Shown in pieces: positions 1 through 64,000 of a DNA stretch of 64,000 nucleotides (within the stretch, counting starts at the first letter, position 1; the number at the start of each line of letters is the position of its first letter). Below the pieces are notes generated by a model, which made no database searches, was not told where the DNA came from, and saw only the letters and a program-made list of their open reading frames with translations. Origin of the DNA: Bacilli bacterium (GTDB taxonomy: Bacteria > Bacillota_I > Bacilli_A > RF39 > UBA660); assembly GCA_017409025.1 (NCBI GenBank), contig JAFQTN010000002.1:112185-176184 (forward strand). The letters are read 5' to 3'. The translations under genes were made by a program, and so were the position numbers.

Positions 1-1548
1 GGTACTAAATATCGAGGAGAATTTGAAGAAAGAATGAAAAAATTATTAGATGAAATAGAAAATCATGACGAGATTATTTTGTTTATAGACGAGATTCATA
101 CCTTAATAGGTGCTGGAGGTGCCGAAGGTGCAATTGATGCTTCTAACATCTTAAAACCAGCCCTAGCAAGGGGAAAAATTAAATGTATTGGTGCTACTAC
201 AACTGAAGAATATAAAAAACATTTTGAAAAAGATAAAGCTCTAGATCGTAGATTCCAAATCATTAACATAGAAGAACCAAGCCTAGAAAAAACTAAAAAT
301 ATATTAATTAATTTAAAACCAATATATGAAGAATATCATAATGTAACCATTAAAGATGAAATAATAGATAATATTCTTACTCTAACAGAAAAATATATCT
401 ATGATAAATATAGACCCGATAAACAAATAGATATCTTAGATGAAGTATGTAGTAAAGTAAATATTAAAGGAAACTCTAAAAATATTAAAAATGAAAGTAT
501 ATTAAAAGAAATAATCAATAAAAAAGAATCATATATCAAAGAAAAGAATATCAAAAAAGCATATGAATATAAAATAAAAGAATCTCATCATATTGAATCA
601 ATGAATAAACCAGTTACCAAAAATGAAGTAACTATAAATGATGTTGCTGAAATAATCAATAAAAAAACTAAAATACCCGTATATGAAATATTAAAAGATA
701 ATAAAAAAGTAATCGAAGAAATTAAAAATACTCTAAACGATACTATTATAGGTCAAGATAAAGCAATAAATGAATTAATTGGTATTACTAAAAGAATAAA
801 ACTTGGATATAAAGAAAATAAATGTATATCGTTACTTTTTTCTGGCCCATCAGGGGTTGGAAAAACAAAATTAGCTCTAACATATGCTAAATTAATATCT
901 AAAGGAAAAGTAATTAAACTAGATATGTCAGAATTCTCAGACACTACTTCTATTAACAAATTTCTAGGATCATCTGCCGGATATATTGGATATGACGATA
1001 ATAAATATGTATTAAATACCATCAAAGATAATCCAACATCAGTAATAATATTTGATGAAATAGATAAAGCACATCCAAAAATAATTAATCTTCTATATCA
1101 AATGTTAGACGAAGGAACAATTAAAGACGCTAAAAATAATACCATAAACCTTAATAACAATATAATAATTTTAACAACCAATAAAGGAACAGAATCAAAA
1201 GATATAGGATTTGTACAAAACAATAAAAATATAAAAGAATTAAAAGAAACATTTAATATTGCCTTACTAAATAGAATAGATAATATAATATCTTTTAACA
1301 ATTTAAATAAACAAGATATTAAAAAAATAATTAATAAATTATTAATAAAACTAAAAAAGAAATATCAAGAATATAAAATAAATATTTCTAAAAATATTAT
1401 AAACGAATTAACAGAGGAATCTGAATATAATATATATGGAGCCAGAAAAATAGAAAAAATAATTAAAAATAAATTAGAAAATATAATAATAGATGAAATA
1501 CTAGAAAATAAAGAAACAATTAATATTGATAGCATTTTCACAAAGTAA
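1..1548 (+). CDS. clpC: ClpC/ClpB-family AAA+ chaperone ATPase, 5'-truncated by window edge
   Basis: Frame 1 is open from nt 1 ([11 protein letters not shown]...). D1 motifs [10 protein letters not shown] and ALDRRFQ, second Walker [11 protein letters not shown], short middle linker. Confidence 0.85.
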
Positions 1549-1575
1549 GTGATATAATACTATCAGGTGATTTTT

Positions 1576-2199
1576 ATGAACCAAAATTATCATTTACTTT
1601 GTTTAGAAGAAATTAAAAAATTAGATAAACCAAAGAAAATTTTACTACATAGTTGTTGTGCTCCTTGCAGTAGCTATGTAATTACATTTCTATCTAATTA
1701 TTTTGATATAACTGTTCTCTATTATAATCCAAATATTTCTCCTTATGAAGAATATGAAAAAAGAAAAAAAGAACAAATCAAATTAATTAAAAATTTAAAA
1801 ACTAAAAATAAATTAGACTTCTTAGATTGCGATTATGATAATGAACTATATAATAAAGTAGTTACTGGATTTGAAGAAGCTCCCGAAGGCGGTAGTAGAT
1901 GTCATATATGTTTTAATTTAAGACTTGAAAAAACTGCAATATTAGCTAAAGAAAACAATTATGAATATTTTTCTTCAACCCTTACAGTAAGTCCACATAA
2001 AAATTCCAAAGTTATCAATGAAATTGGATTCAATCTAAGTAAAAAATATAATATTAAATGGTTATATTCTGATTTCAAAAAAAATGAAGGTTTTAAACAA
2101 TCAATAGAACTATCAAAAAAATATAATCTATATAGACAAAATTACTGTGGATGTATATATTCAAAAAAAAGACTAGAAAAGCAAGAAATAACAAATTAA
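1576..2199 (+). CDS. queH: Epoxyqueuosine reductase QueH (DUF208 family)
   Basis: HSCCAPCS cysteine motif, RCHICF, C-terminal YCGC. RBS aggtga lies 5 nt before ATG 1576. Confidence 0.75.
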   Translation: MNQNYHLLCLEEIKKLDKPKKILLHSCCAPCSSYVITFLSNYFDITVLYYNPNISPYEEYEKRKKEQIKLIKNLKTKNKLDFLDCDYDNELYNKVVTGFEEAPEGGSRCHICFNLRLEKTAILAKENNYEYFSSTLTVSPHKNSKVINEIGFNLSKKYNIKWLYSDFKKNEGFKQSIELSKKYNLYRQNYCGCIYSKKRLEKQEITN

Positions 2200-2215
2200 G
2201 TTAATTCTTGCCTTT

Positions 2216-2983
2216 TTAATTATTTTTATTTCCACATTTAGGACAATAACTACTATTAACTAAAGTCCCACAATACGGACAATATTTATTCTTATATCTA
2301 AATTTCAAATCATTATTTGAATACTGTTTTACTTTTTTTATACAAATAATATATAGTATAATAACAAATATAGAGAAAATTGCTACAAACAAATAACTTC
2401 CCCAAAATAAGCAAAAATCATATATACCGTGAGTAAGAACCGGGATAAATAAACTTAATGTCATATATTTATTTGATAATTTCCTATTTCCTCTAACCAT
2501 ATTAATTTTAGCTAAAGCAAGATAAGAACCCATCAGTATTCCATCACAAACATGACCAGGAACAGCCGTAACAGCACGAATTAAACCTGTTGCTATTCCT
2601 GAATCAGAAACATAAAGAATATTTTCAAAACAAGCAAATCCTAAAGAAACAAAAGAAGCATAAACTATCATATCATATAATGTATCAAATTCACTATGAT
2701 TATAAGAACCTTTATATAATAAAATCCATTTACAAAATTCTTCTACTAAAGCAATAGAAATAAATACATATAAAAACATCTGAATAAAATTCATGTCACC
2801 CTCTGCTGGAAAAAAATTACCAATAAATAAACTTAAAAATGCAGCTGGAAAACACGATAATATTCCATACATAAACATTTTAAAAAGAAATTTTGAAGAT
2901 TCTTTATCAGTATCGTTTTTATATATGTATAAGCCAATTAAAAACACCGGTAAAATTGCCACTACAAAAGACAAAAAATCCAA
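2216..2983 (-). CDS. prsW: PrsW-family intramembrane protease with C-terminal zinc ribbon
   Basis: Multi-pass membrane protein with EEFCKW and HGIYDF motifs. C-terminal CPYC...CPKC. TTG start behind ggagg. Confidence 0.7.
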   Translation of the reverse strand: MDFLSFVVAILPVFLIGLYIYKNDTDKESSKFLFKMFMYGILSCFPAAFLSLFIGNFFPAEGDMNFIQMFLYVFISIALVEEFCKWILLYKGSYNHSEFDTLYDMIVYASFVSLGFACFENILYVSDSGIATGLIRAVTAVPGHVCDGILMGSYLALAKINMVRGNRKLSNKYMTLSLFIPVLTHGIYDFCLFWGSYLFVAIFSIFVIILYIICIKKVKQYSNNDLKFRYKNKYCPYCGTLVNSSYCPKCGNKNN

Positions 2984-3026
2984 ATTACACCTCCATTAGA
3001 AACCATAGTATTAAATATATAATATA

Positions 3027-3479
3027 TTAATAACCTATTCTATCTCTTATGAAACGTTCATAAATCCATTCAGGGCTATCATATAACACTTCTAAAAGAG
3101 CTTCTCTTAATTCCTCTTTTGAAAGTGCATTAATATATTTATGTAATTTTCTTTCTAATTCAATTTTATATTGTTCTGCTTCCCTCTCATTTTCTTCAAC
3201 TAATTCTAAATAATTATCCGCTTCCTTAGGAAAAATTTCAAAATATAAAGCTACAATATGTTTGCATATAATTCTTTTACCATTAGCATGCGGACAATTA
3301 CAAGTAGATTTTCTAATATGTTTAGTATCAAGAAAAATGCTATATACGCCATCGCTTCCTGTTACTTGTCCTGTGTATTCATCAGCACCAAGTTGTTTAA
3401 AATTTTTAACTTTCTTTGATTTATAATATTCATAACCTCTCCAAGCAGATAAATTACTTGCTACAGATATTAATCCCAT
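3027..3479 (-). CDS. SWIM zinc-finger protein
   Basis: CxCx(n)CxH signature (CNCPHANGKRIICKH) followed by a helical acidic tail. Starts 33 nt downstream of the AbiEii-like gene on the same strand. Confidence 0.7.
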   Translation of the reverse strand: MGLISVASNLSAWRGYEYYKSKKVKNFKQLGADEYTGQVTGSDGVYSIFLDTKHIRKSTCNCPHANGKRIICKHIVALYFEIFPKEADNYLELVEENEREAEQYKIELERKLHKYINALSKEELREALLEVLYDSPEWIYERFIRDRIGY

Positions 3480-3512
3480 ACATACTACCTTCTTTCATAA
3501 TTTCGATTTAAG

Positions 3513-4340
3513 TTAATTATAAACATGAATATGTTTAAGTGATTCAAAATACATTAAAATCTCATTTATTACTTCTTCAGCAGGTATTTGAAGCCAATTA
3601 TTTTCAGCAACACTTAACATATTTTTATATCTGCTATTATTTAAAACAGAAGTTATACGTTTTACAACATCCTCTATATTATTTTCTTCCATCAAACTAT
3701 CCTTAAAAATTAATATTTTCATATATTTTAATAATTTTTCTTTATTCAACTTTTCATAACTAATCAAATAATAAAAATCGAATACATCCTTATATCTAGT
3801 AGATCGAATCCCAAATTTCAATAATGATTTTAATTTTTCTACAAAAATTTGTTCTTTAGAATTAATTAAAAGGCTTGTACTTTTATTAATAATAGTTAAA
3901 TCAAAATAATAATCATCTTGTTTTATATCAAATTCTTTATGCACACCAATATCTAATTTTGAATCTATTATATTTCCATACATATCAGAAACTTTAATAT
4001 TAACACGTTTCCCATCATAATCTTGATGGTGCAATTTTGTAATATTACCTACTATATCAATAATTATTCCATCATCAACATTATTTAGTTTACTCACAAA
4101 TTCTTTAATAGATATATCATCTAACGAATACTTTATAAAGTCCATATCCATATCTCTAGTGGCTCTACGCATATCTTTAGATATACTATGCATAACAACT
4201 CCACCTTTAATTGTTATGTGTTCTCTAAGTCCACTTTTATCAATTTTTAAAAGAATAACATCTTGACACACTTTAGCCATAGCATCTGGCTCATCATAAC
4301 CATTTTCAATATATTTTTGTATTAATTCACTTAAATTCAT
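3513..4340 (-). CDS. abiEii: AbiEii/AbiGii-family nucleotidyltransferase toxin (DUF1814-like)
   Basis: N-terminal pattern KGGVVMH...RATRDMDMDF typical of AbiEii NTases. Start overlaps the upstream AbiEi-like stop (TAATG at 4340). Confidence 0.7.
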   Translation of the reverse strand: MNLSELIQKYIENGYDEPDAMAKVCQDVILLKIDKSGLREHITIKGGVVMHSISKDMRRATRDMDMDFIKYSLDDISIKEFVSKLNNVDDGIIIDIVGNITKLHHQDYDGKRVNIKVSDMYGNIIDSKLDIGVHKEFDIKQDDYYFDLTIINKSTSLLINSKEQIFVEKLKSLLKFGIRSTRYKDVFDFYYLISYEKLNKEKLLKYMKILIFKDSLMEENNIEDVVKRITSVLNNSRYKNMLSVAENNWLQIPAEEVINEILMYFESLKHIHVYN

Positions 4341-4882
4341 TAAAACACCTCATCTTGTATTATTTCAAATATCTTACGGTCATTTACAAAATAAGATAAA
4401 TATTCTTCAATTTTTCGCATATTAAGTGAATTAGCTATATTTCTATAATTTGTAATTATTTCTTTATATAAATCATAGCTAATTTTATTTTTATTTCTAG
4501 CAAGATCTATAAGTAGTCTTTCCTTATCATAGATGTTTATAACAGACCCTTCATAAAGAATAGTAATTTTACCTAAATTGTATAATTCATTTTTCATTCT
4601 TATTTGTTTAATTTTTGAATTTACTATTCTAGTAGCATTTCTATTAGTACATACGACTGTTTTTTGGGGAATAACATCCGTCAGATTATGATAATAATAT
4701 GCAGAATGACCACTAATTACAGCAGAAGGATATTTTTTATAAATAATAGCCAAATAATGAACATTAGGTTTGTCAGAATACAACCCTTTCTCAATTTTAT
4801 ATAATTCTTTATTTTCTATTGCCTTCTTAACATTATAATCATCTTTATATTTTTCCAAAACCTCATTATAATTATATAACAT
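4340..4882 (-). CDS. abiEi: AbiEi-family type IV antitoxin/transcriptional regulator
   Basis: N-terminal wHTH-like region ending in the KIEKGLYS motif. Paired and overlapping with the AbiEii-like gene. Start taken at M22 behind aggtga. Confidence 0.6.
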   Translation of the reverse strand: MLYNYNEVLEKYKDDYNVKKAIENKELYKIEKGLYSDKPNVHYLAIIYKKYPSAVISGHSAYYYHNLTDVIPQKTVVCTNRNATRIVNSKIKQIRMKNELYNLGKITILYEGSVINIYDKERLLIDLARNKNKISYDLYKEIITNYRNIANSLNMRKIEEYLSYFVNDRKIFEIIQDEVF

Positions 4883-5014
4883 TCTATCATCACCTAATAC
4901 AATTTTAGAGTAATTACACCCTTTTGTCAAGATGTTTGGGTACAATTACTCTAATTTTTTATTATTTACTAATACTTCCTCTCATCTATCAAAGAAAAAA
5001 GAAGCAACGCTTCT

Positions 5015-6412
5015 TTATTTAGTTAATTGAAAGTAATTAAATACTTCATATCCTAAAAACACACAACTTGCTAAGAAGAATGCAATAGCAACAACCATAA
5101 AGAATTTATTATTAGCAAAACCTGCTTTTCTAGTTAATGCCTTAGGATCAGATACCATTTCTGGTTGAACCATTGGTGCTATTGCTGGTTGTGCAGTTGA
5201 TACAGGAGTTTGTGGTAAAACAGGACCCTCCTCACCAAATTCTCTAACAACTTCTATGTTTTCAACAGGAATAGTAGTATCCTTAGCCACTTCTCCTAAT
5301 GCAGCATTTAAATTTGTTTCCTTAGAAGCATTAAATACCAAAGGTTGATTTTCTGTTACAGGTGCGGCAGCAACTGGTTCTGATGCCACAGTTGAAACTG
5401 GTGGGATTGCTACTGGTTGCGGAATAACCGGAGTTATTGGTGTTGGAACAATAGGTTCTGGTAAAACCACTTTTGGTTCTTCTACTGCTGGTGTAGCTTG
5501 TGCTAAAACTTCAGCAGGAACAACTACTTGTTCACTCTTTTCAGTAACTGGTGCCTCCAATACAGGAACTTCTTCAGTCTTCACATCAACAGTTGGTGTT
5601 TCTAATACTGGAGTTGATTCAGATAATGCTTGATTAGTAATTGATTCAACTACTGCTCCAACTGGTTCTTGACTAGCTACTTCTACTGGAGCAGCAACTG
5701 GTTCTGGTGTCTTTTCTTGAACACCGAAAGCAACAAATTCATCATTTAAAGTTTCCTCTATTGGATTAACTTCACTAATTGCTGTTGCCGATTCAGAAAC
5801 TTCTGGAACTACAGACTCCAAAGGAGCCTCAGGTATAACAGGAGTAGCAGGCGTTGAAACAACAGGTTCTGAAGATAAAGTTGGAACTTCTTCCACTTTC
5901 TCAGGTGCAGATGCCACTACTTCAGGAAAAATATCCTGAGTTTGTTCTGGAAAAATATCGACAATTTGAGGTTCTTCTACCGAAAGCACTACATCATAAT
6001 ATTTTTCAGAAACTCTAGTTACTTCTTTCTTAACTGTAGTAATATATGTTTTTTTAACATCTAATCTTTGCTCTTTATTAAAAGATACAGAAATAAATTT
6101 AATATTTTTCCCATCTGATAAAGTCAAAGTTTCCCCTGCTAACTTATCTGCATCATCAGAAACAGCCTTAGCAATAAGATCTTTAACTATTTTAGATACA
6201 CTTTCTTTTTCAAATTCTTCTTCAATATTTGCTAAATTAAACGTATTATCTAAATTCTTAACTACCTTAGATACAAATACATTGTTACTTTCTTCATCTC
6301 TTTCAATCCAATAAACAACATATTCACTACCTTCTAAATCCATTCCAAATACGATATTAGCCACTCTATCAATATTGTGTTCATCAACAACTTTAATATT
6401 TCTGCTTTTCAT
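5015..6412 (-). CDS. Tail-anchored protein: small N-terminal globular domain (DUF1292-like), ~250-aa Pro/Val/Glu/Thr-rich linker, C-terminal TM helix
   Basis: Start at M11 behind aggagg. Low-complexity PVxP/EV repeats. C-terminal FFMVVAIAFFLASCVFLGY. Confidence 0.6.
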   Translation of the reverse strand: MKSRNIKVVDEHNIDRVANIVFGMDLEGSEYVVYWIERDEESNNVFVSKVVKNLDNTFNLANIEEEFEKESVSKIVKDLIAKAVSDDADKLAGETLTLSDGKNIKFISVSFNKEQRLDVKKTYITTVKKEVTRVSEKYYDVVLSVEEPQIVDIFPEQTQDIFPEVVASAPEKVEEVPTLSSEPVVSTPATPVIPEAPLESVVPEVSESATAISEVNPIEETLNDEFVAFGVQEKTPEPVAAPVEVASQEPVGAVVESITNQALSESTPVLETPTVDVKTEEVPVLEAPVTEKSEQVVVPAEVLAQATPAVEEPKVVLPEPIVPTPITPVIPQPVAIPPVSTVASEPVAAAPVTENQPLVFNASKETNLNAALGEVAKDTTIPVENIEVVREFGEEGPVLPQTPVSTAQPAIAPMVQPEMVSDPKALTRKAGFANNKFFMVVAIAFFLASCVFLGYEVFNYFQLTK

Positions 6413-6513
6413 AATTCCTCCTAAATAGGACACAAAATACAATAGATTCGTAAATCTATTCTCCTACTATTAACATCAGTATAACATAATAATTTAATAC
6501 AAGCAAGCAAAAT

Positions 6514-8034
6514 TTAATTATTACCAGAATTATTCTGAGAATTATTAAGTTTTCTAACCATTTTTAGTTTATTACTATTTTGTCTTTCTTTTTCTTTCAT
6601 TTGTGTTTTAACTAAATCAATCTTTAACTTACTACCCAAAATAGCATTTTCTATCTTATTTATTTTCTTAATAGCATTCTTATAAGCAGGCATCTCTCTT
6701 TCATAACTACTGAATTTTTTCTGATAATTTTCCTTTAATCTTACAATATCTTCTAAAGTGGAATTTACTAAATTAGAAGTATCATCTAAATTCCCAACAG
6801 CTCTATTAATAGATTCCGTATAATCTATAGCATCATATACCATTTTTCTATTTTCTTCCCACTCTAAATTATTACACATATTTTGAATCATATTTTTAGT
6901 AATCAAAGTTTGTGTAGCAATACCTGGAATTAACCCTTTTAAAGGACTAACTAACAATAACCCTAAATATTTAAAAGAATTCCCTAACAATTGATTAAAC
7001 CCTTTTAAACGATAACTAACCACTTCATGTGAATCAATCTTTGATATTTTACCTTCTAATTCTTTAAGAAAAGATTCCTGTCTTTGTACAAAATCCATAT
7101 ACCTATCATTTTCTCTATCAACGTTATATACTTCATTTTTAAATTTTTCAAAATCAATATCACGCTCTTTTAGTTCTTCTATTTCTTTATTTTTGTGTTC
7201 TTCTAATTTAATAGCATCCTCTTGTAATTTATCTATCTTTAAATATAAATACTTATATTCATCTAAAAGCTTATAATTATCTATAATATATCTAACATCA
7301 TCTGAAGAACATAATTCTTTTAATTCCAATATTTTATCTACTAAAAAATCTTCTCCATACTCTAACATATATTCAAAATCAAGATTATCTTTTAAATAAT
7401 CATATTTTTCTTTTAAAGATTTTATTTTAGATAATAATTTTTTTATTTCCTTAATGTCTTCCTCACACTCAGCTAAACGTAATCTATCTCCAGTTAACTC
7501 ACTTAAAACATATAATTCACTTTTTAATACTTCTAATTCATTTAAATTTTTTACTAATCTTTTCTTTATTAAACCTATTATTTCTTTTTGTAAATTTTGA
7601 ACCTTTATTTCATTTTCAGTTAAAAGTTTTGTTTTACTTAAAATAGCCTCTTTCTTTCCTTTTAAATATATTTTCTTTTTTTCCTTTAATAACGATATAT
7701 TAATTTCTCTAATTCGGTTAACTTTAATTCTTTTTACTTCAGAAGAATTATATCCATCATAAGATAAATTACTATCATCAAACTTAACATCATTTTTACC
7801 TTTAGTAGATTTAATATTAGTATAAATCACTGAAGGCATAGCTAAAACTATTTTCAAAACATTTCTAGCACCAGTTTTTATAATAGGTTCATCAGTATCA
7901 GATTTAATACCTCTTTTAGCAAGCATTTTATCTTTACGTATTTTTTTTAATCTATCACTAAATTTACCTCTATTATCACCACTATTATCGGTATTATTAT
8001 CAACATTATTATTAATGTTCTTTCTGATATCCAT
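6514..8034 (-). CDS. Lys/Glu-rich coiled-coil protein with one internal hydrophobic segment; function unknown
   Basis: Start at M10 behind aggtga. Long heptad-like K/E/L stretches. Hydrophobic FKYLGLLLVSPLKGLIPGIATQTLI. Confidence 0.55.
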   Translation of the reverse strand: MDIRKNINNNVDNNTDNSGDNRGKFSDRLKKIRKDKMLAKRGIKSDTDEPIIKTGARNVLKIVLAMPSVIYTNIKSTKGKNDVKFDDSNLSYDGYNSSEVKRIKVNRIREINISLLKEKKKIYLKGKKEAILSKTKLLTENEIKVQNLQKEIIGLIKKRLVKNLNELEVLKSELYVLSELTGDRLRLAECEEDIKEIKKLLSKIKSLKEKYDYLKDNLDFEYMLEYGEDFLVDKILELKELCSSDDVRYIIDNYKLLDEYKYLYLKIDKLQEDAIKLEEHKNKEIEELKERDIDFEKFKNEVYNVDRENDRYMDFVQRQESFLKELEGKISKIDSHEVVSYRLKGFNQLLGNSFKYLGLLLVSPLKGLIPGIATQTLITKNMIQNMCNNLEWEENRKMVYDAIDYTESINRAVGNLDDTSNLVNSTLEDIVRLKENYQKKFSSYEREMPAYKNAIKKINKIENAILGSKLKIDLVKTQMKEKERQNSNKLKMVRKLNNSQNNSGNN

Positions 8035-8112
8035 AATATCACCTATATAAAAGTATAACATAACATTAAAAATTTAACACTAAATAATCTCAAGAAATTA
8101 AAATTTTACATA

Positions 8113-8142
8113 GTAAAAGACCCTCATACATATGAGAGTCTT
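8113..8142 (-). terminator. Intrinsic terminator after rpoC
   Basis: Minus strand AAGACUCUCAUA..UAUGAGGGUCUU stem followed by a U-run, 8 nt past the rpoC stop. Confidence 0.6.
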
Positions 8143-8149
8143 ACATTAT

Positions 8150-11100
8150 TTAATCAAGAAATTCTTCTTCAAGTACTTCAGCAGGTTCATCATCAAAAAA
8201 TTCTTTTTCTAATGAGAAACCAATATCCATATATTCTTTAGCACCAGTACCTGCAGGAATTAACTTACCAATGATAACATTTTCTTTTAATCCATGTAAG
8301 TGATCAACATTTCCTTTAACTGCGGCTTCAGTAAGAATTCTTGTAGTTTCTTGGAATGAAGCTGACGCTAAGAATGAATCTGTTTGTAACGAAGATTTAG
8401 TAATACCAAGTAAGATAGGTTGACCAATAGCTGGTTTCTTTCCTTGTAATATTACATCTTTATTACCTTCAGTAAATTTATTTATAGATACTACTGTACT
8501 TGGTAAGAAATTAGTATCTCCTGAATCCATAATTCTAATTTGAGATATCATTCTACGAGCAATAAGTTCAACGTGTTTATCATTGATATCAACACCTTGA
8601 GAACGATATACTTTTTGAACTTCTTTTAAAATATATTGTTGAACTGTATTAGGATCAGTTACTGCTAACAATTCTTTAGGACTAACATTACCTTCAGTTA
8701 ATCTGTCCCCAGCATTAACCTTGTCTCCTTTTTCAACTCTAATTTTAGCACCATATGCTGTTAAGTGTTCTCTAACTTCATTATCATTTTGAATAAATAT
8801 CTTAGTTCTACCTTTTTGATCTTCAATCTTAATAATTGTACCATCAATTTCAGCAATAGTAGATTTTCCCTTTGGAGTTCTAGCTTCAAATAACTCTTCA
8901 ACACGAGGTAAACCTTGTGTGATATCTTCTCCACCAGCAACACCACCAGTATGGAATGTTCTCATGGTTAACTGAGTACCAGGTTCACCAATTGATTGAG
9001 CTCCCATTGTACCAACCGCTTCACCTATTTCAACAATATTACCAGTAGCTAAGTTTCTACCATAACACTTACAACATACACCGTGATCAGTTCTACAAGT
9101 AAGTACAGTTCTAATTTCAACTTGTTCAATACCTGCAGCAATAATCTTATCTGCAATGTTTTCAGTAATTAATTCATTTTTATCAATAATTACTTCTTTA
9201 GTATTAGGATCGATTACCTTCTTATTAGTAAATCTTCCTAAAATTCTATCATAAAGTGGTTCAATAATACCATCTTTATCATCTCTAAACGCTTCAACCA
9301 CAACACCTTGAGTTGTTCCACAATCATCTTCTCTAACGATTAAATCTTGTGCAACATCAACAAGTCTTCTAGTCATATAACCAGAGTCTGCTGTCTTAAG
9401 CGCTGTATCCGCACTACCTTTTCTAGCACCGTGTGTAGATAAGAAGAATTCAGATACTGATAATCCATCTCTAAATGAAGATTTAATTGGAATTTCAACT
9501 GGTTCACCATTTGGTTTAGCCATTGTTCCACGCATACCAGCTAACTGTACAAAGTTAGAAATAGATCCACGAGCCTTAGAGTTCATCATTATGAAAATTG
9601 GATTATCTTCATATTCTTCACCCTTAGCGTAAGCCTCTAGTTCTTTTTCAATATCCTTCTTAGCTTTATCCCAAACGCTAATTACTAAATCAAATCTTTC
9701 TTTATTAGTAATTAAACCTCTTTGGTATTGCTTATTAATCTTCTTAACTTCTGCTTCAGAATCAGCTATTACTTGATCTTTAGTTTTACTAGTAATAACA
9801 TCTGCAGCTGAAATAGTAATACCAGCATAAGTAGAGTATTTAAATCCTAAATCTTTTAACTTATCTAGCATTATAGAAGTTTCAGTAGTTTTATATTTCT
9901 TAAACATTTGAGCAATTATCTTCTCTAATGTTCCCTTTTTAAATGCACTAGCTTTAGGTATTTCTTTTACTTTTTCAGGAATATTTTCTCCTGGAGCAAT
10001 AAAATATTTATTTGGAGTATATTTTTCAATATTCTCATCACTTGGTTCATTAATATATGGGAATGAATCTGGTAAAATCTCATTAAATATTAATTTACCA
10101 ACAGTAGTAACTAAATATTGATTTTTATGAGAATCTAAGAACACTTTATGTTTAAATGAATTTACAGGAACTACGATTCTAGTATGTAAATCTATTTCTC
10201 TTCTATTGTAAGCCATTAAAGCTTCATTAGAATTTTTAAATATTCTTCCTTCTCCTTCTTTACCAGTTTTTTCCATAGTAATGTAATAGTTACCTAATAC
10301 CATATCTTGTGATGGAGTAACAATAGGTTTTCCATCTTTTGGAGATAAGATATTATTAGCACCTAACATAAGGATTCTAGCTTCAGCTTTAGCTTCTTCA
10401 GAAAGTGGTACGTGTACCGCCATTTGGTCACCATCGAAGTCCGCATTAAATGCAGTAGTAACAAGTGGATGAAGTCTAATAGCTTTACCTGATACTAGTT
10501 TTGGTTCGAATGCTTGAATACCAAGTCTATGTAATGTAGGAGCACGGTTAAGCATTACTGGATGTTCTTTAATAACTTCTTCAACAACATCCCATACTTT
10601 AGGATCCCTAGTATCAATCATCTTTTTAGCAGATTTAATATTATTAGCAATCTCTTTAGTTACTAAACCATTAATAACATGTGGCTTAAATAATTCAAGA
10701 GCCATTTCTTTAGGAATACCACATTGATACATTTTTAAATCTGGTCCAACAACGATAACTGAACGTCCAGAATAGTCAACACGTTTTCCTAATAAGTTTT
10801 GTCTAAATCTACCTTGTTTACCCTTTAACATGCTTGATAAAGATTTTAATGCTCTATTTCCAGCACCTGTTACGCTTCTGCCTCTTCTACCATTATCAAA
10901 TAATGAGTCAACAGCTTCTTGTAACATTCTCTTTTCATTTTGAATAATTATAGATGGAGCATTTAATTCAACTAATTTCTTTAAACGATTATTTCTATTA
11001 ATTACTCTTCTATATAAATCATTCAAGTCAGATGTAGCAAATCTACCACCATCAAGTTGAATCATAGGTCTTAATTCTGGTGGAATAACTGGAAGTACAT

Positions 11101-11785
11101 CAAGTATCATCCATTCAGGTTTATTTCCTGATTTAGCAAAAGAATCTAAAACATCTAATCTCTTAACTAATTTTAATTTCTTTTGACCAGTAGCCCCTTC
11201 TAATTCACTTTGAAGTTGTTCTAATTCTTTTTCTACATCTAATTCACTAAGTAAAGTCTTAATAGCTTCAGCACCCATACCAACTTTAAATGTGTTGCCA
11301 TATTTTTCATAATATGCTCTATATTCTTTATCAGATAAAGTTTGTTTCTTAATTAAAGTAGTAGCTCCTGGGTCTAAAACTACATAAGATACAAAGTAAA
11401 TTACTTCTTCCAAATCTCTTGGAGACATATCAAGACATAATCCAATATATGAAGGAATACCCTTAACATACCAAATGTGACTTACTGGAGTAGCAAGATC
11501 AATATGTCCCATTCTTTCTCTACGAACTTTAGACTTAGTAACCTCTACTCCACATCTATCACAAACAATATTTTTATATCTTAATCTTTTATATTTACCG
11601 CAACTACATTCATAATCTCTAGTTGGTCCAAATATTTTTTCACAGAAAAGTCCGTCTCTTTCAGGCTTTAATGTTCTATAGTTTATAGTTTCAGGTTTTA
11701 AAACCTCACCATAACTCCATGTTCTAATATCATCAGGTGATGCAATTCCAATTTTTAAAGCTTTAAATTTATTAGCCTCTAGCAT
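8150..11785 (-). CDS. rpoC: DNA-directed RNA polymerase subunit beta'
   Basis: [12 protein letters not shown] catalytic motif, zinc-binding CxC..CxxC N-terminus, full length 1211 aa. Confidence 0.98.
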
Positions 11786-14700
11786 TAGAAATCACCTCCC
11801 ATATCGTCTATTTCATCAAAACTATCTATACCATCTCCGTATTCGTCTGGCATATCTAATTCTTCATCATCAAATGCTTCATCTTCATAATTATCATCAG
11901 AGTCTTCTACTTCATCAAATAATTCTGGTTTTTCAATTTCTTCAGAAAGTGGAGTATCATCATCTTCATCTTTCTCAAGATCACAAATACTTACAGTCTC
12001 ATCATCATTATTAATAACAGAAATATTTAATCCTAAAGCTTGGAATTCTTTTATTAATACTCTAAATGATTCTGGAATACTAGGTTCTGGTAATGGTTGT
12101 CCTTTAACAATAGACTCATACACTTTAACCCTACCCATAACATCGTCAGATTTATAAGTAAGAATTTCTTGTAATACATGAGATGCACCATACGCTTCTA
12201 ATGCCCAAACTTCCATTTCACCAAATCTTTGTCCACCAAATTGTGCTTTACCACCAAGTGGTTGCTGTGTAACAAGTGAATATGGTCCAGTTGCTCTAGC
12301 ATGTAATTTATCATCAACCATGTGATGTAATTTAATCATATACATGACACCAACACTAATTCTATTATCAAATGGCTCACCAGTTCTACCATCATATAAA
12401 ACTGTTTTTCCATCTGGATCCATTCCAGCTTCAGCAAGCATAGCATCAATATCATCTTTCTTAGCACCATCTAATACTGGTGTAGCAATATGTACTCCTA
12501 ATTTTTTAGCAGCCATACCCATATGAAGTTCTAATATCTGTCCAATATTCATACGAGAAGGAACACCTTGTGGGTTTAACATAATATCTACTGGAGTACC
12601 ATCTGGTAAGTATGGCATATCCTCTTGTGGTAATATAAGTGAAATAACACCCTTATTACCATGACGACCAGACATCTTGTCACCAACTTGAATCTTTCTC
12701 TTTTGAATAATATATACTCTGATAACTTTACTTACACCACTAGGCATTTCATCATTATCAGCTTTAGTATAAACTTTAACATCATGAACTATTCCGTCTC
12801 CACCATGTGGAACCACTAATGAAGAGTTTCTAACTTCTCTAGTCTTTTCTCCGAAAATAGCATGTAATAATTTTTCTTCACTAGTTAAATCAGCCATACC
12901 CTTAGGAGTCACTTTTCCTACAAGTATGTCTCCTTCTTTAACTTCAGTACCAATTCTTATAATACCATTTTCATCAAGATTCTTTCTAGCTTCTTCTCCT
13001 ACATTAGGAATATCTCTAGTAATTTCTTCAGGCCCTAACTTAGTATCTCTACATTGAATTTCATAGTCTTCAATATGTAAAGAAGTATAAACATCATCTT
13101 TAACTAATCTTTCATTCATAATAACAGCATCTTCAAAGTTATAACCATTAAATGTCATGAAAGCTACTACCATATTTTTACCAAGAGCTAATTCACCTTT
13201 ATCAGTACTTGGTCCATCAGCAATAATTTGACCTTTCTTAACTTTATCCCCTGCTCTAACAATCGGAGATTGGTTTGCAGTTTCACCTTGGTTAGTTCTT
13301 TCAAATGTAGTTAAATTATATATATCTTTTGCTTTTGCATTCTTAATAACAATCTTCTTAGCATCAACATATTCAACAATACCATCAGCTTTAGCAACAA
13401 CTACAGCACCACTATCTCTAGCAGCTACGTGTTCAACACCAGTTCCAATAAATGGAGCTTCTGTTTTTAATAAAGGTAATGCTTGACGTTGCATGTTTGC
13501 ACCCATCAAAGCACGAGTAGCATCATCGTGTTCCAAGAATGGAATCAAACTTGTAGTAATAGATACAACTTGTTGTGGTGATACGTCAATATAATCAACT
13601 TGTTCAGCTTTAACAATTACATTTTCACCATTAAATCTACCAGCTACATATTTATCAGTAATCATATCGTCATCATCAACATTAACTGTTGCTTGAGAGA
13701 TATAAAAATCTTGTTCTTCAGATGCAGTTAAATAATCAACTTGATCTGTTAATTTCTTATTTTCCACCTTACGATATGGAGTCATAATAAATCCATATTC
13801 ATTAATCTTAGCATAACTAGCAAGTGAAGTTATAAGACCGATATTTTGACCTTCTGGTGATTCAATTGGACATATTCTACCATAGTGAGAAGCATTAACG
13901 TCACGAACTTCAACACCAGCTCTATCTCTAGATAATCCACCAGGTCCTAATGCAGATAATCTTCTCTTATGAGTTAATTCTGCAATTGGATTAACTTGGT
14001 CCATAAATTGAGATAATTGGCTACTACCAAAGAATTCTTTAATAACAGCAGTTACTGGTCTAATATTAATTAATGTCTTTGGAGTAACTGTTTCCATATC
14101 TTGAGTAGTCATTCTCTCACGAATAACTCTCTCCATTCTACTAAAACCAATCTTAAATTGATTTTGTAAAAGTTCTCCAACTTGTCTAATTCTTCTATTA
14201 CCTAAATGGTCTATTTCATCATCATGTCCAATACCATCCATTAAGTTTAGATAGTAAGATACTGAAGCATAGAAGTCAGATATAGTTAAAGTCTTAACAT
14301 CTAATTCTTGATCATTACCAATAACTTTAACTTTCTTCTTAGGATTTAATGGAGAATAAACATATAATACTTGAATAATATTCTTATCATTCAACTCTTC
14401 ATTAATTTTAGCTTCACATCTACCATACCCATCTTTTAGATATTTTTCAATTTCTAATAATATATCTTTAGTAATTAATGTACCATCAGTAAATTTAACT
14501 TCCCCATCAACTACTATATCTTGAGCTAATACTTTTCCAATTAATCTATCAGTAATATTTAATCTTTGATTAAATTTATATCTTCCTACTTTAGCTAAAT
14601 CATAACGGAAATTATCAAAGAATCTAGTAATTAATTGGTTTTTAGAACTATCTAATGTAGTAGGTTCCCCTGGTCTTAATTTTTCATAAATTTCAATTAA

Positions 14701-15396
14701 GGCTTCATCAGTATTTTTAGTAGAATCTCTTTCAATAGTATTCTTTAAATACTCATTATCATCAAACATTTCTAAGATATCTTTATCACTAGATAAACCA
14801 AATGCTCTAAGTAATGTAGTAAGTGGAACTTTTCTAGTTCTATCTATTCTTACATATAATACATCCTTAGCATCAGTTTCATACTCTAGCCATGTTCCTC
14901 TAGTAGGAATAACTTTAGAAGCAAATACTGGTTTACCATTCTTATCTACTTCTTTAGAAAAATATACGCTTGGAGATCTAACTAATTGTGATACTACAAC
15001 CCTTTCAGCCCCATTAATAATGAATGTACCACTATCAGTCATTAAAGGCATATCTCCTAAGAAAATTTCTTGTTCCTTAACTTCACCTGTTTCATTATTG
15101 AAAAGTCTTGTTTGAACTTTTAAAGGTGCAGCATAAGTAATTTGTCTATCCTTACATTCTTTAATAGAATATCTTGGAGTATCAAATACATATTCCCCAA
15201 ATTCTAAAGATAAACTACCAGAAAAACTTTCTACTGGAGAAAAATCTTCAAGTACTTCTTTAACCCCTTCTGTTACGAACCATTGGTATGATTCTTTTTG
15301 AATTTGTAATAAGTCATCAAGTTCTAATGAATTCTTGATCATAGAGTAATTTCTTCTTTTTCTATAATCGCCACTTTGCTTTAATTTATAAGCCAT
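11785..15396 (-). CDS. rpoB: DNA-directed RNA polymerase subunit beta, with ~75-aa acidic C-terminal extension
   Basis: Conserved beta-subunit blocks ([27 protein letters not shown]). Stop overlaps the rpoC start (TAATG). Confidence 0.98.
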
Positions 15397-15464
15397 TAAT
15401 TTTTCACCCCATACCTAATTTTTTATCAAAGAGCACGCATAAAAAGACGTGTTACCAATATATA

Positions 15465-15493
15465 ATGTTAACAGAGAATTCATCAAATGTCAA
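15465..15493 (-). promoter_or_regulatory. Candidate sigmaA promoter for rpoBC
   Basis: Minus strand TTGACA (15488..15493), 17-nt spacer ending in TGT, then TAACAT (15465..15470), i.e. an extended -10. Confidence 0.4.
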
Positions 15494-15534
15494 CGAAGAT
15501 AATAAAAAAATATGATTTTTTTCAAAAATATTGA

Positions 15535-15566
15535 TTAAAAAGCCAACACATAAATTATGTATCAGC
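15535..15566 (-). terminator. Intrinsic terminator closing the T7SS-linked gene string
   Basis: Minus strand GCUGAUACAU-AAUUU-AUGUGUUGGC (10 bp, 3 G-U pairs) followed by UUUUU. Lies 46 nt past the stop at 15612. Confidence 0.5.
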
Positions 15567-15611
15567 TTATTAAACGTATTCTATTAATATTAACAATTAA
15601 ATAAAATCAAA

Positions 15612-16004
15612 TCATCTATGAATGCCAGTACGATTCTTGTCTTGACTAACATTTAATTTTTTTTTATCCACCTCATATATCAAATATTTACTGTTAATAT
15701 TAGTTACTAAAGAAAATGAATAAGATAACGTTTCTTGGTTAACAAAATCAACCGAAAATTCAAAATATGGATTTTCTGAAGCATCGTAAATTTCTCGAAT
15801 TTCTTCGACTGAACTCGCTCTATAATAAGTACGATGTTCTTCAGAATCATATGAACGACATTCACACAACAACATCTTATTTCCATTTGATTCAAACTGA
15901 TTTATAAAATTAATCAAAGAATCAATCTGAACAGTATTATCAAAATAGAAAATCTTCGTATAACGTCTTTCGTCATTACTTTCTCTTGTGTTTATAACAT
16001 TCAT
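15612..16004 (-). CDS. Hypothetical 130-aa cytoplasmic protein, last gene of the T7SS-linked string
   Basis: ATGA start/stop overlap with the upstream MBL gene. No recognisable motif. Confidence 0.5.
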   Translation of the reverse strand: MNVINTRESNDERRYTKIFYFDNTVQIDSLINFINQFESNGNKMLLCECRSYDSEEHRTYYRASSVEEIREIYDASENPYFEFSVDFVNQETLSYSFSLVTNINSKYLIYEVDKKKLNVSQDKNRTGIHR

Positions 16005-16801
16005 TTACTAACGCCTCCTTTACTATTAGACAACAACTTCATATCAAGCATCAACCCTTCATTAGCAACAATTGTATTAGAAAATATAGAACAAGCTTCT
16101 TCTAAATATTCAAATTTATTATGTTCCGGCCAAAAATGAGTTAACATAAGTGTATCTACGTTAGCTAAAAGTGCAAGCCTAGCAGCTTCCTTTGCATGCA
16201 AATGATATGGATCATGAACATTATCTTTCTCCAGATAAGTAGATTCAGAAATCAACAACGATGCACAAAATGAAAATGAAATAAATTTATCAATATCGGA
16301 AAAACCCATATCCCCAGTATATACAATAGTATCACCGAAAGAAACTATCTTAGCACTAAAGTTTGCAAGAGAATGTTGAGTTTTCAAAAAATTAATACAT
16401 GTATTTTCATCAACATTTATCTTACTATGTTCATTATATGTAACTATATCGAAATATTGTTCCTTTAAATTTTTAATCATAAGATAATCCTCATATCCAT
16501 CCTCACTAGGCAAAACCTCAGGAATATATACCTTAACTTTTTCATTTAACATGCCTAATCTATGATAGCAAAATGATGCATATCCCAAAGAAAATAAATC
16601 TGCATAATGATCTTTATGTAAATGAGAAATAACAATCGTAAGATTATTTAAGTCTTCCGGCATATTTAATAACGAAGATATGCCAGGACCACAATCTAAT
16701 AAAATTTTGTTAAAACCATTTTCAAATAAATAACCAGGACAATTATTACCATTCTTACAATAAGGAGAAACACTACCTAATACTTTCAATTTACTATTCA
16801 T
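16001..16801 (-). CDS. MBL-fold metallo-hydrolase (RNase Z-like beta-lactamase fold)
   Basis: HxHxDH motif (SHLHKDHYADL) and downstream His/Asp ligands (TQHS, GDMGF, LTHF). 4-nt overlaps with both neighbouring genes. Confidence 0.8.
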   Translation of the reverse strand: MNSKLKVLGSVSPYCKNGNNCPGYLFENGFNKILLDCGPGISSLLNMPEDLNNLTIVISHLHKDHYADLFSLGYASFCYHRLGMLNEKVKVYIPEVLPSEDGYEDYLMIKNLKEQYFDIVTYNEHSKINVDENTCINFLKTQHSLANFSAKIVSFGDTIVYTGDMGFSDIDKFISFSFCASLLISESTYLEKDNVHDPYHLHAKEAARLALLANVDTLMLTHFWPEHNKFEYLEEACSIFSNTIVANEGLMLDMKLLSNSKGGVSK

Positions 16802-17232
16802 TTTTTTAACCTATACCCCTCAAAAAACTTATCAATACTTTGCTTTGATGACAAGATATTAGTCAAATATAACAAAAAGTCGCGTTCTTCCTCTATTTCA
16901 CCCATTAATACTTCTTCATAAGAACATAAAGGACTATATTCCTTTCTATAAAGAACTACATCGCCTACCTTTAATTCAAAGTATCTTTTCTCGTTTACAA
17001 TCGAATTCGAACAAGTAACATTATTCATTCTTACATCAAAAATATTATTATTTACAGATAAATATAAATTATCATTGTGACAAAATATACCTATAATTGT
17101 AGAAACATCAATTTGTTCCGCCATGCCCTGATTATATTCTCCATTATAATTATCAAACTTTAAAATTTTTACTTCTTCATTAACTAAACATATGTTAGTA
17201 TATGGATCCGAAAAATTTGCCATAACAATCAT
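16798..17232 (-). CDS. Hypothetical 144-aa protein in the immunity-gene position directly after the giant protein
   Basis: aggagg RBS overlaps the stop of the 2074-aa gene (13-nt gap). No signal peptide or TM. No recognisable motif. Confidence 0.5.
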   Translation of the reverse strand: MIVMANFSDPYTNICLVNEEVKILKFDNYNGEYNQGMAEQIDVSTIIGIFCHNDNLYLSVNNNIFDVRMNNVTCSNSIVNEKRYFELKVGDVVLYRKEYSPLCSYEEVLMGEIEEERDFLLYLTNILSSKQSIDKFFEGYRLKK

Positions 17233-17245
17233 AAACCGTTACCTC

Positions 17246-20200
17246 CTATTGTTTTAATCCTAACGCAGCATTTAATTCCGGATTAGCTTTGCTCGAACCA
17301 TTTATTATTTCCAAATATACAGTTTCCTCAGAAACATTTGGACCTAATTTATTCAATTTGTTCCTAAAACACCACTCTAAATCAGGCCCTATAGCAGATG
17401 CCAATCCTTTTTCATAACTTATCCCAACCATTTGGCTAACAATCTCTATAGCTCTATTATAAATCATTTCGTCAGTAGGGTCAACTACACCAGAATATTC
17501 AAAAGATTCTATAGCACTTCTATAAATATCATCCTTTTTAGATAAAACATTTTCTTTTGAATCTTTACCTAAAGTGCTACCATAGGTAACAACATTGCCA
17601 ATAGCAACCTTTATACGACCTGCTAATTCCATATTTGCTCTCGCTCTTACTTTATTCTGATTTCTTGTATTAACAGCATATTCGGCCATTTCCTTTACAG
17701 AATACCCTTCTGCTTTCATTTTTTTAACTTCTTCTTGAATTGCATTATCCTCTAATAAATATTTGATCCTTATTTCCCTATTCTTCATAACCTCTGCTTC
17801 ATTAGAAAAATCAAAACCAGCAAAGCGCTCATTTCCAACAATTCTATAACCAAAAACCGTATTAGAATCTTCTTGTAAAAAAGCGACAGCCGCCGGTTCA
17901 ATCTCAGATAGCCTCAAACCTTTTCCAGAAGTACCTATCCCAGTATACTCGGCATAATCTAAACCATATTTAGAATGCGTATAATTCAAATTTTTAACTC
18001 CTGTTTTGGCAGTTTCTTTTTTTTGATTTGCATCAATTAAATTTGTTGTTTCTGCTAATTTGCTTACTTCTCTAATCTCTACATCTATTCCTGCGTAATC
18101 TGCATATTGTTGATATATAGATTTTACCGTATCTGACGTTGACGTATCTAATTCTATTACTATCTTTATTGTTTTTCCATCTACGGCTTTATTTAAAAGT
18201 AAATCCCCTTTTGAAATTAATTCGCCAGCTCTTTCATCAATTGCAAATATTGTACAAAATGGTACTGCTTCCGAATTTTTTATAGATACTACAACCTCTA
18301 CATCATTCTCAGACGCAGCTTCAATCCGATATGTTTGATTATTCTCACCAAGTACAAATTGTGGTGATTTATTGGTTTTATCTCCATCTATTTCATACGT
18401 TACATTTGCAGCTTCTGCTTCTGCCAATTTCAAATAAGATAATTTCTGTGGATCATCTTTTTTCAATCCAAAACGTTCCAACATAATTGCTAATTGTTCA
18501 TTAATAGGTAATGTCGTATCTATATTATTTCTTGACATAAGTTCATTAAAACTTAATTGAACGTTATAATTTGTTGTTTTAAATGTTATTGGTTTTCCAT
18601 ATTGATTTGTTCCGGCGTTATCATTATTTGTTAATGCATCTCCAATTCTCACTATTAAAGATTCATATCCTGCTTTTGTTATCCAATCTAAATTAAAATC
18701 ATATACTTCGATTTTTCCAACTGCTTTGCCGGTGGCATTATCACCCACTTTATTAATTACATTTTGATCCTTTGATCCCTCACCAGATGGATTTGGAACA
18801 GCAAAATCTTCCAAATGTGTATCTTTCGATTTTATTACGCCATTTTTCAACAATACATCTACTATATCAAAATCACTATCTTCGGTTGCTGCTGACAACG
18901 CATGAACCGCAAAAGACCATCCCGCTTCATTGCTAGATAAAGATTTTAAACCAGAATTACTTTTCGAGTGAGCAAAAGTTAATATTGCTGCTTCGGCAAT
19001 CTCCAAATCACTATATCCAGCCTTTCTTAATATTTCAGATTCTAAGATTATATCTACACCTGAATTAAACGAATGTGATTTTCTATAAATTCCTCCGTCG
19101 GCTTTTGCATCTTCCTTAATCCATGGCTCTAATTTACCCTGTTCATTTACTACAAAATATATTTCTTTGCCTCCAGACATTCCTGTATCATGCATAACTG
19201 CAGATAACATTATTGTTTTTAAAGATAAATTATCAATACCTACATCTTTAAATGCAGCATAAGAATTTATACTTTGTGTTAACACATCCATCGCATGTAC
19301 AATGCCATGTGTTCTATATGTGTTAAAGAATCCCTTACCACTCTCAAGTTTATCCTTTAATCCATCCCTTGCTTCTTCATAGTATTTTGACATTGAATCT
19401 AAAACTTCTATGCATTCCTTGACATCAGATAATTGAATTTCTGCATTCTTGGAAGCATCTAACAAATTAATATATAATGAAGTAGCGGCCTCTTCATCCA
19501 AAACCCAAGAACTTAAATTATCTCCAACTAAATTATTAAATAATTGCTGTACTTGTCCTTTTGTTATAGTTCCATTTTTAATACCCACTTCAATCACTGC
19601 CGGATCTGTTATTTCTGATAATTTTTCAGTTTCGTTAACAAATGAATTTTCTAATACTTCAACACCAACTTCATTAAATATCGGTTCAGACACAATGCCA
19701 TTCTCATCTACAGCACTAAAACTATCAACATATTCTGGATTAATATTATATGTATTAGTATCTTGATTAAAGTATACAATACTCTCTATAGAAACACCTT
19801 TAGGAACCCTTATAATTAATGTCCCATCAATAGGATTCATACCTTGAGAAATACCAAAAGAACTTTTTAAAACATTAACAAGATCGTATAATCCATCTAC
19901 TTTATTAACAGTATTTATCAACTTTACTTGTGAAATATCAGTAGGTGTAGAACCATATCCACTAGTAGTAGTCCCAAGACATCTAACACCTTCAGACATA
20001 ATAGAACTAACATCAGAAGAATTAACTGTTTTAACGTAAATATCATATTCTCCATCTTCAAATAAACTTGAATAATAATTGCCCGCTTCTGGACTAATAT
20101 ATCCTTTATTATTTGTATTTGATAAAATTGTATCAATCTGCTGTTGTGTAAAAAAACCACTTTTTAATTTTGATTCATAAAAACTCCCCATGTCACTAAT

Positions 20201-23200
20201 ATCAACTTGTAATCCATGAACTGGATCTATTGTATGGTTTTTACTATTAAATTCTGAATCCGAAACTGTAGTGTTTTTTCGACCAAAAAATTGTAATCCA
20301 ACACTTAAACTTTCTCCATCTTTTAATAAACGTCCTTCATCTGAAATAGACAATTTATTTTCTTTAGCCAAATTTGAAAGATAATCAGCTTTTATTGCAG
20401 CAACATTATCAGCATTATTAACATATTCAGACATAACAGTACCAAGAGCAGTAGACTCATAAGAATTATAAGCAGCTTCCGAAATCTGTTTATAAACCAG
20501 TTTGCCATTTTCTAACGTTAATCCAAAGTAACACTTTTCTACTTTTGAACCATCAAGTTGAAACTTTCCATCATATGTAATTGCCTTATCATCCATATAT
20601 CTAACTTTAAATTTAGAACTCTCAAGACTTTCAGAAGTAGGAGTTACTTTAACTGCTACGGTTTTAAGCGGAACATTATCTAAATTTGTAGCAAAAGCTC
20701 CTACAGAAGGAACACCATTAAAGAAAAACGTTTTAGGGTTACCATATGACGACATCATATCACTACTCTTAATATAACCACTTTTAATTATTTGATCAGC
20801 AGCTGTAGTAAAGTGATATAAACCGTTTTGCTCTATATCTTGATTTAAACCAGATACAGAATTTGTATTAGTATAAAAAAACTTTTTTAAATTTGACGCT
20901 AAGTAATCAACCATATATTTAGAAGTAGATGCTTTACCATAATCTACTTTTGCTAACTCAGCACGAATAAGAGAAACTTGTTTTTGATAAAGTTCATAGT
21001 TAGTAGCTTGTTGAATATTCATTTCTTGTTTTCTATTAATATACTCAGTCGTGCTAACCTCTCCTTCTAATCCAATATTTTCAGATATTGGAGATATAGT
21101 ACCATCAGGATTTCTAACAATAGCTTTAGTATCAGTAAAAATTTTTGAAACATCATTAATAGTATAATTAAAATCCGGATCTATAATAGAAACTGTCCCA
21201 TTAGGATTATTTCTTAATAAAACTGCTTCAGGATATAAAGAATGTAGTTTAGAAGCAAGAGAAGTATCAGATTCTAACGCCGATGATTCTATCGAAATTA
21301 CAACTTGCTTGCTATCGCCATTAACTTTCGTATCAACTGTAATTGATTTATTATTAGAAATCAATGCGTAATTCACCAAATCCTGATAACTAGAAACATT
21401 GACGCCGCCAGTTTTTAGTTCAGTATATACATTAGAAGCCAAAGACACACCACCATCCATAACACCTGCAGTTATAACACCATACCAAAAAGACATTTTT
21501 GCTTCTTCAGATAATGATTCAAAATCTACAGATTCTCCTAAAATTGCATATCTAAAACCAGCATCAACATACGTTTGGATAAATTCTTCTGCACCCTCGC
21601 CAAATAATCCTGTATCACCAATAATATTTAAACCAGGAATATTTGATAATAGTAATGTCATAGTAGCTTCAGACAAACCCGAACAAATACCATATTGATA
21701 TGAAGCAGTCCTATCATAACCATCCACTAAAGCCTGGTTATATGCATTACCGGCAGAACTCCAAGCCATGCCGCCACCAGCAATTATTGGCGCCGCAAAA
21801 GCTACCGCAGATGTAACTTTTAAACCAACATCAGTTCCCAAAACAGCTCCAACTTTAGCACCTACTGCCGGCCCTAAAACTTTAGATAATACTAATGAAG
21901 TAATCATTGTAGGAGCCATATTACCAATACTAGTAGATATTTGATAAGTGTGACCTAAAACATTATTCTTATCAAAATTATATTTTTCCTCTAATAATTT
22001 ATACTCCTCGTCAGTCAACGCAGTTTTTGCATATTCTAAATCTAATTTTCCTGTTTTTAAACCAACTTTTTCTACAAAAGTATTGTATTCTTCTTCACCC
22101 TTTGTTTTATATATATTGGCAGCTAATTCATTAGCATAAGAACCAGAAGTATTAGTTAAAGCTTCTAATATATACATTTGAGTATAAGAATTGACAGATA
22201 TCATACCTTCTTCATTAAAAAGGTTGCCAAGTCCTTCACCAAAATTAACAATACCGGCCCATAGACCTTCACCAGCAGTCAAAGCTCCGGTTAATAAATT
22301 CTGATCAATTTTTCCATCTGGTCCGGTTACCATATCCAAATATTTTTTAGCCTCGCGAGCGGCATATATTTGATTCCATTTGTCTTCAACCGCAACATTA
22401 TAAGCATCTACAGCATCTTGTCCTTGAGTATCTAATAAATACGCTTGCATTATAACCATTTCTTCTGGAACATCACCCATAAATAAAAAATTTGAATTCT
22501 GTTTTCTATAAGCATCGGCAAACGTCTTGTATTCTTGAGTTTCTGCAATTCTTAAGTATGGAAGTTCCTTTTGATACTGCTGAATAGAATATTTACTAGC
22601 CCTAATAGAAGCCAATTCCTGCTGTATTTGATTTATTCTTTTCATTCTCTCATCATTTTCAGCATCCAAATGTACTTTATCAGCCATATAACGATTATAT
22701 TTTTTAGTATAATCCGCTATATAAGAATCAAATATTATATCCCACCCAAAATTATCACGAGTTGCCTTAAAATCATCCAAAGTATAATCTTCATTAAAAT
22801 AAATTTCACCATATTTTTCTTTATACTTATCATTTATAAGTTTAACATAATAATCTTCATTGGCATCGAAAAATGCCCATATATTAGAAATATCGCCGTT
22901 TCCTTCTTTTAAATACTCTGGCGTATCAAGAACATCGCCAAAAGAATAAGTAAGTCCATAATTTTCGGCAACATAAGAACCATTAAAATACCTAGTCCAT
23001 TCATTCCATAATCTGGCATTTTCTTCTTCTAATTTTTCTATAGCTGCATCACAATTTTTAATCATATTTTCAGACTTTTCTTCTTCAGAAAGATTAGCCC
23101 ATAGATAATCATATTGCGTAGTAAAAACAGGTTCTTCATAAGAAGAAACAGGTGAAAAATCAACATCATCGCCATAAATTTCCATCATATCATAAACTTG

Positions 23201-30052: not shown

Positions 30053-30547
30053 TTAATTATTTTCTTTTTCCTTAGAATATAAATCTAAGCATATAGATAA
30101 GTCTCTTACAGTTCCAAGTAATCCAGCAGCTAACATAGTTAGTAGCGTATCTCTAGATGGAATTGCAGCATATCTCTTCAAGTCATCTAATCCAGCAACT
30201 TTTCCTTCAATAATACCAGCTTTAAGTTCTAATGCTTCATGCTCTTTAGCAAAGTCATCTAATACTTTTACTATAGATAATTCATCAGTTCCAAAAGTGA
30301 TAGCACTAGGTCCAGCTAAGTATTCATTCATATCGATGTTAAGTTCATCCAAAGCTCTTTTTGTTAAAGTATTTTTATATACTTTATAGTCAGCTCCATT
30401 TTCTCTTAGCTTTCTTCTTAGTTCTGTTACTTCAGCAACACTAAGTCCACGATAATCGAACATTACTACTGATTTTGCATTTTCAAATTTTTCTTTAATT
30501 TCTGATACAACACCAGCTTTTTGTTCAATAATCTTTGCATTTGCCAC
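30053..30547 (-). CDS. rplJ: 50S ribosomal protein L10
   Basis: Position upstream of rplL. FDYRGLSVAEVTELRRKLRE motif. Confidence 0.97.
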   Translation of the reverse strand: MANAKIIEQKAGVVSEIKEKFENAKSVVMFDYRGLSVAEVTELRRKLRENGADYKVYKNTLTKRALDELNIDMNEYLAGPSAITFGTDELSIVKVLDDFAKEHEALELKAGIIEGKVAGLDDLKRYAAIPSRDTLLTMLAAGLLGTVRDLSICLDLYSKEKENN

Positions 30548-30712
30548 CTATCTCACATCCTTTCCTATGCCATAAATAAAAGTCCTCATACGAGGACTAA
30601 AAATATTATAATTCTATATTTTTTATTCCTCGGTAAGATTTTTAAACATATTGTCCTTACTGTCTTTGGCATAAATTTTCTTCAATCGATTAATATTATA
30701 CTATAACATTTA
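30548..30712 (-). promoter_or_regulatory. Putative L10(L12)4 autoregulatory leader of rplJL
   Basis: 165-nt untranslated gap upstream of rplJ with hairpin AGUCCUCGUAUGAGGACU followed by a U-rich tract (attenuator-like). Confidence 0.4.
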
Positions 30713-31408
30713 CTATTTGTCAAAAGAATTTAAATCAACTTTAACTCCAGGACCCATAGTAGATGAAATAGAAATATTTTTAACATAATTTCCTTTAACT
30801 GTAGTAGGTTTAACTTTAAGAATAGCATTAACAAAAGCATTTAAGTTTTCAACTAATTTTTCAGTGTCAAAACTTACCTTTCCAACTATTCCGTGAATAT
30901 TTCCATAACTATCAGTTCTATATTCTACTTTACCTTTTTTAGTATCAGTAACTGCTTTAGCTACATCAGTAGTAACTGTTCCAGTCTTAGGGTTTGGCAT
31001 TAATCCCTTTGGTCCTAAAACTTTACCAATTTTACCTAACATAGGCATCATTTCTGGAGTAGCAATGATAACATCATAATCGAACCAACTTTCTTTTTCG
31101 ATTTTTTCAATCATATCAACATCTCCAACATAATCAGCACCAGCATCTTTAGCAGCTTTAGCTTGGTCACCCTTAGCTAATACTAAAACTGTTTGACTCT
31201 TACCAGTTCCATTTGGTAATACAATAGCTCCTCTTAATTGTTGATCAGCTTTTTTAGTATCTAAGTTCATATTCATAGCAACTTCAACTGTTTCATCAAA
31301 TTTAGTATTAGATAATTCTTTAACTAATTCGATAGCTTCAGTAGCAGTATATACTTTATTCTTTTCAACTTTTTCTATAAGAGAAGTATATCTTTTACTC
31401 TTCTTCAT
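30713..31408 (-). CDS. rplA: 50S ribosomal protein L1
   Basis: MKKSKRY... start behind aggagg (M15 of the ORF). Conserved [10 protein letters not shown] and [15 protein letters not shown]. Confidence 0.97.
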
Positions 31409-31475
31409 AATTTTCCTCCTTATGTGGTTTTGCGGACAAATTCCTTCCACATAGATAAAAATCTATATGTAATAA

Positions 31476-31895
31476 TTATTTTTCAATTTCAATTCCCATG
31501 TTACGAGCAGTTCCTTCAACTATCTTCATAGCATGTTCTACATCGTATGCATTTAAATCAGGTAATTTTGTTTCAGCTACTTCTCTAAGTTGAGCTTCAG
31601 TAATAGTAGCAACTGTTTCCCCTTTAGATGCTCCTGCTTTAATCTTAGCAACTTTCTTTAATAAGAATGCAGCTGGCGGAGTTTTTAATACGAAATCGAA
31701 AGTTCTATCTTCATAAATAGAAATTTCAACAGGTAATACATCTCCCATCTTATCTCTAGTAGCATCATTAAATTTTGTACAAAATTCTTGTAAATTGATT
31801 CCTGCTGGTCCTAAAACAGTTCCAACTGGTGGAGCTGGTGTAGCTTTTCCTGCAGGTATTTGTAATTTAATCTTTTTTGCAATCGCTTTTGCCAC
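31476..31895 (-). CDS. rplK: 50S ribosomal protein L11
   Basis: [25 protein letters not shown] motif. GTG start 7 nt after aggagg. Confidence 0.97.
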
Positions 31896-32043
31896 GAAAA
31901 ACACCTCCTATAAATAATGTATACTTTTTCGCGAGTGGTCATAATAGCCGTCCGCAGCCTCCCACTTGTACTTTTATAACTATATAATAATACACATTCG
32001 CGTCAATTAATATACCATAAACTTTTTAAAAAAGCAACTATTT
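31896..32043 (-). promoter_or_regulatory. Possible structured (L1-binding type) leader upstream of rplKA
   Basis: Locally GC-rich helix-forming segment GUGGGAGGCUGCGGACGGCUAUUAUGACCACU in an otherwise AT-rich spacer. Assigned by position only. Confidence 0.3.
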
Positions 32044-32583
32044 TTATTTTAAATTTTCAATTTCTGAAAGTGATACTTCAACAGAAGTTTCTTGACCAAA
32101 CAAATCAAGTAGCAATTCAACTTTTTTATTTTCTAAATCGTATGACTTAACTTTACCAATCATACCTTTAAATGGTCCATCAGTAATCTTTACTTTCTTA
32201 CCTTCTGCTAAATCATTTGCTAAATCCATTCTTGACATACCCATATTAGATAATATTCTATCTACTTCATCAGGCATAAGTGGAATAGGTTTAGCACCCT
32301 TACCACTTGATCCAATAAATCCAGTAACACCTTGAGTATTTCTTACAATAAACCATACTTCATCAGACATAATCATTTCAACTAAAACATATCCTGGAAA
32401 CATCTTCTTAATTTTTTCTTTTTTAACTCCATCCTTATATTCAACAATAGTTTGTTCAGGAACTATTACTCTAAATATACTTTCTTGAATATCAGGTGAA
32501 TTTACAATCATCATCTCTAATTTTTCTTTAACTTTATATTCATAACCACTAACTGTGTTAACTACATACCACTCTTTTTTCAT
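32044..32583 (-). CDS. nusG: Transcription termination/antitermination factor NusG
   Basis: WYVVNTVSGYE N-terminus and C-terminal KOW (GPFKGMIGKV). Confidence 0.95.
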   Translation of the reverse strand: MKKEWYVVNTVSGYEYKVKEKLEMMIVNSPDIQESIFRVIVPEQTIVEYKDGVKKEKIKKMFPGYVLVEMIMSDEVWFIVRNTQGVTGFIGSSGKGAKPIPLMPDEVDRILSNMGMSRMDLANDLAEGKKVKITDGPFKGMIGKVKSYDLENKKVELLLDLFGQETSVEVSLSEIENLK

Positions 32584-32924
32584 TACTTAGCCAAACTCCT
32601 TACCAATAATGCAATCCAATCAATAGCATAAAAATATACTCCAAAAAATAATACAAACGCCAATGTACAAATTGAATATTTAAGTAAATCTTTCTTATCT
32701 GTCCATCTAATTCTTTTTAATTCTTTAGATACACCTTTAAAATACTTACCTATTCTTTTGAATATATTTTCCTTCTTTTCTTTCTTTGTTTTAACAACTT
32801 TTTTCTCAGCAATATAATGCTTATTCTTTTTTGCTGTTTCTTTTTCAAGCGTTACTTTCTTATTATTTTTCTTTTCAGTAACAACTTTTTCTAAAGATTC
32901 TTTTTTTTCACTACCTTTTTTCAT
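32583..32924 (-). CDS. secE: Preprotein translocase subunit SecE with ~55-aa Lys-rich N-terminal extension
   Basis: C-terminal ELKRIRWTDKKDLLKYSICTLAFVLFFGVYF TM segment. Located directly upstream of nusG. Confidence 0.85.
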   Translation of the reverse strand: MKKGSEKKESLEKVVTEKKNNKKVTLEKETAKKNKHYIAEKKVVKTKKEKKENIFKRIGKYFKGVSKELKRIRWTDKKDLLKYSICTLAFVLFFGVYFYAIDWIALLVRSLAK

Positions 32925-33046
32925 AATACCTCCAAAAATTAATTCAAAATAAAAACACCTTCGTGTTGACTAAAATATACCATAATATATAGTAAAAGTC
33001 AACAAAATTAAGCTATTTAATTAAAAAAATGCAAGGAATTATATCC

Positions 33047-33262
33047 TTACATTACCTTTTCACAAGATGCCGGTCTAACGTTAACTGCTTGAAGTCCTTT
33101 TGGAGTTTCGATTAAATCAAATTCTACTCTTTGACCTTCAGACAATGTTTTGTATCCGTCTTGTCTAATAGCTGAATAATGAACAAAGATATCTTCATTT
33201 TCTGCATAGTCAATAAATCCATATCCTTTTTCATTATTAAACCACTTCACATTACCACACAT
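33047..33262 (-). CDS. cspA: Cold-shock protein (CSD)
   Basis: [15 protein letters not shown] and [12 protein letters not shown] motifs. Long (~250 nt) upstream untranslated region. Confidence 0.95.
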
Positions 33263-33518
33263 ACTTCCCACCTCACAATCTAGTAATCACTTACATATTT
33301 TTATTATACTACCACTTACACCCAAGAGAAACTATTTTCAAATTACAAAATTCGACAAATAAAATTTGTTTCCTATTAGGGGTGCTAGAATAAATATTAA
33401 CATAATAGAAAATCATAGTCAAGGAAATGTTTTCATTTAATTAAATTTATTTTTAATGTCTAAAAATAACCAACATAAAAGACACAAACTAAAAAATTTA
33501 TGTCTTCTAAATACCATT

Positions 33519-34397
33519 TTAATCAAATTTTATATTCATTATTTCTAATATTCTATCTAAATCATTATTGTTATTAAAACTAATTTCTATCTTCTTATTT
33601 CCTACTTTTACTTTAGTACCAAATACTTCTTTTAATTCTCTTTCTATATAAGAATATTCGTTTTCTCTACTAACTCTGTTAATAGGATTTTTCTTCTTTA
33701 TATCATTATCCTTAGACATGCTTTCAATATCTCTAACAGATAAATTATTATTAACTATTTCTTTAGCATACTCAACTATCTTATCATTATCTTCTAACTT
33801 ACTAAGTTCTCTAGCATGGCCCATTGATAATTTACCATCTAATATCATATTCTGTACTGAATTAGGAAGTCTAAGTAAACCTAATGTATTAGTAACACTA
33901 CTTCTACTTTTACCTAATTTATTAGCTAACTCATCTTGTGTAATATGTAAACTATCAATAATTCCTTTATATGCCCAAGCAAGTTCTATCGCCGTTAAAT
34001 TTTCTCTTTGCAAGTTTTCAAGTAATGCAATTTCTCTCATCATTTCATCAGAAAAATCTTTAACAATCGCAGGAATAGTTTCAAGACCAGCCAGTCTAGA
34101 TGCTTTAACTCTTCTTTCTCCGGCTACTAAATCATAACCCTTAATACTTTTCTTAACAATTATTGGTTGGAATACTCCATATGATTTAATTGATTCAGCT
34201 AATTCTTCCAACGCTTCTTGATTAAACGTCTTTCTTGGCTGATATGGATTAGATCTAATTTCAGATAAATTGATTTGCTTAATATCATCTACTGAAGCAG
34301 ATTCTAATATATTAGACTCAAATGAATTAAAATCTAATACCTCAGTATCAAATAATTGTTCAAGTCCTCTACCCAACGCTCTCTTCTTTTGTTCCAT
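33519..34397 (-). CDS. parB: Chromosome partitioning protein ParB/Spo0J
   Basis: GRGLEQLF box, PNPYQPR, GERRVKASRLAG (CTPase/arginine patch), HTH GKSRSSVTNTLGLLRL. Confidence 0.95.
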   Translation of the reverse strand: MEQKKRALGRGLEQLFDTEVLDFNSFESNILESASVDDIKQINLSEIRSNPYQPRKTFNQEALEELAESIKSYGVFQPIIVKKSIKGYDLVAGERRVKASRLAGLETIPAIVKDFSDEMMREIALLENLQRENLTAIELAWAYKGIIDSLHITQDELANKLGKSRSSVTNTLGLLRLPNSVQNMILDGKLSMGHARELSKLEDNDKIVEYAKEIVNNNLSVRDIESMSKDNDIKKKNPINRVSRENEYSYIERELKEVFGTKVKVGNKKIEISFNNNNDLDRILEIMNIKFD

Positions 34398-35184
34398 TTC
34401 TCTCTATTACCTCCTTAGCTAAATTAAGATAAGCTCTAGTTCCCTTTCCTTTAGGATCATAATCAAGTATTGTCTTTCCATGACTTGGAGCCTCAGCTAA
34501 CTTAATTAATCTTGGTATAATGGTATCATATACTCTTTCTTTAAAAAATTCTTTTATACTACTAATAACTTCTAAACCCAAATTAGTATTAACACTAAGC
34601 ATAGTAAGAAGTACTCCTTCGATATCTAAATTAGGATTAACTTTTCTTTGAGCCAACATAATAGTATTTATAAGTTGCATAATTCCTTCTAACGCATAAT
34701 ATTCACATTGTACTGGTATTAAAACTGAATTAGCAGCAGCTAATGCATTCGTAGTTAATATACCTAAAGAAGGAGGACAATCTATCAATATAAAATCATA
34801 ATTATCTCTAACTTTACTAAGTTCATCTTTAAGTCTCATAACCCTATTAAATTTCTTATCAGTATCTTTATATTGTTTTTCTAATTCAATAAGTTCCATA
34901 TCAACACCAGCTAAATTTAAATAAGCGGGAATTATACTTAAATTCATACTTTTAGTCTTAATAATAGCATTCTCTATAGGCATCTTCATAGTCATAACCT
35001 CATAAATACTACCATCTATTCCTCTTTTATCTACTCCAACACCAGTAGTAGCATTACCTTGAGGATCTAAATCCACTACTAATACTTTTTTATTTAACAT
35101 CCCTAAAGCTGCAGCAAGATTAATACTCGTAGTAGTCTTTCCTACTCCACCTTTTTGATTAACAATAGCTATTATTTTACCCAC
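34369..35184 (-). CDS. parA: Chromosome partitioning ATPase ParA/Soj
   Basis: Deviant Walker A NQKGGVGKTTT. 29-nt overlap with the parB start. Confidence 0.95.
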   Translation of the reverse strand: MGKIIAIVNQKGGVGKTTTSINLAAALGMLNKKVLVVDLDPQGNATTGVGVDKRGIDGSIYEVMTMKMPIENAIIKTKSMNLSIIPAYLNLAGVDMELIELEKQYKDTDKKFNRVMRLKDELSKVRDNYDFILIDCPPSLGILTTNALAAANSVLIPVQCEYYALEGIMQLINTIMLAQRKVNPNLDIEGVLLTMLSVNTNLGLEVISSIKEFFKERVYDTIIPRLIKLAEAPSHGKTILDYDPKGKGTRAYLNLAKEVIERNGTKEESVG

Positions 35185-35371
35185 AATACTTCACCTCGTA
35201 ACTATTATCTCTAACTTTACATACAATTATATTCTAACAGAATTTAAAACAAAAAGAAAGAGTAAATTAAACTTGTTTTATGATTTGTTTAAAAAAACAA
35301 ATATATTTCAAACTATTAATGTATTTATATTAAAAAAAATACATAAAATAATATTGATTTAAGAAAAACTC

Positions 35372-35400
35372 TTGACGTACAGAAAAAAGTACACTATAAT
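35372..35400 (+). promoter_or_regulatory. Consensus sigmaA promoter with GTAC-repeat operator for yefM-yoeB
   Basis: TTGACG (35372..35377), 17 nt, TATAAT (35395..35400). The spacer holds two GTACA motifs starting at 35377 and 35389, 12 bp apart. Confidence 0.65.
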
Positions 35401-35419
35401 TAAAATGTGAGGTGATAAT

Positions 35420-35677
35420 ATGAGTACAATTAATATTACAAACGCAAGACAAAATTTATTTAAACTAGTTGCTGATGTAAATGTTGGTTTTAATCCTATT
35501 ACAATAGTAAATAACAAGGGCAAAAATGCTGTCTTAATTTCTGAAGAAGAATGGAAAAATATTGAAGAAACTTTATACTTATCTAGTCTTCCAGGATTTG
35601 TTGAAGATATAAATGATATTAGAAAAAATGAAGATTGGAGCAAAGCCAAGGAGTTTAAGCCTGATGAAAAATGGTAA
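35420..35677 (+). CDS. yefM: Phd/YefM-family type II antitoxin
   Basis: INITNARQNLFKLV...ITIVNNKGKNAVLISEEEWKNIEETLYL, the classic YefM pattern. Confidence 0.9.
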   Translation: MSTINITNARQNLFKLVADVNVGFNPITIVNNKGKNAVLISEEEWKNIEETLYLSSLPGFVEDINDIRKNEDWSKAKEFKPDEKW

Positions 35678-35945
35678 AAAATACATAATTAAATTTTCAA
35701 AACAAGCAGAAAAAGATAAAATTAATTTAAAAAATTCCGGTCTAGACAAAAATTGTAAGAAAATACTCATACTGATGACTGATGATCCATTCTGTTATCC
35801 ACCATCATATGAAAAACTAAGTGGCGATTTAAATGGATTATATTCAAGGAGAATAAATAGGCAACATCGTATAGTATATGAAGTAGATGAAAAAAATAAT
35901 GAAATACACATCTTAAGAATGTGGACTCATTACGATAAATTGTAA
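35664..35945 (+). CDS. yoeB: YoeB/Txe-family mRNA interferase toxin
   Basis: C-terminal YSRRINRQHRIVYEVDEKNNEIHILRMWTHY. ATG 35664 overlaps the yefM end by 14 nt. RBS aaggag. Confidence 0.9.
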   Translation: MKNGKKYIIKFSKQAEKDKINLKNSGLDKNCKKILILMTDDPFCYPPSYEKLSGDLNGLYSRRINRQHRIVYEVDEKNNEIHILRMWTHYDKL

Positions 35946-36128
35946 AATTTATAAATATTAATGATTTGTTTTTTTGATACATATTTGATACATATATAAC
36001 AATCTAAAAATGATTGTTTTTTTATTTTAGAAAATCATTTCAATCTTTGTATAAATTCCTACCAATATTTTATAAAATGTCCGATATTTTACAAAAAAAG
36101 AAAGAGTAAATTTACTAAATTGTACTTG

Positions 36129-36842
36129 TTACTCATTTTCATATATATATCCACTATATTTTAAATCTATAACATTATTATCTTTAATAGTATGAATTAA
36201 TATAGGCATTCCCTCTTTATATAATTTATCTATCTTCTTGTTTGGTAAATCCCTATAATCAAAAGAGATAAAATCTGGTTTTGCTAAACTATTAAACCAC
36301 ATATTAAATAACATATACTTTAAAATTTTACTCATTTTAACCCAACCTAGTCTAGATACTAAAAGTCCTCTCATATAATTAGATCTATTACATCTAAACC
36401 ACCATATATATATTGGATTAAAAGATTTAACTAAAAAACTACCTTTATATTTGTCTAATAATTTACATAATTCATGACATATACTAAAGTCAAATACATC
36501 AATTTTAATTTCTATATCTATTAGTACCTTTCCATTAACTAATAATAAAACTTCTTCTAAAGTGGGAATCTTATACTTAGTACCTTTTAACTTTAAATCT
36601 TTTATATCATCATATACTGCATTTTTTAATATAACTCTTTTACCAGTCATCCTATAAGTATCATCATCATGTATTACTACTAAAGTATTATCTTTTAATA
36701 TATGTACATCTAGTTCAACAGGAATCCCATTATTAATAGCTCTGTCAAATGCACCCATACTATTTTCTGGATACTTATCATTCCAAAGTCCTCTATGTGC
36801 TATTTTTATATTATTTAAAATATCCATATTTTTCTTCATCAT
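36129..36842 (-). CDS. Glycerophosphodiester phosphodiesterase (GDPD family)
   Basis: IAHRG...ENS...ELDVH...VVIHDDD motifs. Confidence 0.85.
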   Translation of the reverse strand: MMKKNMDILNNIKIAHRGLWNDKYPENSMGAFDRAINNGIPVELDVHILKDNTLVVIHDDDTYRMTGKRVILKNAVYDDIKDLKLKGTKYKIPTLEEVLLLVNGKVLIDIEIKIDVFDFSICHELCKLLDKYKGSFLVKSFNPIYIWWFRCNRSNYMRGLLVSRLGWVKMSKILKYMLFNMWFNSLAKPDFISFDYRDLPNKKIDKLYKEGMPILIHTIKDNNVIDLKYSGYIYENE

Positions 36843-36964
36843 ATCACTCTCACTATCATTATATCATCAATTTTTAAAATAATTATAGACAATATTTATA
36901 AGCACTAACATTTATTTACTTATTACTAATATTTTGGTATAATACACCCAAGAAGGAGGTCATT

Positions 36965-38317
36965 ATGAACATAGATAAATTCATTAAAAGTATTGATATT
37001 GAAAACGATGACTATATAGTTATTGGGGTCTCTGCCGGTCCTGACTCTATGGCACTATTACATATGTTAGAAAAAAATCTAAAATGTAATTTAGTCTGTG
37101 CTCATATCAATCATAACATTAGAATTGAAAGTGATGAAGAAGAAAAATATTTAAAAGAATATTGTAAAGAAAAAAACATTATCTTTGAATCCATGAAAAT
37201 TAACTCATATACAGGTAAAAATTTTGAAAATGAAGCCAGAGAAAAAAGATATGCTTTCTATGAACATATTCTAAAAAAATATAATTCACATAATCTATTC
37301 TTGGCACACCACGGTGACGATTTAATAGAAACAGTTCTAATGAAAATAGTCCGTGGATCCAATTTAGAAGGATATGCCGGAATTAAAACTTATTCTTATC
37401 TAGATGATTATAAAATTATAAGACCACTTCTTAGCCTAACAAAAGATGACATTATAAAATATAATAAAGATAATAATATTAAATATTATACAGATTCAAC
37501 TAATAAAGATACATTATATACAAGAAATAGATATCGCTTAAATCTTCTTCCATTATTAAAAAAAGAAGATAAATTTGTACACTTAAAATTTTTAAAATAT
37601 TCTAATACATTGCAAGAATACGATAATTATATAAATTATGAAATAGAATTGAAAATAAATAATATATACAAAGATAATTGTATTAATATTGATACTCTAA
37701 ACAAAGAACATCCATTTATGAAAAAAAATATCATATTCTATATTCTTAGTATTATTTATAATAATAAATCTAATATTATAAAAGAAAAAAATATCCTAGA
37801 TATTTTAAAGATGACTACTAGTAATAGACCTAACTATAAAATTAACTTACCAAAAGAATATATTGCTAACAAAGTATATAATCATATATACATAGAAAAG
37901 AAAAAAAATAAAAATAATAATTCATACAAAAAAGAACTACAAAATATTAACATAATTGATGATATAGTTATTAAGTTAGTAGACAATATAGATACAGATG
38001 GAAATAATGTATGTAGATTAAATTCTAAAAACATAACACTTCCACTGTATTTAAGAAACAAATTAGATGGAGATTATATTGAAGTAAAAGGTTTGAATGG
38101 AAAAAAGAAAATAAAAGATATCTTTATAGATTCAAAAATACCTTTAGATATCAGAGACAAATATCCATTACTCGTAGATGCAAACAATAACATCTTATGG
38201 ATACCTTTTATAAAAAAATCTAAATATAATGTTAAAAATAATGAATTTTGTGATATAATACTAACTAGTCATAAAGAAGGAGATAAAGAAAATGAAAATA
38301 AAGAAAAGAAATACTAA
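36965..38317 (+). CDS. tilS: tRNA(Ile)-lysidine synthetase
   Basis: PP-loop VSAGPDSMALLH. Position upstream of ftsH as in Bacillus. Confidence 0.9.
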   Translation: MNIDKFIKSIDIENDDYIVIGVSAGPDSMALLHMLEKNLKCNLVCAHINHNIRIESDEEEKYLKEYCKEKNIIFESMKINSYTGKNFENEAREKRYAFYEHILKKYNSHNLFLAHHGDDLIETVLMKIVRGSNLEGYAGIKTYSYLDDYKIIRPLLSLTKDDIIKYNKDNNIKYYTDSTNKDTLYTRNRYRLNLLPLLKKEDKFVHLKFLKYSNTLQEYDNYINYEIELKINNIYKDNCINIDTLNKEHPFMKKNIIFYILSIIYNNKSNIIKEKNILDILKMTTSNRPNYKINLPKEYIANKVYNHIYIEKKKNKNNNSYKKELQNINIIDDIVIKLVDNIDTDGNNVCRLNSKNITLPLYLRNKLDGDYIEVKGLNGKKKIKDIFIDSKIPLDIRDKYPLLVDANNNILWIPFIKKSKYNVKNNEFCDIILTSHKEGDKENENKEKKY

Positions 38318-40193
38318 TTTAGCACCATTTATCTTTTTACTAGTATTTATAGTAGGATGTATGATACTAGTAAATCTAAAAGGAAATGTTGTTAATAAAT
38401 TTACAATTGATGAATTTACAGAACATCTAGAAAATAATGAAATTTCTGAATTAGAAATCATTACTAAAGTAAGATCTGAAAACTATGAAGTTACTGGTAA
38501 ATTAAAAGATTATGAAGATAATGAAAGTTTTGTTCTTTACTTACCAGTATCTGATGAATTTATTGCAAAAATTGAAACAGCAAGAGCAGAATCAAATTTC
38601 AAATACACTAATGTTCCAGATCCAGAAACATCATCATGGTTGCTTATCTTAATGGAATATGTTCCAATCATTCTATTAGGTGGAGCTATGATATGGTTAT
38701 TCACTAGACAACTTGGTTCTAACGGAAAATCAATGGACTTTGGAAAAAGTAAAGCCGTTTTAGTAGATGGAGAAAAAACCAAAACATTTAAAGAAGTAGC
38801 AGGATTAACCGAAGAAAAAGAAGAAGTACAAGAACTAATAGATTTTTTAAAGAATCCAAAGAAATTCCAAACTATGGGAGCAAGAATTCCTAAAGGTGTC
38901 CTTTTAGTAGGTCCTCCAGGAACAGGTAAAACACTACTTGCTAAAGCCGTTGCTGGAGAAGCTAAAGTACCATTCTATTACATCAGTGGTTCAGATTTCG
39001 TTGAACTATTCGTAGGTATTGGTGCTTCACGTGTTAGAGATATGTTTAAACAAGCAAAAATGAATGCTCCATGTTTAATATTTATAGATGAAATCGATGC
39101 TGTAGGTCGCCAAAGAGGAGCTGGCCTTGGTGGTGGACACGATGAAAGAGAACAAACACTAAACCAATTATTAACAGAAATGGATGGTTTTGGTGCTAAC
39201 GAAGGAATCATCATTATCGCAGCTACTAATAGACCTGACGTTCTAGATCCAGCACTATTAAGACCGGGAAGATTTGATAGACAAATTACTGTATCTCTTC
39301 CAGATAAAAATGCTAGAAAAGAAATTTTAGCAGTACACGCTAAAAATAAAACATTAGATAAATCAGTTACACTAGATAACTTAGCAAAAAGAACTCCAGG
39401 ATTCTCTGGTGCTGACTTAGAAAACTTATTAAATGAAGCTGCGCTATTAACCGTAAGAAGAAATAAAAAAGCTATAACAATGGCTGAAATTGATGAAGCT
39501 ACAGACAGAGTTCTAATGGGGCCTGCTAAAGTAACTAAAAAATATACTGATAAAGAAAAGAAATTAGTAGCATATCATGAAGCTGGTCACGCAGTACTAG
39601 GTTTAAAATTAGATGGAGCTAACGAAGTTCAAAAAATAACAATTATCCCTAGAGGACACGCTGGTGGATATACAATGATGATGCCAAAAGAAGAAACATT
39701 TACTTCTACTAAAAAAGAATTATTAGATTCTATTTGTGGTCTACTTGGAGGTAGAGTTGCCGAAGAAATTACATTCAAAGAAATTACAACTGGTGCCCAT
39801 GATGACTTCAAAAAAGCTACAAATATCGCTAGAAAAATGGTAACAGAATATGGCATGAGTTCTCTAGGACCTATGATGTTAGATGAACCAACTGAAAACA
39901 CATTCTTAGGTAGAGACTATCATAAAAACAAAAACTTCTCAGATATCGTTGCTCATGAAATTGACGAAGAAATGAGAAGCATAATAAATAGTTGCTACGA
40001 AAAGAGTAAAAAGATATTAAGTGAAAATAAAGATCTTCTTAAATTAATTGCTGAAACTCTATTAGAAGAAGAAACAATTACTAAAGAACAAATAGATTAT
40101 CTAGTAGAACACGGTCACTTAGAAAAAGATGAAATTATTGAAGAAGATAATAAAAAAGAAGATAAAGAAAACAAAGAAAATAGTGAAAAATAA
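38292..40193 (+). CDS. ftsH: ATP-dependent zinc metalloprotease FtsH
   Basis: [35 protein letters not shown] zinc site. RBS aaggaga. Confidence 0.98.
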
Positions 40194-40262
40194 TTTCACT
40201 ATTTTTTTAATAAAAAACTATTAAACATTACCAAATAGTAGGTAACCTTTAATAGCTCAAAA

Positions 40263-40562
40263 TCATTCTAATCTTAAAATAAATTCACCATCTTTTGAAT
40301 AAAAATATTTTTCTCTAACATACTTTGCAATATAATCAGGATCCTCTAACTTCAAAATATCTGTCTCTAAAAGTTCTTTTTCTTCTTGTAAACTAACCAA
40401 CTGTTCCTGTAAAACTTTTTTTTCATTCTCCATCTTTTGTATTTTTAAAATATTAGTTAGACAATTATATCCTAAAGCAGCCAAAACAGAACCGAAAATG
40501 ATTAAAGAGATAAAAATTCTAATTTTAGATTTAGATGCTTTTCTTTTTCTTTTTTTACTCAT
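40263..40562 (-). CDS. divIC: Septum formation initiator DivIC/FtsB
   Basis: N-terminal TM, coiled coil, C-terminal DPDYIAKYVREKY. Confidence 0.8.
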   Translation of the reverse strand: MSKKRKRKASKSKIRIFISLIIFGSVLAALGYNCLTNILKIQKMENEKKVLQEQLVSLQEEKELLETDILKLEDPDYIAKYVREKYFYSKDGEFILRLE

Positions 40563-40639
40563 TTAATCACCTACTCTCCTATTTTTAATAATTATATCAC
40601 ATGAATTTATGTTTTACAAATTTATTAATATACATATTA

Positions 40640-40927
40640 TTATTTTTTTCTTAAATGTGTAAACAAAGAAAGTAATACTTTATAAACAAAAATATAACCA
40701 ACCAATATAGATAATAAAAAATAAAGATGTACTACCCCATTATTAATAAGAAGTAAAATAAAAAAATAAATACTTGCGATTAACATTATAAATAAGAAAG
40801 ATAATATAATTTTAAATATTAATTTTAATTTAATAGTCAATCTGTTAAAAATATCTAAAAGAAAATAAAATATACATCCAAAAACAAAAGAATATATAAA
40901 AGAATATATCTGAATATTTAATTTCAT
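40640..40927 (-). CDS. yabQ: Spore cortex biosynthesis membrane protein YabQ-like
   Basis: 95-aa multi-TM protein directly after yabP (1-nt overlap). Assigned by synteny. Confidence 0.6.
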   Translation of the reverse strand: MKLNIQIYSFIYSFVFGCIFYFLLDIFNRLTIKLKLIFKIILSFLFIMLIASIYFFILLLINNGVVHLYFLLSILVGYIFVYKVLLSLFTHLRKK

Positions 40928-41220
40928 TATTTAAATAATTTTCCTAAAAAAGATTCTTCTTTATTTTTTTTAACCCCAGTATCCGTATAAATAATACTAT
41001 CTACCCGTCCTTTAATAGAAACATTTCCTTGATAAGTATCTAGTTTAATTATTTCAAGTCCTTCCCCTTTTATACTCAAAAAGCCCAATGTCGTATCCAT
41101 CAAAAACTCTTCATTATCAAAACTCTCTATTTTTTTTACACCAGTAACTACTACATTTTTTCTCTCGGCTAAACTTATACCATGATTAAAAGTAGCTTCT
41201 ATTTCCTTTACCTTGTCCAT
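40927..41220 (-). CDS. yabP: Sporulation protein YabP
   Basis: VVVTGVKKIESFDNEEF...LSIKGEGLEIIKLD pattern. Confidence 0.8.
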   Translation of the reverse strand: MDKVKEIEATFNHGISLAERKNVVVTGVKKIESFDNEEFLMDTTLGFLSIKGEGLEIIKLDTYQGNVSIKGRVDSIIYTDTGVKKNKEESFLGKLFK

Positions 41221-41297
41221 ATTATCACCTACTTAAATCTATGCGATAAATAATATTTTAGAACAAGAAAAAAACTCCTAAATGGAGTTAATTTTAT

Positions 41298-41555
41298 TTA
41301 TTCAGCTGTTTCGTAAGCTTCAATAATTTCTTTTTCAAATACTTGACGAGTTTCTGAATTTATAGGATGAGCTATATCTCTATATCCACCAGTAGATGTT
41401 TGTCTACTTGGCATTGCTATAAATAATCCATTATCGCCCTCAATGATTCTAATATCATGAACTGCAAAACATTCATCAAGTACTACTGAAGCAATTCCTT
41501 TCATTCTTGAATTTTCTTTTTCAATTTTTTTCACTGTAACTGAAGTAATTTTCAT
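41298..41555 (-). CDS. spoVG: Septation/sporulation regulator SpoVG
   Basis: [11 protein letters not shown]...[21 protein letters not shown]...DIAHPIN. Confidence 0.95.
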
Positions 41556-41642
41556 TATGCTTACACTCCTCTTCTAGAAAATAACATTTTCTATTTACAT
41601 TTTAATCCATTTTATACATAAAAGTCAAGTAAAATACCATAA

Positions 41643-41855
41643 TTATATACATATTTGAATCGTTTTAGTCAATACATCAATATAACTAAAACTCTTAACC
41701 TCTCCATTATATAATCTTATTGTAAATATATTAGTATATAACTTACACAAAACTCCCCTATATACTTCTTTTCTATTTCTACTGCCATAATACATTACTA
41801 CTATCGAAGATCCTATCTTAGTCTTTAAATAATTTCTAATATTTTTTATATTCAT
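41643..41855 (-). CDS. veg: Veg-family protein (DUF1021)
   Basis: 70 aa. Pattern GSRNRKEVYRGVL...FSYIDVLT. Located between yabG and spoVG as in Bacillus. Confidence 0.7.
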   Translation of the reverse strand: MNIKNIRNYLKTKIGSSIVVMYYGSRNRKEVYRGVLCKLYTNIFTIRLYNGEVKSFSYIDVLTKTIQICI

Positions 41856-42625
41856 TATCTTGGATACCCTATATACATAGATCCCTTAGTTATAATACCA
41901 CCCATACCATCAGAACCATATTTAGTTTTATCTAATATTTTAATTATATCTATATTATTATTCTTATCAGAAAAAGACAGACAAGAAGCTACAATCGCAG
42001 GATCTAAAGCATGTATATTAATTCTTTTAGGACTAGATGCAAAATTCGCACCAGCTTTAATTAAATCTTCATAATTAGATTGACATGCACCCGCTATTAT
42101 AAATAGTTTATCATGAGATTTTTCATATTTTCTAGCTTCTATTACAGCATTAACAAAACTTGATGTGTTTTTGTATTTATTTCTTTTAGCACGAGAAAAA
42201 GAATCATGACCTGTTAACACCAATATATCTGGATTATATTTTTTAAGCAATTCATATACTTGACTAGACATTTCTGTTTCATTCATAAACATTCCATATG
42301 CTTTTATTTTACTTTTTTTATAAAAGGACATACACTTATCTAAATACTCTCTATCACCATCTATATGTAAAATTCTACCAGGCAAATAAAAATATTCATT
42401 TCTATTTAAATCCCTATATTCATCAATAGATGGCATAAACTTATCCTTTTCTTCATAATCATCACATAATACTAAATCATCCTTATAACTATCAGCATAT
42501 AATCTAATACATACTCCCTTTAAATAATATATATCCTTTTCAATGCCAATAATTTTAAAAACAATATCATTATCATATGAATTTCTAGTTACATAATCAC
42601 CTATATTAAACATACATTCACCCAT
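41855..42625 (-). CDS. yabG: Sporulation peptidase YabG (U57)
   Basis: N-terminal GDYVTR...IVFKI SH3-like region, LVLTGHD, GACQSNYE motifs. Start may be M5. Confidence 0.8.
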   Translation of the reverse strand: MGECMFNIGDYVTRNSYDNDIVFKIIGIEKDIYYLKGVCIRLYADSYKDDLVLCDDYEEKDKFMPSIDEYRDLNRNEYFYLPGRILHIDGDREYLDKCMSFYKKSKIKAYGMFMNETEMSSQVYELLKKYNPDILVLTGHDSFSRAKRNKYKNTSSFVNAVIEARKYEKSHDKLFIIAGACQSNYEDLIKAGANFASSPKRINIHALDPAIVASCLSFSDKNNNIDIIKILDKTKYGSDGMGGIITKGSMYIGYPR

Positions 42626-42665
42626 ATAATTATATGTTTATAAAAAGAAAAAATAACCCTAAAGG

Positions 42666-43454
42666 TTATTTAGAAAGACTATTAGCAATATCTACAAACA
42701 AAGATATAGGTATTATCTCTGCTCTATCACTTAAACTATATTTATTTTTATTTAATATATCTTCTATCCTAGTTAAATCATACCCTTTTAAGTTATTTCT
42801 TAAATTCTTTCTCTTAAATTTAAAAGCATCTTTAATAAATTTATCAAAGAAAACAATATCTTTTATATCATACTTATCATGTTTATCAAGAGAGATTACC
42901 GCACTATCAACATTTGGCGCAGGAGTAAAACAATTTCTACTTACTCTAAATAATTTCTTTATATCATATTTACTCCCTAAAGAAACCGTAATCATTGCAT
43001 ATTCTTTGCTTCCTACTGTTGCACATAATCTATCAGCAACTTCCTCTTGTATCATTATCACTATCTTATCAGGATTAATCTCCTCAATTAACTTAGTTAT
43101 AATTGGAGTAGTAATGTAATAAGGTAAATTAGCAACAACATATATTTTTTTATAATTAAATTTACTTATATCCTCTTTCACATTTTGTTCTAATACATCA
43201 TTATATATAATTTCATAATTATCATTTCCACTAAGTGTATTATTTAATATTTCCTTAAGTCTAGTATCTATTTCATATAAAACAGTATACCCAGATAATG
43301 GAATTATTTTTTTAGATAAAACACCTGCACCAGGACCAACTTCAATTACTAAAGTATCTTTATCTACTGTTGCATATTTTACTATTTTATCTATAATATT
43401 TTCATCATTTATAAAATTTTGACCTAAAGATTTCTTAAATTCAAAATTAATCAT
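42666..43454 (-). CDS. rsmA: 16S rRNA (adenine1518/1519-N6)-dimethyltransferase
   Basis: KKSLGQNFI, VIEVGPGAGVLS, ANLPYYITTPI. Confidence 0.95.
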   Translation of the reverse strand: MINFEFKKSLGQNFINDENIIDKIVKYATVDKDTLVIEVGPGAGVLSKKIIPLSGYTVLYEIDTRLKEILNNTLSGNDNYEIIYNDVLEQNVKEDISKFNYKKIYVVANLPYYITTPIITKLIEEINPDKIVIMIQEEVADRLCATVGSKEYAMITVSLGSKYDIKKLFRVSRNCFTPAPNVDSAVISLDKHDKYDIKDIVFFDKFIKDAFKFKRKNLRNNLKGYDLTRIEDILNKNKYSLSDRAEIIPISLFVDIANSLSK

Positions 43455-43521
43455 ACTTATCCCTCATACTAATATTTTATAAAGTATCTAAATTTATGTC
43501 AAGAAAAAAGAGCCAAGGCTC

Positions 43522-44283
43522 TTAATTATAACCGTATCTATTTCCACCATCAACGATGTACTTATCACTATAATTAGTAAGATATCCTGCTCTAAAACCT
43601 AAATAACTATTATTTCTAATACCGTTCATACCATCTATTAAAGCTTGTTTAGCTACTTCATATTTTTCACTACCATATCTACTTCCACCAGGCATATAAG
43701 GTAAATAATAATCTCTAAAATATACTTCAAACTGACCAGGAGCAATAACCTGAGTATATGGAGAACTTCCTGCCCATTTAGCCCAAGTTTTACTATCACA
43801 TCTATTTAATATAACAGAAACAACCGCTAAAGCATCATTTAAATTCTTATCATATTCTCCAGCCACAACAGCTACTACAACATCAAATTCATAACCAGAT
43901 AAATCATACTCTTTATTACCTTCAGTTACTTTAAATCCTTTTTCTTCTCTACTACTATATTTACTAGCATCGACTGAAACTAAAGGAGTACTTTCTGGTT
44001 CTTCTTCCTTTTTGTTTTCTTCTAAAGTTTTTATATCTTCTTCTATTATATCTAAAGAAGGTAACTCTTCTAAAACTAAATCTTCTATTTCATTCTGCAC
44101 AGGAATTATTTCTTCCTCAAATAAAATAGATACAGAAGTAGCAATTTTATTTAAATTCTCATTATGAATTATATTTACGTATTTTTGAACTTTAATATCA
44201 TTACTAAAGATTGTCACGAAAAATAGTCCCACTATCGATAATTGACTAGCAATTACTATCAAGTTAGATACTTTTCTCCTCAT
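43522..44283 (-). CDS. Membrane-anchored cell-wall hydrolase (SleB/CwlJ-type domain)
   Basis: N-terminal TM. C-terminal AVVSVILNRCDS...VIAPGQFEVY motif of the SleB hydrolase family. Confidence 0.7.
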   Translation of the reverse strand: MRRKVSNLIVIASQLSIVGLFFVTIFSNDIKVQKYVNIIHNENLNKIATSVSILFEEEIIPVQNEIEDLVLEELPSLDIIEEDIKTLEENKKEEEPESTPLVSVDASKYSSREEKGFKVTEGNKEYDLSGYEFDVVVAVVAGEYDKNLNDALAVVSVILNRCDSKTWAKWAGSSPYTQVIAPGQFEVYFRDYYLPYMPGGSRYGSEKYEVAKQALIDGMNGIRNNSYLGFRAGYLTNYSDKYIVDGGNRYGYN

Positions 44284-44336
44284 AAATAATCACCTCAAAA
44301 TTTTATCTCGGTAATACCATTCTAGCATAATACACA

Positions 44337-45089
44337 CTAAAAGTCAAATATCCCACTAGCATTAGCAGTAGTAGTCTTTTCTACCACTTCAACATCTATT
44401 TCCTTAATCTCAGCAATTTTATTTGCAATTAAAGGAATATAACTAGAATCATTTTGTTCTCCTCTATAAGGTTCTGGAGTCAAATATGGTGAATCTGTTT
44501 CTAACAATATATATTCTAGATCAATATTTTTTATTACATTAACTATATTCTTAGCATTTTTAAAAGTAACCACACCACCTACGCCAATTAAATAACCAAG
44601 TTTTATAAATTCACGAGCCATTTCTAAACTACTTCCAAAACAATGAAGACTTCCCTTTAAATTATATTCTTTTAATATATTATAAGTGTCTTGTATAGCA
44701 TCTCTGCTGTGAACAATAATTGGTTTATTATATTTCTTAGCAATTTCTAATTGTTTCTTAAAAGCATAATTTTGCTTATTTTTATCAGTATTATCATAAT
44801 GATAATCTAATCCAATTTCTCCTAAAGCAACAATTTTATCATCATTAATATGTTCTTCAAGCCACTCTAGATCACTTTCTTTAAATGTATCTAATTCCGT
44901 CGGATGAAACCCAATAGCACCATAAACAATATCATATTTTTTTGTCAATTCTAAAACTTCTTTAGAACTTTCAATAGAGCATCCATTAACAATTATCTTA
45001 TTAACCCCGCTCTTTCTTATTTTATCAATTAAAAAAGGAATATCATTATAATCATTCCTTGACATATGACAATGTGTATCTATATACAT
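44337..45089 (-). CDS. tatD: TatD-family metal-dependent DNase/hydrolase
   Basis: YIDTHCHM, GEIGLDYHY, HSRDA, ETDSPYL. Start taken at M13. Confidence 0.9.
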   Translation of the reverse strand: MYIDTHCHMSRNDYNDIPFLIDKIRKSGVNKIIVNGCSIESSKEVLELTKKYDIVYGAIGFHPTELDTFKESDLEWLEEHINDDKIVALGEIGLDYHYDNTDKNKQNYAFKKQLEIAKKYNKPIIVHSRDAIQDTYNILKEYNLKGSLHCFGSSLEMAREFIKLGYLIGVGGVVTFKNAKNIVNVIKNIDLEYILLETDSPYLTPEPYRGEQNDSSYIPLIANKIAEIKEIDVEVVEKTTTANASGIFDF

Positions 45090-45102
45090 ATTAAGCACCA
45101 CC

Positions 45103-45270
45103 CTATTTTTTACTCTTATTAACAATAAGAATAAATTTTAAACACGAACTTAGAACTACAACTAAATATATAATATTTACTATATCAATATGAGAATACA
45201 TACTAGTAATAACTACTAATAATAGTAAAACAAAATATATAAAAAATGCTGCTTCTCCATGTTTTTTCAT
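45103..45270 (-). CDS. Possible 55-aa two-TM membrane peptide
   Basis: Hydrophobic ORF filling the gap upstream of tatD. Weak RBS, no homology recognised. Confidence 0.3.
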   Translation of the reverse strand: MKKHGEAAFFIYFVLLLLVVITSMYSHIDIVNIIYLVVVLSSCLKFILIVNKSKK

Positions 45271-45391
45271 TTGTATTGCTTCCATCCTTTCCGAACTGCA
45301 ACACTACAATACCAAATATATCAAACAAATAACTATCTGTAAATAACAAACAACATATTTTTACAGTATTTGACAAAAAAAGAAGCAAATA

Positions 45392-46045
45392 TTATACGCT
45401 TCTAGCATTTTTATTTTTTTCAATCAATGAATCAGATAATTCCCTTTCAAACATTTTGTAAAATATTAAATAATTTTCCAATTCACCCTCTTTTTGAACC
45501 AATTCACTAAATTCCGATTCTAATTGTTCAAACATTTCTGATTCAGTTTTACCTAAAGAATCAGCCATAGACTTTAGTTCACTAGGATTAGTAGCCAATT
45601 CATAATTTTTTAAACGATTTAAATTTAGTTGATCCTTTTGTGAAGAAATTGAAAGTATCCTATTATTTAATTGTTCTAGCATTTCTTGATTTTCTACAAC
45701 ACCATAACTTTTTATTCTTTTAGAAATCATACTACCAACATATGAATACCAACTACCAAGTATTTGAGAATAAAGTTCTAATTTTTCTATTTTTTTACCA
45801 TTTGAAGATAATAAAACTTGTAAACCCAATTCATCATACAAAGAATTTTTATCAATTAAATTATGTATGTCATAATTATTTTGACGTCTTTTAGTTTCAA
45901 TTTCGATATATAAACTAATTAAATCAAAAAAGTTCATCTTTTCCAACAAGTGAGTAATTACATTACTAAATTGTTTTTTTATTTCATCATCAAGCTGAGC
46001 ATAATTCATAGAATATATATCTATCATATTCATTGTGCGACTCAT
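45392..46045 (-). CDS. Hypothetical 217-aa all-helical protein, divergent from the XRE regulator
   Basis: Good aggagg RBS. No recognisable motif. Confidence 0.5.
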   Translation of the reverse strand: MSRTMNMIDIYSMNYAQLDDEIKKQFSNVITHLLEKMNFFDLISLYIEIETKRRQNNYDIHNLIDKNSLYDELGLQVLLSSNGKKIEKLELYSQILGSWYSYVGSMISKRIKSYGVVENQEMLEQLNNRILSISSQKDQLNLNRLKNYELATNPSELKSMADSLGKTESEMFEQLESEFSELVQKEGELENYLIFYKMFERELSDSLIEKNKNARSV

Positions 46046-46074
46046 AAATAAACCTCCTACACATAGAGTATATC

Positions 46075-46109
46075 ATGATTAATTATCATTGTCAATGATA
46101 ATTAATCAT
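46075..46109. promoter_or_regulatory. 35-bp perfect palindrome (17-1-17), candidate XRE operator
   Basis: atgattaattatcattg-t-caatgataattaatcat in the divergent intergenic region between 45392..46045 and 46170..46445. Confidence 0.6.
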
Positions 46110-46169
46110 TTACAATAGATGGATAATTATTTCTAATAATGGGAAAATATTATTAGGAGTGATTAAATT

Positions 46170-46445
46170 ATGAATGACGAAGAACTTTTTAATATAATAG
46201 GCAAAAATGTAAAATACTATAGACAACTATACAATTTAAATCACGAAAAGCTTACGCAAGAACAATTAGCAGAAAAAATAAATGTATCAACGGCATTAAT
46301 AGGTAATCTAGAAAGTAACAAAATCAACCAAGGAATAAGTGTTACTACACTTTATAGATTAAGCCAAGTGTTAGATGTTCCAATAGATAACTTTTTCAAA
46401 CTACCTCCAAAATATTTAGAAGAAAATAGAAAACATAAAAAATAG
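46170..46445 (+). CDS. XRE-family helix-turn-helix transcriptional regulator
   Basis: LTQEQLAEKINVSTALIGNLES HTH_3 pattern. Confidence 0.85.
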   Translation: MNDEELFNIIGKNVKYYRQLYNLNHEKLTQEQLAEKINVSTALIGNLESNKINQGISVTTLYRLSQVLDVPIDNFFKLPPKYLEENRKHKK

Positions 46446-46475
46446 CCAAGAAATTTAATTCTTGACTATTTTTTA

Positions 46476-48014
46476 TTATTCTTTATCAATTCTTTTAAAT
46501 AATACTACTGCTTCGTTTACTTTTGTACCACTTACATATCCACCAAATTCTGATACTTTTTCATAGTTTGTTAAATTAGTATTAATTTGCTTAAATATAC
46601 TATTTGCAGTCTCTGGTAAATATGAACTTAAATATACAGTAGCTATTCTAATTGATTCAACTATATTATATAAAACTGTAGCAAGCCTATCTCTCTTAGT
46701 TTCATCTTTAGCAAGTACCCAAGGCATAGTCTCATCAATATACTTATTACATCTACGATATATATCTAATACATTTTCTAAGGAATCAGCAATTCTAAAC
46801 CTATCCATATTTTCTTCTACTTTATCTTTCGTAGATAATACCAAATCTATTAGTTCTTTATCAATTTCTTCAGTTACATTCTTATTTTCAACAATACCAT
46901 CAAAATATTTATTAGCCATACCTATTGTTCTATTAACTAAATTGCCTATAACATTAGCTAAATTAGTATTAACGGCATCTATAAGTAAATCTTCAGTATA
47001 AGTACCATCTGATGCATAAGGCATTTCATGAATCATATAAAATCTAACTGCATCTACACCATATTTTTCTACTAAATCATCAGCATAAACAATATTTCCT
47101 TTTGATTTACTCATCTTGTCACTACCAAAAAGTAGCCACGGATGACCAAAAATATGTTCTGGCATTTCAACGCCTAAACAATGTAACATAATAGGCCAAT
47201 ATATTGTATGAAACCTAAGTATATCTTTTCCAATCAAATGCAAATTAGCTGGCCAATATTTTTTGAATTCTTCTTTACTTTCATTATCTGGATCATATCC
47301 CAAGAAAGTAATATAATTTGATAATGCATCTATCCAAACATAGACAACATGATCATCATTAAAACTAACAGGAACTCCCCATTTAAAACTAGTTCTAGAT
47401 ACACACAAATCTTGAAGACCTGGCTTAATAAAATTATTCATAATTTCATTTTTTCTAGATTCTGGTTCAATAAATCTAGGATGACTTTCAATATATTCTT
47501 CTAACCATTTAGAATATTTACTCATTTTAAAGAAATATGCTTCCTCTTTTGCTTCTGTTACTTCCCTACCACAGTCAGGACATTTTCCATCTACTAATTG
47601 ACTATCAGTCCAGAATGATTCACAAGGAGTACAATATAATCCTTTATATTCACCAAGATAAATATCTCCTTGATCATATAATTTCTTAAATATCTTTTGT
47701 ACTATTTCCTTATGATGAGTATCCGTAGTTCTAACAAATCTATCATAACTAGTATTCATTACATCCCAAATCTCTTTAATCACTGAAGTCTTATCATCCA
47801 CATATTCTTGTGGCTTAACTCCTTCAGCTAACGCTTTTTCTTCAATTTTTTGACCATGTTCATCAGTACCTGTTTGAAAATATACATCATATCCACACAA
47901 TCTCTTATATCTAGCAATAACATCAGCAAGTACTATTTCATAAGTATTTCCTATATGTGGTTTACTTGATGCATACGCAATTGCAGTACTTATATAATAT
48001 TTCTTATTACACAT
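46476..48014 (-). CDS. metG: Methionyl-tRNA synthetase (short form)
   Basis: YASSKPHIGNTYE (HIGH), KMSKSKGN (KMSKS), zinc knuckle CPDCG. Start at M7 behind aggggag. Confidence 0.97.
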   Translation of the reverse strand: MCNKKYYISTAIAYASSKPHIGNTYEIVLADVIARYKRLCGYDVYFQTGTDEHGQKIEEKALAEGVKPQEYVDDKTSVIKEIWDVMNTSYDRFVRTTDTHHKEIVQKIFKKLYDQGDIYLGEYKGLYCTPCESFWTDSQLVDGKCPDCGREVTEAKEEAYFFKMSKYSKWLEEYIESHPRFIEPESRKNEIMNNFIKPGLQDLCVSRTSFKWGVPVSFNDDHVVYVWIDALSNYITFLGYDPDNESKEEFKKYWPANLHLIGKDILRFHTIYWPIMLHCLGVEMPEHIFGHPWLLFGSDKMSKSKGNIVYADDLVEKYGVDAVRFYMIHEMPYASDGTYTEDLLIDAVNTNLANVIGNLVNRTIGMANKYFDGIVENKNVTEEIDKELIDLVLSTKDKVEENMDRFRIADSLENVLDIYRRCNKYIDETMPWVLAKDETKRDRLATVLYNIVESIRIATVYLSSYLPETANSIFKQINTNLTNYEKVSEFGGYVSGTKVNEAVVLFKRIDKE

Positions 48015-48039
48015 ATCTATCTCCCCTTTCATAAGAAAT

Positions 48040-48265
48040 TAAAAAATAAGATAGTATTAAGGACGACATAAGCCGCGGTACCACCTTATTTTATAATCAT
48101 ATTTTATAATTATACACTCAAAGTTATAACGTAACTACCGTCTATACCTATTAGATATAAAAGCTCCAGAACCATTTATAATAGCCTTCTTTATCTATTT
48201 ACACCAACCATAGACTCTCTATAAAATACTAACTATTACTCTTTCCTTCATTGCTTATGTCAACA
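48040..48265 (-). promoter_or_regulatory. T-box leader (Met specifier candidate) upstream of metG
   Basis: Minus strand AAUAAGGUGGUACCGCGG (48074..48085 holds the GGTGGTACCGCG T-box core). Upstream AGAGAG and a UCUAUGG candidate AUG specifier. U-run before the RBS. Confidence 0.7.
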
Positions 48266-48327
48266 ATTCTAACATATAATTATCTATAATTCAACTAATT
48301 TTTATCAAAATCAAAAATAAATTTTAA

Positions 48328-48783
48328 TTAATTATCAATAGAACTTTTGTTAAAATCGATTTTTTCAAACAATTCCACAAACATTTCGTCTGCAATAAAA
48401 GAAATAACAGGTGATTCATCTTCTTCCATTGTTTCACCATAAAAATCATACTTAATTTTACCTAATCTTTTATGATCAAAATATTTTTCAGGAACATGAT
48501 ATAAATCTGTTTTAAAATAATATTTTCCATTTTCAAGTTTTCCATAATGTACATTGTATAATTCGATAAGCCCTAACCCTACGCAATCAATTGCATCATT
48601 CAAATCAAATGCTAGTCTTGAATCAACATCACTATTTATTAATACATTTCTAAAAGTTATTCTACATAAAAGAGTGTTAGTAATATTCTTAAACATCAAA
48701 ACGGCTTCACTTCCGCCTTTTGAGAACCCAATAACTTGAGATTCATAATCAAAATCAAAATTATCTAATAAATTTAAATTCAT
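48328..48783 (-). CDS. Hypothetical 151-aa acidic cytoplasmic protein
   Basis: Start at M32 of the ORF behind gggagga. No recognisable motif. Follows the kinase-fold gene after a 97-nt gap. Confidence 0.5.
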   Translation of the reverse strand: MNLNLLDNFDFDYESQVIGFSKGGSEAVLMFKNITNTLLCRITFRNVLINSDVDSRLAFDLNDAIDCVGLGLIELYNVHYGKLENGKYYFKTDLYHVPEKYFDHKRLGKIKYDFYGETMEEDESPVISFIADEMFVELFEKIDFNKSSIDN

Positions 48784-48880
48784 AATAATCCTCCCAAAAA
48801 CAAAATTATTATAATTATTAAAACAAAGTTTGTCAATGATAACAAATTTTAAATTACCATCTGCAGATCGATACATCTGT

Positions 48881-49624
48881 TTATAATTCTCTTATATACC
48901 TAGGGATTTTTCTTCTTATCCTAACCATACTCTTTTTAGCTTCCGATAATTTTGATATTTCATGCCCTTCATTTTCTGATAATGCTTTTCTAAATTCTCT
49001 TAAAAATAAAACTGCTGAAGCATCAGGATCATTATACATTTCACATAAAAATTTATTTCTACTTACAAATTTATCAAAATACTCATCTATTAAAAACAAT
49101 CTTATTTCATGATAAAATCTATCCTTATTCATAGCAAATAATTTATCACTATCAATATTTGTTTTAGAATAATCTAATGTATCTATAACCTTAAATCCAT
49201 CTTTCCCATATAAAATATTATACGTAACATCAAAAGAAAGCACTCCATTATCAGATATTGTCTTAATATCAGGTAATGTTATCTCTAATGATCTCTCAAA
49301 CAAACTTAAATCAACAGTTAATGGATCTGTTTTATATAGTGACATTGATGGAGCATAATCAGTAATATATCCAACTACTATTTCACCAACCATAATAACA
49401 TCCGTAGGAAAAATATATGTATTATTAACTATATCACTAAATTGAAGTATATCGTCTTTATAGTATGGTGTTATTTCATCATCATCTTCTTCTATATACT
49501 GAAGAAATATCTTATATACCTTATTACCAATTTTATAGCATCTACCCTGTCCACCTTCAGATAAATAAGCACAATCACAAAAATCTAGCCATTCTTTTAA
49601 TTCTTTCATTGATTTAAATACCAT
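48881..49624 (-). CDS. Small protein-kinase-like-fold protein (247 aa)
   Basis: Gly-rich loop plus Lys: SEGGQGRCYKIGNKVYKIF. Catalytic-loop-like FDVTYNIL and metal-binding-like KVIDTLDY. Confidence 0.45.
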   Translation of the reverse strand: MVFKSMKELKEWLDFCDCAYLSEGGQGRCYKIGNKVYKIFLQYIEEDDDEITPYYKDDILQFSDIVNNTYIFPTDVIMVGEIVVGYITDYAPSMSLYKTDPLTVDLSLFERSLEITLPDIKTISDNGVLSFDVTYNILYGKDGFKVIDTLDYSKTNIDSDKLFAMNKDRFYHEIRLFLIDEYFDKFVSRNKFLCEMYNDPDASAVLFLREFRKALSENEGHEISKLSEAKKSMVRIRRKIPRYIREL

Positions 49625-49714
49625 TTTTATTCCCCCAAAAAAGTGAACTTATTGTAAATTATTATAATTTAATTGTCAAGAAAAAACACTTATATATTAT
49701 AAAGTGTCTTCCAA

Positions 49715-50242
49715 TCAAACAAAATAATTACTTAAAATATTAGCAAGTATTGAACCTAATTTTTCTTCTTGTTCTAACATCGGCGTATCCAAAGAAAGTA
49801 TAATAACAGAACCTATTGAATCTCCATTATTAATAATCGTAGCTACAGTATAATATCCAAACTCAGACATACCAGGACTAATCTCTATATTTTTCTTTTT
49901 CCTTTCTACAAAATTATCTCTTCTTTCAATCATTCTTTCGATTTCTTCACTAATGCCATTATTAATATACTTCTTTTTTAAATTACCACCAACAGCTACT
50001 ATCTTATCCGTATCAGTAATAATTACATTATATTTTAATACTTGATAAAAAGATTCCGCATACATACTAGCCATATGTTCCAAATTCTCAATCTGAGAAT
50101 ATTTCTTTAAAGTAATATTTTCTCCTTCAACTAATATTTCTAAATTATCTCCATTCTTTATTCTCAAATTCTTTCTTATTTCTTTAGGAATAACAATTCT
50201 TCCTAGTTCATCTATTCTTCTTATAATTCCAGTTGTAGTCAT
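49715..50242 (-). CDS. spoVT: Stage V sporulation regulator SpoVT (AbrB-type N-domain plus GAF-like C-domain)
   Basis: TGIIRRIDELGRIVIPKEIRKNLRIKNGDNLEI SpoVT-AbrB domain. ~175 aa. Located next to mfd as in Bacillus. Confidence 0.85.
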   Translation of the reverse strand: MTTTGIIRRIDELGRIVIPKEIRKNLRIKNGDNLEILVEGENITLKKYSQIENLEHMASMYAESFYQVLKYNVIITDTDKIVAVGGNLKKKYINNGISEEIERMIERRDNFVERKKKNIEISPGMSEFGYYTVATIINNGDSIGSVIILSLDTPMLEQEEKLGSILANILSNYFV

Positions 50243-50350
50243 ATTTCCTCCATTCATAATAATATTTTGAAGAAATTTTGGTAAAATATACTACAAACTA
50301 TCAAATAAAAAAAGAATTTAACTATTAAGTATAATATACTTATAATCAAA

Positions 50351-53300
50351 TTACTTTTTATTATTAATAATTCCGTTAATCTTTATTAAAATACCAATCA
50401 AATACATTAAATAATGTCCTTCTAATTTAACCTTATCTAAAATAACATGAATAGAATTATTCTTATAAGTAAATCTAAAATTACGAGATACATTATAAGC
50501 TTCATGGAATAATTTTTCTCCATCTATTTGAGAACTTAATTCTTTCGGTAAAGTAATATCCACAGAATTCTTTCCATCAACGACTTCTGTTATACCCAAA
50601 TTTCTGGCTATTTTTTCAAACCATTCTTCATACATATAGATTTCTAAATCTTCACTTAGTTTACCAAATCTATCTTCAAGTTCTTCTTTAACACTACAAA
50701 AACTATCATAAGAATCTACTTCATTAATCTTCTTGTGAATTGCAATTTTAAGTTCACTATCCATAACATAATTATCATCAATATGTGTTGATACAGATAT
50801 TAAAGGAATATCTTTTTTAGTAGTATCTTCTTCTTCACAGATTACTTCACCCTTAGCTTTTCTGATTGCTTCATTTAACATTTTTAAATATAAATCAATT
50901 CCAATCGTATCAATAAATCCAGATTGTTCTCTACCTAAAATATCTCCAGCACCTCTAATAGATAAATCTCTCATAGCAATCTTAAATCCACTACCAAGTT
51001 CTGTAAACTCTTTAATCGTATCTAATCTCTTAATAGCAGTATCAGTCAAAAATTTATTCTTACTATACATTAAATATGCATAACCAATTTTATTACTTCT
51101 ACCTATTCTTCCCCTAATTTGATATAACTGAGAAAGCCCAAATCTATCCGCATCTATTATAATTAAAGTATTAACATTAGGTATATCAATTCCAGTTTCA
51201 ATAATCGTTGTACATACCAACACATTATATTTTCCTTGAATGAAATCATTCATTTTCTTTTCTAACTGATCTTTTGTCATCTTACCATGTGCATAGTCTA
51301 CATTAGCTTCAGGAACTAATCTCTTAATTTCTCTAACTTTTTCTTCTATTCTCTCTACACTATTAAATAGTATAAATACTTGACCATCACGAGATAATTC
51401 TTTATATATAGCATCTTTTATTACTAAATTAGATTCTTCTAAAACATATGTCTGAATTGGATACCTCTCTTTTGGAGGAGTCTCTATTAAAGCAAGACTT
51501 CTAATACCAGTCATTGACATTTGTAAAGTTCTAGGTATTGGCGTTGCAGATAATGTCAAAACATCTACATTAGCTTTTAATTGTTTTATTTTTTCTTTAT
51601 GGGTAACTCCAAATCTTTGTTCTTCATCAACGACTAATAATCCTAAATCTTTAAATACTACATCTTCACTAAGTAATCTATGAGTTCCAAATAAAATATC
51701 AATTTTACCATCTTTTAAATCTTCAAGAACCTTAGTCTGTTTACTTTTATCAACAAATCTGTTGATAAGACCAATATTAACAGGAAATGTTGAAAACCTA
51801 GCTTTAGCTGATTCATATTGTTGACTAGATAAAATAGTCGTAGGACATAAATATGCTACCTGTTTACCATCATTAATAGCCTTAAACATTGCTCTAAAAG
51901 CCACTTCTGTCTTACCATAACCAACATCCCCACATAAAAGCATATCCATAGGTTTTGGTTTTTCCATCTCTTCCTTAATTAAACTAATAGCCTTAATCTG
52001 ATCAGGTGTTTCCATATATATAAACTCACTATCAAATACTGCTTGATTCTCATCATCACGAGAAAATGCATACCCTGGAGTAATTTCTCTTTCCGCAGAT
52101 ACCATTATCAAATCACCCGCAATACTTGCTAATTTTTCACGAACTTTGCCTTTTTTCTTCTTCCAATTATCATTAGAAAGACTATTTAAATTAACTCCAA
52201 CTCCTTCTTTACCAGTATATTTACTAATTCTATCAATATTCTCAACTGGAATATACAAAGAATCTCCACCGGCATATTCTAACTTAACATAATCTTTCTT
52301 CATTCCATTTTTTTCAATTGTAAACAACCCCTGATAAATACCTATTCCAAACATTTCATGAACAACATAATCCCCCACTTCTAGATTAGTTATTGCATGA
52401 ACCTTAGAACCTAACTTATATTTACTCTTATATTTAGTTTTCTCTTCCTTAATGTCAAATAAATCTTTCTTACCAAGAACCACATAATTGCTATATATAA
52501 ATCCATTAGAAATATTTTTATTAATTAAATTAATCTTACCAGCAACTATATTTTTTTCATCGGATAATATAATATCATCAATCTCTAAATACTTAACTAT
52601 TCTCTTAGCAGTATCCTTATTATCTATACATAAAATAACTGTATAACCACTACCAATATATTTAATTAAATCTTTCTTTATTTCTTCATAATTACCATTA
52701 TATTTATTAACAGAACTAAAATCAAATTTATAATTTTTTAAAGACTTACCAATATGATCATCAAAATGATAATAATAAATATTTAAACTAGATTTAATTG
52801 AAGTTATCTCGTGCATATAACTAGTTTCTATTTCTCCCTTATTATCTTTATCATAATCCATAATTGAATCTATAAGTAAAGAATAACTGTTAAGTATCAT
52901 TCCATAATCATAATAATAAACTACTGGATTGTCTAAATATTCACTTATTTGTGATACCTCTTTAGAATAATATTTTAAATACTTTTGACGTCTATCAACA
53001 TCTTCCTTATATTCATCTATTATAAATTCTGTAAATGGTGAAATAGTAACTTCATCTATTTCTTTTAAAGATAATTGCGTATCAACATCAAAATACTTGA
53101 TACTATCTATTGTATCTCCCCAAAACTCTATTCTAACGGCATCTTCATAAGAAGCTGGAAATATATCTATAACGTACCCTCTAACACCAACTTTACCAGT
53201 ACCATTTACAATAGTCTCACGTTCATAACCGATATTATATAAATCCGTTAGAAGTTTCTCTCTATCAACATCTATTCCCTTTTTTAAAGTAATATTAGAT

Positions 53301-53668
53301 TTTTCCCATAAACTTTTCGTAGGTAAATATCTTAAAGCACCCATCAAATTAGTAACCACTATGTATTTATTACTACTAAGTAATGTATTTAAAGTATTAA
53401 TTCTCTCTGCTTTAAATTCTGGACTAATCGCAATCGCTTCACTTGTCAAAAAATCATCCATTGGAAAAAATAAAACTTTATCCGTATAATTAAGTAATGA
53501 TTGATATAAATTGTTTGCTTCGAAAGTAGAACTAGTAACGACCAAAAAGCCTTTATTATTTCTAATAAAAGCATTATATATATTAATACATACTAACTCA
53601 TTATTTAATCCTGATACTGAATAATCACTATTATTATCTATATCAAAAACATTATCAAAAAATTTCAT
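50351..53668 (-). CDS. mfd: Transcription-repair coupling factor
   Basis: CarD-like segment, helicase motifs GDVGYGKTEVA, DEEQRFG, SATPIPRT, QLYQIRGRIGRS. Confidence 0.97.
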   Translation of the reverse strand: MKFFDNVFDIDNNSDYSVSGLNNELVCINIYNAFIRNNKGFLVVTSSTFEANNLYQSLLNYTDKVLFFPMDDFLTSEAIAISPEFKAERINTLNTLLSSNKYIVVTNLMGALRYLPTKSLWEKSNITLKKGIDVDREKLLTDLYNIGYERETIVNGTGKVGVRGYVIDIFPASYEDAVRIEFWGDTIDSIKYFDVDTQLSLKEIDEVTISPFTEFIIDEYKEDVDRRQKYLKYYSKEVSQISEYLDNPVVYYYDYGMILNSYSLLIDSIMDYDKDNKGEIETSYMHEITSIKSSLNIYYYHFDDHIGKSLKNYKFDFSSVNKYNGNYEEIKKDLIKYIGSGYTVILCIDNKDTAKRIVKYLEIDDIILSDEKNIVAGKINLINKNISNGFIYSNYVVLGKKDLFDIKEEKTKYKSKYKLGSKVHAITNLEVGDYVVHEMFGIGIYQGLFTIEKNGMKKDYVKLEYAGGDSLYIPVENIDRISKYTGKEGVGVNLNSLSNDNWKKKKGKVREKLASIAGDLIMVSAEREITPGYAFSRDDENQAVFDSEFIYMETPDQIKAISLIKEEMEKPKPMDMLLCGDVGYGKTEVAFRAMFKAINDGKQVAYLCPTTILSSQQYESAKARFSTFPVNIGLINRFVDKSKQTKVLEDLKDGKIDILFGTHRLLSEDVVFKDLGLLVVDEEQRFGVTHKEKIKQLKANVDVLTLSATPIPRTLQMSMTGIRSLALIETPPKERYPIQTYVLEESNLVIKDAIYKELSRDGQVFILFNSVERIEEKVREIKRLVPEANVDYAHGKMTKDQLEKKMNDFIQGKYNVLVCTTIIETGIDIPNVNTLIIIDADRFGLSQLYQIRGRIGRSNKIGYAYLMYSKNKFLTDTAIKRLDTIKEFTELGSGFKIAMRDLSIRGAGDILGREQSGFIDTIGIDLYLKMLNEAIRKAKGEVICEEEDTTKKDIPLISVSTHIDDNYVMDSELKIAIHKKINEVDSYDSFCSVKEELEDRFGKLSEDLEIYMYEEWFEKIARNLGITEVVDGKNSVDITLPKELSSQIDGEKLFHEAYNVSRNFRFTYKNNSIHVILDKVKLEGHYLMYLIGILIKINGIINNKK

Positions 53669-53672
53669 ACCA

Positions 53673-54242
53673 TCATTCCTTATGTATCTTAGTATTATAT
53701 TTTTGTATTAAACTATCCATATTCATAGATATATAATCATTTACTATGTCTCTTAATTTAAAAAATACATCATTTAATATTTCCCTATCATCACTCTTAA
53801 ACTTACCTAAAACATAATCTTTAGTATCCATTAAATTTGATTTACCTATCCCTATTTTAACCCTTAAAAAATTCTTGCTACCAAGTTTTAAAACAATATC
53901 TTTAATTCCGTTATGTCCGCCATCTCCGCGATTAAAAAGTAGTTTCAAAGTTCCTAAATCCATATCCAAATCATCTTGAATAATCATAATGTCACTAATA
54001 TTTAATTTATAAAAATTAACATATTTAATAACAGCATCACCTGATAAATTCATATAAGTAGTAGGTTTTATAACAACTACCTTTTCACCATTTATATCAG
54101 TAATATATTCCATTGAATTCATTTTCTTATTCACTATAAAATTAGAACTGTCAAATATATAATCTAATAACATAAAACCTACATTATGTCTTGTATTATC
54201 ATATTTATTATCAGGATTTCCTAAACCTACAACTAACTTCAT
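53673..54242 (-). CDS. pth: Peptidyl-tRNA hydrolase
   Basis: MKLVVGLGNPDNKYDNTRHNVGF, GGHNGIKDI. Confidence 0.97.
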   Translation of the reverse strand: MKLVVGLGNPDNKYDNTRHNVGFMLLDYIFDSSNFIVNKKMNSMEYITDINGEKVVVIKPTTYMNLSGDAVIKYVNFYKLNISDIMIIQDDLDMDLGTLKLLFNRGDGGHNGIKDIVLKLGSKNFLRVKIGIGKSNLMDTKDYVLGKFKSDDREILNDVFFKLRDIVNDYISMNMDSLIQKYNTKIHKE

Positions 54243-55084
54243 TAATTATCACTCCCATGATATTCTTTATATATTTCATTCTTAGGAACTTTTCTCTCTT
54301 TAGCTACTTTTTTTATAGCTTCCATACTAGTTAAGCCAGTACGAATATATCTATTTATAGCTTCATTAACACTAATATCTAAGGTAATATCATCTTCTTC
54401 ACTAGGAGATACGACAATCACAAATTCTCCCTTAAATTCTTTAGTATTCTTAATTGCATCACTAATAAGTCCTACATAAACACTTTCATGAAGTTTAGAA
54501 ATTTCCCGAGATATACTAATATATCTATCACCAAATACCTCTAACATCATATTTAAAGTTTTTAACATTCTATGAGGTGCTTCGTAAAAAACTAAAGTAT
54601 ATTCAGAATCTTTTAAATATTCTAATTCTTGTTTCATCTTACTTTCTTTACTTGACAAAAATCCATAAAATGTAAAATGTTCAGAACTTATTGAAGAAGC
54701 AATTAATGCTGGAACAAACGCACAAGCACCAGGTAATCCAATAACATTATAACCATTATCTTTTAAAAATTTTACCGTTTTATATCCTGGATCACTAATA
54801 ATAGGAGTTCCCCTATCAGTAACGATTGCTACATTCTTACCTTCTTTTAAATAATTCATTACCTTATCTTTAACTATATCTTCATTATGATCATGTAAAG
54901 CAATTAATTTGTTTTTTATTTCAAAATGATTTAATAATTGTAAAGTAACTCTTGTATCCTCCGAAAATATTACATCCACTATTTTCAATATATTTATTGC
55001 CCTAAAAGTCATATCTTCTAAATTACCAATTGGTGTTGGTACTAAATAAACACTAGGACTACCATCATAACTATTCTGCCACAT
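54242..55084 (-). CDS. rsmI: 16S rRNA (cytidine1402-2'-O)-methyltransferase
   Basis: YLVPTPIGNLEDMTFRA, SEDTR, SDPGY. Start uncertain by a few codons. Confidence 0.9.
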   Translation of the reverse strand: MWQNSYDGSPSVYLVPTPIGNLEDMTFRAINILKIVDVIFSEDTRVTLQLLNHFEIKNKLIALHDHNEDIVKDKVMNYLKEGKNVAIVTDRGTPIISDPGYKTVKFLKDNGYNVIGLPGACAFVPALIASSISSEHFTFYGFLSSKESKMKQELEYLKDSEYTLVFYEAPHRMLKTLNMMLEVFGDRYISISREISKLHESVYVGLISDAIKNTKEFKGEFVIVVSPSEEDDITLDISVNEAINRYIRTGLTSMEAIKKVAKERKVPKNEIYKEYHGSDN

Positions 55085-55811
55085 CATCATTTCCTCCAAA
55101 CATCATTCTAACCTCTTTCGTATAACTCCCATCATCATTATGAGTATACATTGGACTTAATAATTTTAATCCAGTCTTACCATTCTTAATTCCTTCAATA
55201 AGTAATATATTCGCATCTTTCCCAACTTTTGGATAAACAATTCTAAGTCTCTTAGGTTCAATTCCATATTTTTGCATTAAATTAATTATCTCTATAATCC
55301 GATCAGGTCTATGAACCATAGCTAAAGTTCCACCAGTTTTTAAAAGATACTTACTTACTTTCATAACATCTTCTAAAGTTAATTTAACCTCATGTCTAGC
55401 AATCGTCTTAATATCATTATCATTAACCAAACTATTATCTTGATATTTAAAATATGGCGGATTACAAGTAACAACATCAACACTCTCAGATTGAAATATA
55501 TTTTCTATATTCTTAACATCATCATTTATAAGTTCTATTTGCTTATCCATGCCATTTTCTTTAACTGAATCATATCCCATTGAATAAACTTCTTTTTGTA
55601 ATTCAACGCCAAAAATCCTAGCTTTAGTCCTAAAAGACATAAGCATAGGAATAGGTGCATTACCACTACATAAATCTACTATTTTTTTATCACTTAATTT
55701 AATAGTTACAAAATTGGCTAATAATACTGAATCCAAAGAAAAAGCAAAATAATCTTCATCTTGATAAATTATATTATCCGAAAAATTTAATAATCTATTC
55801 TTTACTCTCAT
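55071..55811 (-). CDS. SAM-dependent N6-adenine methyltransferase (YabB / tRNA m6A37 TrmN6-like)
   Basis: VVTCNPPYF motif. Synteny with yabB in Bacillus. Confidence 0.75.
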   Translation of the reverse strand: MRVKNRLLNFSDNIIYQDEDYFAFSLDSVLLANFVTIKLSDKKIVDLCSGNAPIPMLMSFRTKARIFGVELQKEVYSMGYDSVKENGMDKQIELINDDVKNIENIFQSESVDVVTCNPPYFKYQDNSLVNDNDIKTIARHEVKLTLEDVMKVSKYLLKTGGTLAMVHRPDRIIEIINLMQKYGIEPKRLRIVYPKVGKDANILLIEGIKNGKTGLKLLSPMYTHNDDGSYTKEVRMMFGGNDDVAE

Positions 55812-56583
55812 CTGATACTTCCACAGTTAATATTTCATTCTCAGATAATAATACCTTATAAGTCTTTTTAAATACATCAACTGAAATTACTTTACCTTCA
55901 CCCTTCTCAGTTTTAACTCTGTGACCAACATCAGGTAAACCCTTCTTATATTCAGTATAATTATCATTTTCATATTTTAAACAACATAAAAGTCTTCCAC
56001 AAACCCCATTTATCTTCGTAGGATTTAAAGATAAATTTTGATTTTTAGCCATATTTATAGAAACGCTATCAAACTCAGTTAAAAAATTATTACAACATAA
56101 TTTTCTTCCACAAGGACCAATACCACCAATTTCCTTAGCCTTGTCCCTAATACCTACTTGTCTAAGTTCTATTCTAGTTTTAAATATAGTCCCTAAATCT
56201 TTAGCTAATTGCCTAAAGTCTACTCTATTATCAGAAACAAATCTAAATATTAATTGTTCTCTATCAAAAGTATAACTTACATCAATAATCTTCATATCAA
56301 GTTCATATTGATTAATTAAATCATTACATTTTACTAAAGCCTTATCAGCATCACGTAAATTATTCATATGTTTTTTATGATCATTCTTATTAGCTATTCT
56401 TATAACATTTTTATATTCTAAATTATTAGTTTTATCTCCTTCAACTGAACTTATAACAACCTCTCCATATTGAAGACCCTTTTCAGTTTCAACAATTACT
56501 TTATCTCCTTCATTTAGATTATATCCATTAGAATTAAAATAATAAGTTTTTCCATTATCACTTAGCTTAATACCTACTACCAT
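55795..56583 (-). CDS. ricT: PSP1-domain protein YaaT/RicT
   Basis: PSP1 C-terminal pattern with the GPCGRKLCCNNF...CGRLLCCLKYE cysteine cluster. Follows holB. Confidence 0.85.
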   Translation of the reverse strand: MVVGIKLSDNGKTYYFNSNGYNLNEGDKVIVETEKGLQYGEVVISSVEGDKTNNLEYKNVIRIANKNDHKKHMNNLRDADKALVKCNDLINQYELDMKIIDVSYTFDREQLIFRFVSDNRVDFRQLAKDLGTIFKTRIELRQVGIRDKAKEIGGIGPCGRKLCCNNFLTEFDSVSINMAKNQNLSLNPTKINGVCGRLLCCLKYENDNYTEYKKGLPDVGHRVKTEKGEGKVISVDVFKKTYKVLLSENEILTVEVSDESKE

Positions 56584-57475
56584 TATTAATTCCTCCAATA
56601 CTAATTATTATCATATCCATAAGTAAATTACTATTAACATTAAACTTAATAGAATCCTTAGCATCAAGTAAAATATTTATTTTTTCTAATACACCTTCTA
56701 ATTTATTTAATTTAGATAATTCTATTATTTCTTCTTTCCACTTCATACATTTAATATTACTATTACCCATAATAATCTTTACTATATCATAATATATATC
56801 TATCATTCTATCAAATACAACTATCATTTTATCCCTATCTTTAGCAGAAACTACTGAAAACCATATATCTTTAACAGATATAATCGTATCTATACCTTTA
56901 GTTTCTAGCGTTGTTACAAAATCTATTGCTAATTTTTCTAACGCTTCATCTACAACTATGTCTTCATTTATTACATTATTAAGTTTTATAACCTTACATC
57001 TAGAAATAATCGTAGATAAAACATTATTAATATTATTAGTCATAAGTATAGCTATAATATCATCTTCTGGTTCTTCCAAAAATTTAAGCATCGAATTAGC
57101 AGCCTCTGCCCTCATTTTTTCACAATCTCTAATGATATATATTCTTTTCTTACCTTCTACCGCAGATCTAGAAAATTCTTGTTGTAAAGAAGTAATCTGT
57201 TGTTTTTTTATATATGTTCCATCAGCACTAATTATCTTAAGTTCCGGATAATTACCATCATCTATTCTCTTACATAAAGAACACTCACTACACTTACTAT
57301 TATCAAAATATTTATTTTCACAAAGTATCGCTTTAACAAAAGAAAGAACCATATTAAAAGAATCAGAATAATTATTTTCATCAATCAAATAAGCATGAGT
57401 AACACAATTATTCATAATATCTTTAATAAATAAATTATATGCTAACTCTTGCTTGTCCTTATAATCATTAAGCAT
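56567..57475 (-). CDS. holB: DNA polymerase III subunit delta'
   Basis: THAYLI motif, zinc-module-like CSECSLCKR, SRCKVIKL sensor. Assigned with synteny support. Confidence 0.85.
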   Translation of the reverse strand: MLNDYKDKQELAYNLFIKDIMNNCVTHAYLIDENNYSDSFNMVLSFVKAILCENKYFDNSKCSECSLCKRIDDGNYPELKIISADGTYIKKQQITSLQQEFSRSAVEGKKRIYIIRDCEKMRAEAANSMLKFLEEPEDDIIAILMTNNINNVLSTIISRCKVIKLNNVINEDIVVDEALEKLAIDFVTTLETKGIDTIISVKDIWFSVVSAKDRDKMIVVFDRMIDIYYDIVKIIMGNSNIKCMKWKEEIIELSKLNKLEGVLEKINILLDAKDSIKFNVNSNLLMDMIIISIGGINNGSRY

Positions 57476-57495
57476 ACTTCAACACCCCAACTCTA

Positions 57496-57684
57496 TTAAA
57501 TACAAACTAAAGAAAATAATATAAGCATAATTATTGAAGGGATTCCACAAAATGTAACTAATAATATTGTAAAAATATTCATCGGTATAAACAAATCAAG
57601 TGGTAAAGTCATTTTATTATAAGCATATATTAGTAATACTGCCAAAATAAACTTCTTTACTAAGTTACATATTTTCTTAATCAT
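57496..57684 (-). CDS. bofA: BofA-like small membrane protein (pro-sigmaK processing inhibitor family)
   Basis: 62 aa, two TM helices, GIPS motif. Position after recR as in Bacillus. Confidence 0.5.
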   Translation of the reverse strand: MIKKICNLVKKFILAVLLIYAYNKMTLPLDLFIPMNIFTILLVTFCGIPSIIMLILFSLVCI

Positions 57685-57722
57685 TATTATCACCTAATAA
57701 ATATTATGACTTGTCTATATTT

Positions 57723-58319
57723 TTATGCTACATCTTTTCTATCTTCAAAAGCCATTTCCAATGTCATCGTATCAATATATTCAATATCTGTCCCCATAGG
57801 TATTCCTATTGGTATTTTTGATACCTTAACATTATATTTAGATAATATTTTCTTAATATATTGCATCGTAGTCTCTCCTTCAATACTAGGTTTTAAAACT
57901 ACGATAACTTCTCTTACGTTATCATCTTGTACTCTTTTAACAAGACTACTTAAATTTATATCTTCCGGATTTACCCCATCCATCGGAGATATAAGTCCAT
58001 CTAATACATGATATCTTCCATTATAAGTACCCATTTTTTCAAATAATATTATATCTTTAGATTTTTCTACGACAAATAGCGTACTACTATCTCTATTATC
58101 ATCATTACATATATAACACTTATCCATATCAGTAATACATCCACATATTGGACATTTCTTTATATTTTCTTTAATACTAATAATAGAATTAGCAAAATTA
58201 TCTAATTTATCTTTATCAAAACCAACAACTGCATAAGCAAGTCTCTCTGCAGATTTTTCCCCTATACCCGGTAAATCTTTTAAACACTCAATTAAATTTC
58301 TAATACTACTAGGATACAT
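57723..58319 (-). CDS. recR: Recombination protein RecR
   Basis: LPGIGEKSAERLAY HhH, CxxC..CxxC zinc finger, Toprim. Confidence 0.97.
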   Translation of the reverse strand: MYPSSIRNLIECLKDLPGIGEKSAERLAYAVVGFDKDKLDNFANSIISIKENIKKCPICGCITDMDKCYICNDDNRDSSTLFVVEKSKDIILFEKMGTYNGRYHVLDGLISPMDGVNPEDINLSSLVKRVQDDNVREVIVVLKPSIEGETTMQYIKKILSKYNVKVSKIPIGIPMGTDIEYIDTMTLEMAFEDRKDVA

Positions 58320-58320
58320 C

Positions 58321-58620
58321 TTACATCAACCCAGCTAAACCTTGACCATATTTACCAAGTTTCTTCTCTTTATCAGCATCAGCCTTCTTAACTGCATCGT
58401 TGATAGCTATCATTATCATATCTTCTAGCATTTCAACATCATCTTTTGTAATGTCTTCATCCATATTTATTTTAACACTAGTAACTTCTTTCTTGCCATT
58501 AATCTTAACACTTACCAATGAAGATGTTCCTTCATAAGTAGTATTTTCTAACTCAGCTTGATCCTTTTGTAATTTAGCTTGCATCTTTTGTGCTTCCATC
58601 ATTAATTTTTGCATATTCAT
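58321..58620 (-). CDS. ybaB: Nucleoid-associated protein YbaB/EbfC
   Basis: MQKLMMEAQKMQAKLQK N-terminus. Located between dnaX and recR. Confidence 0.93.
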   Translation of the reverse strand: MNMQKLMMEAQKMQAKLQKDQAELENTTYEGTSSLVSVKINGKKEVTSVKINMDEDITKDDVEMLEDMIMIAINDAVKKADADKEKKLGKYGQGLAGLM

Positions 58621-58635
58621 ACTTTATCACCTTTC

Positions 58636-60351
58636 CTATTTAAATTCTAGATTTTCTTCACCAACTATATCAAATAGTCTATCAACAATTGTCGCTTCTT
58701 TTTGTTGATTATTATCCTTATTTTCCTCTAAAACTAATTTTTTTACTTCATATTTTATACCATTTTTAATATTATTGATATACTCTTCTTTATGTTTATT
58801 CCATTCTTCATTTGTTATTACAACATAATTATATTTACCATCTAATATCATATTAACAAAATCATTACTTAATTTTTCATTTAAATATACTCCATTTATT
58901 AAAGACTCATATAAAACAGTAAATATAATATAATTATCTCCTACTACTTCTAAGGTAACATCAGTCCATTTACCAACTACTGAAGAATAATGGCTGTCAG
59001 TCAAATAATCACATACATTGTTCCATTTTTCTTGTAAACTAATCTTTAACTTTTTATCAGCTAACGCTAAAGCATTATTTATTATAACATCTTTATTTTT
59101 AATAACTATATTATTATTTTCATTAATAACTTTACTACTAACATCTTCTTTATTAACAGTTAAATCAGTATATTCTTTTTTGTCATTATACGTAAAATTA
59201 AATGCCAACCCATATTCTTGATTATTTTCTTCTTTTTTAATTTTTTTTAACACTAAAGTATCTTCTTCAACATCTAAAGAATTAAATTTATTAGCTACTA
59301 ACAAGAAATTTGATATAACAACAACAGATTGTCTAGTAACATTTTTAATCTTATCAACAAGTTGATTAATGATATCTATAACATAAAATATATCTTTTAA
59401 ACAATACATCTCACTTACCTTAGACAAATACTCACTATCAGTTTTTATTAATTTAGAAGTTACTTCCTTCTTATATAAAATTAAATCTTTTAAAAACATC
59501 ATTACATCTTCAAGAAATTTACCATAATTTTTACCATTATTATTCAAATTTTCTAAAAACTCAGTAATTTTTTCTAAATTGTTATTTTTCAAATTACAAA
59601 GTAAATTACATATTTCATTTAAAGATACATTTCCGCACACCTCATAAACATCAGATAAAGTTATGTTTCCTTGAGAAAAAGATCTAAGCTGATCTAAGAA
59701 ATTAATTGAATCTCTCATTCCACCATCAGATATTTTTGCTATTTCATATAATGCCTCATCAGATATTTCAATTTTTTCTATATCAGCAATCTCTCTCAAT
59801 TTTTTCACTATATCAACAACATCTATTTTATTAAACTGAAATTTTTGACATCTTGAAGTAATAGTTAAAGGAATTTTATAATATTCTGTCGTAGCTAATA
59901 TAAATATAACATGCTTTGGAGGTTCTTCTAATGTTTTTAATAAAGCATTAAATGCCTGATTTGTAAGCATATGAACTTCATCTATTATATAAACCTTATA
60001 TTTACATACGCTAGGTACTAAATTTGCTTTTTCTCTTAAATCTCTTATTTCATCAACACCATTATTTGATGCTGCATCAATTTCAATAATATCACTACCA
60101 CTTGATGCACTCAAACAACTAGGACACTCATTACAAGGCATATCATCATGAAGATTCTCACAATTAACCATTTTAGCCATAATTTTTGCAGTTGTAGTCT
60201 TTCCAGTACCTCTTGGTCCGGAAAACAAATAAGCATGCGATATAGTTCCATTTTTAATAGAACTAGCTATAATCTTTCTTATTTCATTCTGACCAACCAT
60301 TTCATACAAATTTGAAGGCCTATATTTTCTATATAAAGCTAAATACTCCAT
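58636..60351 (-). CDS. dnaX: DNA polymerase III subunit tau/gamma
   Basis: YRPSNLYEMVGQ, HAYLFSGPRGTGKTT, zinc module CNECPSC, SRCQKF. Confidence 0.97.
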   Translation of the reverse strand: MEYLALYRKYRPSNLYEMVGQNEIRKIIASSIKNGTISHAYLFSGPRGTGKTTTAKIMAKMVNCENLHDDMPCNECPSCLSASSGSDIIEIDAASNNGVDEIRDLREKANLVPSVCKYKVYIIDEVHMLTNQAFNALLKTLEEPPKHVIFILATTEYYKIPLTITSRCQKFQFNKIDVVDIVKKLREIADIEKIEISDEALYEIAKISDGGMRDSINFLDQLRSFSQGNITLSDVYEVCGNVSLNEICNLLCNLKNNNLEKITEFLENLNNNGKNYGKFLEDVMMFLKDLILYKKEVTSKLIKTDSEYLSKVSEMYCLKDIFYVIDIINQLVDKIKNVTRQSVVVISNFLLVANKFNSLDVEEDTLVLKKIKKEENNQEYGLAFNFTYNDKKEYTDLTVNKEDVSSKVINENNNIVIKNKDVIINNALALADKKLKISLQEKWNNVCDYLTDSHYSSVVGKWTDVTLEVVGDNYIIFTVLYESLINGVYLNEKLSNDFVNMILDGKYNYVVITNEEWNKHKEEYINNIKNGIKYEVKKLVLEENKDNNQQKEATIVDRLFDIVGEENLEFK

Positions 60352-60391
60352 AACCTCACCTCATCACTAATAATTATACCATATTTAATAA

Positions 60392-60817
60392 CTAATTTCT
60401 TTTATTTTCAAAAAATAATTGAAGCATTTTAAGATATTTTTTTTTAAGTTCTTCATCATCTATTTTAATAGTATCTATATATTCACCAGTTTTAAAACAA
60501 ACATTTGTTCTATCACATAAATAATATACTTTTTCTATTCTACTTTCTAATATAGCACCAGAACACATCATACAAGGAAGTAAAGTAACATACATCTCAC
60601 AACCATCAAGTCTCCAATCACCAACAAAACGGCAAGCTTCTTCAATTGCATTTATTTCAGCATGCCCAATTACACTATTATCATTTTCCCTATTATTAAT
60701 ACCTCTTCCAATTATCTCATTATTTTTAACAACAATTGCACCAACAGGAATCTCATCTTTATTATAAGATTCAACTGCTAAATTGTATATTTCATCAACA
60801 AAATCTTTTTTCATCAC
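60392..60817 (-). CDS. tadA: tRNA-specific adenosine deaminase
   Basis: HAEINAIEEA and PCMMCSGAI CDA zinc motifs. Confidence 0.93.
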   Translation of the reverse strand: MMKKDFVDEIYNLAVESYNKDEIPVGAIVVKNNEIIGRGINNRENDNSVIGHAEINAIEEACRFVGDWRLDGCEMYVTLLPCMMCSGAILESRIEKVYYLCDRTNVCFKTGEYIDTIKIDDEELKKKYLKMLQLFFENKRN

Positions 60818-60933
60818 TAACCACCACTTACATTTATATTATATCAACAATTACATTATTTTTAAAGAAAAAAACATCACAAAAGCATTATCAAATTATT
60901 AATTCCACTTTTTATAAATTACAAGTTAATTTT

Positions 60934-60947
60934 ATTTCCCAGGAAAT
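60934..60947. promoter_or_regulatory. NBS-like palindrome ATTTCCCAGGAAAT (13/14 to the Noc-binding-site consensus ATTTCCCGGGAAAT)
   Basis: Read directly. Embedded in the longer symmetric ttatttcc-ca-ggaaataa. Confidence 0.45.
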
Positions 60948-60989
60948 AATTTAATAAAAAGATAACTGATTTATACATATATATAAAAG

Positions 60990-61048
60990 GGAAATAATCT
61001 GATTTTTACAGTCTGTGCATATTTCTATTACAGATTTTTAATTTCTGT
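60990..61048. repeat. Left arm of inverted repeat bracketing the parS array
   Basis: 59 nt, 57/59 identical to the reverse complement of 62008..62066. Weaker symmetry continues inward to the first and last parS (about 105-115 bp in total). Confidence 0.9.
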
Positions 61049-61074
61049 TAATTTTTATATACATTTTTTTAACA

Positions 61075-61975
61075 TCAATGTTCCACGTGGAACATTGACT
61101 TATAAAACTAATTATCACACTTTTATACTAGTTTTATTTAGATATTTTTATATTAACCATTTATATAAAAATTACACATTAAACTCATAGCTATTTCAAT
61201 GTTCCACGTGGAACATTGAAATGCATAACGAAACATATCACCAAATTTTATTATATTAAATATTGTATATTTTTTATATAGTTACTCTGCTCGTTTATAA
61301 ATTAAAACAAACTCTTATGAATGTTCCACGTGGAACATTCATAAAATCAAGCAACATACGTATTTAAATAATAAATAACGCTGCACAATTGTTACTCATC
61401 AAAACAACATAAATTTATTTGCAATATTCCACATGAAATATTACATTTTTTTATATAATAATTTTTTATACTAAATATAATTGTTACAAAAAAGTCTAGT
61501 ATATTTAACAACTAGAATCTAATAACCACACATCATATATTTTTTATGTTCCACGTGGAACATAAAAAAAGTGCACACAGTAATTAATAGTTAAAGCTGC
61601 TATCTTCCGATCCTGACTTGATTCCTATATTACTGTTGCACAAACAAATTATATAATAATATTAAATTTATTTCAAGTATTTTATTATAAAATACAATAT
61701 ATCTACAATGTTCCACGTGGAACATTGTACTATATAACAAATCACTACATTATTCCACATTGATTATATAATAATATTATTTAATTCAAATCATTTATTA
61801 AAAACATGAATTTTAAATTTACACCTATTCTAATGTTCCACGTGGAACATTAGAATATCACAAAACATTAATCTACAAATTTTATTATATAAAAATATAT
61901 ATTATTATTTTGTAACATATATAATTAACTATAAAAAACAAAGATATACAATTATCAATGTTCCACGTGGAACAT
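61075..61975. repeat. Array of seven identical parS-type palindromes TGTTCCACGTGGAACA within a degenerate ~122-125-bp tandem repeat
   Basis: Cores at 61079, 61200, 61322, 61547, 61709, 61834 and 61959 (16 nt each). Degenerate copy TATTCCACATGAAATA at 61425..61440. Spacers share motifs such as attatataataatatta. Confidence 0.9.
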
Positions 61976-62007
61976 CGTTATAGTTAAAAAAATGTAGTCA
62001 AAAAATT

Positions 62008-62066
62008 ACAGAAATTAAAAATCTGTAATAGAAATATGCACAGACCGTAAAAATTAGATTATTTCC
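62008..62066. repeat. Right arm of inverted repeat bracketing the parS array
   Basis: Reverse complement matches 60990..61048 at 57/59 positions. Confidence 0.9.
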
Positions 62067-62110
62067 TATTTCTACACATACAAAAGAACGAAGATATTTC
62101 TTATAACTTT

Positions 62111-62124
62111 ATTTTCCAGGAAAT
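62111..62124. promoter_or_regulatory. NBS-like palindrome ATTTTCCAGGAAAT (12/14 to NBS consensus) inside 10-bp perfect arms aactttattt/aaataaagtt
   Basis: Read directly at 62105..62130. Confidence 0.35.
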
Positions 62125-62203
62125 AAAGTTAACTTATAGCTAACAATAAACAAAATATTAAGGTATTTATATCGACAGATAAAAAACTGTAATAGATTTT
62201 GTG

Positions 62204-62261
62204 CAGAAATTAAAAATCTGTAACATAGTTATACAGTCACTGCAAAATTCAGATTATTTTC
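62204..62261. repeat. Third, diverged copy of the bracket repeat (same orientation as 62008..62066)
   Basis: cagaaattaaaaatctgtaa...agattattttc aligns with 62009..62066 at roughly three quarters identity. A partial extra copy precedes it at 62176..62203. Confidence 0.6.
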
Positions 62262-62325
62262 TATATCATAATAACAATATTGCTATATCAACAACCAATT
62301 TTATTATTATTACTCTATCCAAATT

Positions 62326-62339
62326 ATTTCCTGGGAAAT
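62326..62339. promoter_or_regulatory. NBS-like palindrome ATTTCCTGGGAAAT (reverse complement of the 60934 site) within the 11-2-11 palindrome aaattatttcc-tg-ggaaataattt
   Basis: Read directly at 62321..62344. Confidence 0.45.
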
Positions 62340-62486
62340 AATTTGGATTTGCTTTAATTTTGTTCTATCAACAGGAAACACAAAAAATATATAAAAATTA
62401 ATAATATTAACTAAATAATTATAACTTAATAAAAAGATTAATTTATAAAATTAAAAATGCTATATCAACAGGTTCTAGAAAAATGT

Positions 62487-62514
62487 ATAAAAAAAAAGAC
62501 TATTCACTAGTCTT
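62487..62514 (-). terminator. Intrinsic terminator of gyrA, overlapping its stop codon
   Basis: Minus strand AAGACUA-GUGAA-UAGUCUU followed by U9. The TAG stop (62500..62502) lies in the 3' arm. Confidence 0.65.
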
Positions 62515-64000
62515 TTCTTCATTTTTTTCTACATTATCTGCTGTTATTTCACCATCACTAGTAGTATTCACATTATTAGATTCATCATTTTCAGTATCTA
62601 CAATAGATATAGAACTTACTTTTTGACCTTCTCTTAAATTAATAAGTTTAACACCTTGAGTAACTCTACTCATTTCAGATATCTTATCAACAGCCAATCT
62701 AATAATTATACCCTCATTTGTAATAATAATTAAATCTTTCGTATTATCTACAGTCTTAAATGATGTAATTGATCCATTCTTATCAGTAATATTTAAAGTT
62801 TTAACACCTTTTCCACCACGATTTGTAATTCTGTATTCTTCAATTGGTGTTTTCTTACCATAACCATTTTCCGTTACAACAAGAACATGTTCACCTTCTT
62901 TAGCTATTTCCATACCAACAAGATTACTATCATCTAAATTAATACCTCTAACACCAGCTGCACCTCTTCCCATAACTCTTACTAATCCTTCTGGGAATCT
63001 AACCATTCTACCATTTGATGCAGCCATTAATATATCAGCCTCACCGTTCGTATTCTTAACAGATATTAATTCATCATCTTCTCTTAAAGTAATAAATTTC
63101 TTACCATTTGCTCTAATATTATAGAATTCAGATACATCAGTTCTCTTAATTAATCCACTTCTTGTTGCAAATACTAAATATTTACTATCTCCATTAGGTG
63201 ATCCATTAAGTAAGGATGTTACACTCTCACCTTGTTCCATATTTAATAAGTTAATAATTGGTAAACCTTTAGATTGTCTACTATATTCAGGGATTTCATA
63301 ACCTTTAACACGATATACTTTTCCTTTATTTGTAAAGAATAATACATAATCATGCGTAGAACAATTTAACATTTGCTCAACAAAATCCTCTTCATTAATA
63401 GACATTCCTTTAATACCAACACCACCTCTATTTTGAGTTTTGTATGTATCAACAGGTAATCTCTTAATATAACCTTTTTTAGTTAAAGTTATAACTATTT
63501 TTTCTTCTGGAATTAAACTTTCGTCTTCTATATAATCAACAGCTGTCATATCAATATGAGTTCTTCTTTCATCACCAAATCTATTTTTTATCTCAGTTAA
63601 TTCTTCTTTAATTATATCTAAAACCATTTGTTCTGAACCTAAAATAGCTTTTAATCTATCTATCTCTATCAACAGGTTCTTCAATTCTTCTTCAATTTTA
63701 TCTCTTTCTAATCCAGTTAAACGACGTAATTTAAGTTCTAATATAGCATCAGTTTGAACTTCAGTTAAATTAAATCTGCTCATTAATTTTTCTTTAGCCT
63801 CAATATCAGTCTTAGCAGTCTTAATTATTTGAATAACTTCATCTATATTATCTTGGGCTATCTTATAACCTTCTAAAATATGTACTCTACGTTCATTTTT
63901 TTCTAAATCAAATCTAGTTCTTCTAATAATAACTTCTTTTTGATGATCAATATACTTAGAAATAATATCTTTAAGTGGTAAAGTCTTAGGTGTCATACCA
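62500..64000 (-). CDS. gyrA: DNA gyrase subunit A, C-terminal part (5' end beyond window)
   Basis: Tower/coiled-coil and beta-pinwheel CTD repeats (GGKGV, RGAAGVRGI, QNRGGVGIKG GyrA-box-like). Frame open to nt 64000. Acidic tail. Confidence 0.95.
   Translation of the reverse strand, partial: GMTPKTLPLKDIISKYIDHQKEVIIRRTRFDLEKNERRVHILEGYKIAQDNIDEVIQIIKTAKTDIEAKEKLMSRFNLTEVQTDAILELKLRRLTGLERDKIEEELKNLLIEIDRLKAILGSEQMVLDIIKEELTEIKNRFGDERRTHIDMTAVDYIEDESLIPEEKIVITLTKKGYIKRLPVDTYKTQNRGGVGIKGMSINEEDFVEQMLNCSTHDYVLFFTNKGKVYRVKGYEIPEYSRQSKGLPIINLLNMEQGESVTSLLNGSPNGDSKYLVFATRSGLIKRTDVSEFYNIRANGKKFITLREDDELISVKNTNGEADILMAASNGRMVRFPEGLVRVMGRGAAGVRGINLDDSNLVGMEIAKEGEHVLVVTENGYGKKTPIEEYRITNRGGKGVKTLNITDKNGSITSFKTVDNTKDLIIITNEGIIIRLAVDKISEMSRVTQGVKLINLREGQKVSSISIVDTENDESNNVNTTSDGEITADNVEKNEEKTSE

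Follow-up and report, generated by a model that had tools for sequence, protein, structure and literature searches.

In our window, the whole 64-kb stretch of DNA analyzed here, tadA and gyrA are separated by 1.68 kb of non-coding DNA that contains seven perfect parS sites and three palindromes of the type bound by the ParB paralogue Noc in Bacillus subtilis (Noc-binding sites (NBS); P1, P2 and P3 in Table 1). The parS copies recur with a pitch of 121–125 bp, except around the small SRP RNA gene ffs, and most of them sit in palindromes of ~18–24 bp. The array is bracketed on its left and right by 97-nt inverted repeats that are 88% complementary, and the second right-hand bracket copy forms, together with P3, a tandem duplicate of the bracket-plus-NBS unit. 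An earlier reading made from the sequence alone had noticed that the bracket repeats end in an NBS-like half-site, and this holds for all the copies in Table 1 (GGGAAATAAT, ATTATTTCC and ATTATTTTC). We also considered the palindrome at the core of the brackets as a clade-wide element and rejected it, as it is confined to the window genus. The degenerate array copy TATTCCACATGAAATA had been described as intermediate between the two motifs; it does lie four bases from each, but all four of its changes from parS are transitions, which makes a decayed parS the simplest reading. P3 is flanked on both sides by DnaA-box-like motifs, of which a fourth example is found near tadA (60842), and in three relatives from the window genus (L132, L136 and L141) this motif forms a cluster upstream of dnaA.

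Table 1. Features of the parS/NBS module and its predicted partition proteins, in window coordinates.
Feature	Position	Strand	Details
ParB, Spo0J-type, predicted loader at parS array	33519..34397	-	Specificity residues R-T-R-G
ParA/Soj ATPase, ParB partner	34369..35184	-	
P1, NBS-type palindrome TATTTCCCAGGAAATA	60933..60948	.	tadA side; 1 mismatch, position 7 of one half-site
Left bracket repeat	60977..61073	.	Half-site GGGAAATAAT 60989-60998; palindromic core ACAGATTTTTAATTTCTGT 61030-61048
Seven perfect parS TGTTCCACGTGGAACA	61079..61974	.	Starts 61079, 61200, 61322, 61547, 61709, 61834, 61959
Degenerate array copy TATTCCACATGAAATA	61425..61440	.	4 mismatches to parS, 4 to NBS
Small SRP RNA gene ffs	61565..61645	-	RF00169, 57.3 bits, E = 2e-11; inside parS array
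ffs promoter TTGAAA-17-TATAAT	61676-61648	-	
Right bracket repeat	61983..62079	.	Core ACAGAAATTAAAAATCTGT 62008-62026; half-site ATTATTTCC 62058-62066
P2, NBS-type palindrome TATTTTCCAGGAAATA	62110..62125	.	2 mismatches, positions 5 and 7
Second right-hand bracket copy	62177..62267	.	Core 62203-62221; half-site ATTATTTTC 62253-62261
Three DnaA-box-like motifs	62286..62471	+	TATCAACA 62286; TATCAACAG 62366 and 62463; P3-gyrA terminator region
P3, NBS-type palindrome TATTTCCTGGGAAATA	62325..62340	.	gyrA side; 1 mismatch; 15-bp perfect arms

When the 16-bp B. subtilis NBS TATTTCCCGGGAAATA is taken as the reference, as for all mismatch counts given here, no sequence in the 64-kb window other than P1, P2 and P3 comes within two mismatches of it. 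Allowing up to three mismatches adds one further match, which has three and lies inside rsmI (54500); at this threshold, 0.41 matches are expected per window by chance, and four were reached in none of 100 shuffles. P1 (60932–60952) is the exact reverse complement of P3 (62321–62341) over 21 nt, while the repeat units that carry them are 74–88% identical. The positions of the palindromes and their one, two and one mismatches are thus as originally reported, whereas the arms of 10–11 bp ascribed to them are only approximate: perfect arms extend over 8 bp in P1 and 15 bp in P3, and those of P2 are imperfect.

The NBS half-site is told apart from that of parS by two bases, A1 and C6, which are read by Noc residues Q173 and R201 (Jalal 2020, PMC7383237). 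Both are present in six of six half-sites of P1–P3, consistent with assignment of all three palindromes to the NBS type. The mismatches instead fall at positions 7 and 5, which are identical in the NBS and parS consensus sequences. All three sites have lost the central CpG, and the strand changed at the center differs between P2 (CCAGG orientation) and P3 (CCTGG orientation). Because a CG-to-CA/TG center spares the specificity-determining bases, we take the window sites to be tolerated variants. Restriction avoidance was considered as the source of the CpG loss and rejected, with CCGG observed 30 times in the window against ~20 expected (CCCGGG occurs too seldom to be informative). The operator motifs of CodY, Rex and other Firmicute regulators were also considered and rejected, as the half-site spacing does not fit.

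The ParB encoded in the window had been judged Spo0J-like rather than Noc-like, and our comparisons agree. Beyond its specificity residues, its best solved-structure match is Spo0J (208 bits, versus 146 bits for Noc), and its score of 231 bits on the NCBIfam Noc model TIGR04285 is below the cutoff of 315. The pattern R[T/V/I]RG is found in 120 of 120 ParB homologs of the window genus, all of which have R at position 184. Together, the consensus parS sites, which probably lie close to oriC, the ParB carrying R173 and G201 and the neighboring Soj give the window the attributes of a chromosomal ParB/parS centromere.

We compared the module to loci from the surrounding clade of uncultured low-GC gut Bacilli related to the window organism. 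The comparison set was gathered solely via a CCCAGG 18-mer and comprises 45 low-GC and 75 higher-GC loci; in this set, at least one perfect NBS is present in 22 low-GC loci, parS-like sites in 27 and an NBS–parS distance of at most 200 bp in 22, and the corresponding numbers for the higher-GC loci are 0, 4 and 2. By blastn, 36 of the 45 low-GC loci match the origin-proximal 64-kb window, one of them (L113) only through a ParB/Noc cross-match.

NBS-type sites are more numerous and perfect in the relatives than in the window. The exact B. subtilis 16-mer, for which we estimate a chance frequency of ~2e-10 per position from base composition, recurs many times, and perfect copies are found at the same locus, either adjoining parS or alternating with it. 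In some relatives, distinct NBS and parS sites are just 17–45 bp apart. One locus (L114) carries a 115-bp tandem unit with one NBS and one parS in 4–5 repeats, the two motifs alternate in L032 and L132, and some arrays, such as those of L114 and L032, are perfect apart from CCCAGG variants. The interleaving of parS and NBS, which had been claimed for the window, is therefore genuine in relatives, whereas the window NBS flank the parS array.

The gene order in relatives is dnaA–dnaN–comK–recF–gyrB–gyrA–module, and members of the window genus have a perfect NBS in oriC, inside the DnaA-box cluster. When the gyrA-proximal part of the module is aligned across three species, the NBS core is invariant save for the central base, and the surrounding intergenic DNA barely aligns. 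The site orthologous to P3 reads CCCAGG in L136, which is ~86% identical to the window in the flanking genes, and CCCGGG in L132; both loci belong to the window genus and have diverged in the flanks of the site. Conservation between species at P3 is limited to the 16–18-bp core, and the long arms are not kept. Additional NBS positions found in relatives, after dnaX and near rsmI/pth, are absent from the window. The expectation that the motif would be scattered over the chromosome arms, as in B. subtilis, was not borne out in the window or the 45 low-GC loci, where sites cluster beside the origin: a 1.4-kb segment holds all three window sites, and in the clade loci a parS is found no more than 200 bp away from 46 of 74 NBS-like sites.

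A second ParB-family gene is located directly after rsmG (mnmG–rsmG–paralogue) in four other genera of the clade (L113, L127, L142 and L144), across oriC from the parS/NBS module. Its product bears the Noc-type Q/K specificity residues that the sequence-only reading had sought in a second ParB-family protein: QKNR in 97 of 120 homologs and QKSR or QKTR in five more, with the register Q173/K179/R201 confirmed by alignment to the Noc structure 7ng0. The full Noc set is Q173, K179, K184 and R201, in which 179 or 184, or both, must be basic, and the paralogue has its lysine at 179. The GERR and ENxQR CTP-binding motifs are intact, the C-terminal domain is Noc-like and the linker is long and acidic. 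The best solved-structure match of the paralogue is Noc (216 bits, versus 169 bits for Spo0J), and it scores 288–296 bits on TIGR04285, under the 315 cutoff but well over the window ParB. An amphipathic helix had been expected at the N terminus and is missing: the start of the paralogue aligns to position 26 of Geobacillus thermoleovorans Noc, in-frame stop codons occur 1–10 codons 5′ of this start, and sampled N termini begin only ~10–20 residues ahead of the conserved IIPNRFQPR motif. Because the paralogue falls below the Noc cutoff and has no membrane helix, a Noc-like function is uncertain.

ParB was the sole family member recovered when the window and the adjoining 4.9 kb on its right were searched for a further ParB-family gene. 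The source contig stops just before comK, and the fetched loci from genus relatives end inside mnmG, ~2 kb before the expected paralogue; up to that point, the gene order of the window genus agrees with that of the paralogue-bearing genera. The Noc-like clusters P0229, P0174 and P0183 were traced to other genera, with ~65–67% nucleotide identity to the window genus. The idea of a Noc-like paralogue encoded elsewhere in the genome draws strong comparative support from the rsmG-adjacent Noc-type gene and from the perfect NBS beside parS, although none was found near the window.

On the basis of these sequence comparisons, we think it probable that the three palindromes are true NBS-type sites at which a Noc-family CTP-dependent clamp nucleates, within a composite centromere-like module that the gene map of L132 places ~10 kb from oriC. 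The window genome would then encode the same rsmG-adjacent Noc-type paralogue as the other genera. ParB would load centrally, on the parS array, and the Noc-like clamp at the NBS sites on its flanks. Both would close on CTP and slide over a common island of 1–2 kb and the adjoining DNA, such that the complex on every replicated origin would contain ParB and the Noc-like protein in mixed or segmented form. Because the membrane-tethering helix of B. subtilis Noc is absent, the paralogue is more likely to be an organizer of the origin region than a classical membrane-bound nucleoid-occlusion factor. Its candidate roles include bounding or stabilizing the ParB zone and coupling this zone to DnaA and oriC.

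Several observations weigh against this interpretation: no noc-like gene was found in the window or the adjoining 4.9 kb on its right; the central CpG is gone from all three sites, with a second change in P2, which could mean decay; the window is missing the additional NBS positions of relatives; and the clade paralogue falls below the Noc cutoff and has no membrane helix. The first two would also be expected if the palindromes were relics, that is, ancestral NBS that were once functional and became unbound, decaying remnants, copied with the bracket repeat, as the Noc-like protein was lost or is being lost. A CpG-to-CpA/TpG transition at every center in a window depleted of CpG (observed/expected 0.54) is compatible with such decay, as are the more numerous and perfect sites of relatives, and duplication of the bracket unit can explain the central change common to P1 and P3. 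We nevertheless regard relic status as unlikely, because CCCAGG is retained at the orthologous site in L136, whose intergenic DNA no longer aligns, and L136 has a perfect NBS in oriC, from which the presence of a reader protein can be presumed. Moreover, P2 and P3 were changed on different strands and yet keep 14–15 of 16 positions in AT-rich non-coding DNA, and the CCCAGG variants inside otherwise perfect arrays of relatives also argue against decay.

Binding by ParB itself, with the palindromes serving as low-affinity outposts of a single ParB system that recognizes NBS-type sites weakly besides parS, is in our judgment quite improbable. It gains support from a Caulobacter ParB variant with lysine at position 184 (PtoN3, RTKG), a ‘promiscuous’ protein that bound several parS/NBS hybrid sites in vitro (PMC7383237), as the window ParB and 120 of 120 genus homologs also have a basic residue, R184, at this position. 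In the same work, R173 and G201 formed the signature of parS-specific variants, and any residue was tolerated at 184 (PMC7383237). R173 reads G1, yet A1 is found in every window half-site; a dedicated QKNR paralogue exists in the clade; and perfect NBS stay distinct from parS even at the closest spacings found in relatives, a distinction for which a single protein would have no need. From the comparative data, neither chance nor an unrelated regulator is a likely source of the palindromes. That they are merely NBS-like, serving an unrelated transcription factor or forming RNA hairpins that act as terminators or insulators around the array, appears very improbable. The 15-bp arms and T-rich tail of P3 were flagged as terminator-like on the + strand, and the module has other conserved palindromes, such as the bracket core; however, no + strand gene upstream of P3 needs termination, only the 16–18-bp core is conserved between species, and recurrence of the exact B. 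subtilis 16-mer in relatives is far from chance expectation.

Returning to the interpretation of P1–P3 as nucleation sites, we tentatively extend it to a possible two-clamp centromere in low-GC gut Bacilli, in which ParB and a helix-less Noc derivative would load next to each other, from parS and NBS sites that alternate near oriC. The Noc lineage would here be an integral part of the complex for partition or origin organization and not a chromosome-wide, membrane-tethered division inhibitor, and the window NBS would cap the parS array with a tolerated CCCAGG center. ParB and Noc are a textbook example of duplicated DNA-binding proteins with diverged sites and jobs, origin segregation for one and division control along the arms for the other. 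In this clade, the two site types stay distinct in sequence yet are physically paired, and the Noc-type protein is without the helix by which the known mechanism of Noc is defined. If real, the arrangement would provide a natural system in which to study the sharing or partitioning of one DNA stretch by two CTP-gated sliding clamps, the role of a Noc-family protein without membrane binding and the coupling of centromere, DnaA boxes and oriC in small-genome Firmicutes. For annotation, its signature would be a parS/NBS array between gyrA, ffs and tadA.

A limited literature search turned up no account of arrays that combine parS and NBS. The nearest relative is the Noc/NBS system of B. subtilis, which shares the 16-bp palindrome TATTTCCCGGGAAATA (exact in relatives and with one or two mismatches in the window) and a reader that, like the putative clade reader, is a ParB paralogue encoded after rsmG with Q173, K179 and R201. 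In B. subtilis, ~70 NBS are spread over most of the chromosome, are absent near the terminus and are not paired with parS (Adams 2015, PMC4331003; Jalal 2020, PMC7383237; Jalal 2021, PMC8429893). The amphipathic membrane helix of Noc (residues 1–10 to 1–15) has been reported to be conserved in all Noc homologs examined and to be required for nucleoid occlusion (PMC4331003, PMC8429893). By contrast, the clade sites cluster in the origin-proximal tens of kilobases, beside or between parS, and the clade paralogue lacks ~25 N-terminal residues, including this helix, and has a long acidic linker. The Noc protein of Staphylococcus aureus retains the membrane helix. It has been reported to regulate the initiation of replication (Pang 2017, PMC5540599). 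This report parallels our clade in tying the Noc family to the origin, given the perfect NBS of relatives in the oriC DnaA-box cluster and the position of P3 amid DnaA-box-like motifs; its title and abstract mention no NBS/parS array.

Chromosomal ParABS systems, in which ParB-CTP clamps load at parS sites close to oriC and SMC is recruited, have in common with the module consensus parS sites, a Spo0J-type ParB with an adjacent Soj and a probable location ~10 kb from oriC, as estimated from L132. Chromosomal parS sites are usually dispersed and often lie inside genes, whereas here 7–9 perfect parS copies are arrayed at a pitch of ~122 bp in one non-coding island. This array also incorporates a second palindrome family, probably serving a paralogous clamp, and some relatives have both families within a single tandem unit. 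The sopC site of the F plasmid consists of 12 tandem 43-bp units and resembles the module in combining tandem, evenly spaced short inverted repeats into one compact partition site. In contrast to sopC, the module described here is chromosomal, uses canonical chromosomal parS, has a repeat of ~115–125 bp and combines two binding motifs.

The 64-kb window contains four matches to the 16-bp Noc-binding site (NBS) TATTTCCCGGGAAATA at up to three mismatches. Three of these (P1, P2 and P3) lie in the 1.68-kb non-coding gap between tadA and the 3′ end of gyrA, and the fourth lies inside rsmI (Table). Shuffled sequence is expected to yield 0.41 matches, and four were reached in none of 100 shuffles. 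A sequence-only reading of this DNA had placed three NBS-like palindromes around the parS array, which our search confirms, and had described the two kinds of site as interleaved, which in the window they are not: the NBS-type sites flank the array. Only positions 1 and 6 of the half-site distinguish parS (G and A) from NBS (A and C; Jalal et al. 2020, PMC7383237). Because A1 and C6 are present in all six half-sites of P1–P3, these palindromes are NBS-class sites rather than weak parS. All three depart from consensus at position 7, where the central CpG is replaced by CA or TG, and P2 departs additionally at position 5. The sequence (A/T)TTAACTTATAG(C/T)TAAC, itself an imperfect palindrome, adjoins P2 and, at 2679–2694 and 3124–3141, both NBS sites of the related locus L106.

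Features of the tadA–gyrA gap and of the wider window
Feature	Position	Strand	Remark
ParB-family gene	33519-34397		soj adjacent
YoeB toxin gene	35613-35945	+	
NBS match inside rsmI	54500		3 mismatches
tadA	60392-60817	minus	bounds gap
TATCAACA(G), module	60842, 62286, 62366, 62463		
P1 (NBS match)	60933		1 mismatch
Bracket repeats	60977-61073, 61983-62079, 62177-62267		third copy on gyrA side
ACAGAAATTAAAAATCTGT palindrome	61030-61048, 62008-62026, 62203-62221		bracket core
Extended parS palindromes	61075-61098, 61196-61219, 61705-61728, others		e.g. TCAATGTTCCACGTGGAACATTGA
parS array	61079-61974		seven perfect TGTTCCACGTGGAACA
Degenerate array copy	61425-61440		TATTCCACATGAAATA
ffs (small SRP RNA)	61565-61645	minus	Rfam RF00169, 57 bits
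ffs promoter	61676-61648	minus	near-consensus
P2 (NBS match)	62110		2 mismatches
P2-adjoining motif	62127-62146		
P3 (NBS match)	62325		1 mismatch
gyrA 3′ end	from 62500	minus	bounds gap
TATCAACA(G), inside gyrA	62685, 63447, 63667		

The parS sites between these palindromes recur with a pitch of 121–125 bp, apart from the degenerate copy and one wider gap filled by ffs, whose position inside the array accounts for the irregular 225- and 162-bp spacings. The parS palindrome at 61547 starts 3 bp past the 3′ U-run of the ffs RNA, and ffs also lies within or adjoins the arrays of relatives (L106, L114, L032 and L132). Most parS copies sit inside longer perfect palindromes of ~18–24 bp, with extensions past the 16-bp consensus that vary from copy to copy. 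Degenerate copies in the window and in L132, a locus from the window genus (TGTTTCATGTGAAATA, about 16789), pair the outer base typical of NBS (A1) with the inner base typical of parS (A6); because all changes from parS are transitions, decayed parS is the simplest reading, though hybrids recur. Inverted repeats of 97 nt bracket the array. An NBS half-site closes each bracket, as had been noticed from the sequence, and is followed by a diverged spacer and one full palindrome, so that a 'bracket plus NBS' unit is present three times in the module. The palindrome at the bracket core is kept at array ends in the window genus (L132, 16535 and 17889) and not in more distant relatives.

Sites of both classes are paired across the clade. 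An 18-mer, TTATTTCCCAGGAAATAA, that contains neither parS nor a perfect NBS was used to scan one genome per species and retrieved at least 120 loci; those listed split sharply by GC content. Among the 45 low-GC loci listed (uncultured Bacilli, 'Tenericutes' and Erysipelotrich-labelled gut genomes), 22 have at least one perfect NBS, 27 have parS-like sites and 22 have an NBS within 200 bp of parS; the corresponding counts among the 75 higher-GC loci listed are 0, 4 and 2. By blastn, 36 of the 45 match the origin-proximal window, one of them (L113) through a ParB/Noc cross-match only, and most others are ordered gyrA–parS (with or without NBS)–(ffs)–tadA–dnaX. In the listed low-GC loci with parS, 46 of 74 NBS-like sites have a parS no more than 200 bp away and 16 have one no more than 50 bp away, and a second recurrent position lies ~1.7 kb off, after dnaX. 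In L114, a 115-bp tandem unit of one perfect NBS and one parS is present in 4–5 copies adjoining ffs and tadA; in L032, the two alternate across ~900 bp. L106, the closest species representative among the loci listed (gyrA ~80% identical), has NBS sites 29–30 bp from its first and last parS. Within the window genus, L132 interleaves three perfect and one single-mismatch NBS with eight parS-like sites, and L136–L139 carry nine perfect parS and, at the gyrA end, one site with CCCAGG, a central-base variant of the NBS core.

To the right of the window, the 4.9 kb leading to the scaffold start (ENA ERZ28653922 scaffold_72, 100% identical to the window) carry comK-like, recF, gyrB and gyrA genes, in which L132 is ~85% identical. 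The order in L132 is mnmG, mnmE, jag, yidC, rnpA, rpmH, DUF87, dnaA, dnaN, comK, recF, gyrB, gyrA, module, tadA, dnaX, which would place the module roughly 10 kb from oriC. The genus has a ComK-like gene between dnaN and recF and DUF87 (HerA-like ATPase) between rpmH and dnaA (L124 158–607; L132 4329–6089), and in many assemblies, among them that of the source contig, the sequence breaks off immediately upstream of comK. Copies of the motif TATCAACA(G) are enriched near the gyrA end of the module, where two of them flank P3; TATCAACAG occurs seven times in the window against ~0.75 estimated from composition, with five of the seven within 1.3 kb. In genus relatives, copies of TATCAACA(G) are grouped ahead of dnaA and in the dnaA–dnaN interval (L136 6450–6713; L132 6183–6413), and the canonical TTATCCACA is absent from the L132 and L136 loci. 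The motif probably serves as the local DnaA box, in which case a DnaA-box cluster would lie beside the centromere. In L136 (6426–6441) and L141 (5826), a perfect NBS lies at the margin of this oriC cluster ahead of dnaA, and L132 has one with two mismatches at the corresponding cluster (6133); the L136 site follows a GGGAAATAAT half-site resembling one in the window bracket repeat. The window contig ends short of this part of the chromosome.

The only ParB-family gene found in the window is the one beside soj. (A YoeB toxin gene adjoins this operon, and in the related contig L001 (2988–3513) a YefM-type antitoxin gene is annotated next to YoeB.) Residues 173 and 201, which are R and G in ParB and Q and R in Noc, recognize half-site bases 1 and 6, with a basic residue at 179 or 184 playing a permissive role (Jalal et al. 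2020, PMC7383237). Aligned to Caulobacter ParB, the window protein has R-T-R-G at the specificity positions, and all 120 of its close homologues have R[T/V/I]RG. Its nearest solved structure is B. subtilis Spo0J (208 bits vs 146 for Noc), and its score against the NCBIfam Noc model is 231 (cutoff 315). Judged by sequence, it is a parS-type protein, Spo0J-like rather than Noc-like, in agreement with the sequence-only reading.

A matching paralogue is present in the clade. In four other genera (L113, L127, L142 and L144), each with ~65–70% nucleotide identity to the window genus, a second ParB-family gene directly follows mnmG–rsmG, the canonical noc position; the window-genus loci covered here reach into mnmG, short of that position. 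Specificity positions are Q-K-N-R in 97 of 120 paralogue homologues, the best match among solved structures is Noc (216 bits vs 169 for Spo0J), and scores on the NCBIfam Noc model are 288–296, just below the cutoff of 315. The first residue of these proteins corresponds to position 26 of G. thermoleovorans Noc, and in-frame stop codons lie 1–10 codons upstream; they therefore lack the N-terminal amphipathic helix that the sequence-only reading had expected, a CTP-gated membrane anchor (Jalal 2021, PMC8429893). Their long acidic low-complexity linker (P0229, P0192, P0163, P0151 and the L113 protein) has a recurrent aromatic motif (IDFNTFF, IDFDYLF, FNPF), which could be a partner- or membrane-binding element replacing the lost helix.

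On the most economical reading, a Noc-family clamp whose gene lies near rsmG would load at P1–P3, and these sites would form a composite origin-proximal complex with the parS array. We infer that the window genome also encodes the paralogue and that the paralogue may bind CCCAGG variants. P1–P3 might instead be relics. In an alignment of the gyrA-proximal module part from the window contig, L136 and L132, however, the NBS core TATTTCCC[A/G]GGAAATAA is conserved, one of several islands in otherwise unalignable AT-rich DNA (the others being the gyrA terminator, two CCTGTTGATA motifs and, mainly between L136 and L132, the bracket palindrome). The CCCAGG form of the window recurs in L136, and this genome also retains a perfect NBS in oriC, which argues that the variant is tolerated rather than dead.

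A ParB of relaxed specificity could also occupy P1–P3: an RTKG variant with lysine at 184 is 'promiscuous' (Jalal et al. 2020, PMC7383237), and because R184 of the window ParB resembles this lysine, the protein may bind somewhat beyond parS. Its R-T-R-G signature is nevertheless parS-type, and the uniform A1 of the half-sites speaks against this explanation as well. Less probably, the palindromes could serve an unrelated factor or act as hairpins. If P1–P3 do load the Noc-like paralogue, its missing membrane helix would point away from classical nucleoid occlusion and towards a role in arranging or delimiting the ParB zone, or in connecting it with DnaA and oriC.

Both components, parS-type and NBS-type, are of known kinds. 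Our limited full-text literature search found no description of combined parS/NBS arrays, which are of clear interest for the ParB/CTP-switch field. Three features appear to be new: the way the two components are physically paired, which can extend to strict alternation within a single tandem repeat, the clustering of NBS beside oriC, and a helix-less Noc lineage. The last differs from Noc as previously characterized, in that all Noc homologues examined had the amphipathic helix, which is needed for nucleoid occlusion (Adams 2015, PMC4331003).

Follow-up and report, generated by a model that had tools for sequence, protein, structure and literature searches.

Chromosomal parS sites of Firmicutes conform to the 16-bp consensus TGTTNCACGTGNAACA (PMC7383237). 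The array described here resembles the parS/ParB (Spo0J) systems of Firmicutes in that its core is a perfect match, soj and spo0J are present in the genome, the sites lie next to gyrA and there are several copies. It departs from them in two respects. All copies are gathered in a single intergenic array of 0.9 kb, and the conserved site spans about 20 to 22 bp, with six of the seven copies carrying copy-specific arms that bring the palindrome to 24 to 32 bp. The binding site (NBS, TATTTCCCGGGAAATA) of the ParB paralogue Noc is a palindrome of 16 bp as well, to which a clamp of the ParB family binds. In contrast to parS, the NBS half-site consensus reaches position 12, so that much of its apparent extension is consensus, and its excess over the null amounts to about 5-fold as compared to 20- to 50-fold.

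Two further systems are close in mechanism rather than in sequence. In E. coli, template switching at quasipalindromes is stimulated by protein-DNA crosslinks, as followed with quasipalindrome reporters in thyA and lacZ (PMC7202029). There, an imperfect inverted repeat becomes perfect by copying of one arm, and DNA-bound obstacles promote the reaction, which is the likeness to the process proposed for our array. However, the E. coli events were observed, whereas ours are deduced from what evolution has left at a natural binding site of a protein, and an internal mismatch is corrected in E. coli, while the arms considered here would grow outward from a selected core. Template switching also expands inverted repeats at sites of dimeric transcription factors in yeast (PMC13100816) and maintains hairpin and RNA stems (PMC8794818). 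In both cases a palindrome grows or stays paired by templated multi-base changes, as proposed for the array, and the arms are lineage-specific, as they are here. The present case differs in concerning a bacterial centromere with many parallel instances, both within one locus and across a bacterial class, and in being read from end-products.

The parS array and its surroundings

The window (the whole stretch of 64,000 nucleotides that was analyzed) belongs to the assembly of a gut bacterium, 1.28 Mb in 37 contigs with 27% GC, and displays a strong C>G skew. The array occupies most of a gene-free gap of 1.65 kb between gyrA, which adjoins it (62500 to past 64000, minus strand), and tadA-dnaX-ybaB-recR. 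Seven zero-mismatch copies of the 18-mer ATGTTCCACGTGGAACAT begin at positions 61078, 61199, 61321, 61546, 61708, 61833 and 61958, providing seven exact TGTTCCACGTGGAACA sites where 0.02 would be expected by chance. No further parS with up to two mismatches was found anywhere in the 1.28-Mb assembly, which leaves the array as its sole parS location. The seven sites make up the only parS array of the chromosome and are presumed to be where ParB/Spo0J loads.

All copies except the last are embedded in longer perfect palindromes. Copy 1 forms a palindrome of 24 bp (61075..61098; outer arms tca/tga), copy 2 one of 30 bp (61193..61222; atttca/tgaaat) and copy 3 another of 30 bp (61315..61344; ttatga/tcataa); the calculated DNA hairpin energies of these three are -8.9, -13.0 and -11.1 kcal/mol, respectively. 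Copy 4 (61540..61569) also measures 30 bp, with the arms tttttt/aaaaaa. The 26-bp palindrome of copy 5 (61704..61729; taca/tgta) is the first site upstream of the promoter of the SRP RNA gene, and copy 6 (61826..61857; tattcta/tagaata) with its 32 bp is the joint longest perfect palindrome of the assembly. Copy 7 is the bare 18-mer (61958..61975) with zero extension and adjoins the right arm of an inverted repeat that brackets the array. From copy 1 to copy 7, the pairs beyond the 18-mer number 3, 6, 6, 6, 4, 7 and 0, in sum 32. Calculated for single strands, the hairpin energy of the bare 18-mer is -4.5 kcal/mol and that of the extended copies lies between -8.9 and -13 kcal/mol. An initial annotation of this DNA had described the same cores and palindromes, and all seven 18-mers and every boundary turned out to be exact.

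As judged from its sequence and its place in the repeat family, ATATTCCACATGAAATAT at 61424..61441 is a decayed eighth parS unit. It differs from the core by only four GC-to-AT transitions and lacks symmetric arms. The interval that separates copy 3 from copy 4 is of double length (225 bp), and this unit splits it into 103 and 122 bp.

A gene for the small SRP RNA (ffs) is located within the array on the minus strand (61565..61645; Rfam RF00169, 57.3 bits, E 1.7e-11). It is preceded by the promoter-like sequence TTGAAA-17-TATAAT at 61676-61648 on the same strand, which scored 11/12 in a promoter scan. The right arm of copy 4 (AAAAAA on the plus strand) coincides with the 3' U-tract of this RNA. 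The ffs gene was present in every array of the genus that was examined.

The presumed reader of the parS cores is a ParB/Spo0J protein of 292 amino acids encoded 27 kb from the array (33519..34397, minus strand), in which the domain PF02195 was recognized with 121.9 bits at 34008-34286. An open reading frame of 271 amino acids resembling soj/parA lies directly upstream of parB (34369-35184). The soj-spo0J pair has moved off rsmG-noc and now adjoins secE-nusG-rplK. A Noc-like ParB paralogue of 444 amino acids follows rsmG on contig C30 (L111 457-1791); its C-terminal tail of about 230 residues is of low complexity and rich in proline and valine. The dnaA gene is located near the end of the same contig, and the array would lie about 10 kb from dnaA only if contigs C30 and C1 abut.

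An inverted repeat encloses the entire array; its left arm of 97 nt at 60977..61073 is 88% complementary to the right arm at 61983..62079. A third, diverged copy of this element is found at 62177-62267, and all copies adjoin an NBS-like site. The NBS-like element ATTTCCTGGGAAAT (62317..62348) has site-specific arms of 15 bp (ATCCAAATTATTTCC-TG-GGAAATAATTTGGAT), and related sites are located at 60932-60952 and 62109-62129. These three sites flanking the array share the pattern ATTTCC-CA/TG-GGAAAT. The only consensus NBS of the assembly is at position 50059 of contig C30, about 700 bp upstream of dnaA.

Symmetry beyond the core exceeds chance

Since the tract consists of 79% A+T, the observed symmetry was compared with three nulls, namely shuffling of the flanks, virtual cores and pairing of flanks between copies. 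With shuffled flanks, the summed extension averaged 3.3 and reached at most 20 in 100,000 trials, as compared to the observed 32. At 1,037 virtual core positions in the same AT-rich non-coding tract, the match per position was 0.33 and an extension of at least 6 pairs had a probability of 0.005. The binomial probability that at least four of seven sites reach 6 pairs is accordingly about 8e-11. When the left flank of one copy was paired with the right flank of another, at most three positions matched, and these derived from the common tca/tga. The proposal that the extended symmetry is unlikely to be accidental was thereby borne out by a permutation test, and the outer arms do differ between copies. 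Each of the three nulls rejects chance as an explanation.

A part of the symmetry belongs to the recognized site itself. Position ±10 (A:T) is close to consensus, and tca/tga is common to copies 1 and 2 and partly to copies 5 and 7. About one to three pairs per site are therefore consensus rather than independent symmetry, and the remainder is copy-specific. The half-site composition points in the same direction, as A occupies position ±9 in 88 of 90 half-sites, position ±10 is mostly A and position ±11 is C or T. Beyond ±11 there was no preferred base and no GC enrichment in the arms, only the A/T background. By its sequence, the conserved ParB site of this lineage appears to span about 20 to 22 bp, with outer arms that have no preferred sequence.

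The ends of the palindromes are abrupt. Over the six positions that follow the first mismatch, matches occurred at a frequency of 0.336 as compared to 0.371 in the null. The flanks are thus exact reverse complements, contiguous with the existing palindrome and bounded by a sharp outer edge, and interrupted palindromes are rare among the surveyed sites of the genus.

Long palindromes are not a general property of this genome. It contains 19 zero-spacer perfect palindromes with arms of at least 11 bp, and six of the 19 are parS copies. Palindromes with arms of 7-10 bp were not more frequent than under a first-order Markov model, by which lengthening of palindromes throughout the genome was rejected. 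GC-richer palindromes of this genome run longer, a weak trend in small numbers. In the family, 14% of NBS had at least 7 pairs beyond the 14-mer against 2.6% in the null. The presence of this excess, weaker than that of parS, suggests that the effect follows strong palindromes rather than one protein. The family NBS has a 24-bp consensus (AAATTATTTCCCGGGAAATAATTT), often lies tens of bases from parS and forms tandem arrays in two of the genomes (G061 and G017). As a control outside the ParB family, CIRCE (TTAGCACTC-N9-GAGTGCTAA) yielded six sites in 151 genomes, which were too few for comparison.

Extended sites in related genomes

Arrays from eight other species of the genus and from four further species recovered from metagenomes were surveyed, counting a site as extended if it had at least 5 pairs beyond the 16-mer and using re-paired flanks as null. 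Within the genus, 51% of 37 sites with perfect cores were extended, as compared to 29% of 34 sites with imperfect cores, the null being 3.6% for both. Roughly one in two sites with a perfect core consequently lacked an extension in the genus. Among 45 sites from other genera of the family, 44% were extended (null 2%), and among 71 from other families of the class, 17% (null 1.1%; P = 3e-11). At the level of the phylum, a search with a perfectly symmetric 16-mer gave sites in only 7 of 301 genomes and was repeated using TGTTYCACGTGRAACA.

The arms vary by site and by species, and the longest total palindromes measure 42 bp. Sites that look genic were unextended (G076b-d, G364, G319 and the G408/G029a group). 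Extended arms of differing sequence were seen when orthologous arrays from the eight other congeneric species and from many further genera were compared. Together with the permutation tests, the differing arms of the relatives support the view of the initial annotation that symmetry itself is kept and not the sequence of the arms. Descent of the arms from a common ancestor was rejected with the aid of the re-pairing nulls. In one case the arms are conserved; AAAAGAA-core-TTCTTTT occurs at three sites in two families of the class (G350:C23:16631, G474:C60:124 and G480:C113:26755). At a site of another species of the genus (G010, L021 3684-3699) the symmetry of the core is lost (TGTTTCACATGGAACA), yet the outer arms of 11 bp are perfect.

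One species of the genus (G002) has a near-identical tandem parS array with a unit of 106 bp and only 1-4 extra pairs, which looks like a recently amplified centromere. The array is split across two contig ends (L027 5483-5818 and L019 136-575). Two related units of it differ at ±10 on both sides, one reading CAA..TTG and the other CTA..TAG.

Searches for proteins identical to TadA and YbaB led back to the same genome (100% over 2.3 kb) or to contigs ending before the array, and to nothing else. A metagenome scan with TadA gave other species alone, at no more than 75% identity, and no near-identical strain with a variant array.

The SRP RNA segment is the only part of the array that can be aligned between species, and it anchors the two flanking parS sites. 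The site abutting the U-tract of ffs reads TTTTTTA-core-TAAAAAA in the genome studied here, TTTTTTAA-core-TTAAAAAA in G003 and TTTTTATA-core-TATAAAAA in G013. Differences between these three genomes at ±10 and ±11 fall on both sides together. One arm of this site is constrained by the terminator U-tract, and the unconstrained arm mirrors it. The first site upstream of the ffs promoter carries the arms TACAA/TTGTA in the genome studied here, TTATTCAA/TTGAATAA in G006, TATGAA/TTCATA in G008 and TTATAA/TTATAA in G013, and it is unextended in G003, G010, G012 and M34. At these first sites flanking the SRP RNA gene the arms are species-specific, and roughly one site in two has a perfectly paired extension. 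The comparison at the promoter site indicates that the arms turn over about as fast as the nearby AT-rich DNA, with perfect pairing wherever they are present. Two-sided concerted changes were found at both sites flanking ffs as well as in the G002 units. Arms that are replaced quickly and yet stay perfectly paired bear the mark of concerted, conversion-like evolution and not of slow two-step compensation.

Origin and meaning of the arms

Our main reading, to which we assign a probability of roughly 55%, is that the arms are products of template switching or hairpin-templated copying that is nucleated at a core selected by ParB, one flank being overwritten and symmetry being restored after mutation. 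We infer both the copying itself and the part that ParB would play in it as an obstacle to replication. Selection for ParB binding would keep the core of 16-20 bp (AATGTTCCACGTGGAACATT) constant. Within DNA of 27% GC this core would be by far the strongest hairpin-former and would carry a tight protein complex. At the passage of the replication machinery, the nascent strand may now and then fold back on the core, copy a few bases of its own opposite flank and then rejoin the template, with the result that one flank is replaced by the reverse complement of the other. The same copying would re-perfect an arm that has suffered a mutation, the change being either reverted or copied across. Arms would thus drift between copies and species, stay exactly complementary and keep sharp outer edges. 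This process is termed intramolecular template switching or quasipalindrome snap-back synthesis; hairpin-templated repair, or self-conversion of the site in inverted register, might lead to the same outcome.

Several observations would be explained by template switching at the core. Sharp edges are the expectation if copying starts from a paired stem and runs contiguously. Template switching also accounts for the copy-specific arms, for their fast turnover with maintained pairing and for the mirroring of the U-tract, as well as for the nearly armless new array of G002 and the weaker echo at the NBS. Under this reading the copy-specific outer arms are most likely read by nothing. Since AT-rich palindromes of this genome with arms of 7-8 bp are not lengthened, the process would, as we assume, have to depend on hairpin strength or protein occupancy. 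Against template switching stand the roughly one-half of perfect-core sites that are unextended and the presence of Exonuclease VII, which suppresses quasipalindrome template-switch events in E. coli. This enzyme was found in 25 of 25 genomes checked, and loss of the 3' exonuclease was therefore rejected as the cause. SbcD was found above the TIGR00619 cut-off in none of the 16 genomes of the family (G000-G015) nor in the sole other genome of the same order (G025), and it was present in three of eight other families of the class. In favor of template switching, the palindrome-limiting hairpin nuclease thus appears to be missing from the sampled genomes of the family and order.

The main rival is a selected structure, in which dyad symmetry is kept because the sites would be required to form extruded hairpins or cruciforms. 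Possible purposes are the absorption of supercoils in the neighborhood of gyrA and oriC, the blocking or timing of ParB or SMC movement and the marking of newly replicated DNA. In favor of such a structure, extended copies form more stable hairpins (-9 to -13 kcal/mol) than the 18-mer alone (-4.5 kcal/mol), total lengths become 24-32 bp amid very AT-rich flanks, and pairing stays across species while the sequence changes. Perfect cores are also more often extended than imperfect ones (51% versus 29%), and interrupted palindromes are few, a rarity that fits purifying selection on pairing equally well as copying. However, the hairpin of a palindromic parS contains a half-site only, so that a ParB dimer would not bind to it. 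About half of the sites are armless, including copy 7 and the whole young array of G002, and the arms show no enrichment of GC. The quick turnover of the arms is moreover not predicted by classical compensatory evolution under selection, and full-text searches gave no paper tying parS to cruciforms. We therefore consider a selected structure doubtful, although it is the alternative to be taken most seriously.

Slightly less credit is given to a related version, in which symmetry beyond the core is selected in the loading sites of the ParB family (parS and, more weakly, NBS) and template switching merely supplies the variation. Arms selected in this way could possibly gate the loading of ParB clamps once the fork has passed, form topological or translocation barriers in the neighborhood of gyrA and oriC or time the assembly of the centromere.

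Among the mechanisms offered by the initial annotation, the hairpin-templated one fits best. A cruciform or hairpin function is conceivable but doubtful, and a dimeric protein contacting the flanks non-specifically fails to explain the exact complements. In a related version, this lineage's ParB dimer or a partner protein would touch DNA past the 16-20 bp and favor symmetric flanks. Conservation of ±9, ±10 and ±11 past the classical 16-mer, with a recognized site of about 20-22 bp, agrees with such a contact. However, each monomer reads its own half-site, so that a flank preference would drive one consensus everywhere and would not produce copy-specific, exactly complementary arms. There is no base preference past ±11, and the consensus is already covered by the re-paired-flank nulls. 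An extended contact is accordingly improbable as the origin of the arms.

We regard as very unlikely a role at the RNA level, with the palindromes acting as intrinsic terminators or protective RNA hairpins of transcripts that cross the array. Copy 4 directly follows the U-tract of ffs, a lenient scan gave four terminator-like hairpins, and arms with A-runs and T-runs resemble bidirectional terminators elsewhere (for example in G109, G474 and G500). Nevertheless, T-rich tails were not enriched in the genus (extended sites 17%, non-extended sites 14%, background 13%), the extended copies of this genome lack a T-rich tail on both strands, and copy 4 has its T-run before the stem and its A-run after it. 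The sites were consequently not assigned to the class of intrinsic terminators, defined by a stem followed by a U-rich tract.

Hardly any weight remains for relics of rearrangement, either inversions between palindromic tandem cores that produced longer palindromes, now decayed to remnants, or a mobile palindromic element, since in spite of cores that are both direct and inverted repeats of one another, a 97-nt inverted repeat around the entire array and tandem duplication giving rise to young arrays as in G002, no residual complementarity exists past the first mismatch (0.336 versus 0.371 in the null), and left flanks sharing no more than three bases between copies cannot yield unique arms of 6-7 bp by inversion. 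The sharp-edge test rejects inversion and a decayed long palindrome alike, and a REP- or MITE-like element should have identical arms, whereas the arms differ in every copy.

Full-text literature searches gave no paper that joins parS with extended palindromes. Neither the sites, which are ordinary parS, nor the proposed mechanism is new; the systematic, site-specific and concertedly evolving symmetry of a centromere site seems to be undescribed. parS is among the best-studied bacterial DNA sites and has been treated as a 16-bp element. Across a class of low-GC bacteria, intergenic parS sites often lie in perfect palindromes of 24-42 bp, whose arms can vary, though not asymmetrically. If the origin of the arms is mutational, template switching at a palindrome occupied by protein would have left a natural record in these arrays. 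A binding site could then reshape the DNA around it, and a long perfect palindrome would not have to mean that the footprint is large or that a hairpin has a function. If the arms are selected, centromere function would have a DNA-structure component.
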